Below are positions 1-34,722 of a stretch of DNA of 34,722 nt, piece after piece; position 1 is the stretch's first letter, and every line of letters begins with the position of its first letter. Origin of the DNA: a virus. A program made the translations under genes and the position numbers. The notes beneath the pieces are model-generated. The model was not told the origin of the DNA. It did no database searches and saw only the letters and a list, made by a program, of their open reading frames with translations. The stretch covers positions 1 through 34,722 of the IMG/VR virus record IMGVR_UViG_3300028025_000010. One strand, given 5' to 3'.

Positions 1-120
1 TGGAATGGGGTACAGAGCAAGAGCCATTCGCTAGGATGGCATACGAGGCTCATACAGGCACTTTCGTAAAGGAGGAGGGGTTCGTAGACCATCCCACGAT
101 AGAAGGCTTTGGATGCTCTC
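1..120. repeat. 120-bp terminal direct repeat, identical to 34603..34722. It is either an assembly overlap or terminal redundancy, so the genome is circular or circularly permuted with 34,602 bp unique.
   Basis: Bases 1-120 (tggaatggggtacagagcaagagcc...ggctttggatgctctc) recur base-for-base at 34603-34722. Confidence 0.95.
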
Positions 121-437
121 CTGATGGCATTGTAGGGGAAGGTCTCATTGAGATAAAAGCGCCCAACACAGCTAACCATATCGAGACAGTCTTGGAGAAC
201 AAAGTTCCAAGTAAATATATCCCACAGATGCAATGCCAAATGGCTTGTACAGGCGCGAAATGGTGCGACTTTGTATCATTCGATCCTAGAGTGCCAGAGG
301 ACTTGCAACTGTTTGTAGTGCGTGTCGAGAGGGATCAGGAGTATATCGATGCGATGGAAGTAGAAGTAAAGCAGTTTTTAAGCGAGGTCTTAGACCTATT
401 TAACCAACTAAAAGCGAGGCAGTCATGTACGAAATGA
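1..437 (+). CDS. YqaJ-like (lambda-exonuclease fold) recombination exonuclease, C-terminal part. The N-terminal part is at 34422..34722, so the gene wraps the junction (618 nt, 205 aa in total).
   Basis: The frame is continuous with the 34422 ORF through the repeat. The joined protein reads MEQRTEEWFSARLGKVTASR...EWGTEQEPFARMAYE...GCSPDG...EIKAP, the typical YqaJ/PD-(D/E)XK exonuclease pattern. Confidence 0.8.
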   Translation, partial: EWGTEQEPFARMAYEAHTGTFVKEEGFVDHPTIEGFGCSPDGIVGEGLIEIKAPNTANHIETVLENKVPSKYIPQMQCQMACTGAKWCDFVSFDPRVPEDLQLFVVRVERDQEYIDAMEVEVKQFLSEVLDLFNQLKARQSCTK

Positions 438-676
438 AAGATGGTAGTTTTAGCCTATTTAAGAACGACAAAAAGCTCACAGAAAAACACCCTGATTACA
501 AGGGGTCGATTAAAATTAACGGAGTCGAGCATTGGTTTGATGCCTGGCTAAAAGAAGGCAAGAAGGGGAAGTTCTTATCGGGTCGTATTGGTGATCCGAA
601 ACAGAAAGGCTTTACTCCCAAGGGCGATGATGAGATGCCTAAGAGTAGCGGTATTGAAGATGACATTCCCTTTTAG
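425..676 (+). CDS. Small SSB-like protein: a DUF736-like body with a canonical SSB C-terminal tip (..EDDIPF). The likely true start is ATG 434.
   Basis: ATG 434 overlaps the exonuclease stop as ATGA. KHPDYKGSIKINGVEHWFDAWLKEGKKGKFLSGRIGDP resembles the DUF736 pattern as I recall it. The last residues are IEDDIPF. Confidence 0.5.
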   Translation: MYEMKDGSFSLFKNDKKLTEKHPDYKGSIKINGVEHWFDAWLKEGKKGKFLSGRIGDPKQKGFTPKGDDEMPKSSGIEDDIPF

Positions 677-685
677 GAGAAAACC

Positions 686-823
686 ATGAAAAAGATTGCT
701 ATAGGAGTAGTAACTTATATGTTACTAATGAGTAGTGCTTATGCTTGCCAAACCACCACTATAATTGTGAATGGTAAGGTAACTATTTGTACTGTTTGTG
801 GTACTGTAGTTAGCTGTATGTAA
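686..823 (+). CDS. 45-aa secreted or lipoprotein-like Cys-rich micro-protein (below the ORF-track length cut-off).
   Basis: AGGAGA lies 6 nt upstream of ATG 686. The product is MKKIAIGVVTYMLLMSSAYA/CQTTTIIVNGKVTICTVCGTVVSCM: a signal peptide ending AYA-C and a 25-aa mature part with 4 Cys. Confidence 0.5.
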   Translation: MKKIAIGVVTYMLLMSSAYACQTTTIIVNGKVTICTVCGTVVSCM

Positions 824-903
824 CCCCCGATGAGATCGGCATTAGTAGCGCAATGCTACACCCTTTCAAGGAGTGCCACCCCCCTTCCGATCAGGGTGGC
901 TTT

Positions 904-1323
904 ATGACTTTCCAAACAGACCTACAGAGGGGTTTGGAGATAGAGGAAAGGGTCTTGGCTATCCTACGCAAAAAATACCCTTGTGCGACCCTTGTAAACG
1001 CTTTTAAAGGGTACGATATATGGATACCAGAGATAGATAAGGCTGTTGAGGTGAAGTTTGACCCGATGAGCCAAAGAACAGGCAATATTGTGGTCGAGAT
1101 AGAGATGTATGGGAAAGACTCAGGGCTAATGGCTACCCAAGCTGATTACTGGGTATTTTATGATGGACAGATGTTTGTCATCATGCCGGTCAAGCACATA
1201 TTTAAGTGCATCTTCCTGAGTAAACTACAGTATGTAGAATTTATAGGGGAGGGGGATAGTCAGATCAAAAAGGCTTTCTTAGTAGATAAGAACACCCTAT
1301 TTAAGTACGGAAAGATTCTATGA
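904..1323 (+). CDS. PD-(D/E)XK-fold nuclease-like protein. The ORF is open from 853, but ATG 904 is preferred.
   Basis: YDIWIPEIDKAVEVKFD gives a D...E-x-K arrangement. Positions 853-903 overlap a GC hairpin (875-900), and AGGGTGG precedes ATG 904. Confidence 0.45.
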   Translation: MTFQTDLQRGLEIEERVLAILRKKYPCATLVNAFKGYDIWIPEIDKAVEVKFDPMSQRTGNIVVEIEMYGKDSGLMATQADYWVFYDGQMFVIMPVKHIFKCIFLSKLQYVEFIGEGDSQIKKAFLVDKNTLFKYGKIL

Positions 1324-1791
1324 GAGGTACAAAGCTCTTTCGTCTTTTCGTCTAATAGTAAGTCCTTTTAGTTCCTTACCGCCTGCCTTGTTCCATTTTA
1401 AGAACTCCTCGGCAGCACCCTCAAACTCACCTCGATTGTGTTTCATCCGAAGGGTAGAATTTTGGAGATTACCGAGTCCAACATTGAAGGCGAAAGACAC
1501 AAGTGCGCCAAACCGACCAGTAGTAAGCCCACTAGGACATAATCGTTGTACTCCGCTTTCAAACCGCGCCAAATCTTTAGCAAGAATTTCATCTACTTCT
1601 CCCATCGTTAAGACTCGATCCCATCCGCTAGGGATAGGCAGAGCCTTTCGTTCTGCTAGTAATACTCTAGCATGGTTAGGATCTATGACATGACCGACAC
1701 CAACAGTCCAAAGTAATGCAGGGCATTGGTAAGGCTTTTGCTTAACACCCTCATGGTGTTTAATCATCTCAATGACTTTATGGTCAATCAT
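1318..1791 (-). CDS. Endolysin, GH24 phage lysozyme.
   Basis: HHEGVKQKPYQCPALLWTVGVGH, SFAFNVGLGNLQNSTL and GLTIRRKDERALY are the classic Phage_lysozyme (T4/lambda-type) motifs. Confidence 0.9.
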   Translation of the reverse strand: MIDHKVIEMIKHHEGVKQKPYQCPALLWTVGVGHVIDPNHARVLLAERKALPIPSGWDRVLTMGEVDEILAKDLARFESGVQRLCPSGLTTGRFGALVSFAFNVGLGNLQNSTLRMKHNRGEFEGAAEEFLKWNKAGGKELKGLTIRRKDERALYLS

Positions 1792-2273
1792 TTCTTACTA
1801 AAGGCTTGTGTACCGAACCAGAAGGCAATAATAGAGGCTAGGATCTGCATCTCGTCTGCATCAAACACCATAGGGATAGCTTCTGCAAACGCTACTCCGC
1901 TAGACCATGCCCAAGCAATAGAGGCAATGTCTACGATGATTAATAAGAAAACAAATAGATAGGTAACGACAGGGCGAACAGAGGCTCGTAGGTTAATGAT
2001 CCATTGGCTTGCACCTTTACCGATTTCTATATCGTGTTGGTACATCGCTGTTCGTTCTTGTGCCTGAGTCTGCATCTGTATTTGGTCGGTACGGATCTCC
2101 TCGACCCTAGCCTGTGCAACATAACCTCTTTCTAGCATTTGGAGTTCTCTTTCCGTTTGCATCTTAGCTAACTCTAGTTCATGGGCTTTATCGGACTTGT
2201 CTTGAAAGAAGTCTAAGAGTTTAGGTAGTCCACCCATTAGGAAGGACAAAGCTGTAGAGATGAGTGTAAACAT
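1788..2273 (-). CDS. Holin, resembling the 3-TM holin of gene-transfer-agent type.
   Basis: It has an N-terminal hydrophobic segment followed by LLDFFQDKSDKAHELELAK, a coiled-coil middle and C-terminal TM helices (VVTYLFVFLLIIVDIASIAW, ILASIIAFWFG). Its 3' end overlaps the start of the lysozyme gene by 4 nt. Confidence 0.6.
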   Translation of the reverse strand: MFTLISTALSFLMGGLPKLLDFFQDKSDKAHELELAKMQTERELQMLERGYVAQARVEEIRTDQIQMQTQAQERTAMYQHDIEIGKGASQWIINLRASVRPVVTYLFVFLLIIVDIASIAWAWSSGVAFAEAIPMVFDADEMQILASIIAFWFGTQAFSKK

Positions 2274-2276
2274 TAT

Positions 2277-2729
2277 TTACCCTTTATGACCCCAAGTAAG
2301 ATACCAGGCAACGATTGCAGCCAACGCATAGCACATATACATAACTCTACGCACTTCTGCCAAATCTTTTCTAAATTCATTTTCAATTTCTTTCTCCTGT
2401 TTTTCAATCTTGAGTTTGATGTTTTCTACTTCTGACCATCTCTTTTGACCATGATGTTTCACAAAGTCTTTCTTGACCTGTTCTTCTTTTATTCTGATTT
2501 CTTCTTGTTTTTGCCATTGGATCATGGCTCGTTTGAAATACTGCTCTTTTACTACTTCTACTTCTCTGATCTGCCTTCTGCGTTCTAAGGCTTTTTGTTG
2601 TGCTACCGAGGCTGCTTCTTTTTGGACATCCTCAATAGATGATCCGATAGCCTTGCCTGCTTCTTTGCCTGTCTTTACGCTTTCGCTAAATGACTTTGCA
2701 CCCTCTAAAAATCCAAATTGATCGGACAT
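2277..2729 (-). CDS. Tail-anchored coiled-coil membrane protein in the lysis cassette; function unknown.
   Basis: A K/E/Q-rich helical body is followed by a single C-terminal TM segment (VMYMCYALAAIVAWYLTW). Confidence 0.4.
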   Translation of the reverse strand: MSDQFGFLEGAKSFSESVKTGKEAGKAIGSSIEDVQKEAASVAQQKALERRRQIREVEVVKEQYFKRAMIQWQKQEEIRIKEEQVKKDFVKHHGQKRWSEVENIKLKIEKQEKEIENEFRKDLAEVRRVMYMCYALAAIVAWYLTWGHKG

Positions 2730-2740
2730 AGTTCATAGGC

Positions 2741-2908
2741 TTAATTTAATTTCAAGACAAGAGAAAGTAGAATAGCAATAATAAAAGCTGCCGAACCTAT
2801 TAGGATCTGTTCTAAGCGTTTTAGCCTAGCGTTGATCCCTGTGTAACGTTCAGCACAGACAGCCTCGTGAGCAGACAAGGCTGCCTCGTTTTTATCTATT
2901 GTTGTCAT
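2741..2908 (-). CDS. 55-aa tail-anchored membrane protein (not in the ORF track).
   Basis: ATG 2908 overlaps the upstream TAA by 1 nt (TAATG). The product is MTTIDKNEAALSAHEAVCAERYTGINARLKRLEQILIGSAAFIIAILLSLVLKLN, with a C-terminal TM segment. Confidence 0.5.
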   Translation of the reverse strand: MTTIDKNEAALSAHEAVCAERYTGINARLKRLEQILIGSAAFIIAILLSLVLKLN

Positions 2909-3450
2909 TATCTATCCGATGGAAAAGACATATCCAAAGCAATCAATTGCTCTACAGTCGTAACCGCAGAGATGGTTGTCTCCAACTCTGTAGCCTTGGT
3001 GACTACGCTTGCACGATAAGTAGCAACAGCAGTAGGAATATCTACATTGCGTTCTGCTTTACGGATTACCATCCAATCAGTCTGAGCAAGAATAGTTCCA
3101 GCAGTAGTCTTTACTTGAGAGATAAAGTTAGACTTTAATCCTTTGGTTACTAATCTCTCTGTGCTATCGACCATTGCTGGTTTGCCATCTACTGTGCCTA
3201 ATACTTTGACATACATAGGATTACCATCTTGGTCTACTTCTAATTTATCCTCTAGTGCTTTAGGATTGTTGATGTTGCCATCCCAATAGAACCTATCATC
3301 AGCACGAACAGCATCCGCTTCCCATGTCATACCGATAGCAGACTTATCTTCTTCCGATGCCAAGCGAATCCAGTTCGCTGGATATTGAATGTCATTGTGT
3401 GTAAAAGGTGTATCCAGTTGGATAGTCTTAGTTCCGAGTTTAAAAGGCAT
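2908..3450 (-). CDS. Tail-fibre assembly chaperone-like protein.
   Basis: It lies immediately downstream of the fibre genes. ILAQTDWMVIRKAERNVDIPTAVATYRASV resembles the tail-assembly-chaperone motif (sDW.v.r..E....w..yR). Confidence 0.4.
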   Translation of the reverse strand: MPFKLGTKTIQLDTPFTHNDIQYPANWIRLASEEDKSAIGMTWEADAVRADDRFYWDGNINNPKALEDKLEVDQDGNPMYVKVLGTVDGKPAMVDSTERLVTKGLKSNFISQVKTTAGTILAQTDWMVIRKAERNVDIPTAVATYRASVVTKATELETTISAVTTVEQLIALDMSFPSDR

Positions 3451-3458
3451 ATTAGTTC

Positions 3459-5936
3459 CTATCGTGCGTTAGCGTATTTAAAGGGGTTTTCGGCAAATGC
3501 CATGTATATGTAATTTCCACCATTATTGTTGTAACCAACATTGGCAGTTCCAGTTCTAATTTTAAATCCGTTGCTTACAAAATCTAATAAATAAGCAGAG
3601 TCAGATGTTTCAGCAGCAGACAAATTAGCCCACAATCTTGTATTCATAGCGTTATAAGTATTGCGAGCAGAATCATATAATAGCCAATCTGCATTACTTT
3701 CTGAAGCAGTTGCTTTTATCATTAAAAATCTAGGTCTAAACCCAGTAAACACAAAAGGACCATCAGCAGAGCCATTACCTGTGTATGAGCCAAATGCAGA
3801 GTATCCAGCGACTTGTGCAAAGCAGTAGGTAACGTAGTTGTTACCCGTCTTGTTCATCTCATCTGCGGCAGAAACCCCTACCGTAAATGTGCTTGAACCG
3901 TATGCTTGGTAGAAGGTAGATGATGTTCCTTTTGCTGCTGTTGATTGCAAAACCAAATAATCATTTATTCCAAAACCAGACATACCTCCAATACCAACAA
4001 CCCAACTTGAAGCATTTGTTCTGCTTTTTGTAATGAGAATGCTAGGAGCAACACCCAAACCATGACCTATGGTTGCGGCATTTGTTGAATTGCCAGCCCA
4101 AGTCACAATCGAAAACCCAGAGGTAGTGTTTGCGCTTACGGTTGAGGTTATGCTACCCGCAGTATTAGTTACGCCAGCACCGTTGGCTTTCCAGTTCCAT
4201 GCTACATAGGTATCCGCACTTGTGTTTAACTGCGCTAATGCACCAACAGTAAAGCCGTCTGAACCAAATGCTGTTAAACCTGTGGTTTCGGTAGTTTCTG
4301 CGGTTGTTGTATTACTTTCTAACTGTTTTTGAACGCCACGAACTGCATCATAAAGTCCATGGTCAGCCGCAGCATTGCGTTCTTTAATCCATGTCCAATC
4401 AGGTTGGAATCCTAGCCCTGTAATAGATTGGCTAGAACCTGTACCTGTGTACAAAGCAATATTCATATTCTTACTAGCTAATGTAGATGCAGTAGCACCA
4501 ATCGTAGGAGTAGGTAAGTTAAATGTGTTTAGTGCTACAAAGCCTGTTGGTGGAGTGTAGGAGAATGGGCGTTGACCGAAGTTAATTGATGGATTTTGTC
4601 CATAAGCCCATAAGTACGGGAATACTGTTCCAGATACTGATGTTACAGTTGGGTTTGTTCCTGCACTTGGATTACCAGTAGTTCCACCAGAAGAGTCATA
4701 CCATGTATTGTTAATACCAAACCAAGCATTTCCAGTGCTTGTATCCACAAAACATTGCAATATTGCTGTTGCTGTTACATTTGTATTATCGGTAATATTG
4801 GTTGTAGTTCCTTGATTAAATATTCTTCTAGCCCTAATTGAAGAATCATTCAATACAATTCCCCAAGAACCTGCTCCACCCCAACTACTTGCGTAAGATG
4901 AGGTTGCAATACCCCATGCGGTTTGGGTTGAGCTTGAGGTAATACTAGATGTCAAAACTGCTTCATAGTAAAACTTACCAGAAGTTAACGCCATACTAGC
5001 TCTTACTGATGCTCCACCACTTGTCGCAGAAGCAGTAAATGTTAGATTTCCGTTTGTAACAGTTGTAGTTGCTGTATTGTAAAAAATATCTAATGGATTT
5101 AATACGCAATAGTTAGCCGCAGTAGCACTTGTCAGCGTAGGCACATCGGTCATGCTGTCATAGGTAGTGCCAGCAGTTAGGCTGATGTTGTTTGTAGCAA
5201 AGTAGTTTGCGTTACCTGAGAAGTCTTTTCCTAATCCCACATTGGATGATGTAGTCAGAGCAGAGTTATCGGTAAATGGTAAATAGAATCCATTAGTGCC
5301 ATATGTTCCTACGAACTTCTTAGGAATCCATACACCTGTGCTTGTAGATGTTTCACCGAATGATGATGGGGTTAATTGCTGACCATCAATAAAATGAGTT
5401 TCAGCCAAATAACCATCAAACCATTGATTATCAGAGTATTCTTCTCTGCCAATTGCATGGGGTACTAAAGCATTTACAGCTATATCTAAGTTTTGGGCTG
5501 GGTAACTTGCCGTTCCAAAAGAAGTTATTTCAACGCCATTAACATAAAATTTAATTCTGTTAGTTGAAGTGGCTTGCGTTGTGTCTACTGCTAGAACAAT
5601 ATGATACCAAGCAGATGGGTCACGATAAACTGGCGTGGTGTTAAGTTGCATTTGTGTAACACTAGCCCAGTTTAAAGCCGCTAATTGGTCATTAGCAAAA
5701 CCAAAATAAAACTGTACAGTTGAGCCATTACTTGCAGCAAACAAACTTTGAAAAGCTGAGCCTAAAGTACCTCGTTTGACCCAGCTACTCCAAGTCCAAG
5801 TTCTACGGTTACCTGAAACTGATGGTGTTCTGCTCAAATAAGCAGAAGCACTAGACCGAAAGCGTAGGGAGTTGGTTAGGAAGTAACCACCTTGACCAGA
5901 TGCACCAGCAAGGATATTAGAACCGATAACTGACAT
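3459..5936 (-). CDS. Large tail fibre / receptor-binding protein with LamG (ConA-like lectin) and SPRY-like domains.
   Basis: LRFRSSASAYLSRTP..RTWTWSSWVKR..WYHIVLAVD..IKFYVNGV is LamG-like. SGKFYYEAVL...AWGIAT is SPRY-like. The GFQPDWTWIKER..HGLYDAVRG and GFRPRFLMIKA..DWLLYDSARN modules are repeated. Confidence 0.65.
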   Translation of the reverse strand: MSVIGSNILAGASGQGGYFLTNSLRFRSSASAYLSRTPSVSGNRRTWTWSSWVKRGTLGSAFQSLFAASNGSTVQFYFGFANDQLAALNWASVTQMQLNTTPVYRDPSAWYHIVLAVDTTQATSTNRIKFYVNGVEITSFGTASYPAQNLDIAVNALVPHAIGREEYSDNQWFDGYLAETHFIDGQQLTPSSFGETSTSTGVWIPKKFVGTYGTNGFYLPFTDNSALTTSSNVGLGKDFSGNANYFATNNISLTAGTTYDSMTDVPTLTSATAANYCVLNPLDIFYNTATTTVTNGNLTFTASATSGGASVRASMALTSGKFYYEAVLTSSITSSSTQTAWGIATSSYASSWGGAGSWGIVLNDSSIRARRIFNQGTTTNITDNTNVTATAILQCFVDTSTGNAWFGINNTWYDSSGGTTGNPSAGTNPTVTSVSGTVFPYLWAYGQNPSINFGQRPFSYTPPTGFVALNTFNLPTPTIGATASTLASKNMNIALYTGTGSSQSITGLGFQPDWTWIKERNAAADHGLYDAVRGVQKQLESNTTTAETTETTGLTAFGSDGFTVGALAQLNTSADTYVAWNWKANGAGVTNTAGSITSTVSANTTSGFSIVTWAGNSTNAATIGHGLGVAPSILITKSRTNASSWVVGIGGMSGFGINDYLVLQSTAAKGTSSTFYQAYGSSTFTVGVSAADEMNKTGNNYVTYCFAQVAGYSAFGSYTGNGSADGPFVFTGFRPRFLMIKATASESNADWLLYDSARNTYNAMNTRLWANLSAAETSDSAYLLDFVSNGFKIRTGTANVGYNNNGGNYIYMAFAENPFKYANAR

Positions 5937-5944
5937 TATTAGCC

Positions 5945-6655
5945 TTAACTGTAGTTAGCTGTAAATACTGCATGGATAGAGGTTGCTGTTCTTACTACAT
6001 AGTCTATTCTATCAACTGCTGCTGCTGTAGTTGAGAGTGTAGGTGCAGTACCACCAGCAAAATCATAGTAAGAACCATAAGCTAGAGTCCTAGAACCTGT
6101 GCCATCCTGAGTAATAAAGAAAGAGCCTGACTGACCAGCAACAATATTGCTTGGGTTTGCTAGTGTGCGATTTCCACCTAAAGTAACAGAGAAGTTATTA
6201 GAATCTGCTAGATCAGGGGTGATTGACGAACCATCTGTAAGCGCAGTAATCTCGCCTCTTTGACCTTTTGTAAAGGTTTGGGCTGTGTCTATTCCTGCGT
6301 AGTCTGTTCCTGCTGTAGCTGTGGTTAGAGCAGATGTGCCAGAACCCTTAATAATGCCTGTTAATGTAGATGCACCTGTACCACCATCTGCTACTGCTAG
6401 ATCGGTAATACCTGTGATAGAGCCACCAGTAATAACGATAGATGTATAAGTAACACCAGTAATCGTGCCACCTGTTATCTTAGGTGCAGTCATGGTATAT
6501 GTGCCATCACGAATACCATCTCCACAGTCTCTGATCTGCGCCATCATATCGCGCATAGTATCGTTTACTGCTGATGGGAGCATCCCCTCTGGAGCACCAT
6601 CTGGAGGTGCTGCTGTGTTATTAGCAGGGGTTAGTGAGTATTTTGTATATGCCAT
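5945..6655 (-). CDS. Tail fibre protein (short, G/T-rich).
   Basis: The N-terminus PDGAPEGMLPSAVNDTMRDMMAQIRD is a recurring phage fibre N-terminal signature. It is followed by ITGGTITG / ITGGSITG repeats. Confidence 0.55.
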   Translation of the reverse strand: MAYTKYSLTPANNTAAPPDGAPEGMLPSAVNDTMRDMMAQIRDCGDGIRDGTYTMTAPKITGGTITGVTYTSIVITGGSITGITDLAVADGGTGASTLTGIIKGSGTSALTTATAGTDYAGIDTAQTFTKGQRGEITALTDGSSITPDLADSNNFSVTLGGNRTLANPSNIVAGQSGSFFITQDGTGSRTLAYGSYYDFAGGTAPTLSTTAAAVDRIDYVVRTATSIHAVFTANYS

Positions 6656-6673
6656 GATATGTCCTTAATTTTA

Positions 6674-8644
6674 CTATTCTGTCTGTTCTTCATCAAACGA
6701 TTTAACAACTTGTTGAAGTTCTGTAAATGCCAAACCTATCTTTTTACGATCTTTGCCAGCTTTTGCTAGTTTTTCCAATGTTTCTACACCATTAGGGCTT
6801 GTAATTGCTTTTGCAATTTTCTCATAATCTCTACCATAAAATATGCCTTGATAAAGATTTCCGATAGCACCAGGTATGTTTCTAAAGCTCTTGCCTAATA
6901 ATCCTAGGGATTCTTCTGCCAACATACCTTTTTCGGCTGTTGGCGAACCAGCAGGGAGTCTGCGACCTTGGGCTTCTAAGACATCTAACATAACATTTAA
7001 GCCTTTTACTGCCTCAGATCCTTTTGTTCCATATACTTCTCTAAATGCAGCTTTGAGGTTTTCTTTTTGCGTGGTATTTTTAACAATGGTATCTGCAAAC
7101 CTAGCACCAACAGTTCCTGCTTGTCTAGATGCAGCCCTTTGTACACCCTCTAGGGATGCTCTCATGTACTGATTTAAAAACTCTTTTGGTAGATTAGGAT
7201 CTTTTTTACCCATAGCTTGCATAGCTCTTGTAACTTTGTCAGGGTTTAAACCAGATTGTGCAGGGTTTGTAGCAAATACATCACCAAACTGTTTAGCAAG
7301 TTCATTTGTTTTAGCTAATGCTGGTATTGGAGACTCAATAATAGGAGCTTCAAACTTTTCTCTAGTTGCCTGATATTGTTCTCTAGCTGGCTTATAAGCA
7401 TTAATTTGATCGTCTGCTTTTTGCAACAACTTTCTACGCGCATCGTCATAGGCTTTCATTTCACCTGTAACTTTGCCTTGTGCTTGAGCAGCTAAATTAC
7501 TATATTTATCAGACAAAAACTGTCTCATAGCCTCAATTCGAGCAATAGAGTTTGTCTCATAACCTTTTAATAGGTCTTGGTAAGCAGGAATATTATCTAC
7601 AGCTTTAGATGCCTCTGCAATAACAGCAGATTCGTTCTCAAGATTTTTCATCCAAGACTGAGGTATTTTCTTTTCTTTAATAGCCTCAAACGCTGGAGAT
7701 GCTTCTTCTGTAATTTGTTTTTGAACAGCCCTTTGTTCTGCTAAAGCTGCTTGTTGAACATCAGTTCCCATTCTTTGTCTTGTTGTCATTGGGAATGTTT
7801 GCTCAAGAGTTTCTTGAGTTTGCCGACCTCTTGTTCCCATAAACTCAGCCATGGTTGGAGCAGATCTTGGAGTGCCTTCTACCTGTCTTTGGATAGATGG
7901 TAATGTAGTTCTACCTTGTGCTGCCTGTTGCATAGCTTCAAAAGAAGTTACTGGCATACCCATTTTGAAAGATTGTTGCTGTAATCTTTGTGCTGCCTCT
8001 ATTTCTTGCGGAGTCATGCGTTTTGTAGACTCTGCATACATTCTTTCTAAAGGAGAGCGCATTACCGATGGAGCAGATACTAATGGTGCAGCTACACCTC
8101 CTACCATACGAGCATAAGGCTCTAGGTCTGTTCCTCTAAATGGAAAGGCTAATGATTCCTCTCCACCAGCAGATAATAGTGATGGCAATACAGCACCAGG
8201 AACAGGAGCAGACACTACATTTCGTACTGCTGTCTGTGCTAATTGACCAGGAAAGCTCTCAGCCCTCTGCATAGGGATATATTCACCAACAGCCTTTTGC
8301 ATTTGTACTGGTGTAGGTAATGTAGCAATTGGTCTACCTACTCTTGTTTGCTCTGGAGTTCTTCCCATTAATGCTTGGGAAATCTTTTCTGCACCTAACT
8401 GTAGTCCTTCTTGTATAAGCGCTGGCAAACCTAAAACACCTGTAACACCTTGCACAATAGGCAAATTGATCTTTGCCATTGCTGTTTCTACATCGCCTCT
8501 TTCTGCAAAAGGTTTTATCTTTGTGTCTCTTGCTGGCAGACCTTCTGCTGATAATCTTTTGTCTATGTCTGATAAAGATGTAGTAATATCAAACATAGCC
8601 TCTGTGCCATCTACTAGCTTTATAATTTTTGCATTTTCAGCCAT
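6674..8644 (-). CDS. Large virion protein, putative internal/ejection protein.
   Basis: 656 aa, A/Q/E/K-rich and helical, located between the tail fibres and other low-complexity virion proteins. I recognised no enzymatic motif. Confidence 0.35.
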   Translation of the reverse strand: MAENAKIIKLVDGTEAMFDITTSLSDIDKRLSAEGLPARDTKIKPFAERGDVETAMAKINLPIVQGVTGVLGLPALIQEGLQLGAEKISQALMGRTPEQTRVGRPIATLPTPVQMQKAVGEYIPMQRAESFPGQLAQTAVRNVVSAPVPGAVLPSLLSAGGEESLAFPFRGTDLEPYARMVGGVAAPLVSAPSVMRSPLERMYAESTKRMTPQEIEAAQRLQQQSFKMGMPVTSFEAMQQAAQGRTTLPSIQRQVEGTPRSAPTMAEFMGTRGRQTQETLEQTFPMTTRQRMGTDVQQAALAEQRAVQKQITEEASPAFEAIKEKKIPQSWMKNLENESAVIAEASKAVDNIPAYQDLLKGYETNSIARIEAMRQFLSDKYSNLAAQAQGKVTGEMKAYDDARRKLLQKADDQINAYKPAREQYQATREKFEAPIIESPIPALAKTNELAKQFGDVFATNPAQSGLNPDKVTRAMQAMGKKDPNLPKEFLNQYMRASLEGVQRAASRQAGTVGARFADTIVKNTTQKENLKAAFREVYGTKGSEAVKGLNVMLDVLEAQGRRLPAGSPTAEKGMLAEESLGLLGKSFRNIPGAIGNLYQGIFYGRDYEKIAKAITSPNGVETLEKLAKAGKDRKKIGLAFTELQQVVKSFDEEQTE

Positions 8645-8655
8645 GTTTGTTCCTA

Positions 8656-9870
8656 TTATGATCCAGGTTTATTTGTTCTTAGGTCTCGTCTTTGTGTTGC
8701 TCCAGCTTGACCCAAAAATGGCTTAAATTCTTCGCCTAATACAGATCCAAGACTGCGATCATATTCAACAATTGCTTGTGCGCTATATTTTTTCTGTGCA
8801 AATAATTCTCTTGCTTTTTTCTCAATTAAAGCATCTCTTTCAGCAAATGCTTGTAATCCTTTAGCCATTAACGCACGACCTTGTTCTGTATTTGCCAATG
8901 ATGGGAATACAGACAAATATGCTTTAAATTCTAAATCAGATGTAGAACCAGATCCAGCAGCCCTAACTTGTGTAGCTGCTCTTGTTTGTAATGCAGTTGC
9001 TAATGCGTTTGCACTTGCTGTCTCGCTAGGCAAATTAAGGGCTGTTGCAAGATCTGCTCCGACTTTAACTGCAACACCACCGCCTTTGCCTTTTAATAAT
9101 GTATCAATAGCTGCTGCATTACGAGCAAACTCGCTTGCAGAAGTAGCTTTAGCAGACATTGCAGCAATTTGTTGTGCATCTAGTTTGTCTAGTTCAGAAT
9201 CGCCTTTATCAATTCTTACTAATTCACCTCTACTAACTTGATTTATTTTTCCAGATGAACTAATTTGGAATGATTGGTCTTGTGGCAAACCAAGTCTTTT
9301 CTTATCTTCTGCCGATAAAGGTTTAAATGATTCTTTTGGTTCTTTAGACATTAACTTAGCAGCCTCTAATGGGCTTTCTATAGCAATTGCTTGAATAAGT
9401 TTATCAAGATCTACAGATGTTTTTGTTGGCAAGTTTGCTCGTAATGCTGAAACAGTTTCTGGAACAGCCATATCGCCACCAAATTCAGGGCGAGATAGCA
9501 TCTCTAATTGAGATCCTTGACCTGTAGCCATAGGAATAGGAACAGGAGTTTGTGTAACAGCTTGACGAGCCATTTCTTGTGATTGACGCTTGCGTTTTAA
9601 GTCCTCTAACTGCATATTGGTTACTATCTGCTTTAGATTACGATCAAATGATTGTTGATAGCCTTCTAGACCTGCGCCTAATGCACCGCCTAGTATTTGT
9701 CCTGTGCTGATTGGTTCTCTTGTTTGTCCAGATGCACCTAACAATTTAATAGCAGCGTTTAGTAAGGCTGCTTGGTTAGCGCCTGATTGCATCCTTTGTG
9801 TTTCTGCAGGACTTAATAACTGAGAGTAGTCTGGTTGTTGTCCGAATAAAGCTGATAGATCAATTGCCAT
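8656..9870 (-). CDS. Virion protein, putative internal/ejection protein.
   Basis: 404 aa, A/L/Q/S-rich. The call rests on its position in the structural operon. Confidence 0.3.
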   Translation of the reverse strand: MAIDLSALFGQQPDYSQLLSPAETQRMQSGANQAALLNAAIKLLGASGQTREPISTGQILGGALGAGLEGYQQSFDRNLKQIVTNMQLEDLKRKRQSQEMARQAVTQTPVPIPMATGQGSQLEMLSRPEFGGDMAVPETVSALRANLPTKTSVDLDKLIQAIAIESPLEAAKLMSKEPKESFKPLSAEDKKRLGLPQDQSFQISSSGKINQVSRGELVRIDKGDSELDKLDAQQIAAMSAKATSASEFARNAAAIDTLLKGKGGGVAVKVGADLATALNLPSETASANALATALQTRAATQVRAAGSGSTSDLEFKAYLSVFPSLANTEQGRALMAKGLQAFAERDALIEKKARELFAQKKYSAQAIVEYDRSLGSVLGEEFKPFLGQAGATQRRDLRTNKPGS

Positions 9871-9873
9871 AAT

Positions 9874-10578
9874 TTATCCTAATAAAGAATTTCTTGAGAC
9901 CATTCTTGGGGTAAGCAAACTTAATAATCCTGAATAATCTACACCACCATATTGATTAGGTTGTCTACCACCAATCATCATCTGTTGTTGTGGCATTTGT
10001 TGTTGTTGTTGACCGCCTAACAAACTACTTCCAGATCTAAGGGCTTGTATAGCTTGTTTAGGAGTAATGCTAAAGCCAGTTGAGCCTGGTAGGATGTCAG
10101 CACCCGATGATGTAACTATATTGCCATTAGCATCTAGGATAATATCGCCTAGTTCGCCAGGTATGATGGTTGCTTGTGGAACTTCTCCACCGCCATAAAA
10201 ACCACCTTCTTGTATATCAGCATCGCCAAGCGAGACTCCCATATTGAAATCTTCGCCTGTGTTAAAGCCACCCATGTTGAAATCTTCGCCTGTACCATAC
10301 CCACCGCCACCAAACTGACTACCTAATTCAGCACCAATCTGTTGTCCTGCATAAGACTTACCGGCAGATAAGAGACCTTCTCCTATAGTTCCACCTTCTT
10401 CTATTGTGTCTACACCTTCAATAATAGGTAACGCCCATGCGTTTCCACTAGCAACGGCAGCAACTTTAGCAGCAGCTTTAACAGGATCATCTACTATTTC
10501 TTGTATTTGATCTCCTATAAAATCTCCAGCAGAGCTAACAGTATTTTCTACAAAATCTCCTACGACTCCTCCACACAT
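9874..10578 (-). CDS. Gly/Gln-rich virion protein with an internal 11-aa tandem duplication.
   Basis: It contains GTGEDFNMGGFNTGEDFNMG and GGQQQQQMPQQQMMIGGRQPNQYGG. The position is structural. Confidence 0.35.
   Translation of the reverse strand: MCGGVVGDFVENTVSSAGDFIGDQIQEIVDDPVKAAAKVAAVASGNAWALPIIEGVDTIEEGGTIGEGLLSAGKSYAGQQIGAELGSQFGGGGYGTGEDFNMGGFNTGEDFNMGVSLGDADIQEGGFYGGGEVPQATIIPGELGDIILDANGNIVTSSGADILPGSTGFSITPKQAIQALRSGSSLLGGQQQQQMPQQQMMIGGRQPNQYGGVDYSGLLSLLTPRMVSRNSLLG
10238..10293. repeat. Tandem 33-nt duplication inside the CDS (23-nt cores, 22/23 identical).
   Basis: cccatattgaaatcttcgcctgt (10238-10260) and cccatgttgaaatcttcgcctgt (10271-10293). Confidence 0.85.
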
Positions 10579-10580
10579 AA

Positions 10581-10976
10581 TTAATCCTTTAAGTGTTTGA
10601 CTGTATTAAAGCCAACAGTTTTATAACCTAGTCTCTCATAAAACTGTTTGGTTTTATCCATGTCTACTGCTGTTGTCTGTCCTAAATGTAGATCATCTAC
10701 ACCTATTTCTTTAGCCCATGTTTCTAGTGATTTTACTAGTTTAAGTGCCACTCTACTACCTCGATACTCAGGTAAAACAAAGAACCCTAGATCGCTTACT
10801 CGCTTACGATTACTAAAAAAGTATTCATGCGCTAGACCAGATATAAACCCAACAATTCTGTTGTGTTCTATTGCGATAAAGCCTACTGCATTAGGGTTCT
10901 TAAATAAATGTAAAATCTTGTGCTTCTCAGGTACTGCGTAAGAAAACTCTGCCTCGGCTACCATTTTGGTAACCAA
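10581..10976 (-). CDS. GNAT-family N-acetyltransferase (TTG start at 10976, or ATG at 10964).
   Basis: IVGFISGL...FFVLPEYRGSRVALKLVKSLETWAKEIG...FYERLGYK matches GNAT motif A/B. AGGAG lies 9 nt upstream of the TTG. Confidence 0.75.
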   Translation of the reverse strand: MVTKMVAEAEFSYAVPEKHKILHLFKNPNAVGFIAIEHNRIVGFISGLAHEYFFSNRKRVSDLGFFVLPEYRGSRVALKLVKSLETWAKEIGVDDLHLGQTTAVDMDKTKQFYERLGYKTVGFNTVKHLKD

Positions 10977-11020
10977 TTCAAAAAACTCCTCTAAGCGATG
11001 TAGACTAAGTTTTTCTATTA

Positions 11021-12421
11021 TCAGAAGAATCCACCACCTAGTAGACCACCACCTAAAGCACCTAATGCTGGTGCGCCATAACCGCCTAAGAATCCACCAA
11101 ATGTTTGTGGGAACGCTTGACCAAGTGCATAGCCACCTAAACCGCCTGCTAATGCACCACCTAGCGCGCCTGCCGTTCTGTTTTGGTATGTTGGCTGTGC
11201 AGCAGGAGATCCAAACTGACCAAGTGGTGAGCCGTAGACAGACGATAAATAGCCTGACAACTGCTCGTAAGGTAAACGCTGTTGGTAAGCAAATCGACTC
11301 ATCTGCTCTTGTAGAGGTTGTGCAGCGATTGCCTCTCTCTGTGCGCCAATTTGTCCTAGTGTCTGAGAAGGCAAGAACTGTTGACCATACATTTGTGGTG
11401 CTGCTTGAGCTAGTGCAGCTTGTTGCAACTGAGCTTGCTGTTGTAGTTCTCTTTCCCGTTGATACTGTGTGCCAGCGATATTGGATGTAATATCCCCTAG
11501 AGACCTTCCATAAGCCTCTGTAGCCGTTCCCAATGCTCTTTCCATAGAGCCACTACCTAAACGACCAGACTTGCTGTAAAGGCTCGAAATGCCAGGCAAT
11601 ACTGCTTGGCTAAATTGTTGGGTTAGTGGGCGAGTTGCAGCCTCCATCATCGCTTGTTGGTAGGGGTTTGCGTTTAAGAAACCACCGGCAGCCGTCTGTC
11701 CTACTTGACCTAAAGACGATTGGTAAGCCTGTTGAGCCTGTCCTAAAATTGGGCTTGCTTGTCTAGCAATATCTTCTTGGGCTTGTATTGATTGAAGTGT
11801 TTGTTCCGATGGGCTTACATAAGTTTGACCAGGGAACATGGAAGGTTGTTGGCGCAAGAATAACTCTTGTGCTTGGCGTAAACCCTCTGTAAGGAATGGG
11901 CGAATAGTAGCGTCTATCTGTGATGCTCCTGCTGCGGGTGCGCTAGGTGTAATAGGTTCGCTAGGTAAAAAGCTAGGTGGAGGAGGAACATTAGAAAAAG
12001 AATTATTAGGAGACATAGGAATATTTCCAGATAATCCACCAGGGAAATTTACAGGAATTCCTGAGAATGGTGAGTTTGAAATATTTGGGTTTTGTATTCT
12101 ATTTCCAAAATTATCAAGGTATGTAGTTGTACCAACTCCACCAGCACCACCTGGACTTGCTATACCAACAGCCGGTGTTCCGTAATTCTGGTTATAAAAC
12201 TGATTGAACGCATTTGCATCACTAGCATAGCCAAATGGCTGACCAAACTGATCGTTGCCTATAACTGCTGCACGAGGACTACCCAAACCTTGTGCATTTT
12301 GTGCATCTAACTGTCTTTGAAAAGCATCTCTAGCTTCTTGATAGTTAGGAGGCAATTGTCCGCTTGCGCTAAATGATTGTGTTAAAAATGGGTTCAACAT
12401 TGTTGAGTCTCCAATTGCCAT
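11021..12421 (-). CDS. Q/G/P-rich virion protein with a C-terminal glycine-zipper tail; putative ejection/membrane-inserting protein.
   Basis: It has low-complexity Q/N/G/P stretches. The C-terminus is GALGGALAGGLGGYALGQAFPQTFGGFLGGYGAPALGALGGGLLGGGFF. Confidence 0.35.
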   Translation of the reverse strand: MAIGDSTMLNPFLTQSFSASGQLPPNYQEARDAFQRQLDAQNAQGLGSPRAAVIGNDQFGQPFGYASDANAFNQFYNQNYGTPAVGIASPGGAGGVGTTTYLDNFGNRIQNPNISNSPFSGIPVNFPGGLSGNIPMSPNNSFSNVPPPPSFLPSEPITPSAPAAGASQIDATIRPFLTEGLRQAQELFLRQQPSMFPGQTYVSPSEQTLQSIQAQEDIARQASPILGQAQQAYQSSLGQVGQTAAGGFLNANPYQQAMMEAATRPLTQQFSQAVLPGISSLYSKSGRLGSGSMERALGTATEAYGRSLGDITSNIAGTQYQRERELQQQAQLQQAALAQAAPQMYGQQFLPSQTLGQIGAQREAIAAQPLQEQMSRFAYQQRLPYEQLSGYLSSVYGSPLGQFGSPAAQPTYQNRTAGALGGALAGGLGGYALGQAFPQTFGGFLGGYGAPALGALGGGLLGGGFF

Positions 12422-12432
12422 AATATGTTCCT

Positions 12433-13230
12433 TTATCCTACGATGATATATTTATAAGTCATACCTGATACAGAATTAGCAGGATGACTAATGGTTGCAC
12501 TTCCTGCTGTTACTGCTGATATATAAGGCATTGTAAAAAGATTACTGGTATAGCCATTCGATGAGAGATAACTCATGGTGGCTATGATGCTAGGTGTTGC
12601 TGGTCTAGTAGGGCTTGATTGGGTAGCAAAATGCTCAATGCTGACACCAATGTCCGATGGTCTCCAAGCTAACTCTACATAATCATCTTTTTGCAATGCA
12701 ATAAAAAAGTTTAGTGCTGCAATTGTTTGGCTTGCTGATCCACTAGATTTTCTAGGCTTAATGCCAAATACCGAATTGCTGTTTGCTACATTTGTGCCAT
12801 TTTTTACAAACCAAATGTTTACATCTTGTACATCGTTAGTTGTGTTAATTAACTGTACAGAAAACTGTATGTTGTAGAGTCCTGCGTATCCTGCTGTCAG
12901 TTTCGTATTAGTTACTAGACTTGCACCTAATGCATAGTCTGTAGTGCTAAACGACATAATATTTGCTGCGGTTGTTGTTGTCGCAGCTTGGTCTGTATCG
13001 TCTTGAACTGCTAAATATGGAAAATAGGTACTAGCCGATACATCATCTGCTGGCACTAAAATAATCACAGAATCTGCACCAATCCGCGCATCTGTTAAGG
13101 TTGTAGTGCTTGCATCACCTGTCGCTAAAGTAACAGAGCCAGTATTATTAGTCTTGCCATTCATAATCCCATTGACTACTTCAGCAACTCCGCGCTGATC
13201 TGATCCAAAAGGAGGTAAAACTCTAAACAT
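12433..13230 (-). CDS. Virion structural protein (tail-associated?), unknown family.
   Basis: 265-aa ORF, translationally coupled (1-nt overlap) to the upstream tail gene. It is T/S/N-rich with a beta-type composition. Confidence 0.3.
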   Translation of the reverse strand: MFRVLPPFGSDQRGVAEVVNGIMNGKTNNTGSVTLATGDASTTTLTDARIGADSVIILVPADDVSASTYFPYLAVQDDTDQAATTTTAANIMSFSTTDYALGASLVTNTKLTAGYAGLYNIQFSVQLINTTNDVQDVNIWFVKNGTNVANSNSVFGIKPRKSSGSASQTIAALNFFIALQKDDYVELAWRPSDIGVSIEHFATQSSPTRPATPSIIATMSYLSSNGYTSNLFTMPYISAVTAGSATISHPANSVSGMTYKYIIVG

Positions 13231-14669
13231 TATCTAGTTCCTAGAGGGCTTAAATCGATGTCCATTCCGACTGCTGATGTCCAACTACCTGTAGGGGTTA
13301 ATTGTAGACGATGATACCGCCCAATACCACGCACAGATACTCTATTTTCGCTATCTGCTGCAGTCTGAGAGCCAAATACTGTGGACTCTGACAAAAGCCT
13401 ACGAGAGAGCAATGCTACTGATCCAGAGCCATCGTCTACGATAGGTTTAACCATTGTGATAGAGGAAGTAGCACCTGGCACTTCTATATCGCCTGTTTCT
13501 ATGTAAGCTGTAGCGTTAGCACCAGAGAAGGTAACAATCTTTGCACCATCTACACCGGCTAACTGTAGTCTGCCGCCAAGCCATAATCGGCTATCAAAGG
13601 TTGTAAGGATGGTGTCTAAATTACCATAAACATCCATACCCTCTAAAGTAACCGCAGGGGTAGATGTAGAGGCTATTCTATCTACATGGGTTGTGCCACT
13701 TGTCCATCGCTGTGTCTGAAAGTTGTATATTAACAAGCTATCAGGAGTTGCAGAACTATTGGATGCGTATGCCCAAATAATAAGTTTCTTAATTGGATCT
13801 ACTGCAGCCGACATAAGGTACAAAGTGGCTTCATCTACATTATCAAAGAAGAATCGGTTTACTTTTTCGCTGCCAATTGGCACTACATTTTGACCATCAC
13901 AAGCATAGAATCCATCGTCTCCTAAGAAGAACGATGTGCCACCATACTGGATAATCGAGTTAGCCTCATAACATCCTAAGTTACGACTGATATTGTCGAA
14001 CTGGAATATAAGTGGGCTACCAATATAAGACATACGATGGATTGCTCGATCCATAAAGACTAGACCAAATTCACCACCTGTAACACCGACTACAGATCCA
14101 CCATCGGGAATATCTTGGAAGTCTGCTTGGGTCGTAGCGGATGCAGTCCAGCTAGACTCATCGCCTAATGCTGACCATTGCACTCTGCTTGGATAACTTG
14201 ATTGATAGCCAGACACTACAAAGTCGCGCACTACTGTTACATATCGTGCTTCTGGTGCATCTGCTGCTAGGTTTGCAAATAAAGAAGAACTGTTTAAGTT
14301 AAATCCCTGTAATTTATCGAAACCATTAGCTGCAACAATGACATTACCAAACTGAGTAAACTTCCATCGTTGATCTGTAGGTGTCGTATAGTTTCCTGAT
14401 TTTGACACATTGTCTAAAGACAAATCGCCAGAATCTAACTTAAATAGTTTTGTAGAGCCACCAGCAAATACAGTTGTAGCTCCTGCCGTTGTTTTGCCTG
14501 CTACCACATTAGTTAGGTTCTCAGATGCAGCAGCCGAGTAATCTACTACTGTAGGCAAAGCACCATAGCCTACTGCCTTTGAGTAAACATTCTCTGCCCT
14601 GCGCAGTCCATTAGTAATACCTGGCTGATCTGGTGTCCATTCTCCGAATGATATTCTGCTTATTGCCAT
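13230..14669 (-). CDS. Putative tail tubular / nozzle-like structural protein.
   Basis: 479 aa with a beta-rich composition. It lies between the adaptor-proximal genes and the ejection proteins, as in podovirus tail modules. Confidence 0.3.
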   Translation of the reverse strand: MAISRISFGEWTPDQPGITNGLRRAENVYSKAVGYGALPTVVDYSAAASENLTNVVAGKTTAGATTVFAGGSTKLFKLDSGDLSLDNVSKSGNYTTPTDQRWKFTQFGNVIVAANGFDKLQGFNLNSSSLFANLAADAPEARYVTVVRDFVVSGYQSSYPSRVQWSALGDESSWTASATTQADFQDIPDGGSVVGVTGGEFGLVFMDRAIHRMSYIGSPLIFQFDNISRNLGCYEANSIIQYGGTSFFLGDDGFYACDGQNVVPIGSEKVNRFFFDNVDEATLYLMSAAVDPIKKLIIWAYASNSSATPDSLLIYNFQTQRWTSGTTHVDRIASTSTPAVTLEGMDVYGNLDTILTTFDSRLWLGGRLQLAGVDGAKIVTFSGANATAYIETGDIEVPGATSSITMVKPIVDDGSGSVALLSRRLLSESTVFGSQTAADSENRVSVRGIGRYHRLQLTPTGSWTSAVGMDIDLSPLGTR

Positions 14670-15613
14670 TGTTCTGTTCCACTAGATATTTGAGTCCAAG
14701 TTGTCGTTGTGGCTGTGATTCCTGTCCACGACTCTGATCCTGCTGTTTGTGCTGTCCATGTTGTAGAACTAGCTGATATACCTGTCCAAGCCTCTGAGCC
14801 TGCTGTTTCGTCTGTCCAATTATCGCCTAATCTATTACCACTTGCGACTGCTGTGGCATTAGCTGTTATTGATCCGCTTGCAGAGTAAATTGCTTGAGCC
14901 TGTGCATCTACATACGCATTAGCGACAATGAAGCCTTCTCCTGCGTATTCAACACCACCTAGGGCTGTTACTGTTGCTGTGCCTGTGATTTCTGCAACAG
15001 ATGTTCTAAGCCGAATAGCCTCTGATTCCACAGAAGCATTGCCTGTAATTGTTGCATCGCCTGTTCTAACTCGAATCCCTGTACTTGCCACATTTGCTTC
15101 TGCATCGACAGTAGCAGATCCGACCAGTATTGCGTTTCCTGTTGCATCAACTGTTGCTGTTCCATTTACTATTCCTTCTCCGACCAATACTCTGATTGCC
15201 TCGGCTGTAACAGATGCATCGGCTGTTATGTCTGCTGACGATGTGCGTATAGCAGAACCATCAGCAACTACTGTTGCATCTGCGGTAATGTCTGCACTAG
15301 CAGACCTTGTTCTTTGTCCTACTGCTACTACAGATGCATCGGCTGTAACACTTGCCTCGCCTGTGCGTTGGCGAACACCATCCGCGCTAACAGATGCTTC
15401 TGCTGTAATAGATGCAGAGGGGAACTTAACACACAGAGTAGTCCATACAGGGTCATCAAACGAGATATTGAGTTGGTCAAGATTCCCAAGGGAATCCATA
15501 TCCTCTAATCTCCAATCACCACATACTTGATCTGTTTCCCAAGTATGATCGAATGAGTATGGTACTTGCTCTAAAGTCCCGAACTGATCTAACTGTTCGA
15601 GAGTTAATGCCAT
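14660..15613 (-). CDS. Repeat-rich fibre/solenoid-like structural protein.
   Basis: Residues 66-317 show strict 20-aa periodicity: ten xxITADAxVxAxGxRxRT-type units followed by 2.5 TAGSE(A/S)WTGI.A..TTWT units. Confidence 0.5.
   Translation of the reverse strand: MALTLEQLDQFGTLEQVPYSFDHTWETDQVCGDWRLEDMDSLGNLDQLNISFDDPVWTTLCVKFPSASITAEASVSADGVRQRTGEASVTADASVVAVGQRTRSASADITADATVVADGSAIRTSSADITADASVTAEAIRVLVGEGIVNGTATVDATGNAILVGSATVDAEANVASTGIRVRTGDATITGNASVESEAIRLRTSVAEITGTATVTALGGVEYAGEGFIVANAYVDAQAQAIYSASGSITANATAVASGNRLGDNWTDETAGSEAWTGISASSTTWTAQTAGSESWTGITATTTTWTQISSGTEQWQ
14666..15418. repeat. Coding tandem repeat array with a 60-nt (20-aa) period and about 12.5 units.
   Basis: (I/V)(T/N/D/V)xxA motifs (ITA[DEN]A, ITG[NT]A and variants) recur at protein residues 69, 89, 109, 129, 149, 169, 189, 209, 229 and 249. 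W-containing units follow at 270-316. Confidence 0.8.
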
Positions 15614-15999
15614 TAGGCTAGGGTAACTGAAAGGCTACCAGATGCAATCTTAAAGATGTCTCCTGTATCAATAGCTTTTGATGTTGTCAAGGGTGTGTGA
15701 TACAAAAGATTTCCAGTAGTCAAAGCATCCAAGATACCGATATGACTAATTGTTCCCCAAGATGTTGTAGCTTGGTCAAAGGTAATGTCGGCTGTAGTTA
15801 CGCTTGCACCATTAGAAGGCGCGCCAAAAGTAGCAGATTTACGAGCATAAGAACCACCAGTACACTCTGTTCCTGTATTAGCATCTGTTGGGTCGCTAGT
15901 ATAGAGACCAACATAGACTACAGAAGGAGAGGTAAAGGTTGTTGCTCGTAGAGTTGCATTGACTAGTGCATTCTCTAGGTAGTTTGACATTTCAGCCAT
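15613..15999 (-). CDS. Conserved small phage structural protein; function unknown.
   Basis: MAEMSNYLENALVNATLR..VYVGLYTSDPTD..GTECTGGSYARKSATFG..WGTISHIGILDA matches a widespread phage family that I recall as unannotated or listed as a virion protein. Confidence 0.4.
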   Translation of the reverse strand: MAEMSNYLENALVNATLRATTFTSPSVVYVGLYTSDPTDANTGTECTGGSYARKSATFGAPSNGASVTTADITFDQATTSWGTISHIGILDALTTGNLLYHTPLTTSKAIDTGDIFKIASGSLSVTLA

Positions 16000-16008
16000 G
16001 TTATTTCC

Positions 16009-16629
16009 TTATCGTGAGGTTACGCGCATTTGTAAAGGCACACCCGAATACTCGCTATTTTGGTCTGCATCGGATATGTTTTTGATTGCTCTGTCGTACA
16101 GGGTTGCCCATGTCTGACTTCTTGCATCGTTAATTAAGTATGGCTCTGCTTCTAAAAGCGAGGCATAGAGGAGAGCATCTGGATAATTAGCAAGAAATAC
16201 ATTGCTTGCATTACCAGTAGACAATACAGTAGGTTTAGCATAATAGAGAATCTCCAATGTATATGCTGTATCTGGCTTTGGTGCTAACTCAAACTCAGTT
16301 GCCAAGATTGTGTAATAAATTGGTTTACCACTCTCGTCTGCCGGAGCATCCCTAGTAAATAAACTAGGAGACATATAGGTAATAGGGTATCTTGGATTGC
16401 CTTGGATATGTAAATCACGAATCTCTAAGAAGTTTGTTGGTAAGGCTACTTTGCCATCACCACTTACTGTTAACGCAGTAGCTGACTGTAACATCTGCCG
16501 AGTGCGTAAATCTCTAGCCATGCGTAGCTCTGCAAAGCTAATAAAATCGGGGATAACCGATGTTAAGTCTGATCGACCTAAGTAGTTAGCCACCGATGCT
16601 TTGAGATCGGTAAAGTTTGTGTAAGCCAT
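16009..16629 (-). CDS. Putative head-tail adaptor / head completion protein.
   Basis: The N-terminus is MAYTNFTDLKASVANYLGRSDLTSVIPDFISFAELRMARDLR, a pattern typical of adaptor proteins in BPP-1/epsilon15-like podoviruses. It sits downstream of the capsid module. Confidence 0.45.
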   Translation of the reverse strand: MAYTNFTDLKASVANYLGRSDLTSVIPDFISFAELRMARDLRTRQMLQSATALTVSGDGKVALPTNFLEIRDLHIQGNPRYPITYMSPSLFTRDAPADESGKPIYYTILATEFELAPKPDTAYTLEILYYAKPTVLSTGNASNVFLANYPDALLYASLLEAEPYLINDARSQTWATLYDRAIKNISDADQNSEYSGVPLQMRVTSR

Positions 16630-16635
16630 GATTTC

Positions 16636-17271
16636 CTAATCTTTTGGTAGTTCGATGTTATGCCATCCATAAACATACTGCCCAATATGCTTTATCTGTT
16701 TGGATAGATCGTGGTCTACCCAAGTATCAACTCCTACATCCTTTGCCTTAATGCAAAAGTAAATGTCCTCGCCTAATATCTTGTTGTTTAAAAGTTGCTC
16801 AAAGTAGAAGTAGGGTTTTTCCATCTTCTTAATGACACTCTGTTTAATCAACATAATTCCACAGCCAATCCCATCTACTTTCTCAATGCCTGACTTAGCA
16901 TTGGAGTAAACCGCTAACCAATCTACCGATCCATCATCATTAATATGGATATTCCTAGCTGTAGGGTTAACGGGTTCTGCCCTTGTAGTTGCGTTGACCC
17001 CAATAATATCTTTATCGTGAGCCATCAATATTTTTAAGGTATCTTGTGGAAACCTCATATCTGCATCTACAAAGAGCAGATAGTCTGCCTTGTTTTCTAG
17101 TGCTGTTTCTACCAACTTATTCCTCTGGTCAAATATTAGCGTTCCAGAGCTAGTAAAAAGGTCTATATCGTGTTTTGTGGTCTTAATGGTATACGCACAC
17201 ATTGCTACTAAATCAAACGCTGTAGCGACTTCCATTTGCCCTCTAGCTGGCATTAATATAGCGATCCTCAT
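16636..17271 (-). CDS. GT-A fold glycosyltransferase (GT2-like) embedded in the head/neck module.
   Basis: ADYLLFVDADMRFPQDTL supplies the DxD motif. GEDIYFCIKAKDVGVDTWVDHDL..HIG matches the C-terminal pattern of phage GT2-like enzymes. Confidence 0.65.
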   Translation of the reverse strand: MRIAILMPARGQMEVATAFDLVAMCAYTIKTTKHDIDLFTSSGTLIFDQRNKLVETALENKADYLLFVDADMRFPQDTLKILMAHDKDIIGVNATTRAEPVNPTARNIHINDDGSVDWLAVYSNAKSGIEKVDGIGCGIMLIKQSVIKKMEKPYFYFEQLLNNKILGEDIYFCIKAKDVGVDTWVDHDLSKQIKHIGQYVYGWHNIELPKD

Positions 17272-17612
17272 ACCTGACCCCCTCTAGTTCTAAATACCTT
17301 ATTATCAGGGTTATTTAGCCACTTCTTGAGGGCTTTTTGATCGGTTATATGAAAGCCTCGCATAATTCCCATTACATTTAGAGTCTCAATAATCTCCAAA
17401 GGTAATGATGCTATTTTATTCTTTGCATCGTATGGGGTATCTCCCCATCCTGTCTTTTCACTACGCTGATTGTATTGAGCCTTTGTATGGTCAATAAAAT
17501 CATCTAATTGTGTTTCTGTCTTAATAATAAGACCGCCCTCGCCATCTGCGTAAGCTGTTTTTACTACTCCGTTTACTACACCTAAGTTACCTCGTTTGCC
17601 GAGTTCTGACAT
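17268..17612 (-). CDS. Hypothetical protein downstream of the capsid gene.
   Basis: 114-aa ORF with AGGAG 8 nt upstream of its ATG. I recognised no family. Confidence 0.5.
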   Translation of the reverse strand: MSELGKRGNLGVVNGVVKTAYADGEGGLIIKTETQLDDFIDHTKAQYNQRSEKTGWGDTPYDAKNKIASLPLEIIETLNVMGIMRGFHITDQKALKKWLNNPDNKVFRTRGGQV

Positions 17613-17622
17613 AAAGACTCCT

Positions 17623-17650
17623 AGAAAGGGGGCAGGTTTTGCCCACCCCC
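17623..17650 (-). terminator. Hairpin plus a short U-run directly after the major capsid gene; partial terminator or mRNA stabiliser.
   Basis: The minus-strand RNA is GGGGGUGGGCAAAACCUGCCCCC-UUUCU. The stem is 9 bp, including two G-U pairs that form only on the minus strand. Confidence 0.45.
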
Positions 17651-17675
17651 TATTCTACAACTTATCTACTATTTA

Positions 17676-18623
17676 TCAAGATAAGTCGAAAGCACCACCA
17701 TGAGCAGCTTCATTGCGAACTTCGAGGGTCAATTCAGCCAAGATTTGTTTCTTGTCTGCATCGCCTACTTTAGCAATGTCGTTGGTCTGGAATGGGCGGA
17801 GGTACGCTAATGCTGCATACTCAGGATCGAGTACGAGGGCATCACGAGTACGCATAAAGCGATTAGGAACGATCTGCAATACACCAAAGTCGGACTGATA
17901 TAAATCAGCACCGGCTAAAATGGTTGCTTGACCACTCGTAGGCACTTGGTAGCGTTGTGCTGCCAAACCTGTAAAGCCTGATACTACTTGCTTTTGTGCA
18001 GGGCTAACAAACAAAGCTGAAGGTGTGCCACCGCTTGAGAATACTTTAGCGATAACATCTTTGAGGATGGTCTCGGTAAATGTGCGGGTTGATCCATCTG
18101 TACGAGTAGAGACACCAAGGGTTGTTGGGTCTACACCAGTAAGTGAAGTACCATTCTTGCTTGTGTTGGTCTTAATGTACGAGAGCAAAGAACCCATCTT
18201 ACGAGCAGACGAACCAGACGAACCTGCTGTCTGACCTTGGTTTGCTGTGATGATGGTCTCGATGTCGCGCTTGATTTCAGCAGATGCTTTAGCCAACTGG
18301 TAAGCCATCTCAGACTTACGACCAGCAAGGTCAGAAGCCAAGAGAGTACCAGAAACCATAACAGTCTTACCTACGATCTGTGTCAAGTTTGCGAGACGGG
18401 TTGTTGGGGTAATAGTACCCTCAGAAGCGGATGCACCTTCAACTAATGCGTTAGCTGTGGTTGCTGCTGCGAGACTATCAGTTTGCCATTCATGCGTAAC
18501 CGATGTTGCTTTGGTTTTGCCAATGGATGACATGATTGGGGTGTCGGTAGGGCTGATGTCATAAATAACATCTGTTAAGTCCTCACGAGCACCAATTGCT
18601 GTGTAGCGATCATATGCTGCCAT
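17676..18623 (-). CDS. Major capsid protein (HK97 fold, SU10/DUF5309-like family).
   Basis: GAREDLTDVIYDISPTDTPIMSSIGKTKATSVTHEWQTDSLA is the hallmark N-terminal signature. The gene follows the scaffold gene. Confidence 0.85.
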   Translation of the reverse strand: MAAYDRYTAIGAREDLTDVIYDISPTDTPIMSSIGKTKATSVTHEWQTDSLAAATTANALVEGASASEGTITPTTRLANLTQIVGKTVMVSGTLLASDLAGRKSEMAYQLAKASAEIKRDIETIITANQGQTAGSSGSSARKMGSLLSYIKTNTSKNGTSLTGVDPTTLGVSTRTDGSTRTFTETILKDVIAKVFSSGGTPSALFVSPAQKQVVSGFTGLAAQRYQVPTSGQATILAGADLYQSDFGVLQIVPNRFMRTRDALVLDPEYAALAYLRPFQTNDIAKVGDADKKQILAELTLEVRNEAAHGGAFDLS

Positions 18624-18635
18624 GATTAAATTCCT

Positions 18636-19592
18636 TTATAAAAATCGTTCAAATAAACGAGCTGCATCCTTTTTATTGCCAGATTGGCGTAATGCTGCTC
18701 TATCTTTTTTTGCTGTTTCATTCTCGGAACTCTGCGGATTAGATGTTCCTGGTCGAATAGTCTTAGGAGCATTGGCTACTTTCTTAGAAGTAACACCTTT
18801 GCCTGCCATCAACTTATCGTACTGTGCTGCTTTATAGAGGGCTAGTACAGCGCGACTATCGTAAACCTGAGACAACTCTTGATCGGTAAATCCTTGAGCC
18901 TTTGCATAATTGCGTATGTCTCTACGGATTACTTCGGCTTTCACATCGTCTTTAAACTCTGGGATAGCCTCTACAAGTTTTGCCTGTTCTGCTTGGATAT
19001 GCTTTTGCAACTGTGCTTGAGTATAAGACTGCTGTTCTTGTTGAACTCGCTGTCTTTCCATCTGCACCGCTTGCAACTGCTTATCTCTTTCCATCTTCTC
19101 TCCCATTGCAACTGCGTAAGCAATCGGATCTTCTGCCTTGAGTAATGCTAGGTCTTGGCTTTGATCTTGTTGCTGTAACAATTGTTCAATGACTTGGAGT
19201 CGTTGGGCATAGGTTTCTCTAGTCTTTGCTGCTTCATCAATCTTTACTCGATCAGCCTCTACAGCCTTTCGTTGTTCCGCTAAAGATTGAGTTTTCTTCT
19301 GATAATCGGCAGTCCTACTGTAACCATTCAAAAGTTCATCAAGGCTAACTTCCACTTCTTCACCAGAGACTTTAACTCGGTATTTTGGGAGTTCCTCTAC
19401 TTCTTCTTCTTGGCTTTCAGCTTCTTCTGCACTTACATCTTGCTCCTCGGACTCGGCAGAATACTCTGCCTCACTAGGTTCTGGTTGGGCTTTCGCCTCC
19501 TCCGCTTGTGGTTCAAGAAAAGACATAAATGCATTAGCTGCACCTGATACAGAATTGTCTACACTCCCTTGTGGGTTGGTGTTTTCACTCAT
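18636..19592 (-). CDS. Scaffolding protein.
   Basis: It has an acidic N-terminus (EAEYSAESEEQDVSAEEAESQEEEVEE) and a long Q/E/K coiled coil. It lies between the portal and capsid genes. Confidence 0.7.
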   Translation of the reverse strand: MSENTNPQGSVDNSVSGAANAFMSFLEPQAEEAKAQPEPSEAEYSAESEEQDVSAEEAESQEEEVEELPKYRVKVSGEEVEVSLDELLNGYSRTADYQKKTQSLAEQRKAVEADRVKIDEAAKTRETYAQRLQVIEQLLQQQDQSQDLALLKAEDPIAYAVAMGEKMERDKQLQAVQMERQRVQQEQQSYTQAQLQKHIQAEQAKLVEAIPEFKDDVKAEVIRRDIRNYAKAQGFTDQELSQVYDSRAVLALYKAAQYDKLMAGKGVTSKKVANAPKTIRPGTSNPQSSENETAKKDRAALRQSGNKKDAARLFERFL

Positions 19593-19610
19593 TTTCGACC
19601 TCTATGGTTG

Positions 19611-19841
19611 TTAAAAAACCTTTACACGCTTCTTTTCAATTTCGCCATTGTGTGCGATTGATTGAATAGATGCTTCAAATTCCTCTAGTGCCTTTAGTTT
19701 GACTAAGGCTCTTTCTCTACCTTCTACATCATGCTCGGCAGAACTAAAGATATACGACTTGAATGAGTCTTTCTGAGCCTGTAATAGCTCTTGGAAAAAC
19801 TCATCACCTAATAATGTTTTAGCTCTGTCGGTTGTATTCAT
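19611..19841 (-). CDS. Small hypothetical protein between portal and scaffold.
   Basis: 76-aa helical ORF whose start overlaps the portal stop by 4 nt. Confidence 0.5.
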   Translation of the reverse strand: MNTTDRAKTLLGDEFFQELLQAQKDSFKSYIFSSAEHDVEGRERALVKLKALEEFEASIQSIAHNGEIEKKRVKVF

Positions 19842-21850
19842 CCAGGTATCCTGACATCACCTGTTAATTTAGCACCGACTTGTGCTGCTTTTAACTGAGC
19901 CTCTGCTTGGAACTCTGCTGTTTTGAGTTCTAGGTTAGCTGCTGCCTTCTCTCTTTCGAGTTGGATAGAGGCTTGTGCTTTAGCCTTGGCAATCTCAATT
20001 TCGTTGATTGCTTTGGCTCTGTCTGTTTCAATCTGTGCCTGTGCCTGTTGCATCATCATGTCTAACGCAGGGTTAGGCTGTTGTTGTAGTGGCTGTGGCT
20101 GAGACAACTGTTGGTCTAGCTCTGGTGGAATCTCTTTAAAGAACTCCATCGAGTCTTTGTACCCTGCTGCCTCGATAAACTTACCAAGTGTGTTGCGATA
20201 CTGACCTACGCTGACTAACGGATTAGCAAAGCCTTGAGTCTGTAGAATCTGCTCTTGTTTCTGCATAACCATCGCTGCCATCGCCATCTTCTGATCTTGG
20301 CTACCTGTGCCTAGACCGACATTGACTGTTACATCGTAGTTGTTCTTCCACTCTCTTGGGTCGATAGAGACATACTTGCCTCGTAAACGAATGACCCTTG
20401 GCTTGTCCTGATACTTTAGGATCAAGTGGAAAATGCCTGCGAATAAGTCTTTTACACCTGTATCGGCAAAGATTCTAGCAATCATCTCTATACGACCAGA
20501 GCCTGCTTGTTGCATCGCTGCAATCGCTGTGGCTGTGGTGTTTTGTAGAATGTTAGGATCTATGCCTTGGCTTGTAGAAGTAACACCTGAACGCTTCTGC
20601 AATACCTGATCCATGTAGTCAAGCATTGGGAACGACTGTGATGCTGTTGCCGGTACAGATAATGGCTGAACCGCACCTTGAGACTTAATCCTCACTACAC
20701 CGCCTGGTGATGTGGTTAGTAGGTCATCTAGGTTTACTTGTCCATCTAGGGCTGTAACCCTAGGCATATTGGTAAGGTACAGGTTATCTAGGATCTGACG
20801 AGTAATCGTAGACTTAATAAGCTGTATGTCCATTGCTCTGTCGGCTAGACTCTGACCAAAGAACTTGTGTGGCATAGGAATAGGGCAGATGCTTGCAAAG
20901 GGAATATGATCTGTTTCCTCGTTGTCAATAATCTGATCGCCTGCATAGACTACCTTGCGGAGTTCTGCAATCCCATCACCATCAAAGTCGGTACGAATAT
21001 AGCACTCAAACAACTCTACTTCTTGCATCGTAAAGTCTAGGCTTTGTGTCTCGTCTGGCATCTCGCCTGCGCTGTACCTTGCTACTCTCTCAGGAGTATA
21101 TGTAAGGTCGTTGTACGCTGGCATCTTGTCCACTTGTTTCTGTGGATAGCCCATAGCGATTAAGTCTGATCGTGTCTTGACTGTGCGATGTGCGACAAAT
21201 TTGGCGTTCTTGATGCTCTTATCGCGCTTGGCGATTAAGAACTCCTCTGGTGGCACATTCTCTACACAGACCTTACCGACTTCTTTTTTCTTCTTAATGA
21301 CTACATTGTAAGAAAGGATAGGCATACCCATTGGGTCTATGCCGACTTCCTCGGTCTCTTGGCTGATTAACTCCATCTCGTCATCAGCAAACAGAAGTGT
21401 TAGTTCTTCTGCGTTCAGACCTTTGTATTCTTCCTTGGTAGGATCTTCGCTATCTTCCCACCAATACTTTACGATTCCGTTCTTCTGTAGAAGTGCATCC
21501 TTCATCCAGTTATGCATGAGGATAACACCATCGTTATCGTTGAAGAACACATAGTTCGTAAGTTCGGTAGCTTGCTTGGCGAACTCCTCGTCTCCTGGCA
21601 TCCTTGGATCAAAACGACCTAATTGGTCTGAACCAGTAAAGATACGCATTAACTGAGGTAAAGCACCATCTACGACCTCGGCTACTTCGCCTGTTACGAT
21701 CTTAGAACGACCATCTATCTCGTTGCCATACTCGTAACGATTGTAGTAGTTGATCGCCTTTGTGCGTTGCTCTACTGTTTCGGTCTCTACATAGCCGATA
21801 GCATCATCTATCTCTGCTTCGAGAATGATCTTTAGTTTCTGTTCATCCAT
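19838..21850 (-). CDS. Portal protein (P22-like portal family).
   Basis: INYYNRYEYGNEIDGRSKIVTGEVAEVVDGALPQLMRIF matches the portal signature (grS.vvs.dv.d..e...P.lmrif). It is 670 aa and follows TerL. Confidence 0.85.
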   Translation of the reverse strand: MDEQKLKIILEAEIDDAIGYVETETVEQRTKAINYYNRYEYGNEIDGRSKIVTGEVAEVVDGALPQLMRIFTGSDQLGRFDPRMPGDEEFAKQATELTNYVFFNDNDGVILMHNWMKDALLQKNGIVKYWWEDSEDPTKEEYKGLNAEELTLLFADDEMELISQETEEVGIDPMGMPILSYNVVIKKKKEVGKVCVENVPPEEFLIAKRDKSIKNAKFVAHRTVKTRSDLIAMGYPQKQVDKMPAYNDLTYTPERVARYSAGEMPDETQSLDFTMQEVELFECYIRTDFDGDGIAELRKVVYAGDQIIDNEETDHIPFASICPIPMPHKFFGQSLADRAMDIQLIKSTITRQILDNLYLTNMPRVTALDGQVNLDDLLTTSPGGVVRIKSQGAVQPLSVPATASQSFPMLDYMDQVLQKRSGVTSTSQGIDPNILQNTTATAIAAMQQAGSGRIEMIARIFADTGVKDLFAGIFHLILKYQDKPRVIRLRGKYVSIDPREWKNNYDVTVNVGLGTGSQDQKMAMAAMVMQKQEQILQTQGFANPLVSVGQYRNTLGKFIEAAGYKDSMEFFKEIPPELDQQLSQPQPLQQQPNPALDMMMQQAQAQIETDRAKAINEIEIAKAKAQASIQLEREKAAANLELKTAEFQAEAQLKAAQVGAKLTGDVRIPG

Positions 21851-23137
21851 TTATACGATCCATGAAGTTTTTACTGTTATCGGTTGCGACCAAGTAGTGT
21901 TTTGTTCCATTCCTAATGCTAAATAACGAAAGCTATCGCTGCCATGACTTGCCCAGTCGTGCATTGGCTTGTCAAAAAAGACATTACGCTTTTCATCATA
22001 ATCGCGCCTATAGTTCCTAAGACAGTCTAGCCCTTGCTTTACCTGTGGCATATTGAACCAACATCTCGGTAAGAGTCTACGGACTGCCTGAATACCATCA
22101 TCTACAGAAAGTCTTGGCAGAACCCGAACATCTAGTCCAGCTTCTCTCAACACTTCCAATCTGCTCTTGCCTGTGCCTAGTTCTCTTACTTCCACATCGT
22201 GTGGTAGGAGTTGCTCTGCTTTCTCCCACTTATTATCTTTTAGCCAGTTGACATACCAATCGAGTCCTTGACCATGATTCTCTACATAGTCTAGTAGTCT
22301 TACTTCTTGTCCTGTTACTTGTGCAGTCCACAAAGCTGTGGAGTCTCCCATTCCGAGATCCCATGCTACATATGCCCTACATAGATCATCTCGATCTATA
22401 TTGCACATCCTACCTTTTTCTTCTGCCTCGTTGAGAAGTTTTCCGTAATAGCTTCCCTCCACAGCAGCCGAAAATGAACACTCGAACTCTTGATTGTACT
22501 TATCGTCTCCCATTTCTTTTCTGGCAGACCATAACTCTTGTTCATCTATTAGCTTTGTTTCGCTTGCCTTAAACTGTAGTGCTGCCCATCCTTCTTCTTT
22601 TCCTGCTCTGTCGAACAAGTCCTTGAAGTGGTTATTGCCCTTGGGTGTGCCAATAAACAGACAAAACCCTTTTCTGTCTGCCAAACTGGGTCTCAGGATC
22701 TCGTTCCATATTTTTGGGTTCTGATCACCTATTTCATCTAAAACTGATCCGTCAAAGTATTGACCTCTGAGTGAGTCTGGGTTGTCTGATCCGTATAACT
22801 GTATTCGTCTACCAAAGAAGTCTACTCTTAACTCCGCTATATTAGCTGTAGCATCTAGTGGTCTTACAAAGTTTGTAAGGTAATCCCAAGCTACTCTCTT
22901 AGCCTGGCTATATGTCGGTGCAATATACGCATACCTAGGGTTAGGCTTGTCGTTTTCCATCGCTGCTTTGATTAGCGCGTTCAGAGCTTGTACTGTTTTA
23001 CCCATCCTACGATGTGCCACTACTACTACGAAACGATTGTTCTCCATCGCCTCATGTATCTGTAACTGTGGTTCTCTTGGCTTGTAAGGGATGACTACTC
23101 TTTTTACTTCGTCATCTGCGTACTCTACTTCTCCCAA
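21851..23137 (-). CDS. terL: Terminase large subunit.
   Basis: Walker A-like VVAHRRMGKT, Walker B SVLDEIGD, and nuclease motifs AWDLGMGDSTAL and HDWASHGSDSFRY. Confidence 0.9.
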   Translation of the reverse strand: MGEVEYADDEVKRVVIPYKPREPQLQIHEAMENNRFVVVVAHRRMGKTVQALNALIKAAMENDKPNPRYAYIAPTYSQAKRVAWDYLTNFVRPLDATANIAELRVDFFGRRIQLYGSDNPDSLRGQYFDGSVLDEIGDQNPKIWNEILRPSLADRKGFCLFIGTPKGNNHFKDLFDRAGKEEGWAALQFKASETKLIDEQELWSARKEMGDDKYNQEFECSFSAAVEGSYYGKLLNEAEEKGRMCNIDRDDLCRAYVAWDLGMGDSTALWTAQVTGQEVRLLDYVENHGQGLDWYVNWLKDNKWEKAEQLLPHDVEVRELGTGKSRLEVLREAGLDVRVLPRLSVDDGIQAVRRLLPRCWFNMPQVKQGLDCLRNYRRDYDEKRNVFFDKPMHDWASHGSDSFRYLALGMEQNTTWSQPITVKTSWIV

Positions 23138-23430
23138 GCGACCACCATCTTAAAGATTCCACCTTCTGCATTACTTAGTTCGGTAGTGTTGACAGGCTTA
23201 CCATCTATCCTGTCCATAACTTCCTTGATTGCCCAAGGCTCTCCGGCTTCTGCTGACTTGACTAACTTCTCGGTAATGTTCCTGAGTTTCTTACGATCCT
23301 CTTGTACTAGGGCTATTCTTAATGCATCGTAAAAGAGCTTTCCCTTCTTTGCATTTTGGTTGCCTGGTTGTGCGCCTCCCTTATCACTTGATTCGGGTGT
23401 TATGTTTTTGTTTTCTGTAGAGTTTTCCAT
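23125..23430 (-). CDS. terS: Terminase small subunit-like protein.
   Basis: GGAQPGNQNAKKG is an N-terminal motif common in small terminases. The gene is directly upstream of terL and overlaps it. Confidence 0.55.
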   Translation of the reverse strand: MENSTENKNITPESSDKGGAQPGNQNAKKGKLFYDALRIALVQEDRKKLRNITEKLVKSAEAGEPWAIKEVMDRIDGKPVNTTELSNAEGGIFKMVVAWEK

Positions 23431-23464
23431 TCCATTCCCTGTGGGTTGATGGTTGATGATGTTG

Positions 23465-24001
23465 CTATTCTACAACAGATTTAACTAGTACGACCTTCAT
23501 GCTATCTACCATCCTAGGTAGGATTGTTAGCATTTGGTCTGATATATTCATTTCTTCTGCTAGTTTGCTTTTGACAAACTGTAGTTCTTTTACAACAAAC
23601 TTATCTTTCCACCCTAGATACCAATGCCAATCTGTGTAGTAGAGCCAACTGTTTTCGTTAAATGCTCTGACATGGGTTGGGTCTTGCCATGCTCCTAGGC
23701 TTAGATCGTATGGCACATGGATGTGGAACTCTCCACCTTCTACAAGTAGATCCTTGCAGTTTGTCATTGCCTTTACTAAGTCTGGGATATGCTCTAAGAC
23801 ATCGTTAGCGATAATCTTAGTAAACATTCCTTGTTCTACTTTTATCTCTCCGAATCTTGTAGAGATTGTTTCTCCCCAAGGTATCTTGGTAATGTCTAGC
23901 ACCCAATCTGGTTTCTTGCTTTCCTGTATGTCTGCGTTTAGACAGTCATCTCGAAAGTCTTTTCCGCTACCTAGATTAAGAGTTTTTTCTGTAAACAACA
24001 A
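23465..24001 (-). CDS. Class I SAM-dependent methyltransferase (Methyltransf_11/23-like).
   Basis: LNLGSGKDFRDDCLNADI (motif I), IIANDVLEHIPD, LLVEGGEFHIHVP and QDPTHVRAF. No DPPY/NPPY or PCQ DNA-methyltransferase motif is present. Confidence 0.7.
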   Translation of the reverse strand: MLFTEKTLNLGSGKDFRDDCLNADIQESKKPDWVLDITKIPWGETISTRFGEIKVEQGMFTKIIANDVLEHIPDLVKAMTNCKDLLVEGGEFHIHVPYDLSLGAWQDPTHVRAFNENSWLYYTDWHWYLGWKDKFVVKELQFVKSKLAEEMNISDQMLTILPRMVDSMKVVLVKSVVE

Positions 24002-24482
24002 TAAAGTCTTTCCAATAGCCTTCCATCACAGTAGTATATTCTACAGTAATGTCGTATGCGTTTCGCTTTGCCCAAGTCTTTAATGCCCCTGCTGCATCTG
24101 GATAAAATCTCCAGCAATCTACAGGAAAGGCATGATAATCACCTACCGATGGTGCGTTAATGTAGAACAATCCTCTTGGTTTAAGTATTCTGAGTGCTTC
24201 TAAAAATGTTATCCAAAACATTTCTGAATGCTCAAAACAAGAACTTGTAACAATCATATCTGCATAGTTATCTGGCAGAGGGAATGTATAAGCATCCTCT
24301 AGCACAATATCTACACCTTTTGCTTCTTGAAAATCTAACCCTACATAATTGCTTGGTGGTGCTACATCTCTGATGCTTCCATTAACATTTTGAGAACCTA
24401 TTTCTACAATTGTTGGGTTTACAAATTCACTTGAATAAGTTTGGAAGAACGCTGTTGCTGATTGCATTGCAGTTGGATGCAT
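23976..24482 (-). CDS. Class I SAM-dependent methyltransferase (second, distinct copy).
   Basis: IVEIGSQNVNGSIR (motif I), VGLDF, ADMIVTSSCFEHSE and LKPRGLFYINAPS. Confidence 0.65.
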   Translation of the reverse strand: MHPTAMQSATAFFQTYSSEFVNPTIVEIGSQNVNGSIRDVAPPSNYVGLDFQEAKGVDIVLEDAYTFPLPDNYADMIVTSSCFEHSEMFWITFLEALRILKPRGLFYINAPSVGDYHAFPVDCWRFYPDAAGALKTWAKRNAYDITVEYTTVMEGYWKDFIVVYRKNS

Positions 24483-24773
24483 TTACCACTTAACCTTGTC
24501 TGCCCAGTACGCTGCACTCATCTTGCCTTTAGCGATGTTGCTTGCATGACGAGCCTTAAATGACTTTCTTCTTGCCTTGTCTGCTGCCGACTCACCTTCT
24601 CTTGGTGGGCTACCTGTCATTCCTTGCTGACCAAAACGGATGGTCTTTACCTTATCACCCTCTTTTGCTACGACTACATGGCTTTTAGTAGGGTGGCTAG
24701 GTGTCTTTTTGGGTTTGTTATACCCTGCTACACCAATCCGTTCTAGGACTCCTGCAGCTTCTCTAATCTTCAC
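24483..24773 (-). CDS. Conserved basic 96-aa protein with a GTG start; function unknown.
   Basis: GYNKPKKTPSHPTKSHVVVAKEGDKVKTIRFGQQG...KSFKARHASNIAKGKMSAAYWADKVKW is a family I recall from marine phages. The GTG overlaps the upstream TGA as GTGA. Confidence 0.5.
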   Translation of the reverse strand: MKIREAAGVLERIGVAGYNKPKKTPSHPTKSHVVVAKEGDKVKTIRFGQQGMTGSPPREGESAADKARRKSFKARHASNIAKGKMSAAYWADKVKW

Positions 24774-24928
24774 TTTTTGTATCGAGCAGACTTACTGGCT
24801 TCAGCCATAGCAATCGCCATAGCTTGTTTAGGGTTCTTGACTACCTTATTAGACTTGCCAGAATGTAGAGTTCCTTCTTTGTACTCACCCATTACTTTGC
24901 CAATCTTCTTCTGTGCCTTGGTCATCAT
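24770..24928 (-). CDS. 52-aa basic protein, DUF6496-like (not in the ORF track).
   Basis: MMTKAQKKIGKVMGEYKEGTLHSGKSNKVVKNPKQAMAIAMAEASKSARYKK. The KVMhEfKeGtLhSG..g.kV..rkQAiAIAlsEA pattern is recalled from memory. The start is coupled to the upstream stop as ATGA. Confidence 0.5.
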   Translation of the reverse strand: MMTKAQKKIGKVMGEYKEGTLHSGKSNKVVKNPKQAMAIAMAEASKSARYKK

Positions 24929-25083
24929 TTTTTAGCTTTCATTGGCTTTGCTGTTTTAGCTGCCTGTTTAAATGCCTTGGCAGTAGGCGCGCCTGCTGTG
25001 CCTGGCTTACGCATCTTCTCGCCTGATCCTTCGGCTATGCGTTTTCTCTTTGCTGCGATATTTCCGTAAAGACTATTCTTCAT
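24925..25083 (-). CDS. 52-aa lysine-rich protein (internal start of the 81-aa track ORF).
   Basis: MKNSLYGNIAAKRKRIAEGSGEKMRKPGTAGAPTAKAFKQAAKTAKPMKAKK. ATG 25083 lies 8 nt inside the end of the upstream gene. The longer 5' extension would overlap that gene by 98 nt. Confidence 0.5.
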   Translation of the reverse strand: MKNSLYGNIAAKRKRIAEGSGEKMRKPGTAGAPTAKAFKQAAKTAKPMKAKK

Positions 25084-25444
25084 CTTCCATCTCCATTTCT
25101 TCTTCCGATCCTTTGGCTTCCCAAGCCTGACAGCCATTCTCATCAGCACATACAAAGTCGAATATAGCACAATGACCCATGCCCTTACCTACTCCGCACT
25201 TAGTCATTTCTTCGCCTGTTTCGTAGTATTCGCAGGCTTTGCACTTGCCCTCACCATCTTTGCGCGACCCATAATTGGCAGTCAAAATGGCTTTCTTCTT
25301 GTTGCCCTTGTTTATATCGGCATCAACAGTAGATAGTGGGCAAGACTCGGTATCGGACTCTAATAGACCGCCCTCGGACTTCTCAGCCATCTTAGGCTCT
25401 TTGCCAAGGAGTCCAATCATTATCGACATACCTTTTTCTTTCAT
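25073..25444 (-). CDS. Cys-rich acidic protein with a HiPIP-like cysteine pattern (start uncertain).
   Basis: GKCKACEYYETGEEMTKCGVGKGMGHCAIFDFVCADENGCQAWEAK compares with HiPIP C-x2-C ... G-C-x-l-F ... G-W-C-x-x-W. It has an acidic tail, EEEMEMEDEE. Confidence 0.3.
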   Translation of the reverse strand: MKEKGMSIMIGLLGKEPKMAEKSEGGLLESDTESCPLSTVDADINKGNKKKAILTANYGSRKDGEGKCKACEYYETGEEMTKCGVGKGMGHCAIFDFVCADENGCQAWEAKGSEEEMEMEDEE

Positions 25445-25454
25445 ATATCACCCG

Positions 25455-25481
25455 AAAAAATAGCCCTATTGCTAGGGCTAT
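25455..25481 (-). terminator. Rho-independent terminator inside the late operon.
   Basis: The minus-strand RNA is AUAGCCCUA-GCAA-UAGGGCUAU followed by UUUUU: a perfect 9-bp stem, a 4-nt loop and a U-run (6 U counting the last stem base). Confidence 0.75.
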
Positions 25482-25523
25482 GGAAGAAGAATCACTAAAT
25501 TCTGGGTGCAATGACCCAAGGAA

Positions 25524-25552
25524 ATTATACAATTGTTTATTAATTTTGTGAA
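25524..25552 (-). promoter_or_regulatory. Sigma70-type promoter, TTCACA-N17-TATAAT, about 60 nt upstream of the terminator (PR'-like).
   Basis: On the minus strand the -35 TTCACA is at 25552-25547 and the -10 TATAAT at 25529-25524, with a 17-nt spacer. The -35 sits in the last codons of the GT gene. Confidence 0.55.
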
Positions 25553-26265
25553 GTAAACCATTGTTGATGGAGTTCCGGCATATTTTCTTTTATCCATTGC
25601 TCTGCCTCTCGGTGGTTCTTGCCATGATCCATTCCGATAGTTTGGCTACCGACATGGTGGACATAAGACCGACTGACATAGTTTTTGTATCCGTTTGCCC
25701 TAATTTCTAGGCATTGAATGTCATCCGAAAACCAATTTATAGGCTTGTAATCTACCCATTTGTCCTTATGTATATAACCAAACAAAGGAGAAATAATATC
25801 TGTAGGAATTATTTTTCCTTCTTCTACATATCGGATGCCTTCCCTTTGCTTGAACTCTCGGATGTTTTGGTAGCCACGAACATAGTCCGATTTAGCCGAC
25901 ACCCAAGCAGTATCCTCTGGCAATAGTTCTACATCTTTTAACATTAAACAATAAGAACTAGGGGTTAATACTATGTCATCGTTGGCTACGATTACCTCAT
26001 CAAACATTTGGTAAGCACAATGTACTACTTGGTTATATGAATCCCCAAAATTATTGCCTTCATTCCGTATATTGATAGTCCTATGCCTAGGAAGCCTTAG
26101 ATCGCTTCCAGAGACGAAAACAGTAACATCTAGTGGCACATACTGGTCTATGCTCGCTAACAGCACAGGGAGGCATTTAGCAGTCTTAGTGGCTATTACG
26201 ATTGGTACATTTCTCACAGACGAACCTTTCGTTAATCCCATTGTTGTATATCTCGAAAATCCCAT
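25540..26265 (-). CDS. Family-2-like glycosyltransferase (GT-A fold).
   Basis: VPIVIATKTAKCLPVLLASIDQYVP, NFGDSYNQ and DEVIVANDDIVLTP together give the typical GT2 N-terminal half. Confidence 0.6.
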   Translation of the reverse strand: MGFSRYTTMGLTKGSSVRNVPIVIATKTAKCLPVLLASIDQYVPLDVTVFVSGSDLRLPRHRTINIRNEGNNFGDSYNQVVHCAYQMFDEVIVANDDIVLTPSSYCLMLKDVELLPEDTAWVSAKSDYVRGYQNIREFKQREGIRYVEEGKIIPTDIISPLFGYIHKDKWVDYKPINWFSDDIQCLEIRANGYKNYVSRSYVHHVGSQTIGMDHGKNHREAEQWIKENMPELHQQWFTSQN

Positions 26266-26675
26266 TCTCGGTTGTCTTTCTCTCCTGACACCTTGAGCAG
26301 ATCCGCATAGTCTTTAGCTTTGGCTTTCTTATCGAGTTGGTCTTGGAGTCGCTTTTTAGCATTGTGTAGGTCTGTCTCGAATCGTCTTGTAGATATTCTT
26401 AGGTGGTGGGCTAGTTGATTCTGACTAGCATAGGGATGGCTCACATACCGAGCCTTTAGTATCTTTCTGAGTTCTAAGGGTAAACCCTTTACTGCATCCT
26501 CTATTAGCTCACCATCTTGATTGTCAGGTTCGTAGTGCGGTTCTTCGGGTGCGTATAGGTTGCCCAGTTCGGGAATGTAGTTCTTTTCAAATGATCGACA
26601 AGTCGAGTCTGGCTGTGGAATAACTGATCCAGAAACATACCAAGCCCAGTTTCTCAAGCGGTCATCAAGTGTCAT
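26232..26675 (-). CDS. Late-gene regulator: sigma70 region-4-type HTH, antiterminator-Q/DUF1133-like.
   Basis: RLRNWAWYVSG (W-x-W motif) is followed by EDAVKGLPLELRKILKARYV...SQNQLAHHLRISTRRFETDLHNAKKRL. It is the first gene of the minus-strand late operon. Confidence 0.45.
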   Translation of the reverse strand: MTLDDRLRNWAWYVSGSVIPQPDSTCRSFEKNYIPELGNLYAPEEPHYEPDNQDGELIEDAVKGLPLELRKILKARYVSHPYASQNQLAHHLRISTRRFETDLHNAKKRLQDQLDKKAKAKDYADLLKVSGEKDNREWDFRDIQQWD

Positions 26676-26704
26676 TCACATTCCTGTATTTAATGGACTG
26701 TATA

Positions 26705-26732
26705 ATTGTAACTATTTTCTTAATGGTATCAA
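26705..26732 (-). promoter_or_regulatory. Sigma70-type promoter TTGATA-N16-TACAAT driving the regulator/GT genes.
   Basis: On the minus strand the -35 is at 26732-26727 and the -10 at 26710-26705. AGGA lies 7 nt before ATG 26675. Confidence 0.5.
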
Positions 26733-26738
26733 CTATAT

Positions 26739-27761
26739 ATGAAAAATCAATACGGATATTACTTGACCGACCAAGAGTTTGTAGAAAAGTGGAAACAGTT
26801 TCCTAGTCCAATGTTGATGGCAAATGAGATTAAGATTAGCCCTAGAGCCATACAGAATAGAAGAAGGTCTGTAGAAGTTCGGTTAGGTGTTAAGTTAGAA
26901 ACTCTAATAAATCCTAGAGACGATCACAATAAAAAACAAAAAGAAGAACGCATTGCCAGGTTAAAAGCAAAAAGCGAAAACAGAATAGAACAAGCACCAA
27001 TCTCAGTTAGAAGGGGTACAGCACTTGATAAAGGTCGTATTATTGTTTTTAGCGATGCCCATTTTTATCCTGATGACACTACTACAGCTTATAAGGCTTT
27101 GCTTAAATTTATTGATCACTTTAAGCCGAACATTATTGTTAATAATGGTGATTCCTTTGATGGCGGTTCTATTAGTCGTTTTCCTAGGATCGGTTGGGAT
27201 AAGAAACCTACTGTCCAAGAAGAACTGGAAGCCAACAAGTTTTACTTAGGCGAGATAGAAAAGATCAGACCAGCAGGGTGTAGACTTATTTGGTGTCTTG
27301 GTAATCACGATGCGCGATTTGAAACCATGCTTGCTGCACAGGCTAGTCAGTTTGAAGGTGTACAGGGATTCCAACTAAAAGACCACTTCCCTCTATGGGA
27401 AGGGTGCTGGTCGTTTTGGGTTAATGACGATACTGTAATTAAACACAGGTTTAAGGGTGGGCGATACGCAGGCTATAACAACGCTACAGCAGCTCAAACA
27501 AACATTATTACAGGTCATACCCATGTATTAGCTTGTCAGCCCATTACAGGCTACGCTAAAACGATTTGGGGCGTACAGACAGGCACACTAGCAGAGCCTA
27601 ATAATATGCAGTTTGCAGACTACACAGAGGACTCGCCTAAAGATTGGCGGTCTGGCTTTGTCATGCTGTCTTGGGAACGAGGCAAGATGCTTATGCCGGA
27701 GATGATACAAGTCTGCGGTGAGGATGAAGTAGAGTTCAGGGGCGAGATTCTAAAGGTATGA
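26739..27761 (+). CDS. Calcineurin-like metallophosphoesterase with an N-terminal HTH-like domain.
   Basis: The motifs are FSDAHF, NGDSFDG, LGNHDARF and TGHTHV. The N-terminus ISPRAIQNRRRSVEVRLGVKL is HTH-like and is followed by a K/E-rich linker. Confidence 0.8.
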   Translation: MKNQYGYYLTDQEFVEKWKQFPSPMLMANEIKISPRAIQNRRRSVEVRLGVKLETLINPRDDHNKKQKEERIARLKAKSENRIEQAPISVRRGTALDKGRIIVFSDAHFYPDDTTTAYKALLKFIDHFKPNIIVNNGDSFDGGSISRFPRIGWDKKPTVQEELEANKFYLGEIEKIRPAGCRLIWCLGNHDARFETMLAAQASQFEGVQGFQLKDHFPLWEGCWSFWVNDDTVIKHRFKGGRYAGYNNATAAQTNIITGHTHVLACQPITGYAKTIWGVQTGTLAEPNNMQFADYTEDSPKDWRSGFVMLSWERGKMLMPEMIQVCGEDEVEFRGEILKV

Positions 27762-28111
27762 AACTGACCTCCACTATCCTCAAGAATATCTACAATATGC
27801 TTGTGGTGTGTGAGCCTTTTGAGAAGTGGAATATGCCTTTAGCAGCGCAGATTAGGTTTGTGGTTAATGCAGATCCCGATGTGATGGGAACTTATATGTA
27901 TGACGATGGAGAGAAATGGGAACACATTATTACCATCTCTACTGCTAGGTGCGGATTCCTAGATACAGTTATACGGACTATGGCGCATGAAATGATCCAT
28001 ATGAGCTTTCATCGTAGGAAGGGTAATAAGTGGGCGCAACATGGAAAAGAGTTTCGCGCTAGATGCCATCTTGTAGGGAAAGAGTTAGGGCTAGATCCTT
28101 TAGAGCTTTGA
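27758..28111 (+). CDS. SprT-like zinc metalloprotease domain protein.
   Basis: TMAHEMIHMSF (HExxH) is followed by WAQHGKEFRARC. The start overlaps the upstream stop as ATGA. Confidence 0.6.
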   Translation: MKLTSTILKNIYNMLVVCEPFEKWNMPLAAQIRFVVNADPDVMGTYMYDDGEKWEHIITISTARCGFLDTVIRTMAHEMIHMSFHRRKGNKWAQHGKEFRARCHLVGKELGLDPLEL

Positions 28112-28396
28112 GTTAACTACAACAAGTCCTCGTTCAAAAAGTTCACCAATGGTTGCTCGGTGCGCCTGTTCCCACATCTCAATCCTTGCGACTTTTGTAA
28201 GTGTGCTAGATGTATCGGCTTCCGCATGGCAGCGAAAACAGAGGCTGGCAATGCGAAAATCGGATGCTTTAAGTCCACGACCTTTTCCATCTCTGAGCTG
28301 GTTGGAATGTGCAGCCACGACAGTTCCATCTTCTATCCCACAATGTTGACATGGTAATAGTCTAGCGATTTCTAGGAGTTTTTTGTTTCTATACAT
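28100..28396 (-). CDS. YbcO/DUF1364-like putative Zn-dependent nuclease.
   Basis: LPCQHCG...VVAAHSN..GKGRGLKASDF.IASLCFRCHAEAD matches the C..C..AH...G.G.K..D...C..CH..D pattern of lambdoid YbcO. Confidence 0.55.
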   Translation of the reverse strand: MYRNKKLLEIARLLPCQHCGIEDGTVVAAHSNQLRDGKGRGLKASDFRIASLCFRCHAEADTSSTLTKVARIEMWEQAHRATIGELFERGLVVVNSKL

Positions 28397-28584
28397 TTTC
28401 TAAGGTATTCGTTTTCTTCTCTTGTTTTCTTTAGCAACTGAGATAAATAATGTGCTGTCTTTAGCATCTCTTTATACCTATTTAGGTATAAGTTGTAGTT
28501 TGTAGTGTCCACTATTTTGTACCAATCCGTATAGAAATGTAAACAATAAGAAACACAATCAATGCCCAGATGTAGACAAAGTCG

Positions 28585-28920
28585 CTATCGAGCATGATTA
28601 TCTACAGATCGATTGGTAGCCTCTAGACTGCGCCATATCTCGACTTTTAGTTGGGCTGCGGTCAGCATCCATTTGATCTTCTCCTCGCACTCCACAGCCT
28701 CTTTTAAGCCCTCTAGCAAGCCAATATACTCAGGGTCTGCATACGCATCTACCTCGGCTGCTGCGACAGACTTAGCCGATGACTTAGACATGAGAATACT
28801 ACGCTTAGACTTTAGGAAGTTCTCTAGGTAGATTCTGTTTGCCTTGGCTTTAGCAAAATCTCCCGAATACTTCATTATGTACTCTACTGCTTTTGTTGGT
28901 TCTATATCCATTTTCCCCAT
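28585..28920 (-). CDS. Conserved hypothetical phage protein (helical).
   Basis: 111-aa ORF with an AKAKANRIYLENFLKSKRSILM...EIWRS pattern. I recall it as a recurrent phage family without an assigned function. Confidence 0.5.
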   Translation of the reverse strand: MGKMDIEPTKAVEYIMKYSGDFAKAKANRIYLENFLKSKRSILMSKSSAKSVAAAEVDAYADPEYIGLLEGLKEAVECEEKIKWMLTAAQLKVEIWRSLEATNRSVDNHAR

Positions 28921-29117
28921 TCTCCCTTATTATTTTTAGCCCATTGTTCCCCATATAGGATTAATAGGTCTTTATCTATCGTATGGTCTGATAAATACTT
29001 TCTCCATTTTGTCAGACCCCAAACTGCTCTCCAAATTAACAACTGTCTTACAGCGCATTGAACTCTATACTCATCCGAATAAGAGTGCTTGTGTTTCAAC
29101 TCTACTTCCTGAGTCAT
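28902..29117 (-). CDS. Hypothetical protein.
   Basis: 71-aa W/K-rich ORF. It overlaps the upstream gene by 47 nt and the downstream gene by 19 nt. Confidence 0.4.
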   Translation of the reverse strand: MTQEVELKHKHSYSDEYRVQCAVRQLLIWRAVWGLTKWRKYLSDHTIDKDLLILYGEQWAKNNKGEWGKWI

Positions 29118-29727
29118 ACTTCTTGGAATCTCCTTTCGGGTAAGGTTCTATATTATATTTAAGTAAACTTTTTAGCAATTTCTTATGTTGCTTTGTTCCA
29201 TGAAAATATATGTATCTGTGCTTTCTACTTCTTTCTGCGTAGTAAAAGTCATCACCATATTTTTCTTTAATGCTTTCTAATGTCATTCCATCGGACAAGG
29301 TTTTGCTATGCTTATGCTCTAAACCTTTTACAGTCCAATCAACTCTGTTTGCAGATAGACCAGTATATAAAAAGTTTGTAGCTTGGTATACATAGCCAAC
29401 ATGACCTTGACCAGTATCAGCGTAAGAAACCACTATAGTTGGTTTTGGTAAAAGTTTTATAGAATTAGATACAAGAAAACTAGACTGATTTTTAGTGTTA
29501 TCTTGCAAACAAAGGCGATTTAATTCCAAAACTTTGTCTGACCACTCTTTGCCACAGATTCCCATACATAGCGATGGGCTTGCTGGTATCCCATAAGTAA
29601 CTACACCAACAAGATGCTCGTCATCATATAAACCAAAAGCGTACATAATCTGCGGTATTCGCTTTGCATAATGTTTTTGCAATAACCAAGAATAAGTCTC
29701 ATCATTCTTAATCGGCAAAACCTTCAC
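29071..29727 (-). CDS. Mom-like GNAT-fold DNA-modification protein (adenine methylcarbamoylation family), putative.
   Basis: LLQKHYAKRIPQIMYAFGLYDDEHLVGVVTYGIPASP, LELNRLCL..NTKNQSSFLVS and VVSYADTGQGHVGYVYQATNFLYTG match my recollection of the Mom-family signature. Confidence 0.45.
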   Translation of the reverse strand: MKVLPIKNDETYSWLLQKHYAKRIPQIMYAFGLYDDEHLVGVVTYGIPASPSLCMGICGKEWSDKVLELNRLCLQDNTKNQSSFLVSNSIKLLPKPTIVVSYADTGQGHVGYVYQATNFLYTGLSANRVDWTVKGLEHKHSKTLSDGMTLESIKEKYGDDFYYAERSRKHRYIYFHGTKQHKKLLKSLLKYNIEPYPKGDSKKYDSGSRVETQALLFG

Positions 29728-30107
29728 GATCCTACCCCTACAGATCCAATCTTAGATGAGAGCCTAGCCCTAAACTGCGCGAAAGTTTCTCCTGCATATG
29801 GGTTTAATCCTAACTCTCTGCCCTTGGCTAAAGTAAGTTCATCGCTTGCGTACCAAGGCAATGGTGGTCTCTTGTTTTCTTTCTGCTCGATTACAAGCTC
29901 ATCCTCGAACCTCTCTTGGTTTAGCCAGGTACTTGCATGAGGGATAAACTCCCAATCAGTACCCTTTGCTGACCAATACTTACGATGCTCTACTATTGCC
30001 TCTAGTGCCTTTTGTTGGTTTTCCTGACTTAATTTTTCCCACGATCTTTTTGCTGTTAGCTTTCCTATTTTTCGTGGGTATTGCTGCCAAAAGTTCTCGA
30101 ATGTCAT
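29724..30107 (-). CDS. Conserved early phage protein, often found in replication modules; function unknown.
   Basis: The N-terminus is FENFWQQYPRKIGKLTAKRSWEKL...STWLNQERFEDE, a recurrent phage motif. Confidence 0.35.
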   Translation of the reverse strand: MTFENFWQQYPRKIGKLTAKRSWEKLSQENQQKALEAIVEHRKYWSAKGTDWEFIPHASTWLNQERFEDELVIEQKENKRPPLPWYASDELTLAKGRELGLNPYAGETFAQFRARLSSKIGSVGVGS

Positions 30108-30255
30108 TTTCCCTTTTCCTTTCGTTTATTGCTCTTTCCATTACTGCCTCAAACCCTGCTTGCATAATAAACTTATGCCCTGCCTTATCAAAAGTTAGTT
30201 CGCACTCTGCCGATCCATCTGGCAACTCTTTAACTATCTTGACTTGTATCTTCAT
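29980..30255 (-). CDS. Hypothetical protein with a basic tail encoded out of frame over the next gene.
   Basis: 91-aa ORF whose last 42 codons overlap 29724..30107 (128 nt). Confidence 0.4.
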   Translation of the reverse strand: MKIQVKIVKELPDGSAECELTFDKAGHKFIMQAGFEAVMERAINERKRENDIRELLAAIPTKNRKANSKKIVGKIKSGKPTKGTRGNSRAS

Positions 30256-30496
30256 CCACCCACACCTTTATGTTTTTATTAAAGTCTGCTTTCATAAGAA
30301 CTGGCTTATTTAAGCAATCTAACATTTTATACAGATTCTGCTTTACTTCCTCTATATCTTCTCCCATAACACCAACACCTCTGGCTGTGTACAGATAAGG
30401 CTCATGGTTCTTATCGTAAAAGACTTCGCAAACCTCGACCCAAGATTCTCCATCGTTCTCGTCTGAAAAGTCTACCACTCTATGATTCCAATGCAT
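30230..30496 (-). CDS. Hypothetical protein.
   Basis: 88-aa acidic ORF whose ATG overlaps the upstream TAA (TAATG). Confidence 0.5.
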   Translation of the reverse strand: MHWNHRVVDFSDENDGESWVEVCEVFYDKNHEPYLYTARGVGVMGEDIEEVKQNLYKMLDCLNKPVLMKADFNKNIKVWVDEDTSQDS

Positions 30497-30642
30497 TATT
30501 TACTCGCCAAGATGTAAAGACCAACATTACTAAACGCATATCCTGTATATACAACTGCCATCGGCACATTCCCTTTTACTCCTTGCTCAATCCCAATATA
30601 GGCATAGATCAAGCCTGTAACAATAATAAGCCAAGCACTCAC
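30496..30642 (-). CDS. Putative 48-aa two-TM membrane protein with a GTG start (not in the ORF track).
   Basis: (M)SAWLIIVTGLIYAYIGIEQGVKGNVPMAVVYTGYAFSNVGLYILASK. The stop is coupled to the next ATG. The start codon is uncertain. Confidence 0.35.
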   Translation of the reverse strand: MSAWLIIVTGLIYAYIGIEQGVKGNVPMAVVYTGYAFSNVGLYILASK

Positions 30643-30687
30643 TTTTTCTTTCTTGCTGCTATCTGCTTTTGTAGAATATACCAGAAC

Positions 30688-30888
30688 TCAGATTTGATAA
30701 TCATTTTTTCCCCTTTCTAAGGCTTGTGTTATCTGTTGGGAAAGATTCTCCCAATATTGCTTACAACTGTTATCGTTTCTTGGACTGCCTACAAAGTATG
30801 ACTGATATGGTGATGGTTTGGCAAGATACCTGTAACAATTATTTTTTTTACTACATTGGTGGTCTAAACACATAGTGATGTCTGGCAT
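30688..30888 (-). CDS. Small Cys-containing early protein.
   Basis: MPDITMCLDHQCSKKNNCYRYLAKPSPYQSY. The C..C....C.RY pattern recurs in small phage proteins. It is the first gene after a promoter-bearing gap. Confidence 0.5.
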   Translation of the reverse strand: MPDITMCLDHQCSKKNNCYRYLAKPSPYQSYFVGSPRNDNSCKQYWENLSQQITQALERGKNDYQI

Positions 30889-30951
30889 ATCTTTACCTAT
30901 AAGTTAACATATTTGTTACTTTAAATACCTTTAAGTTTATATATTTGTTAC

Positions 30952-30981
30952 ATTATGTAGATGCTTATGTAATATAGTCAA
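30952..30981 (-). promoter_or_regulatory. Sigma70-type promoter TTGACT-N18-CATAAT.
   Basis: On the minus strand the -35 is at 30981-30976 and the -10 at 30957-30952, 64 nt upstream of ATG 30888. An ATATTTGTTAC direct repeat (30909, 30941) follows it. Confidence 0.5.
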
Positions 30982-31237
30982 CATTTTGTTTTATTAAAAA
31001 TTCATGCACTTTTAGACAATACTCTACTTTAGGTGATATGCCTTATCAACCTGACCCATCTATACAAGACTAGTCCTTCCTAAGATAATGTTCAATCATT
31101 TGTAGACTTATATATCACCCTTGATCTACAAATTTGTGCAGTACCCATTTAAGTCTGCGAGGCTTGCCATCCTAGTAGTGAGCCTATCTTTTCTTCCACG
31201 CTGCCGATATAAGCACTATGTTTCGCCTGGAGTGCGA

Positions 31238-31361
31238 GCAGAAATAGAAAAACCCCATAAGGTAGCTCTAAGTTGATCCCACTTAACAAAAGAATCCACG
31301 ACTTTTGTTAAATGCTCAAAGCTACCCTATAGGGTCTTGTGGATTACTAAACAGGGATCAA
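31238..31361 (-). ncRNA. Highly structured RNA element (four helices, two of them pseudoknot-type) ending in a U-tract. It is either an elaborate terminator or a stable 3'-UTR/sRNA.
   Basis: Complementary pairs: 31253-67/31320-34 (15 bp, with both mismatches becoming G-U only on the minus strand), 31283-92/31302-11 (10 bp), 31273-80/31354-61 (8 bp), and hairpin loop 31293-99/31339-45 (7 bp). UUUUUCUAUUU follows. Confidence 0.55.
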
Positions 31362-31381
31362 TCTGCTGACTAAATTATAAA

Positions 31382-31693
31382 CTAAAACTCAAACTCTTTA
31401 AAGTCGTACCTCCCATTTGGTTTCTTAAACCAGCCGATAACGATAATTCGCCATTTGGATCTTAGCAGTTCTACAAAATAGTCGCTTTCTTGGATTTTCT
31501 TTATTCTGGAGGACATATTGCTTTTGGATGTCATTTGTATTCCGAGTGTTTCTTCGTTTCCAATAGCCACCATGTCGAGTATGCCAAACATATCTTTTTT
31601 TCGTTTTGTAAAAGAGTTGTAGGATTCGACCACTTCGCATTTATACCCCCTAGACTCGAATAGAGCCATTGTGCGCTGATTGTAGTTAGGCAA
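31382..31693 (-). CDS. Small PD-(D/E)XK-like nuclease (Hjc/resolvase-like), putative.
   Basis: LFESRGYKCEVVE...KKDMFGILDMVAIGNEETLGIQMTSKS is compatible with a D...(E/Q)xK/T nuclease core. 103 aa. Confidence 0.35.
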   Translation of the reverse strand: MPNYNQRTMALFESRGYKCEVVESYNSFTKRKKDMFGILDMVAIGNEETLGIQMTSKSNMSSRIKKIQESDYFVELLRSKWRIIVIGWFKKPNGRYDFKEFEF

Positions 31694-31883
31694 GGTCTTG
31701 TTCGGTTATCTTGCCTTCTGAGGCTTCTATGATGGCTTGGTGGTGCTTTTTAGGGATGCTGTTACGCATTGACCAGGCGTACACAGTTACATACTTAATA
31801 CCGAGCTTTTGCGATATATCCTTGTAGCTACCAAATGCCTCTAGTAATTTCTCAAACTGTGGTGTTTTTACAACAGTATCCAT
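31686..31883 (-). CDS. Cro/YdaS-like HTH transcriptional regulator.
   Basis: GSYKDISQKLGIKYVTVYAWSMRNSIPKKHHQAIIEASEGKIT is the typical YdaS/Cro-type HTH. It is the first gene leftward of the divergent control region. Confidence 0.6.
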   Translation of the reverse strand: MDTVVKTPQFEKLLEAFGSYKDISQKLGIKYVTVYAWSMRNSIPKKHHQAIIEASEGKITEQDLA

Positions 31884-31895
31884 ATCTTCTCCTTT

Positions 31896-31998
31896 TGTAG
31901 AACCTTGATTCTACACTCATTACAGGCAAATGTAGATATTAGGGTATATCCCTAGTAATTATTCTACAAATCTCTACAAATATCTGTATAGTTCTACA
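31896..31998. promoter_or_regulatory. Divergent early control region with six TCTACA/TGTAGA motifs overlapping two putative promoters.
   Basis: TGTAGA is at 31896 and 31931. TCTACA is at 31910, 31963, 31973 and 31993. The leftward promoter is TCTACA-N17-TAGAAT (31936-31908) and the rightward one is TCTACA-N18-TATAGT (31963-31992). Confidence 0.5.
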
Positions 31999-32036
31999 TA
32001 AGCGATGTCGCTTATTTCTTTGAAAGGGAAATCAAA

Positions 32037-32228
32037 ATGCAAAAATATCAATGGATGGCAACAGCAGAAAAATGTGGAAATGTTTGGAAAGTAGGAGTTC
32101 AAACAGAAAATGGTTGTGTGTCTTTTAGTAAAAAAGTATATGCAACAAAAGACCAAGCATTAGTTGTTGCAAACAAAATCTACAAAGAAGAAGAATTTTC
32201 TGTTTCTGATTTTGAAATAGATTGTTAA
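32037..32228 (+). CDS. Hypothetical early protein.
   Basis: 63-aa ORF, the first rightward gene. AAGGGA lies 8 nt upstream of the ATG. Confidence 0.55.
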   Translation: MQKYQWMATAEKCGNVWKVGVQTENGCVSFSKKVYATKDQALVVANKIYKEEEFSVSDFEIDC

Positions 32229-32237
32229 TATTTAATA

Positions 32238-32253
32238 TCCCCCTTCGGGGGGA
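32238..32253 (+). other. GC hairpin with a UUCG tetraloop between early genes.
   Basis: UCCCCC-UUCG-GGGGGA: 6 bp with a cUUCGg tetraloop. No U-tract follows. Confidence 0.5.
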
Positions 32254-32265
32254 ACTGGAGATACT

Positions 32266-32379
32266 ATGAAAGACTTTAAAGGCGAATGGAAAGATGTATT
32301 TTGGGGAGCTGTGGCAGCAATCCTTATGCTTGCACCAGCGATGTTTGTGTATGTTTGGAAAACAGGGGGTGTATCGTGA
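32266..32379 (+). CDS. 37-aa single-TM micro-protein (not in the ORF track).
   Basis: GGAG lies 8 nt upstream. The product is MKDFKGEWKDVFWGAVAAILMLAPAMFVYVWKTGGVS. Its stop overlaps the next ATG (TGATG). Confidence 0.45.
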   Translation: MKDFKGEWKDVFWGAVAAILMLAPAMFVYVWKTGGVS

Positions 32380-32669
32380 TGAAATCGTATGATAGTTGGT
32401 TAGAAGATGGTGTAGACCAAGGTTCTCTACAAGATCAACAGGAATATGTGTGGACTACCTATATGAAACAAGGTAAGCCATGCGATCCAATGGATTTGGA
32501 TAACTTCCAAGAGTATCTTGCAGATGCAACTGCTGACTACAAAGGTGCGGAAAAGTGGGAAAACCTAAGACAGTATGCTGATAAAGGTGAATGGGAAAAG
32601 TTTGGTCGGGCTATTTATTTTTTAGTCCACGACCATATTGAAGATAAATTGATTGCGGAGGAAGAATAA
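32379..32669 (+). CDS. Hypothetical acidic protein (internal start of the 127-aa track ORF).
   Basis: MKSYDSWLEDGVDQ... The start is coupled to the upstream micro-ORF. The 5' extension from 32286 would overlap that ORF. Confidence 0.5.
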   Translation: MKSYDSWLEDGVDQGSLQDQQEYVWTTYMKQGKPCDPMDLDNFQEYLADATADYKGAEKWENLRQYADKGEWEKFGRAIYFLVHDHIEDKLIAEEE

Positions 32670-33202
32670 TGTCTAAATATTTAGAACTTAGGAATGTAGA
32701 TGTATCGGATAAGATCGAGAAGAAGAATGGCTTGTCTTATCTGTCTTGGGCATGGGCTGTAGACACATTGCTACAACACGATCCACAAGCTACTTGGTCG
32801 TATGGTCAGCCTGTAGTGTTTGGTGAGACTGTGATGGTGTTCTGTACAGTAAATGCCTTTGGTAAGTCGATGACTGCACAACTGCCGGTAATGGACTATC
32901 GCAATAAGGCAGTACCGAATCCCGATGCGTTTGCTGTTAATACTGCAATGCAAAGATGCCTGGCTAAAGCAATTGCTCTACATGGTCTCGGTTTATCTCT
33001 TTATGTCGGAGAGGATTTATGGGATGATATAGAGGTAGATTCTACAAAGTTTGTAGAAAAGATATTAGGTTCTCAGGATATCCCAGAACTAAAGGTGAAC
33101 TTTGCCCAAGCGTTCAAGGAAGTGTCTAAGGACAAAGAGGCAATGAAGAAGGTAAACGATGCCAAAGAAAAAAGAAAGGCAGAACTGAGTGAGACTAGCT
33201 GA
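32669..33202 (+). CDS. Sak / Rad52-like single-strand annealing protein (DUF1071 family).
   Basis: KKNGLSYLSWAWAVDTLLQHDPQATWSYG...MQRCLAKAIALHGLGLSLYVGEDL is the hallmark of Sak-type annealases. Confidence 0.75.
   Translation: MSKYLELRNVDVSDKIEKKNGLSYLSWAWAVDTLLQHDPQATWSYGQPVVFGETVMVFCTVNAFGKSMTAQLPVMDYRNKAVPNPDAFAVNTAMQRCLAKAIALHGLGLSLYVGEDLWDDIEVDSTKFVEKILGSQDIPELKVNFAQAFKEVSKDKEAMKKVNDAKEKRKAELSETS
33040..33058. repeat. Perfect 19-bp palindrome built from the TTCTACAAA control-region motif, inside the annealase gene.
   Basis: TTCTACAAA-G-TTTGTAGAA at 33040-33058. Confidence 0.9.
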
Positions 33203-33386
33203 TGTGCAGCCAGACAATGTGTGCTTCGAGTGCGGTAAGGCTTGGGGTACACATCCACTAAAGAGTTCGGAGAACCACAGATCATGGATAGACCTATGCG
33301 ATGTATGTTTAAAGCTCACAGCCGTAGTAGATGTTTCGGAATATGGTTATATGAAGGAAAATTGGGATGGAAAAAAAGTGGTGTAG
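33189..33386 (+). CDS. Small Zn-ribbon-like protein (GTG start).
   Basis: It carries the CFEC...CDVC cysteine pairs. The GTG at 33189 overlaps the end of the annealase gene. Confidence 0.4.
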   Translation: MRLADVQPDNVCFECGKAWGTHPLKSSENHRSWIDLCDVCLKLTAVVDVSEYGYMKENWDGKKVV

Positions 33387-33516
33387 TTCTTGTCAGGCTG
33401 ATAGACCAAAAGCTGGTTTTAAGCTGGTAGCAGCAGGAAATCGGATTCGCCCAGTTATGAGATGGAAATGCGAACATTGTTTAAAACGAGAGTCGGAGAG
33501 AAAATATGGCAAATAA
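33367..33516 (+). CDS. 49-aa Zn-ribbon protein (not in the ORF track).
   Basis: MEKKWCSSCQADRPKAGFKLVAAGNRIRPVMRWKCEHCLKRESERKYGK, with CxxC...CxxC. It overlaps both neighbouring genes by 11-20 nt. Confidence 0.45.
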   Translation: MEKKWCSSCQADRPKAGFKLVAAGNRIRPVMRWKCEHCLKRESERKYGK

Positions 33517-33760
33517 GTTTTTTCAAAAAGCAAGGCAAGTAGCAAGAGCCTTAGATGATGGTAATTATATTTATACCCCTAGTTCTACAGATATTACGAT
33601 TCGGTGGCGCAAAGTCTATGGGTATGTGCCTGCAAGCGAGCAAGCAAAGTATCAAAAGAAATGGGCTGAGTTTCGCGCACTAACAGCGAGAACTTTAGAG
33701 AATGTAGATGTGCCAGACATACCAGGAGTTGTGCAATGGAAAAAGTGGCAAAAATCCTAG
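33506..33760 (+). CDS. Hypothetical protein.
   Basis: 84-aa ORF with no recognised motif. Confidence 0.5.
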   Translation: MANKFFQKARQVARALDDGNYIYTPSSTDITIRWRKVYGYVPASEQAKYQKKWAEFRALTARTLENVDVPDIPGVVQWKKWQKS

Positions 33761-33852
33761 TAGAGATTGGTGTTTACATTTTGTTACCTTTTGCGATAAT
33801 AAAGGTGTCTTGGGAATTGGCAACTTCTTGGATTGAGGAATTAATAAAATGA
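33736..33852 (+). CDS. 38-aa hydrophobic micro-protein (not in the ORF track).
   Basis: MEKVAKILVEIGVYILLPFAIIKVSWELATSWIEELIK. The stop overlaps the next ATG as ATGA. Confidence 0.35.
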   Translation: MEKVAKILVEIGVYILLPFAIIKVSWELATSWIEELIK

Positions 33853-34073
33853 GAAACAAGCATTGTATGGAGGCTTTCTATAGAACCCTAAAGGAGATAG
33901 ACATTCCTACAGGGCAGTCTATAATCTGCGAGCATTTCTTTGCTTCGGGTTGGGATGCTGCCATCGATGCCTTGTCTCTCGCATACCAAAGGCAGTTTGA
34001 ACATGATGGAGTTGATACACAGCTTATTCGCAGAGACCCCCAAGAACCTATTGCCGATGACGATAAAGAATGA
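33849..34073 (+). CDS. Hypothetical protein.
   Basis: 74-aa ORF, coupled to the upstream gene. Confidence 0.5.
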   Translation: MRNKHCMEAFYRTLKEIDIPTGQSIICEHFFASGWDAAIDALSLAYQRQFEHDGVDTQLIRRDPQEPIADDDKE

Positions 34074-34251
34074 TTGGTATCCTGTATGCTTTCATTCCAA
34101 ATTAGATTACAAAAAGTGGCAGTATTACAGGAAGGGGTCAGGAGAGAGAGTTACAGTCTGTGATGACTGTAGCGATGAGTACCAAAAGAAAATGAAAGGG
34201 GAAAATCGGTGTTTTATGGCAGAGACCATGTACCGATCAAAATATGTCTGA
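34057..34251 (+). CDS. Small Cys-containing protein (internal start of the 103-aa track ORF).
   Basis: MTIKNDWYPVCFHS...VTVCDDCSDEY. ATG 34057 keeps the overlap with the upstream gene to 17 nt. Confidence 0.4.
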   Translation: MTIKNDWYPVCFHSKLDYKKWQYYRKGSGERVTVCDDCSDEYQKKMKGENRCFMAETMYRSKYV

Positions 34252-34411
34252 ACCAGTATCTCAAGCAGTAATGACAGTAACCGAGGTTGCTCCCTTTCAA
34301 TTTTCTATTGAAATTGTCGGATCAGATTTATCTTTAGAAGTTTCACAGATTATGGTAAAGTTTCTGAATGACTGCTTACAGCAGATTCATGCGGATCAAA
34401 AAATCCATTGA
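34244..34411 (+). CDS. 55-aa hypothetical protein (not in the ORF track).
   Basis: MSEPVSQAVMTVTEVAPFQFSIEIVGSDLSLEVSQIMVKFLNDCLQQIHADQKIH. It fills the gap before the exonuclease gene. Confidence 0.4.
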   Translation: MSEPVSQAVMTVTEVAPFQFSIEIVGSDLSLEVSQIMVKFLNDCLQQIHADQKIH

Positions 34412-34421
34412 AAGGGATTGT

Positions 34422-34722
34422 ATGGAACAAAGAACAGAAGAATGGTTTAGTGCCAGGCTAGGCAAGGTAACTGCTAGTCGGGTCGCAGATGTCTTAGCCA
34501 AGATAAAGTCTGGTGAGTCTGCAAGTCGCAAAAACTACAAGATGGAGCTAGTAGTTCAGCGATTGACAGGCAAGCCACAAGAGTCGTTTACCAATGCTGC
34601 AATGGAATGGGGTACAGAGCAAGAGCCATTCGCTAGGATGGCATACGAGGCTCATACAGGCACTTTCGTAAAGGAGGAGGGGTTCGTAGACCATCCCACG
34701 ATAGAAGGCTTTGGATGCTCTC
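34422..34722 (+). CDS. YqaJ-like recombination exonuclease, N-terminal part (continues at 1..437 via the terminal repeat).
   Basis: ATG 34422 is preceded by AAAGGGA. The product starts MEQRTEEWFSARLGKVTASRVADVL, the YqaJ N-terminal signature. The frame matches the ORF at 36..437. Confidence 0.8.
   Translation, partial: MEQRTEEWFSARLGKVTASRVADVLAKIKSGESASRKNYKMELVVQRLTGKPQESFTNAAMEWGTEQEPFARMAYEAHTGTFVKEEGFVDHPTIEGFGCS
34603..34722. repeat. Second copy of the 120-bp terminal direct repeat.
   Basis: Identical to 1..120. Confidence 0.95.

Follow-up and report, generated by a model that had tools for sequence, protein, structure and literature searches.

A strand-specific double-pseudoknot RNA of uncultured freshwater phages in which a terminator-like hairpin pairs with its own leader

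Why should an early phage transcript carry more structure than a terminator needs? The question is raised by the 34,722-nt IMG/VR record IMGVR_UViG_3300028025_000010 (hereafter the window, i.e. the whole stretch of DNA that was analysed). In this record an initial annotation had picked out four complementary segment pairs and a U-tract downstream of a gene taken for an early nuclease, and had judged the ensemble to exceed a plain terminator. That judgement was right, and all four helices were found in the sequence. The segment 31253–67 is complementary to 31320–34 at 13 of 15 positions, and the other three pairs are perfect: 31283–92 with 31302–11 (10 bp), 31273–80 with 31354–61 (8 bp) and 31293–99 with 31339–45 (7 bp). 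The two mismatches of the longest pair, C-A and A-C as read on the plus strand, correspond to G-U and U-G pairs in a minus-strand RNA, a rescue on the minus strand only that had been described correctly. The element is accordingly read from the minus strand, where the stem ends in GGGG and is directly followed by UUUUUCUAUUUCUGC.

The 15-bp and 10-bp helices had been described as separate stems. Both are present, but they are parts of one long hairpin of 33 bp in total, in which a lower stem of 20 bp is separated from an upper stem of 13 bp by a 7-nt bulge in the 3' strand, with a 9-nt loop at the tip (Table 1). The two remaining helices connect the bulge and the loop of this hairpin with two segments of the 5' leader, B' and D', respectively. 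The fold of the minus strand (31230–31381) had a free energy of -55.1 kcal/mol (z = -6.9) and none of 200 shuffled sequences folded as stably, whereas the plus strand reached -39 kcal/mol (z = -3.7). The stem is closed by GGGG and UUUUUCUAUUU comes next, which is the shape of an intrinsic terminator and is kept in all relatives. A simple terminator scan missed the hairpin because its loop and bulge exceed the limits of the scan. A conserved tail of approximately 10 nt extends beyond the U-run.

Table 1. Positions of the parts of the element and of its flanking features in the window, in the order of transcription.
Feature	Position	Strand	Evidence or remark
-35-like hexamer TTTAAA	31397..31402	-	Weak, not conserved across contexts
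-10 box TATAAT	31374..31379	-	Promoter scan; conserved TAnnnT in relatives
Invariant 5' GCAGA and predicted transcription start (A31367 or G31366)	31362..31367	-	
Leader segment B', UUGAUCC	31355..31361	-	Partner is the bulge; covariation
CUGU, candidate 3' strand of a hairpin at the 5' end with B' in its loop	31351..31354	-	
Leader segment D', AAUCCAC	31339..31345	-	Partner is the apical loop; self versus non-self tests
Lower stem, 5' strand, 20 nt	31315..31334	-	97.8% paired, double changes at 9 of 20 pairs
Upper stem, 5' strand, 13 nt	31302..31314	-	97.9% paired, double changes at 8 of 13 pairs
Apical loop UCGUGGAUU	31293..31301	-	D = GUGGAUU at 31293–31299
Upper stem, 3' strand	31280..31292	-	Fold and covariation
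7-nt 3' bulge B, GGAUCAA	31273..31279	-	Pairs with B'
Lower stem, 3' strand, ending in GGGG	31253..31272	-	Fold and covariation
U-tract and conserved tail UUUUUCUAUUUCUGC	31238..31252	-	Intrinsic-terminator tail; 3' boundary of conservation
Downstream non-coding module, family 1	31010..31237	-	Separate exchangeable unit

Relatives were retrieved from IMG/VR in two ways. The protein of 103 aa encoded upstream identified 68 loci (L001–L068), and in most of these protein-anchored loci a homologous element lies directly 3' of the 103-aa gene. A pattern of 18 nt from the tail then matched at least 120 further viral contigs, and altogether 171 distinct 150-mers were present among the matches listed. 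As the tail was the search pattern, its near-invariance from L069 onward is partly a matter of ascertainment; the tail is conserved also in the protein-anchored set. An early search with an exact 33-mer found no relative because the relatives differ in the stem. BLAST searches of 50,697 phage records with the region, with the element alone and with the Betaproteobacteria-1 RNA of a relative (see below) gave no match in a cultured phage. In a genome scan 74 matches were found, mostly by chance, and the true elements among them belonged to short MAG contigs whose taxonomic labels disagree. The only hint of a host, "Betaproteobacteria", is the name of the Rfam motif RF02932.

An Rfam scan, covariation in related phages and shuffled controls had been named in the initial annotation as ways to check the element. 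The first did not identify a family: the window had no match at gathering score, and at E ≤ 10 the region 30800–31500 (701 nt) gave only noise (trpB and miRNA models). No tRNA or tmRNA genes were found. The other two were clearly positive. Covariation was counted on an alignment of 97 distinct sequences, in which 93.1% of the cells of the whole structure were paired in comparison to 80.2% in shuffled sets; none of 500 shuffles was as well paired, and controls with slid partners gave 37–51%. Compensatory changes were present in both stems and in both crossing helices. In the helix between leader and bulge (B'/B), 97% of the cells were paired and all seven pairs included double changes, one position alone comprising AU 32, CG 29, GC 25, UG 3 and UA 2. 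The helix between leader and loop (D'/D) scores only about 60% in alignment columns because MAFFT misaligns this length-variable stretch. With anchored registers, full 7/7 pairing was found with the own loop in 64% of cases and with the loop of another member in 4%. Also, in 97 of 110 elements a Watson-Crick run of at least 5 nt was present between the leader and the loop of that element, the runs with the loops of others being mostly 3–4 nt.

Each molecule among the 97 sequences includes five or six G-U pairs that exist exclusively on the minus strand, and so the structure belongs to a minus-strand RNA. Every helix is proven by the comparative data, including the two pseudoknot-type interactions already proposed, and the element is a strand-specific double pseudoknot in which the leader pairs with both the bulge and the loop of a terminator-shaped hairpin. 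It represents a previously unclassified family of structured RNAs, present in many uncultured freshwater phages in more than 170 variants. We could not match its architecture, a terminator hairpin with bulge and loop both held by the 5' leader, to any described family. The dimensions of the parts vary relatively little: among the 110 parsed relatives, the lower stem has 20 bp in 80, the bulge 7 nt in 103 and the upper stem 13 bp in 58 (12–16 bp in 109), and the leader-loop helix has 7–8 bp in 52.

The invariant GCAGA at the 5' end has two alternative partners, CUGU (31351–54) within the leader and UCUGC (31238–42) in the tail, and both options are themselves invariant. The CUGU/GCAG pairing is possible in 100% of the sequences, with one-sided variation of the G-U/G-C type only. 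For GCAGA/UCUGC, an extension by one pair was found in 47 of 75 cases against 40.3 expected (p about 0.03), which is marginal, and the positions beyond are unpaired. The covariation check found no double changes in the 5' hairpin or in the pairable local hairpins of the lower-stem strands. In two distant relatives, L333 and L355, the 5' hairpin is another one and has the complement of the bulge in its loop. These relatives favour the 5' hairpin as the partner choice of GCAGA.

The initial annotation had placed the element downstream of the nuclease gene. It is more than a 3' appendage of that gene: it has a conserved -10 box of its own and follows at least two unrelated sets of upstream genes. 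The promoter scan of the window gave TTTAAA-17-TATAAT (31402–31374) as its best match (10 of 12 positions). Some -10-like hexamer stands ahead of GCAGA in all upstream contexts. In 90 of the 94 distinct ones it has the form TAnnnT and a distance of 6–7 nt, compared with 11% by chance, most commonly as TATACT (51 contexts) or TATAAT (30). The spacer between the -10 box and GCAGA is the most variable stretch of all (diversity 0.59), and GCAGA itself has a diversity of 0.012 although it was included in no search pattern. The best -35 matches in the relatives were mostly 3–4 of 6 positions. Sequence conservation begins with the -10 box and ends precisely behind UCUGC, which makes the element a discrete unit; its transcription is predicted to start at 31366–67. 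Transcripts of the upstream cro operon may also enter it. On the plus strand, no conserved antisense promoter was seen by eye, and the sole promoter candidate (31061–31089) is located inside the exchangeable downstream module.

ORF clustering distinguished two upstream contexts. In one, a 77-aa helix-turn-helix gene ends just before the element (86 loci). In the other, that of the window, two genes come before the element, a Cro-like one of 65 aa (45 loci) and the gene of 103 aa (46 loci). Taken together, 86 + 45 loci have a Cro-like gene upstream. Recombination genes are divergently transcribed in both contexts, and a gene for a DnaD-like replication protein lies about 1.3 kb downstream, likewise in both (99 loci). 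The position shows the locus to be the early region between cro and the replication genes. The 103-aa protein had been called a nuclease. Support for that name comes only from its predicted fold (pLDDT 83), which is similar to that of archaeal Hjc resolvases; no match to a sequence family was found. The phage encodes a terminase large subunit and an SU10-type portal, and no integrase or CI-type repressor was present among the ORFs scanned.

A structured non-coding module is always found directly 3' of the element, which makes the element a promoter-proximal leader or small RNA rather than part of a 3' UTR. These modules belong to at least five families. The family 1 module of the window had compensatory changes at 15 of 26 predicted pairs (39 relatives) and no Rfam match, and it is probably reached by read-through of the element. 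In three relatives (L001, L044 and L070) the downstream slot is filled by RF02932, the Betaproteobacteria-1 motif, which in L001 starts 3 nt after UCUGC (106.8 bits). Further modules occupy this slot in other relatives, and the covariance model of RF02932 had no match in the window. RF02932 is thus immediately 3' of the element in some relatives but is a different RNA, and the element lies outside the Rfam model. Conversely, the element is located upstream in 24 of 59 distinct Betaproteobacteria-1 contexts on viral contigs. In five others (L052, L314, L289, L363 and L285), with the same upstream genes, the same -10 box directly precedes Betaproteobacteria-1. As contexts both with and without it exist, the element is an optional module between a conserved promoter and a downstream non-coding RNA. 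The literature searched included no text on Betaproteobacteria-1.

The two leader helices, which resemble kissing interactions, evolve differently from the stems. The B'/B helix had a diversity of 0.42–0.43, compared with 0.19 for the stems. Where two elements shared the same 66-nt stems, their bulges differed in 63% of such pairs and their loops in 36%. The 97 elements comprised 71 different combinations of 23 bulge types with 52 loop types (the number of distinct loop types being 52–58 overall). The D'..D cassette is nested inside B'..B, and so the two are exchangeable independently. Many of the changes are swaps of the transversion type, which are impossible by way of G-U intermediates, yet only about 3% of the cells were unpaired. 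Such rapid change is compatible with selection that favours new specificities or with a reassortment of types that already exist; it could also be neutral compensatory drift in helices where pairing alone matters. Other targets for the leader or the hairpin were not found: an exact search of the window gave no second copies of the leader targets, a self versus non-self test of 7-mers within 2 kb on both strands showed no enrichment, and the element had no complementarity to the 300-nt downstream module. Recognition is therefore self-contained.

In the reading that we prefer, and to which we would give about an even chance of being correct, the element is a terminated small RNA of approximately 120 nt combined with an attenuating leader, in which the kissing helices set how often the terminator is completed or how long the RNA survives, possibly with a role in specificity. 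Transcription would begin at the element's own promoter, around 31366–67, and the small RNA would end at the intrinsic terminator GGGG-UUUUU, so that RNA polymerase would have to read through the element to make the downstream RNA. The leader-bulge and leader-loop helices would form as the hairpin emerges and would fold the RNA into a compact body around a three-way junction. Kissing may then affect the frequency of terminator completion, the lifetime of the RNA, or both, and in either direction. In this way the element probably gates or stabilises the downstream transcript. The start site, the 3' end, the termination efficiency and the read-through are all predictions of the model. The product may also take one of the forms suggested at the outset, a small RNA that is stable or processed, or an end that resists nucleases.

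The leader pairs with the bulge and the loop and not with a strand of the stem, which means that there is no classical competition with an anti-terminator. The proposed effect of kissing on termination therefore rests on a steric and kinetic argument only. As a speculation, a pre-formed leader-loop helix, 4 nt from the base of the stem, could hinder the last base pairs from forming in the exit channel. In a geometric model, the bulge helix would create a three-way junction at which the upper stem and the loop helix (13 + 7 bp) lie beside the 20-bp lower stem, and a 4-nt linker would join D' to the base of the stem. Within the family the lengths are nearly constant, so this model is an argument of plausibility and no evidence.

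A precedent for the predicted layout is IsrK of the Gifsy-1 prophage, in which one promoter gives rise to a short terminated sRNA and a read-through isoform that extends into downstream RNA or genes; a further stable RNA is produced downstream through read-through and processing, and IsrK acts on the translation of orf45/anrP through alternative structures (PMC4825925). The element shares with IsrK the predicted combination of a terminated small RNA and a read-through isoform. It differs in that its complementarity is internal and not directed toward the downstream module, and it has no Rfam IsrK match. Similarities exist also with kissing control in plasmids (ColE1 RNA I/II, the pT181 attenuator and the activator pseudoknot of IncB/IncI-alpha): helices of 7 nt formed by loops and tied to specificity, a loop that pairs with a distal segment of the leader, a position upstream of replication functions, and loops that diversify between incompatibility types. 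In contrast to the plasmid systems, the element has no conserved antisense promoter visible by eye, its pairing partner is 5' of the hairpin and not at a ribosome binding site, and the regulated product is apparently another non-coding RNA.

Change in the kissing helices is about twice as rapid as in the stems, yet complementarity is kept, and these helices may therefore be specificity determinants. In addition to setting termination or lifetime, they may serve to prevent cross-reaction between related co-infecting phages. A stronger version of this idea, which we regard as unlikely, takes the hypervariable helices as an RNA identity code, where recognition of the own type, by a processed hairpin or by homo-oligomers, would control a replication-associated non-coding RNA. 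If it were true, the lytic freshwater phages would possess an RNA-based system of incompatibility or exclusion, and modules in which a leader kisses its own terminator would form a general, undescribed class of attenuators.

It is likewise improbable, in our estimate, that the element is purely structural, a tR1-like terminator of the short early cro/Hjc-like transcript in which the pseudoknots form a compact, exonuclease-resistant cap or a 5' stabiliser of the downstream RNA, with neither regulatory switching nor a role in specificity. Its terminator anatomy is good, the hairpin is very stable (approximately -51 to -55 kcal/mol) and it adjoins the upstream genes directly; the pairing of the leader does not compete with the stem, and both a 5'-terminal hairpin and a compact geometry (13 + 7 = 20 bp) are plausible. 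The resemblance to lambda tR1 and other Rho-independent terminators comprises a G+C-rich stem base with UUUUU directly behind it and a location immediately 3' of a cro-like gene, in an early rightward operon. However, here the terminator is a 33-bp hairpin with a 7-nt bulge and two covarying contacts to the leader, and both a promoter of its own and a conserved tail of 10 nt past the U-run are present. A hairpin of 33 bp needs no extra block against 3' exonucleases. A purely structural role also does not explain why a -10 box is conserved at a fixed distance, why relatives use the same promoter without the element, or why the kissing helices change much faster than the stems at 97% pairing.

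The preferred reading, attenuation in cis, has to be compared also with action in trans. A trans-acting specificity RNA, of the type of P4 CI, P1 c4 or plasmid counter-transcripts, would serve copy control, exclusion or incompatibility: a processed hairpin would kiss nascent leaders, either its own or those of a co-infecting relative, and so set termination before the downstream RNA, which would be replication-associated. The a1/b1-c4 and seqA-CI systems have recognition segments with matching targets upstream, and the element similarly has two such segments, in loop and bulge, with their targets upstream. It is located in the early region upstream of the replication genes, and its recognition helices are hypervariable, still complementary and reassorting. 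The likeness to P4 seqA-CI RNA-seqC and to P1/P7 c4 (a1/b1, a2/b2) covers several further aspects: all are leaders of phage non-coding RNAs in a regulatory or replication-control region, they contain short segments whose complements are located a little upstream in the same transcript (by analogy B' and D' here), pairing is tied to the termination of transcription, and related phages show compensatory differences.

The differences are nevertheless substantial, and a function in trans appears decidedly unlikely. The partners in the element are the bulge and the loop of the terminator hairpin itself. Both partners are present in the full-length molecule, so pairing in cis should outcompete any action in trans unless the RNA is processed, and it is not known to carry a processing site or to mature in the RNase P manner. 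No second target was found downstream within 2 kb, no lysogeny genes were found, and the lack of an integrase or CI-type repressor among the scanned ORFs weakens the version based on prophage immunity. Rfam searches gave no C4 or IsrK match; C4 antisense RNA, with P4 CI RNA (RF01695), was rejected both at gathering score and at E ≤ 10 by sequence and structure. The P4 CI precedent is summarised in PMC4825925. The single contig with two elements is uninformative in this respect, since its two copies differ in bulge type only.

That the helices form between molecules, as head-to-tail dimers or rings resembling phi29 pRNA, with the assembly acting as a scaffold, is very unlikely. Covariation would look alike for pairing in cis and in trans, two independent complementary pairs per molecule permit closed oligomers, and the helix sequences are phage-specific. 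Large ornate bacterial RNAs have reportedly been found of late to form such assemblies. Against this, the intramolecular fold is geometrically self-consistent with short and conserved linkers, and no partner machinery is known. The pRNA of phi29 is similar in that it, too, is a phage RNA of some 120 nt, whose hairpin loop and bulge-type loop form covarying, phage-specific Watson-Crick contacts. Its contacts are, however, intermolecular and belong to the packaging motor of protein-primed podoviruses, whereas the phage studied here has an ordinary large terminase and a portal, with which a pRNA-like packaging role is not expected. A phi29-type pRNA was rejected on these genes and on the location of the element in the early region.

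Processing by RNase III in the manner of the T7 early region or lambda sib, with a single cut separating the upstream mRNA from the downstream RNA, is highly improbable. RNase III sites of the T7 R1.1 type resemble the layout of a bulged stem, and here a two-turn lower stem of 20 bp, an asymmetric bulge on the 3' side and an upper stem are located between transcription units of an early operon; but the pairings of the leader, the promoter and the U-tract would then be unexplained, and pairing of the bulge with the leader would abolish the internal loop.

A riboswitch, a self-cleaving ribozyme or a DNA-level element (cruciform, origin or single-strand initiation signal) is scarcely credible despite the complex pseudoknotted fold, the nearby replication genes and a plus-strand helix order that mimics the nested double pseudoknot of HDV, since no Rfam family was matched at E ≤ 10, variation is found at the unpaired positions and conservation in the helices, which leaves no ligand pocket or catalytic core, and the strand-specific G-U pairs and the U-tract point to a minus-strand RNA. 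The riboswitch- or ribozyme-like fold offered in the initial annotation found no support for the same reasons, variable linkers included. Specifically, the riboswitch candidate had variable loops and linkers, its invariant bases were in helices near the junction, and its alternative hairpins did not covary; HDV-like, twister and other self-cleaving ribozymes had no Rfam match, the helices of 20, 13, 7 and 7 bp are unlike those of HDV, and the HDV-like order exists only on the plus strand, where the support from G-U pairs is absent.

The element adds a new, abundant and well-supported family of structured RNAs to the uncultured phages, with both pseudoknot helices proven by covariation. It also provides the orphan Rfam motif Betaproteobacteria-1 with its first genomic logic, as an RNA of the phage early region that follows a conserved promoter and is often placed behind an exchangeable, attenuator-like module. 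Should the kissing helices be specificity determinants, the family would constitute a natural library of orthogonal RNA-RNA pairs. Still other Betaproteobacteria-1 contexts have different 5' modules, built again from a -10 box and a leader, followed by a long hairpin with a bulge and by a U-tract. In seven of nine such unrelated 5' modules, the leader was complementary to the bulge or the loop (p ≤ 0.05 in comparison to shuffled leaders). Pairing between leader and terminator is a recurring design in the slot upstream of the downstream non-coding RNA, and its presence in unrelated modules points to a general regulatory principle.

The slot immediately 3' of the double-pseudoknot element was occupied by different non-coding modules in different contigs. 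The module of the window showed compensatory pairs at 15 of 26 pairs in RNAalifold analysis of 39 relatives. Its single-sequence fold had a z-score of only -0.7, and no match was found in Rfam. This module, too, probably represents a structured RNA of an unclassified kind. Three relative loci carried the Betaproteobacteria-1 RNA (Rfam RF02932) in the slot, and at least three more module families, all unclassified, were found there in other contigs. The promoter-like block downstream, which probably serves the next operon as a promoter under operator control, was also present in relatives with a different upstream module. In one of the loci with Betaproteobacteria-1 (L001), an ORF (ca. 3709-4110) was inserted between this RNA and the promoter block, and visual inspection of its Cys and His motifs suggests a putative HNH-endonuclease-like protein.

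Features located in the window and in relative loci (L-numbers)
Sequence	Position	Strand	Feature	Remark
Window	36-437	+	Partial YqaJ-like recombinase ORF	At window start
Window	29071-29727		Mom-like gene	
Window	30895-30981	-	Promoter-like TTGACT-18-CATAAT, then two direct repeats GTAACAAATAT(A/G)T.AAC	
Window	31010-31237	-	Second conserved non-coding module	Directly 3' of element
Window	31382-31693	-	103-aa ORF	
L001	3459-3580		RF02932 in slot after element	Rfam match, 95-107 bits over the three loci
L044	3471-3593		RF02932 in slot after element	As L001
L070	6464-6589		RF02932 in slot after element	As L001
L026	2825-2989		Different structured element (CCCCAGTATTTTTAGGCGGGGTA ... TTGGGGTTTTCCTTTTGCAGC)	ca. 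90 nt past stop codon of 103-aa gene
L059	3330-3494		Different structured element (CCCCAGTATTTTTAGGCGGGGTA ... TTGGGGTTTTCCTTTTGCAGC)	ca. 20 nt past stop codon of 103-aa gene

Dissimilar 5' modules were detected upstream of Betaproteobacteria-1-like RNAs at further loci (L274, L290/L305, L343, L355, L362, L266 and L340), and they share the design of the element, in which a -10 box is combined with a leader, a long hairpin containing a bulge, and a U-tract. Complementarity between the leader and the bulge or loop extended over 7-9 nt in most of the scored modules and over 6 nt in L266. This complementarity was significant in seven of the nine 5' modules scorable by the automated test, that of L340 being assessed by eye only.

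The 103-aa ORF upstream of the element had no sequence match in Pfam, PHROG or PDB, and all 134 homologues found were unnamed metagenomic proteins. Its predicted AlphaFold structure (pLDDT 83) most closely resembled archaeal Hjc Holliday-junction resolvases (TM 0.5-0.6). Downstream of this gene, the element was replaced by the different structured element in L026 and L059.

Two contigs each included two copies of the element. The copies L103 and L112 of IMGVR_UViG_3300047557_000594 differed in bulge type and had nearly identical loops, and one copy of IMGVR_UViG_3300044633_000120 (L006, L023, L143) was a variant without the leader-loop pairing. These contigs may be concatemers or mixed-strain assemblies.

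The YqaJ-like ORF appears to extend the plus-strand operon at the window end (32037-34722), and the window probably represents an almost complete genome of about 35 kb in circularly permuted form. No integrase was detected among the ORFs scanned in the window; an SU10-type portal was present.
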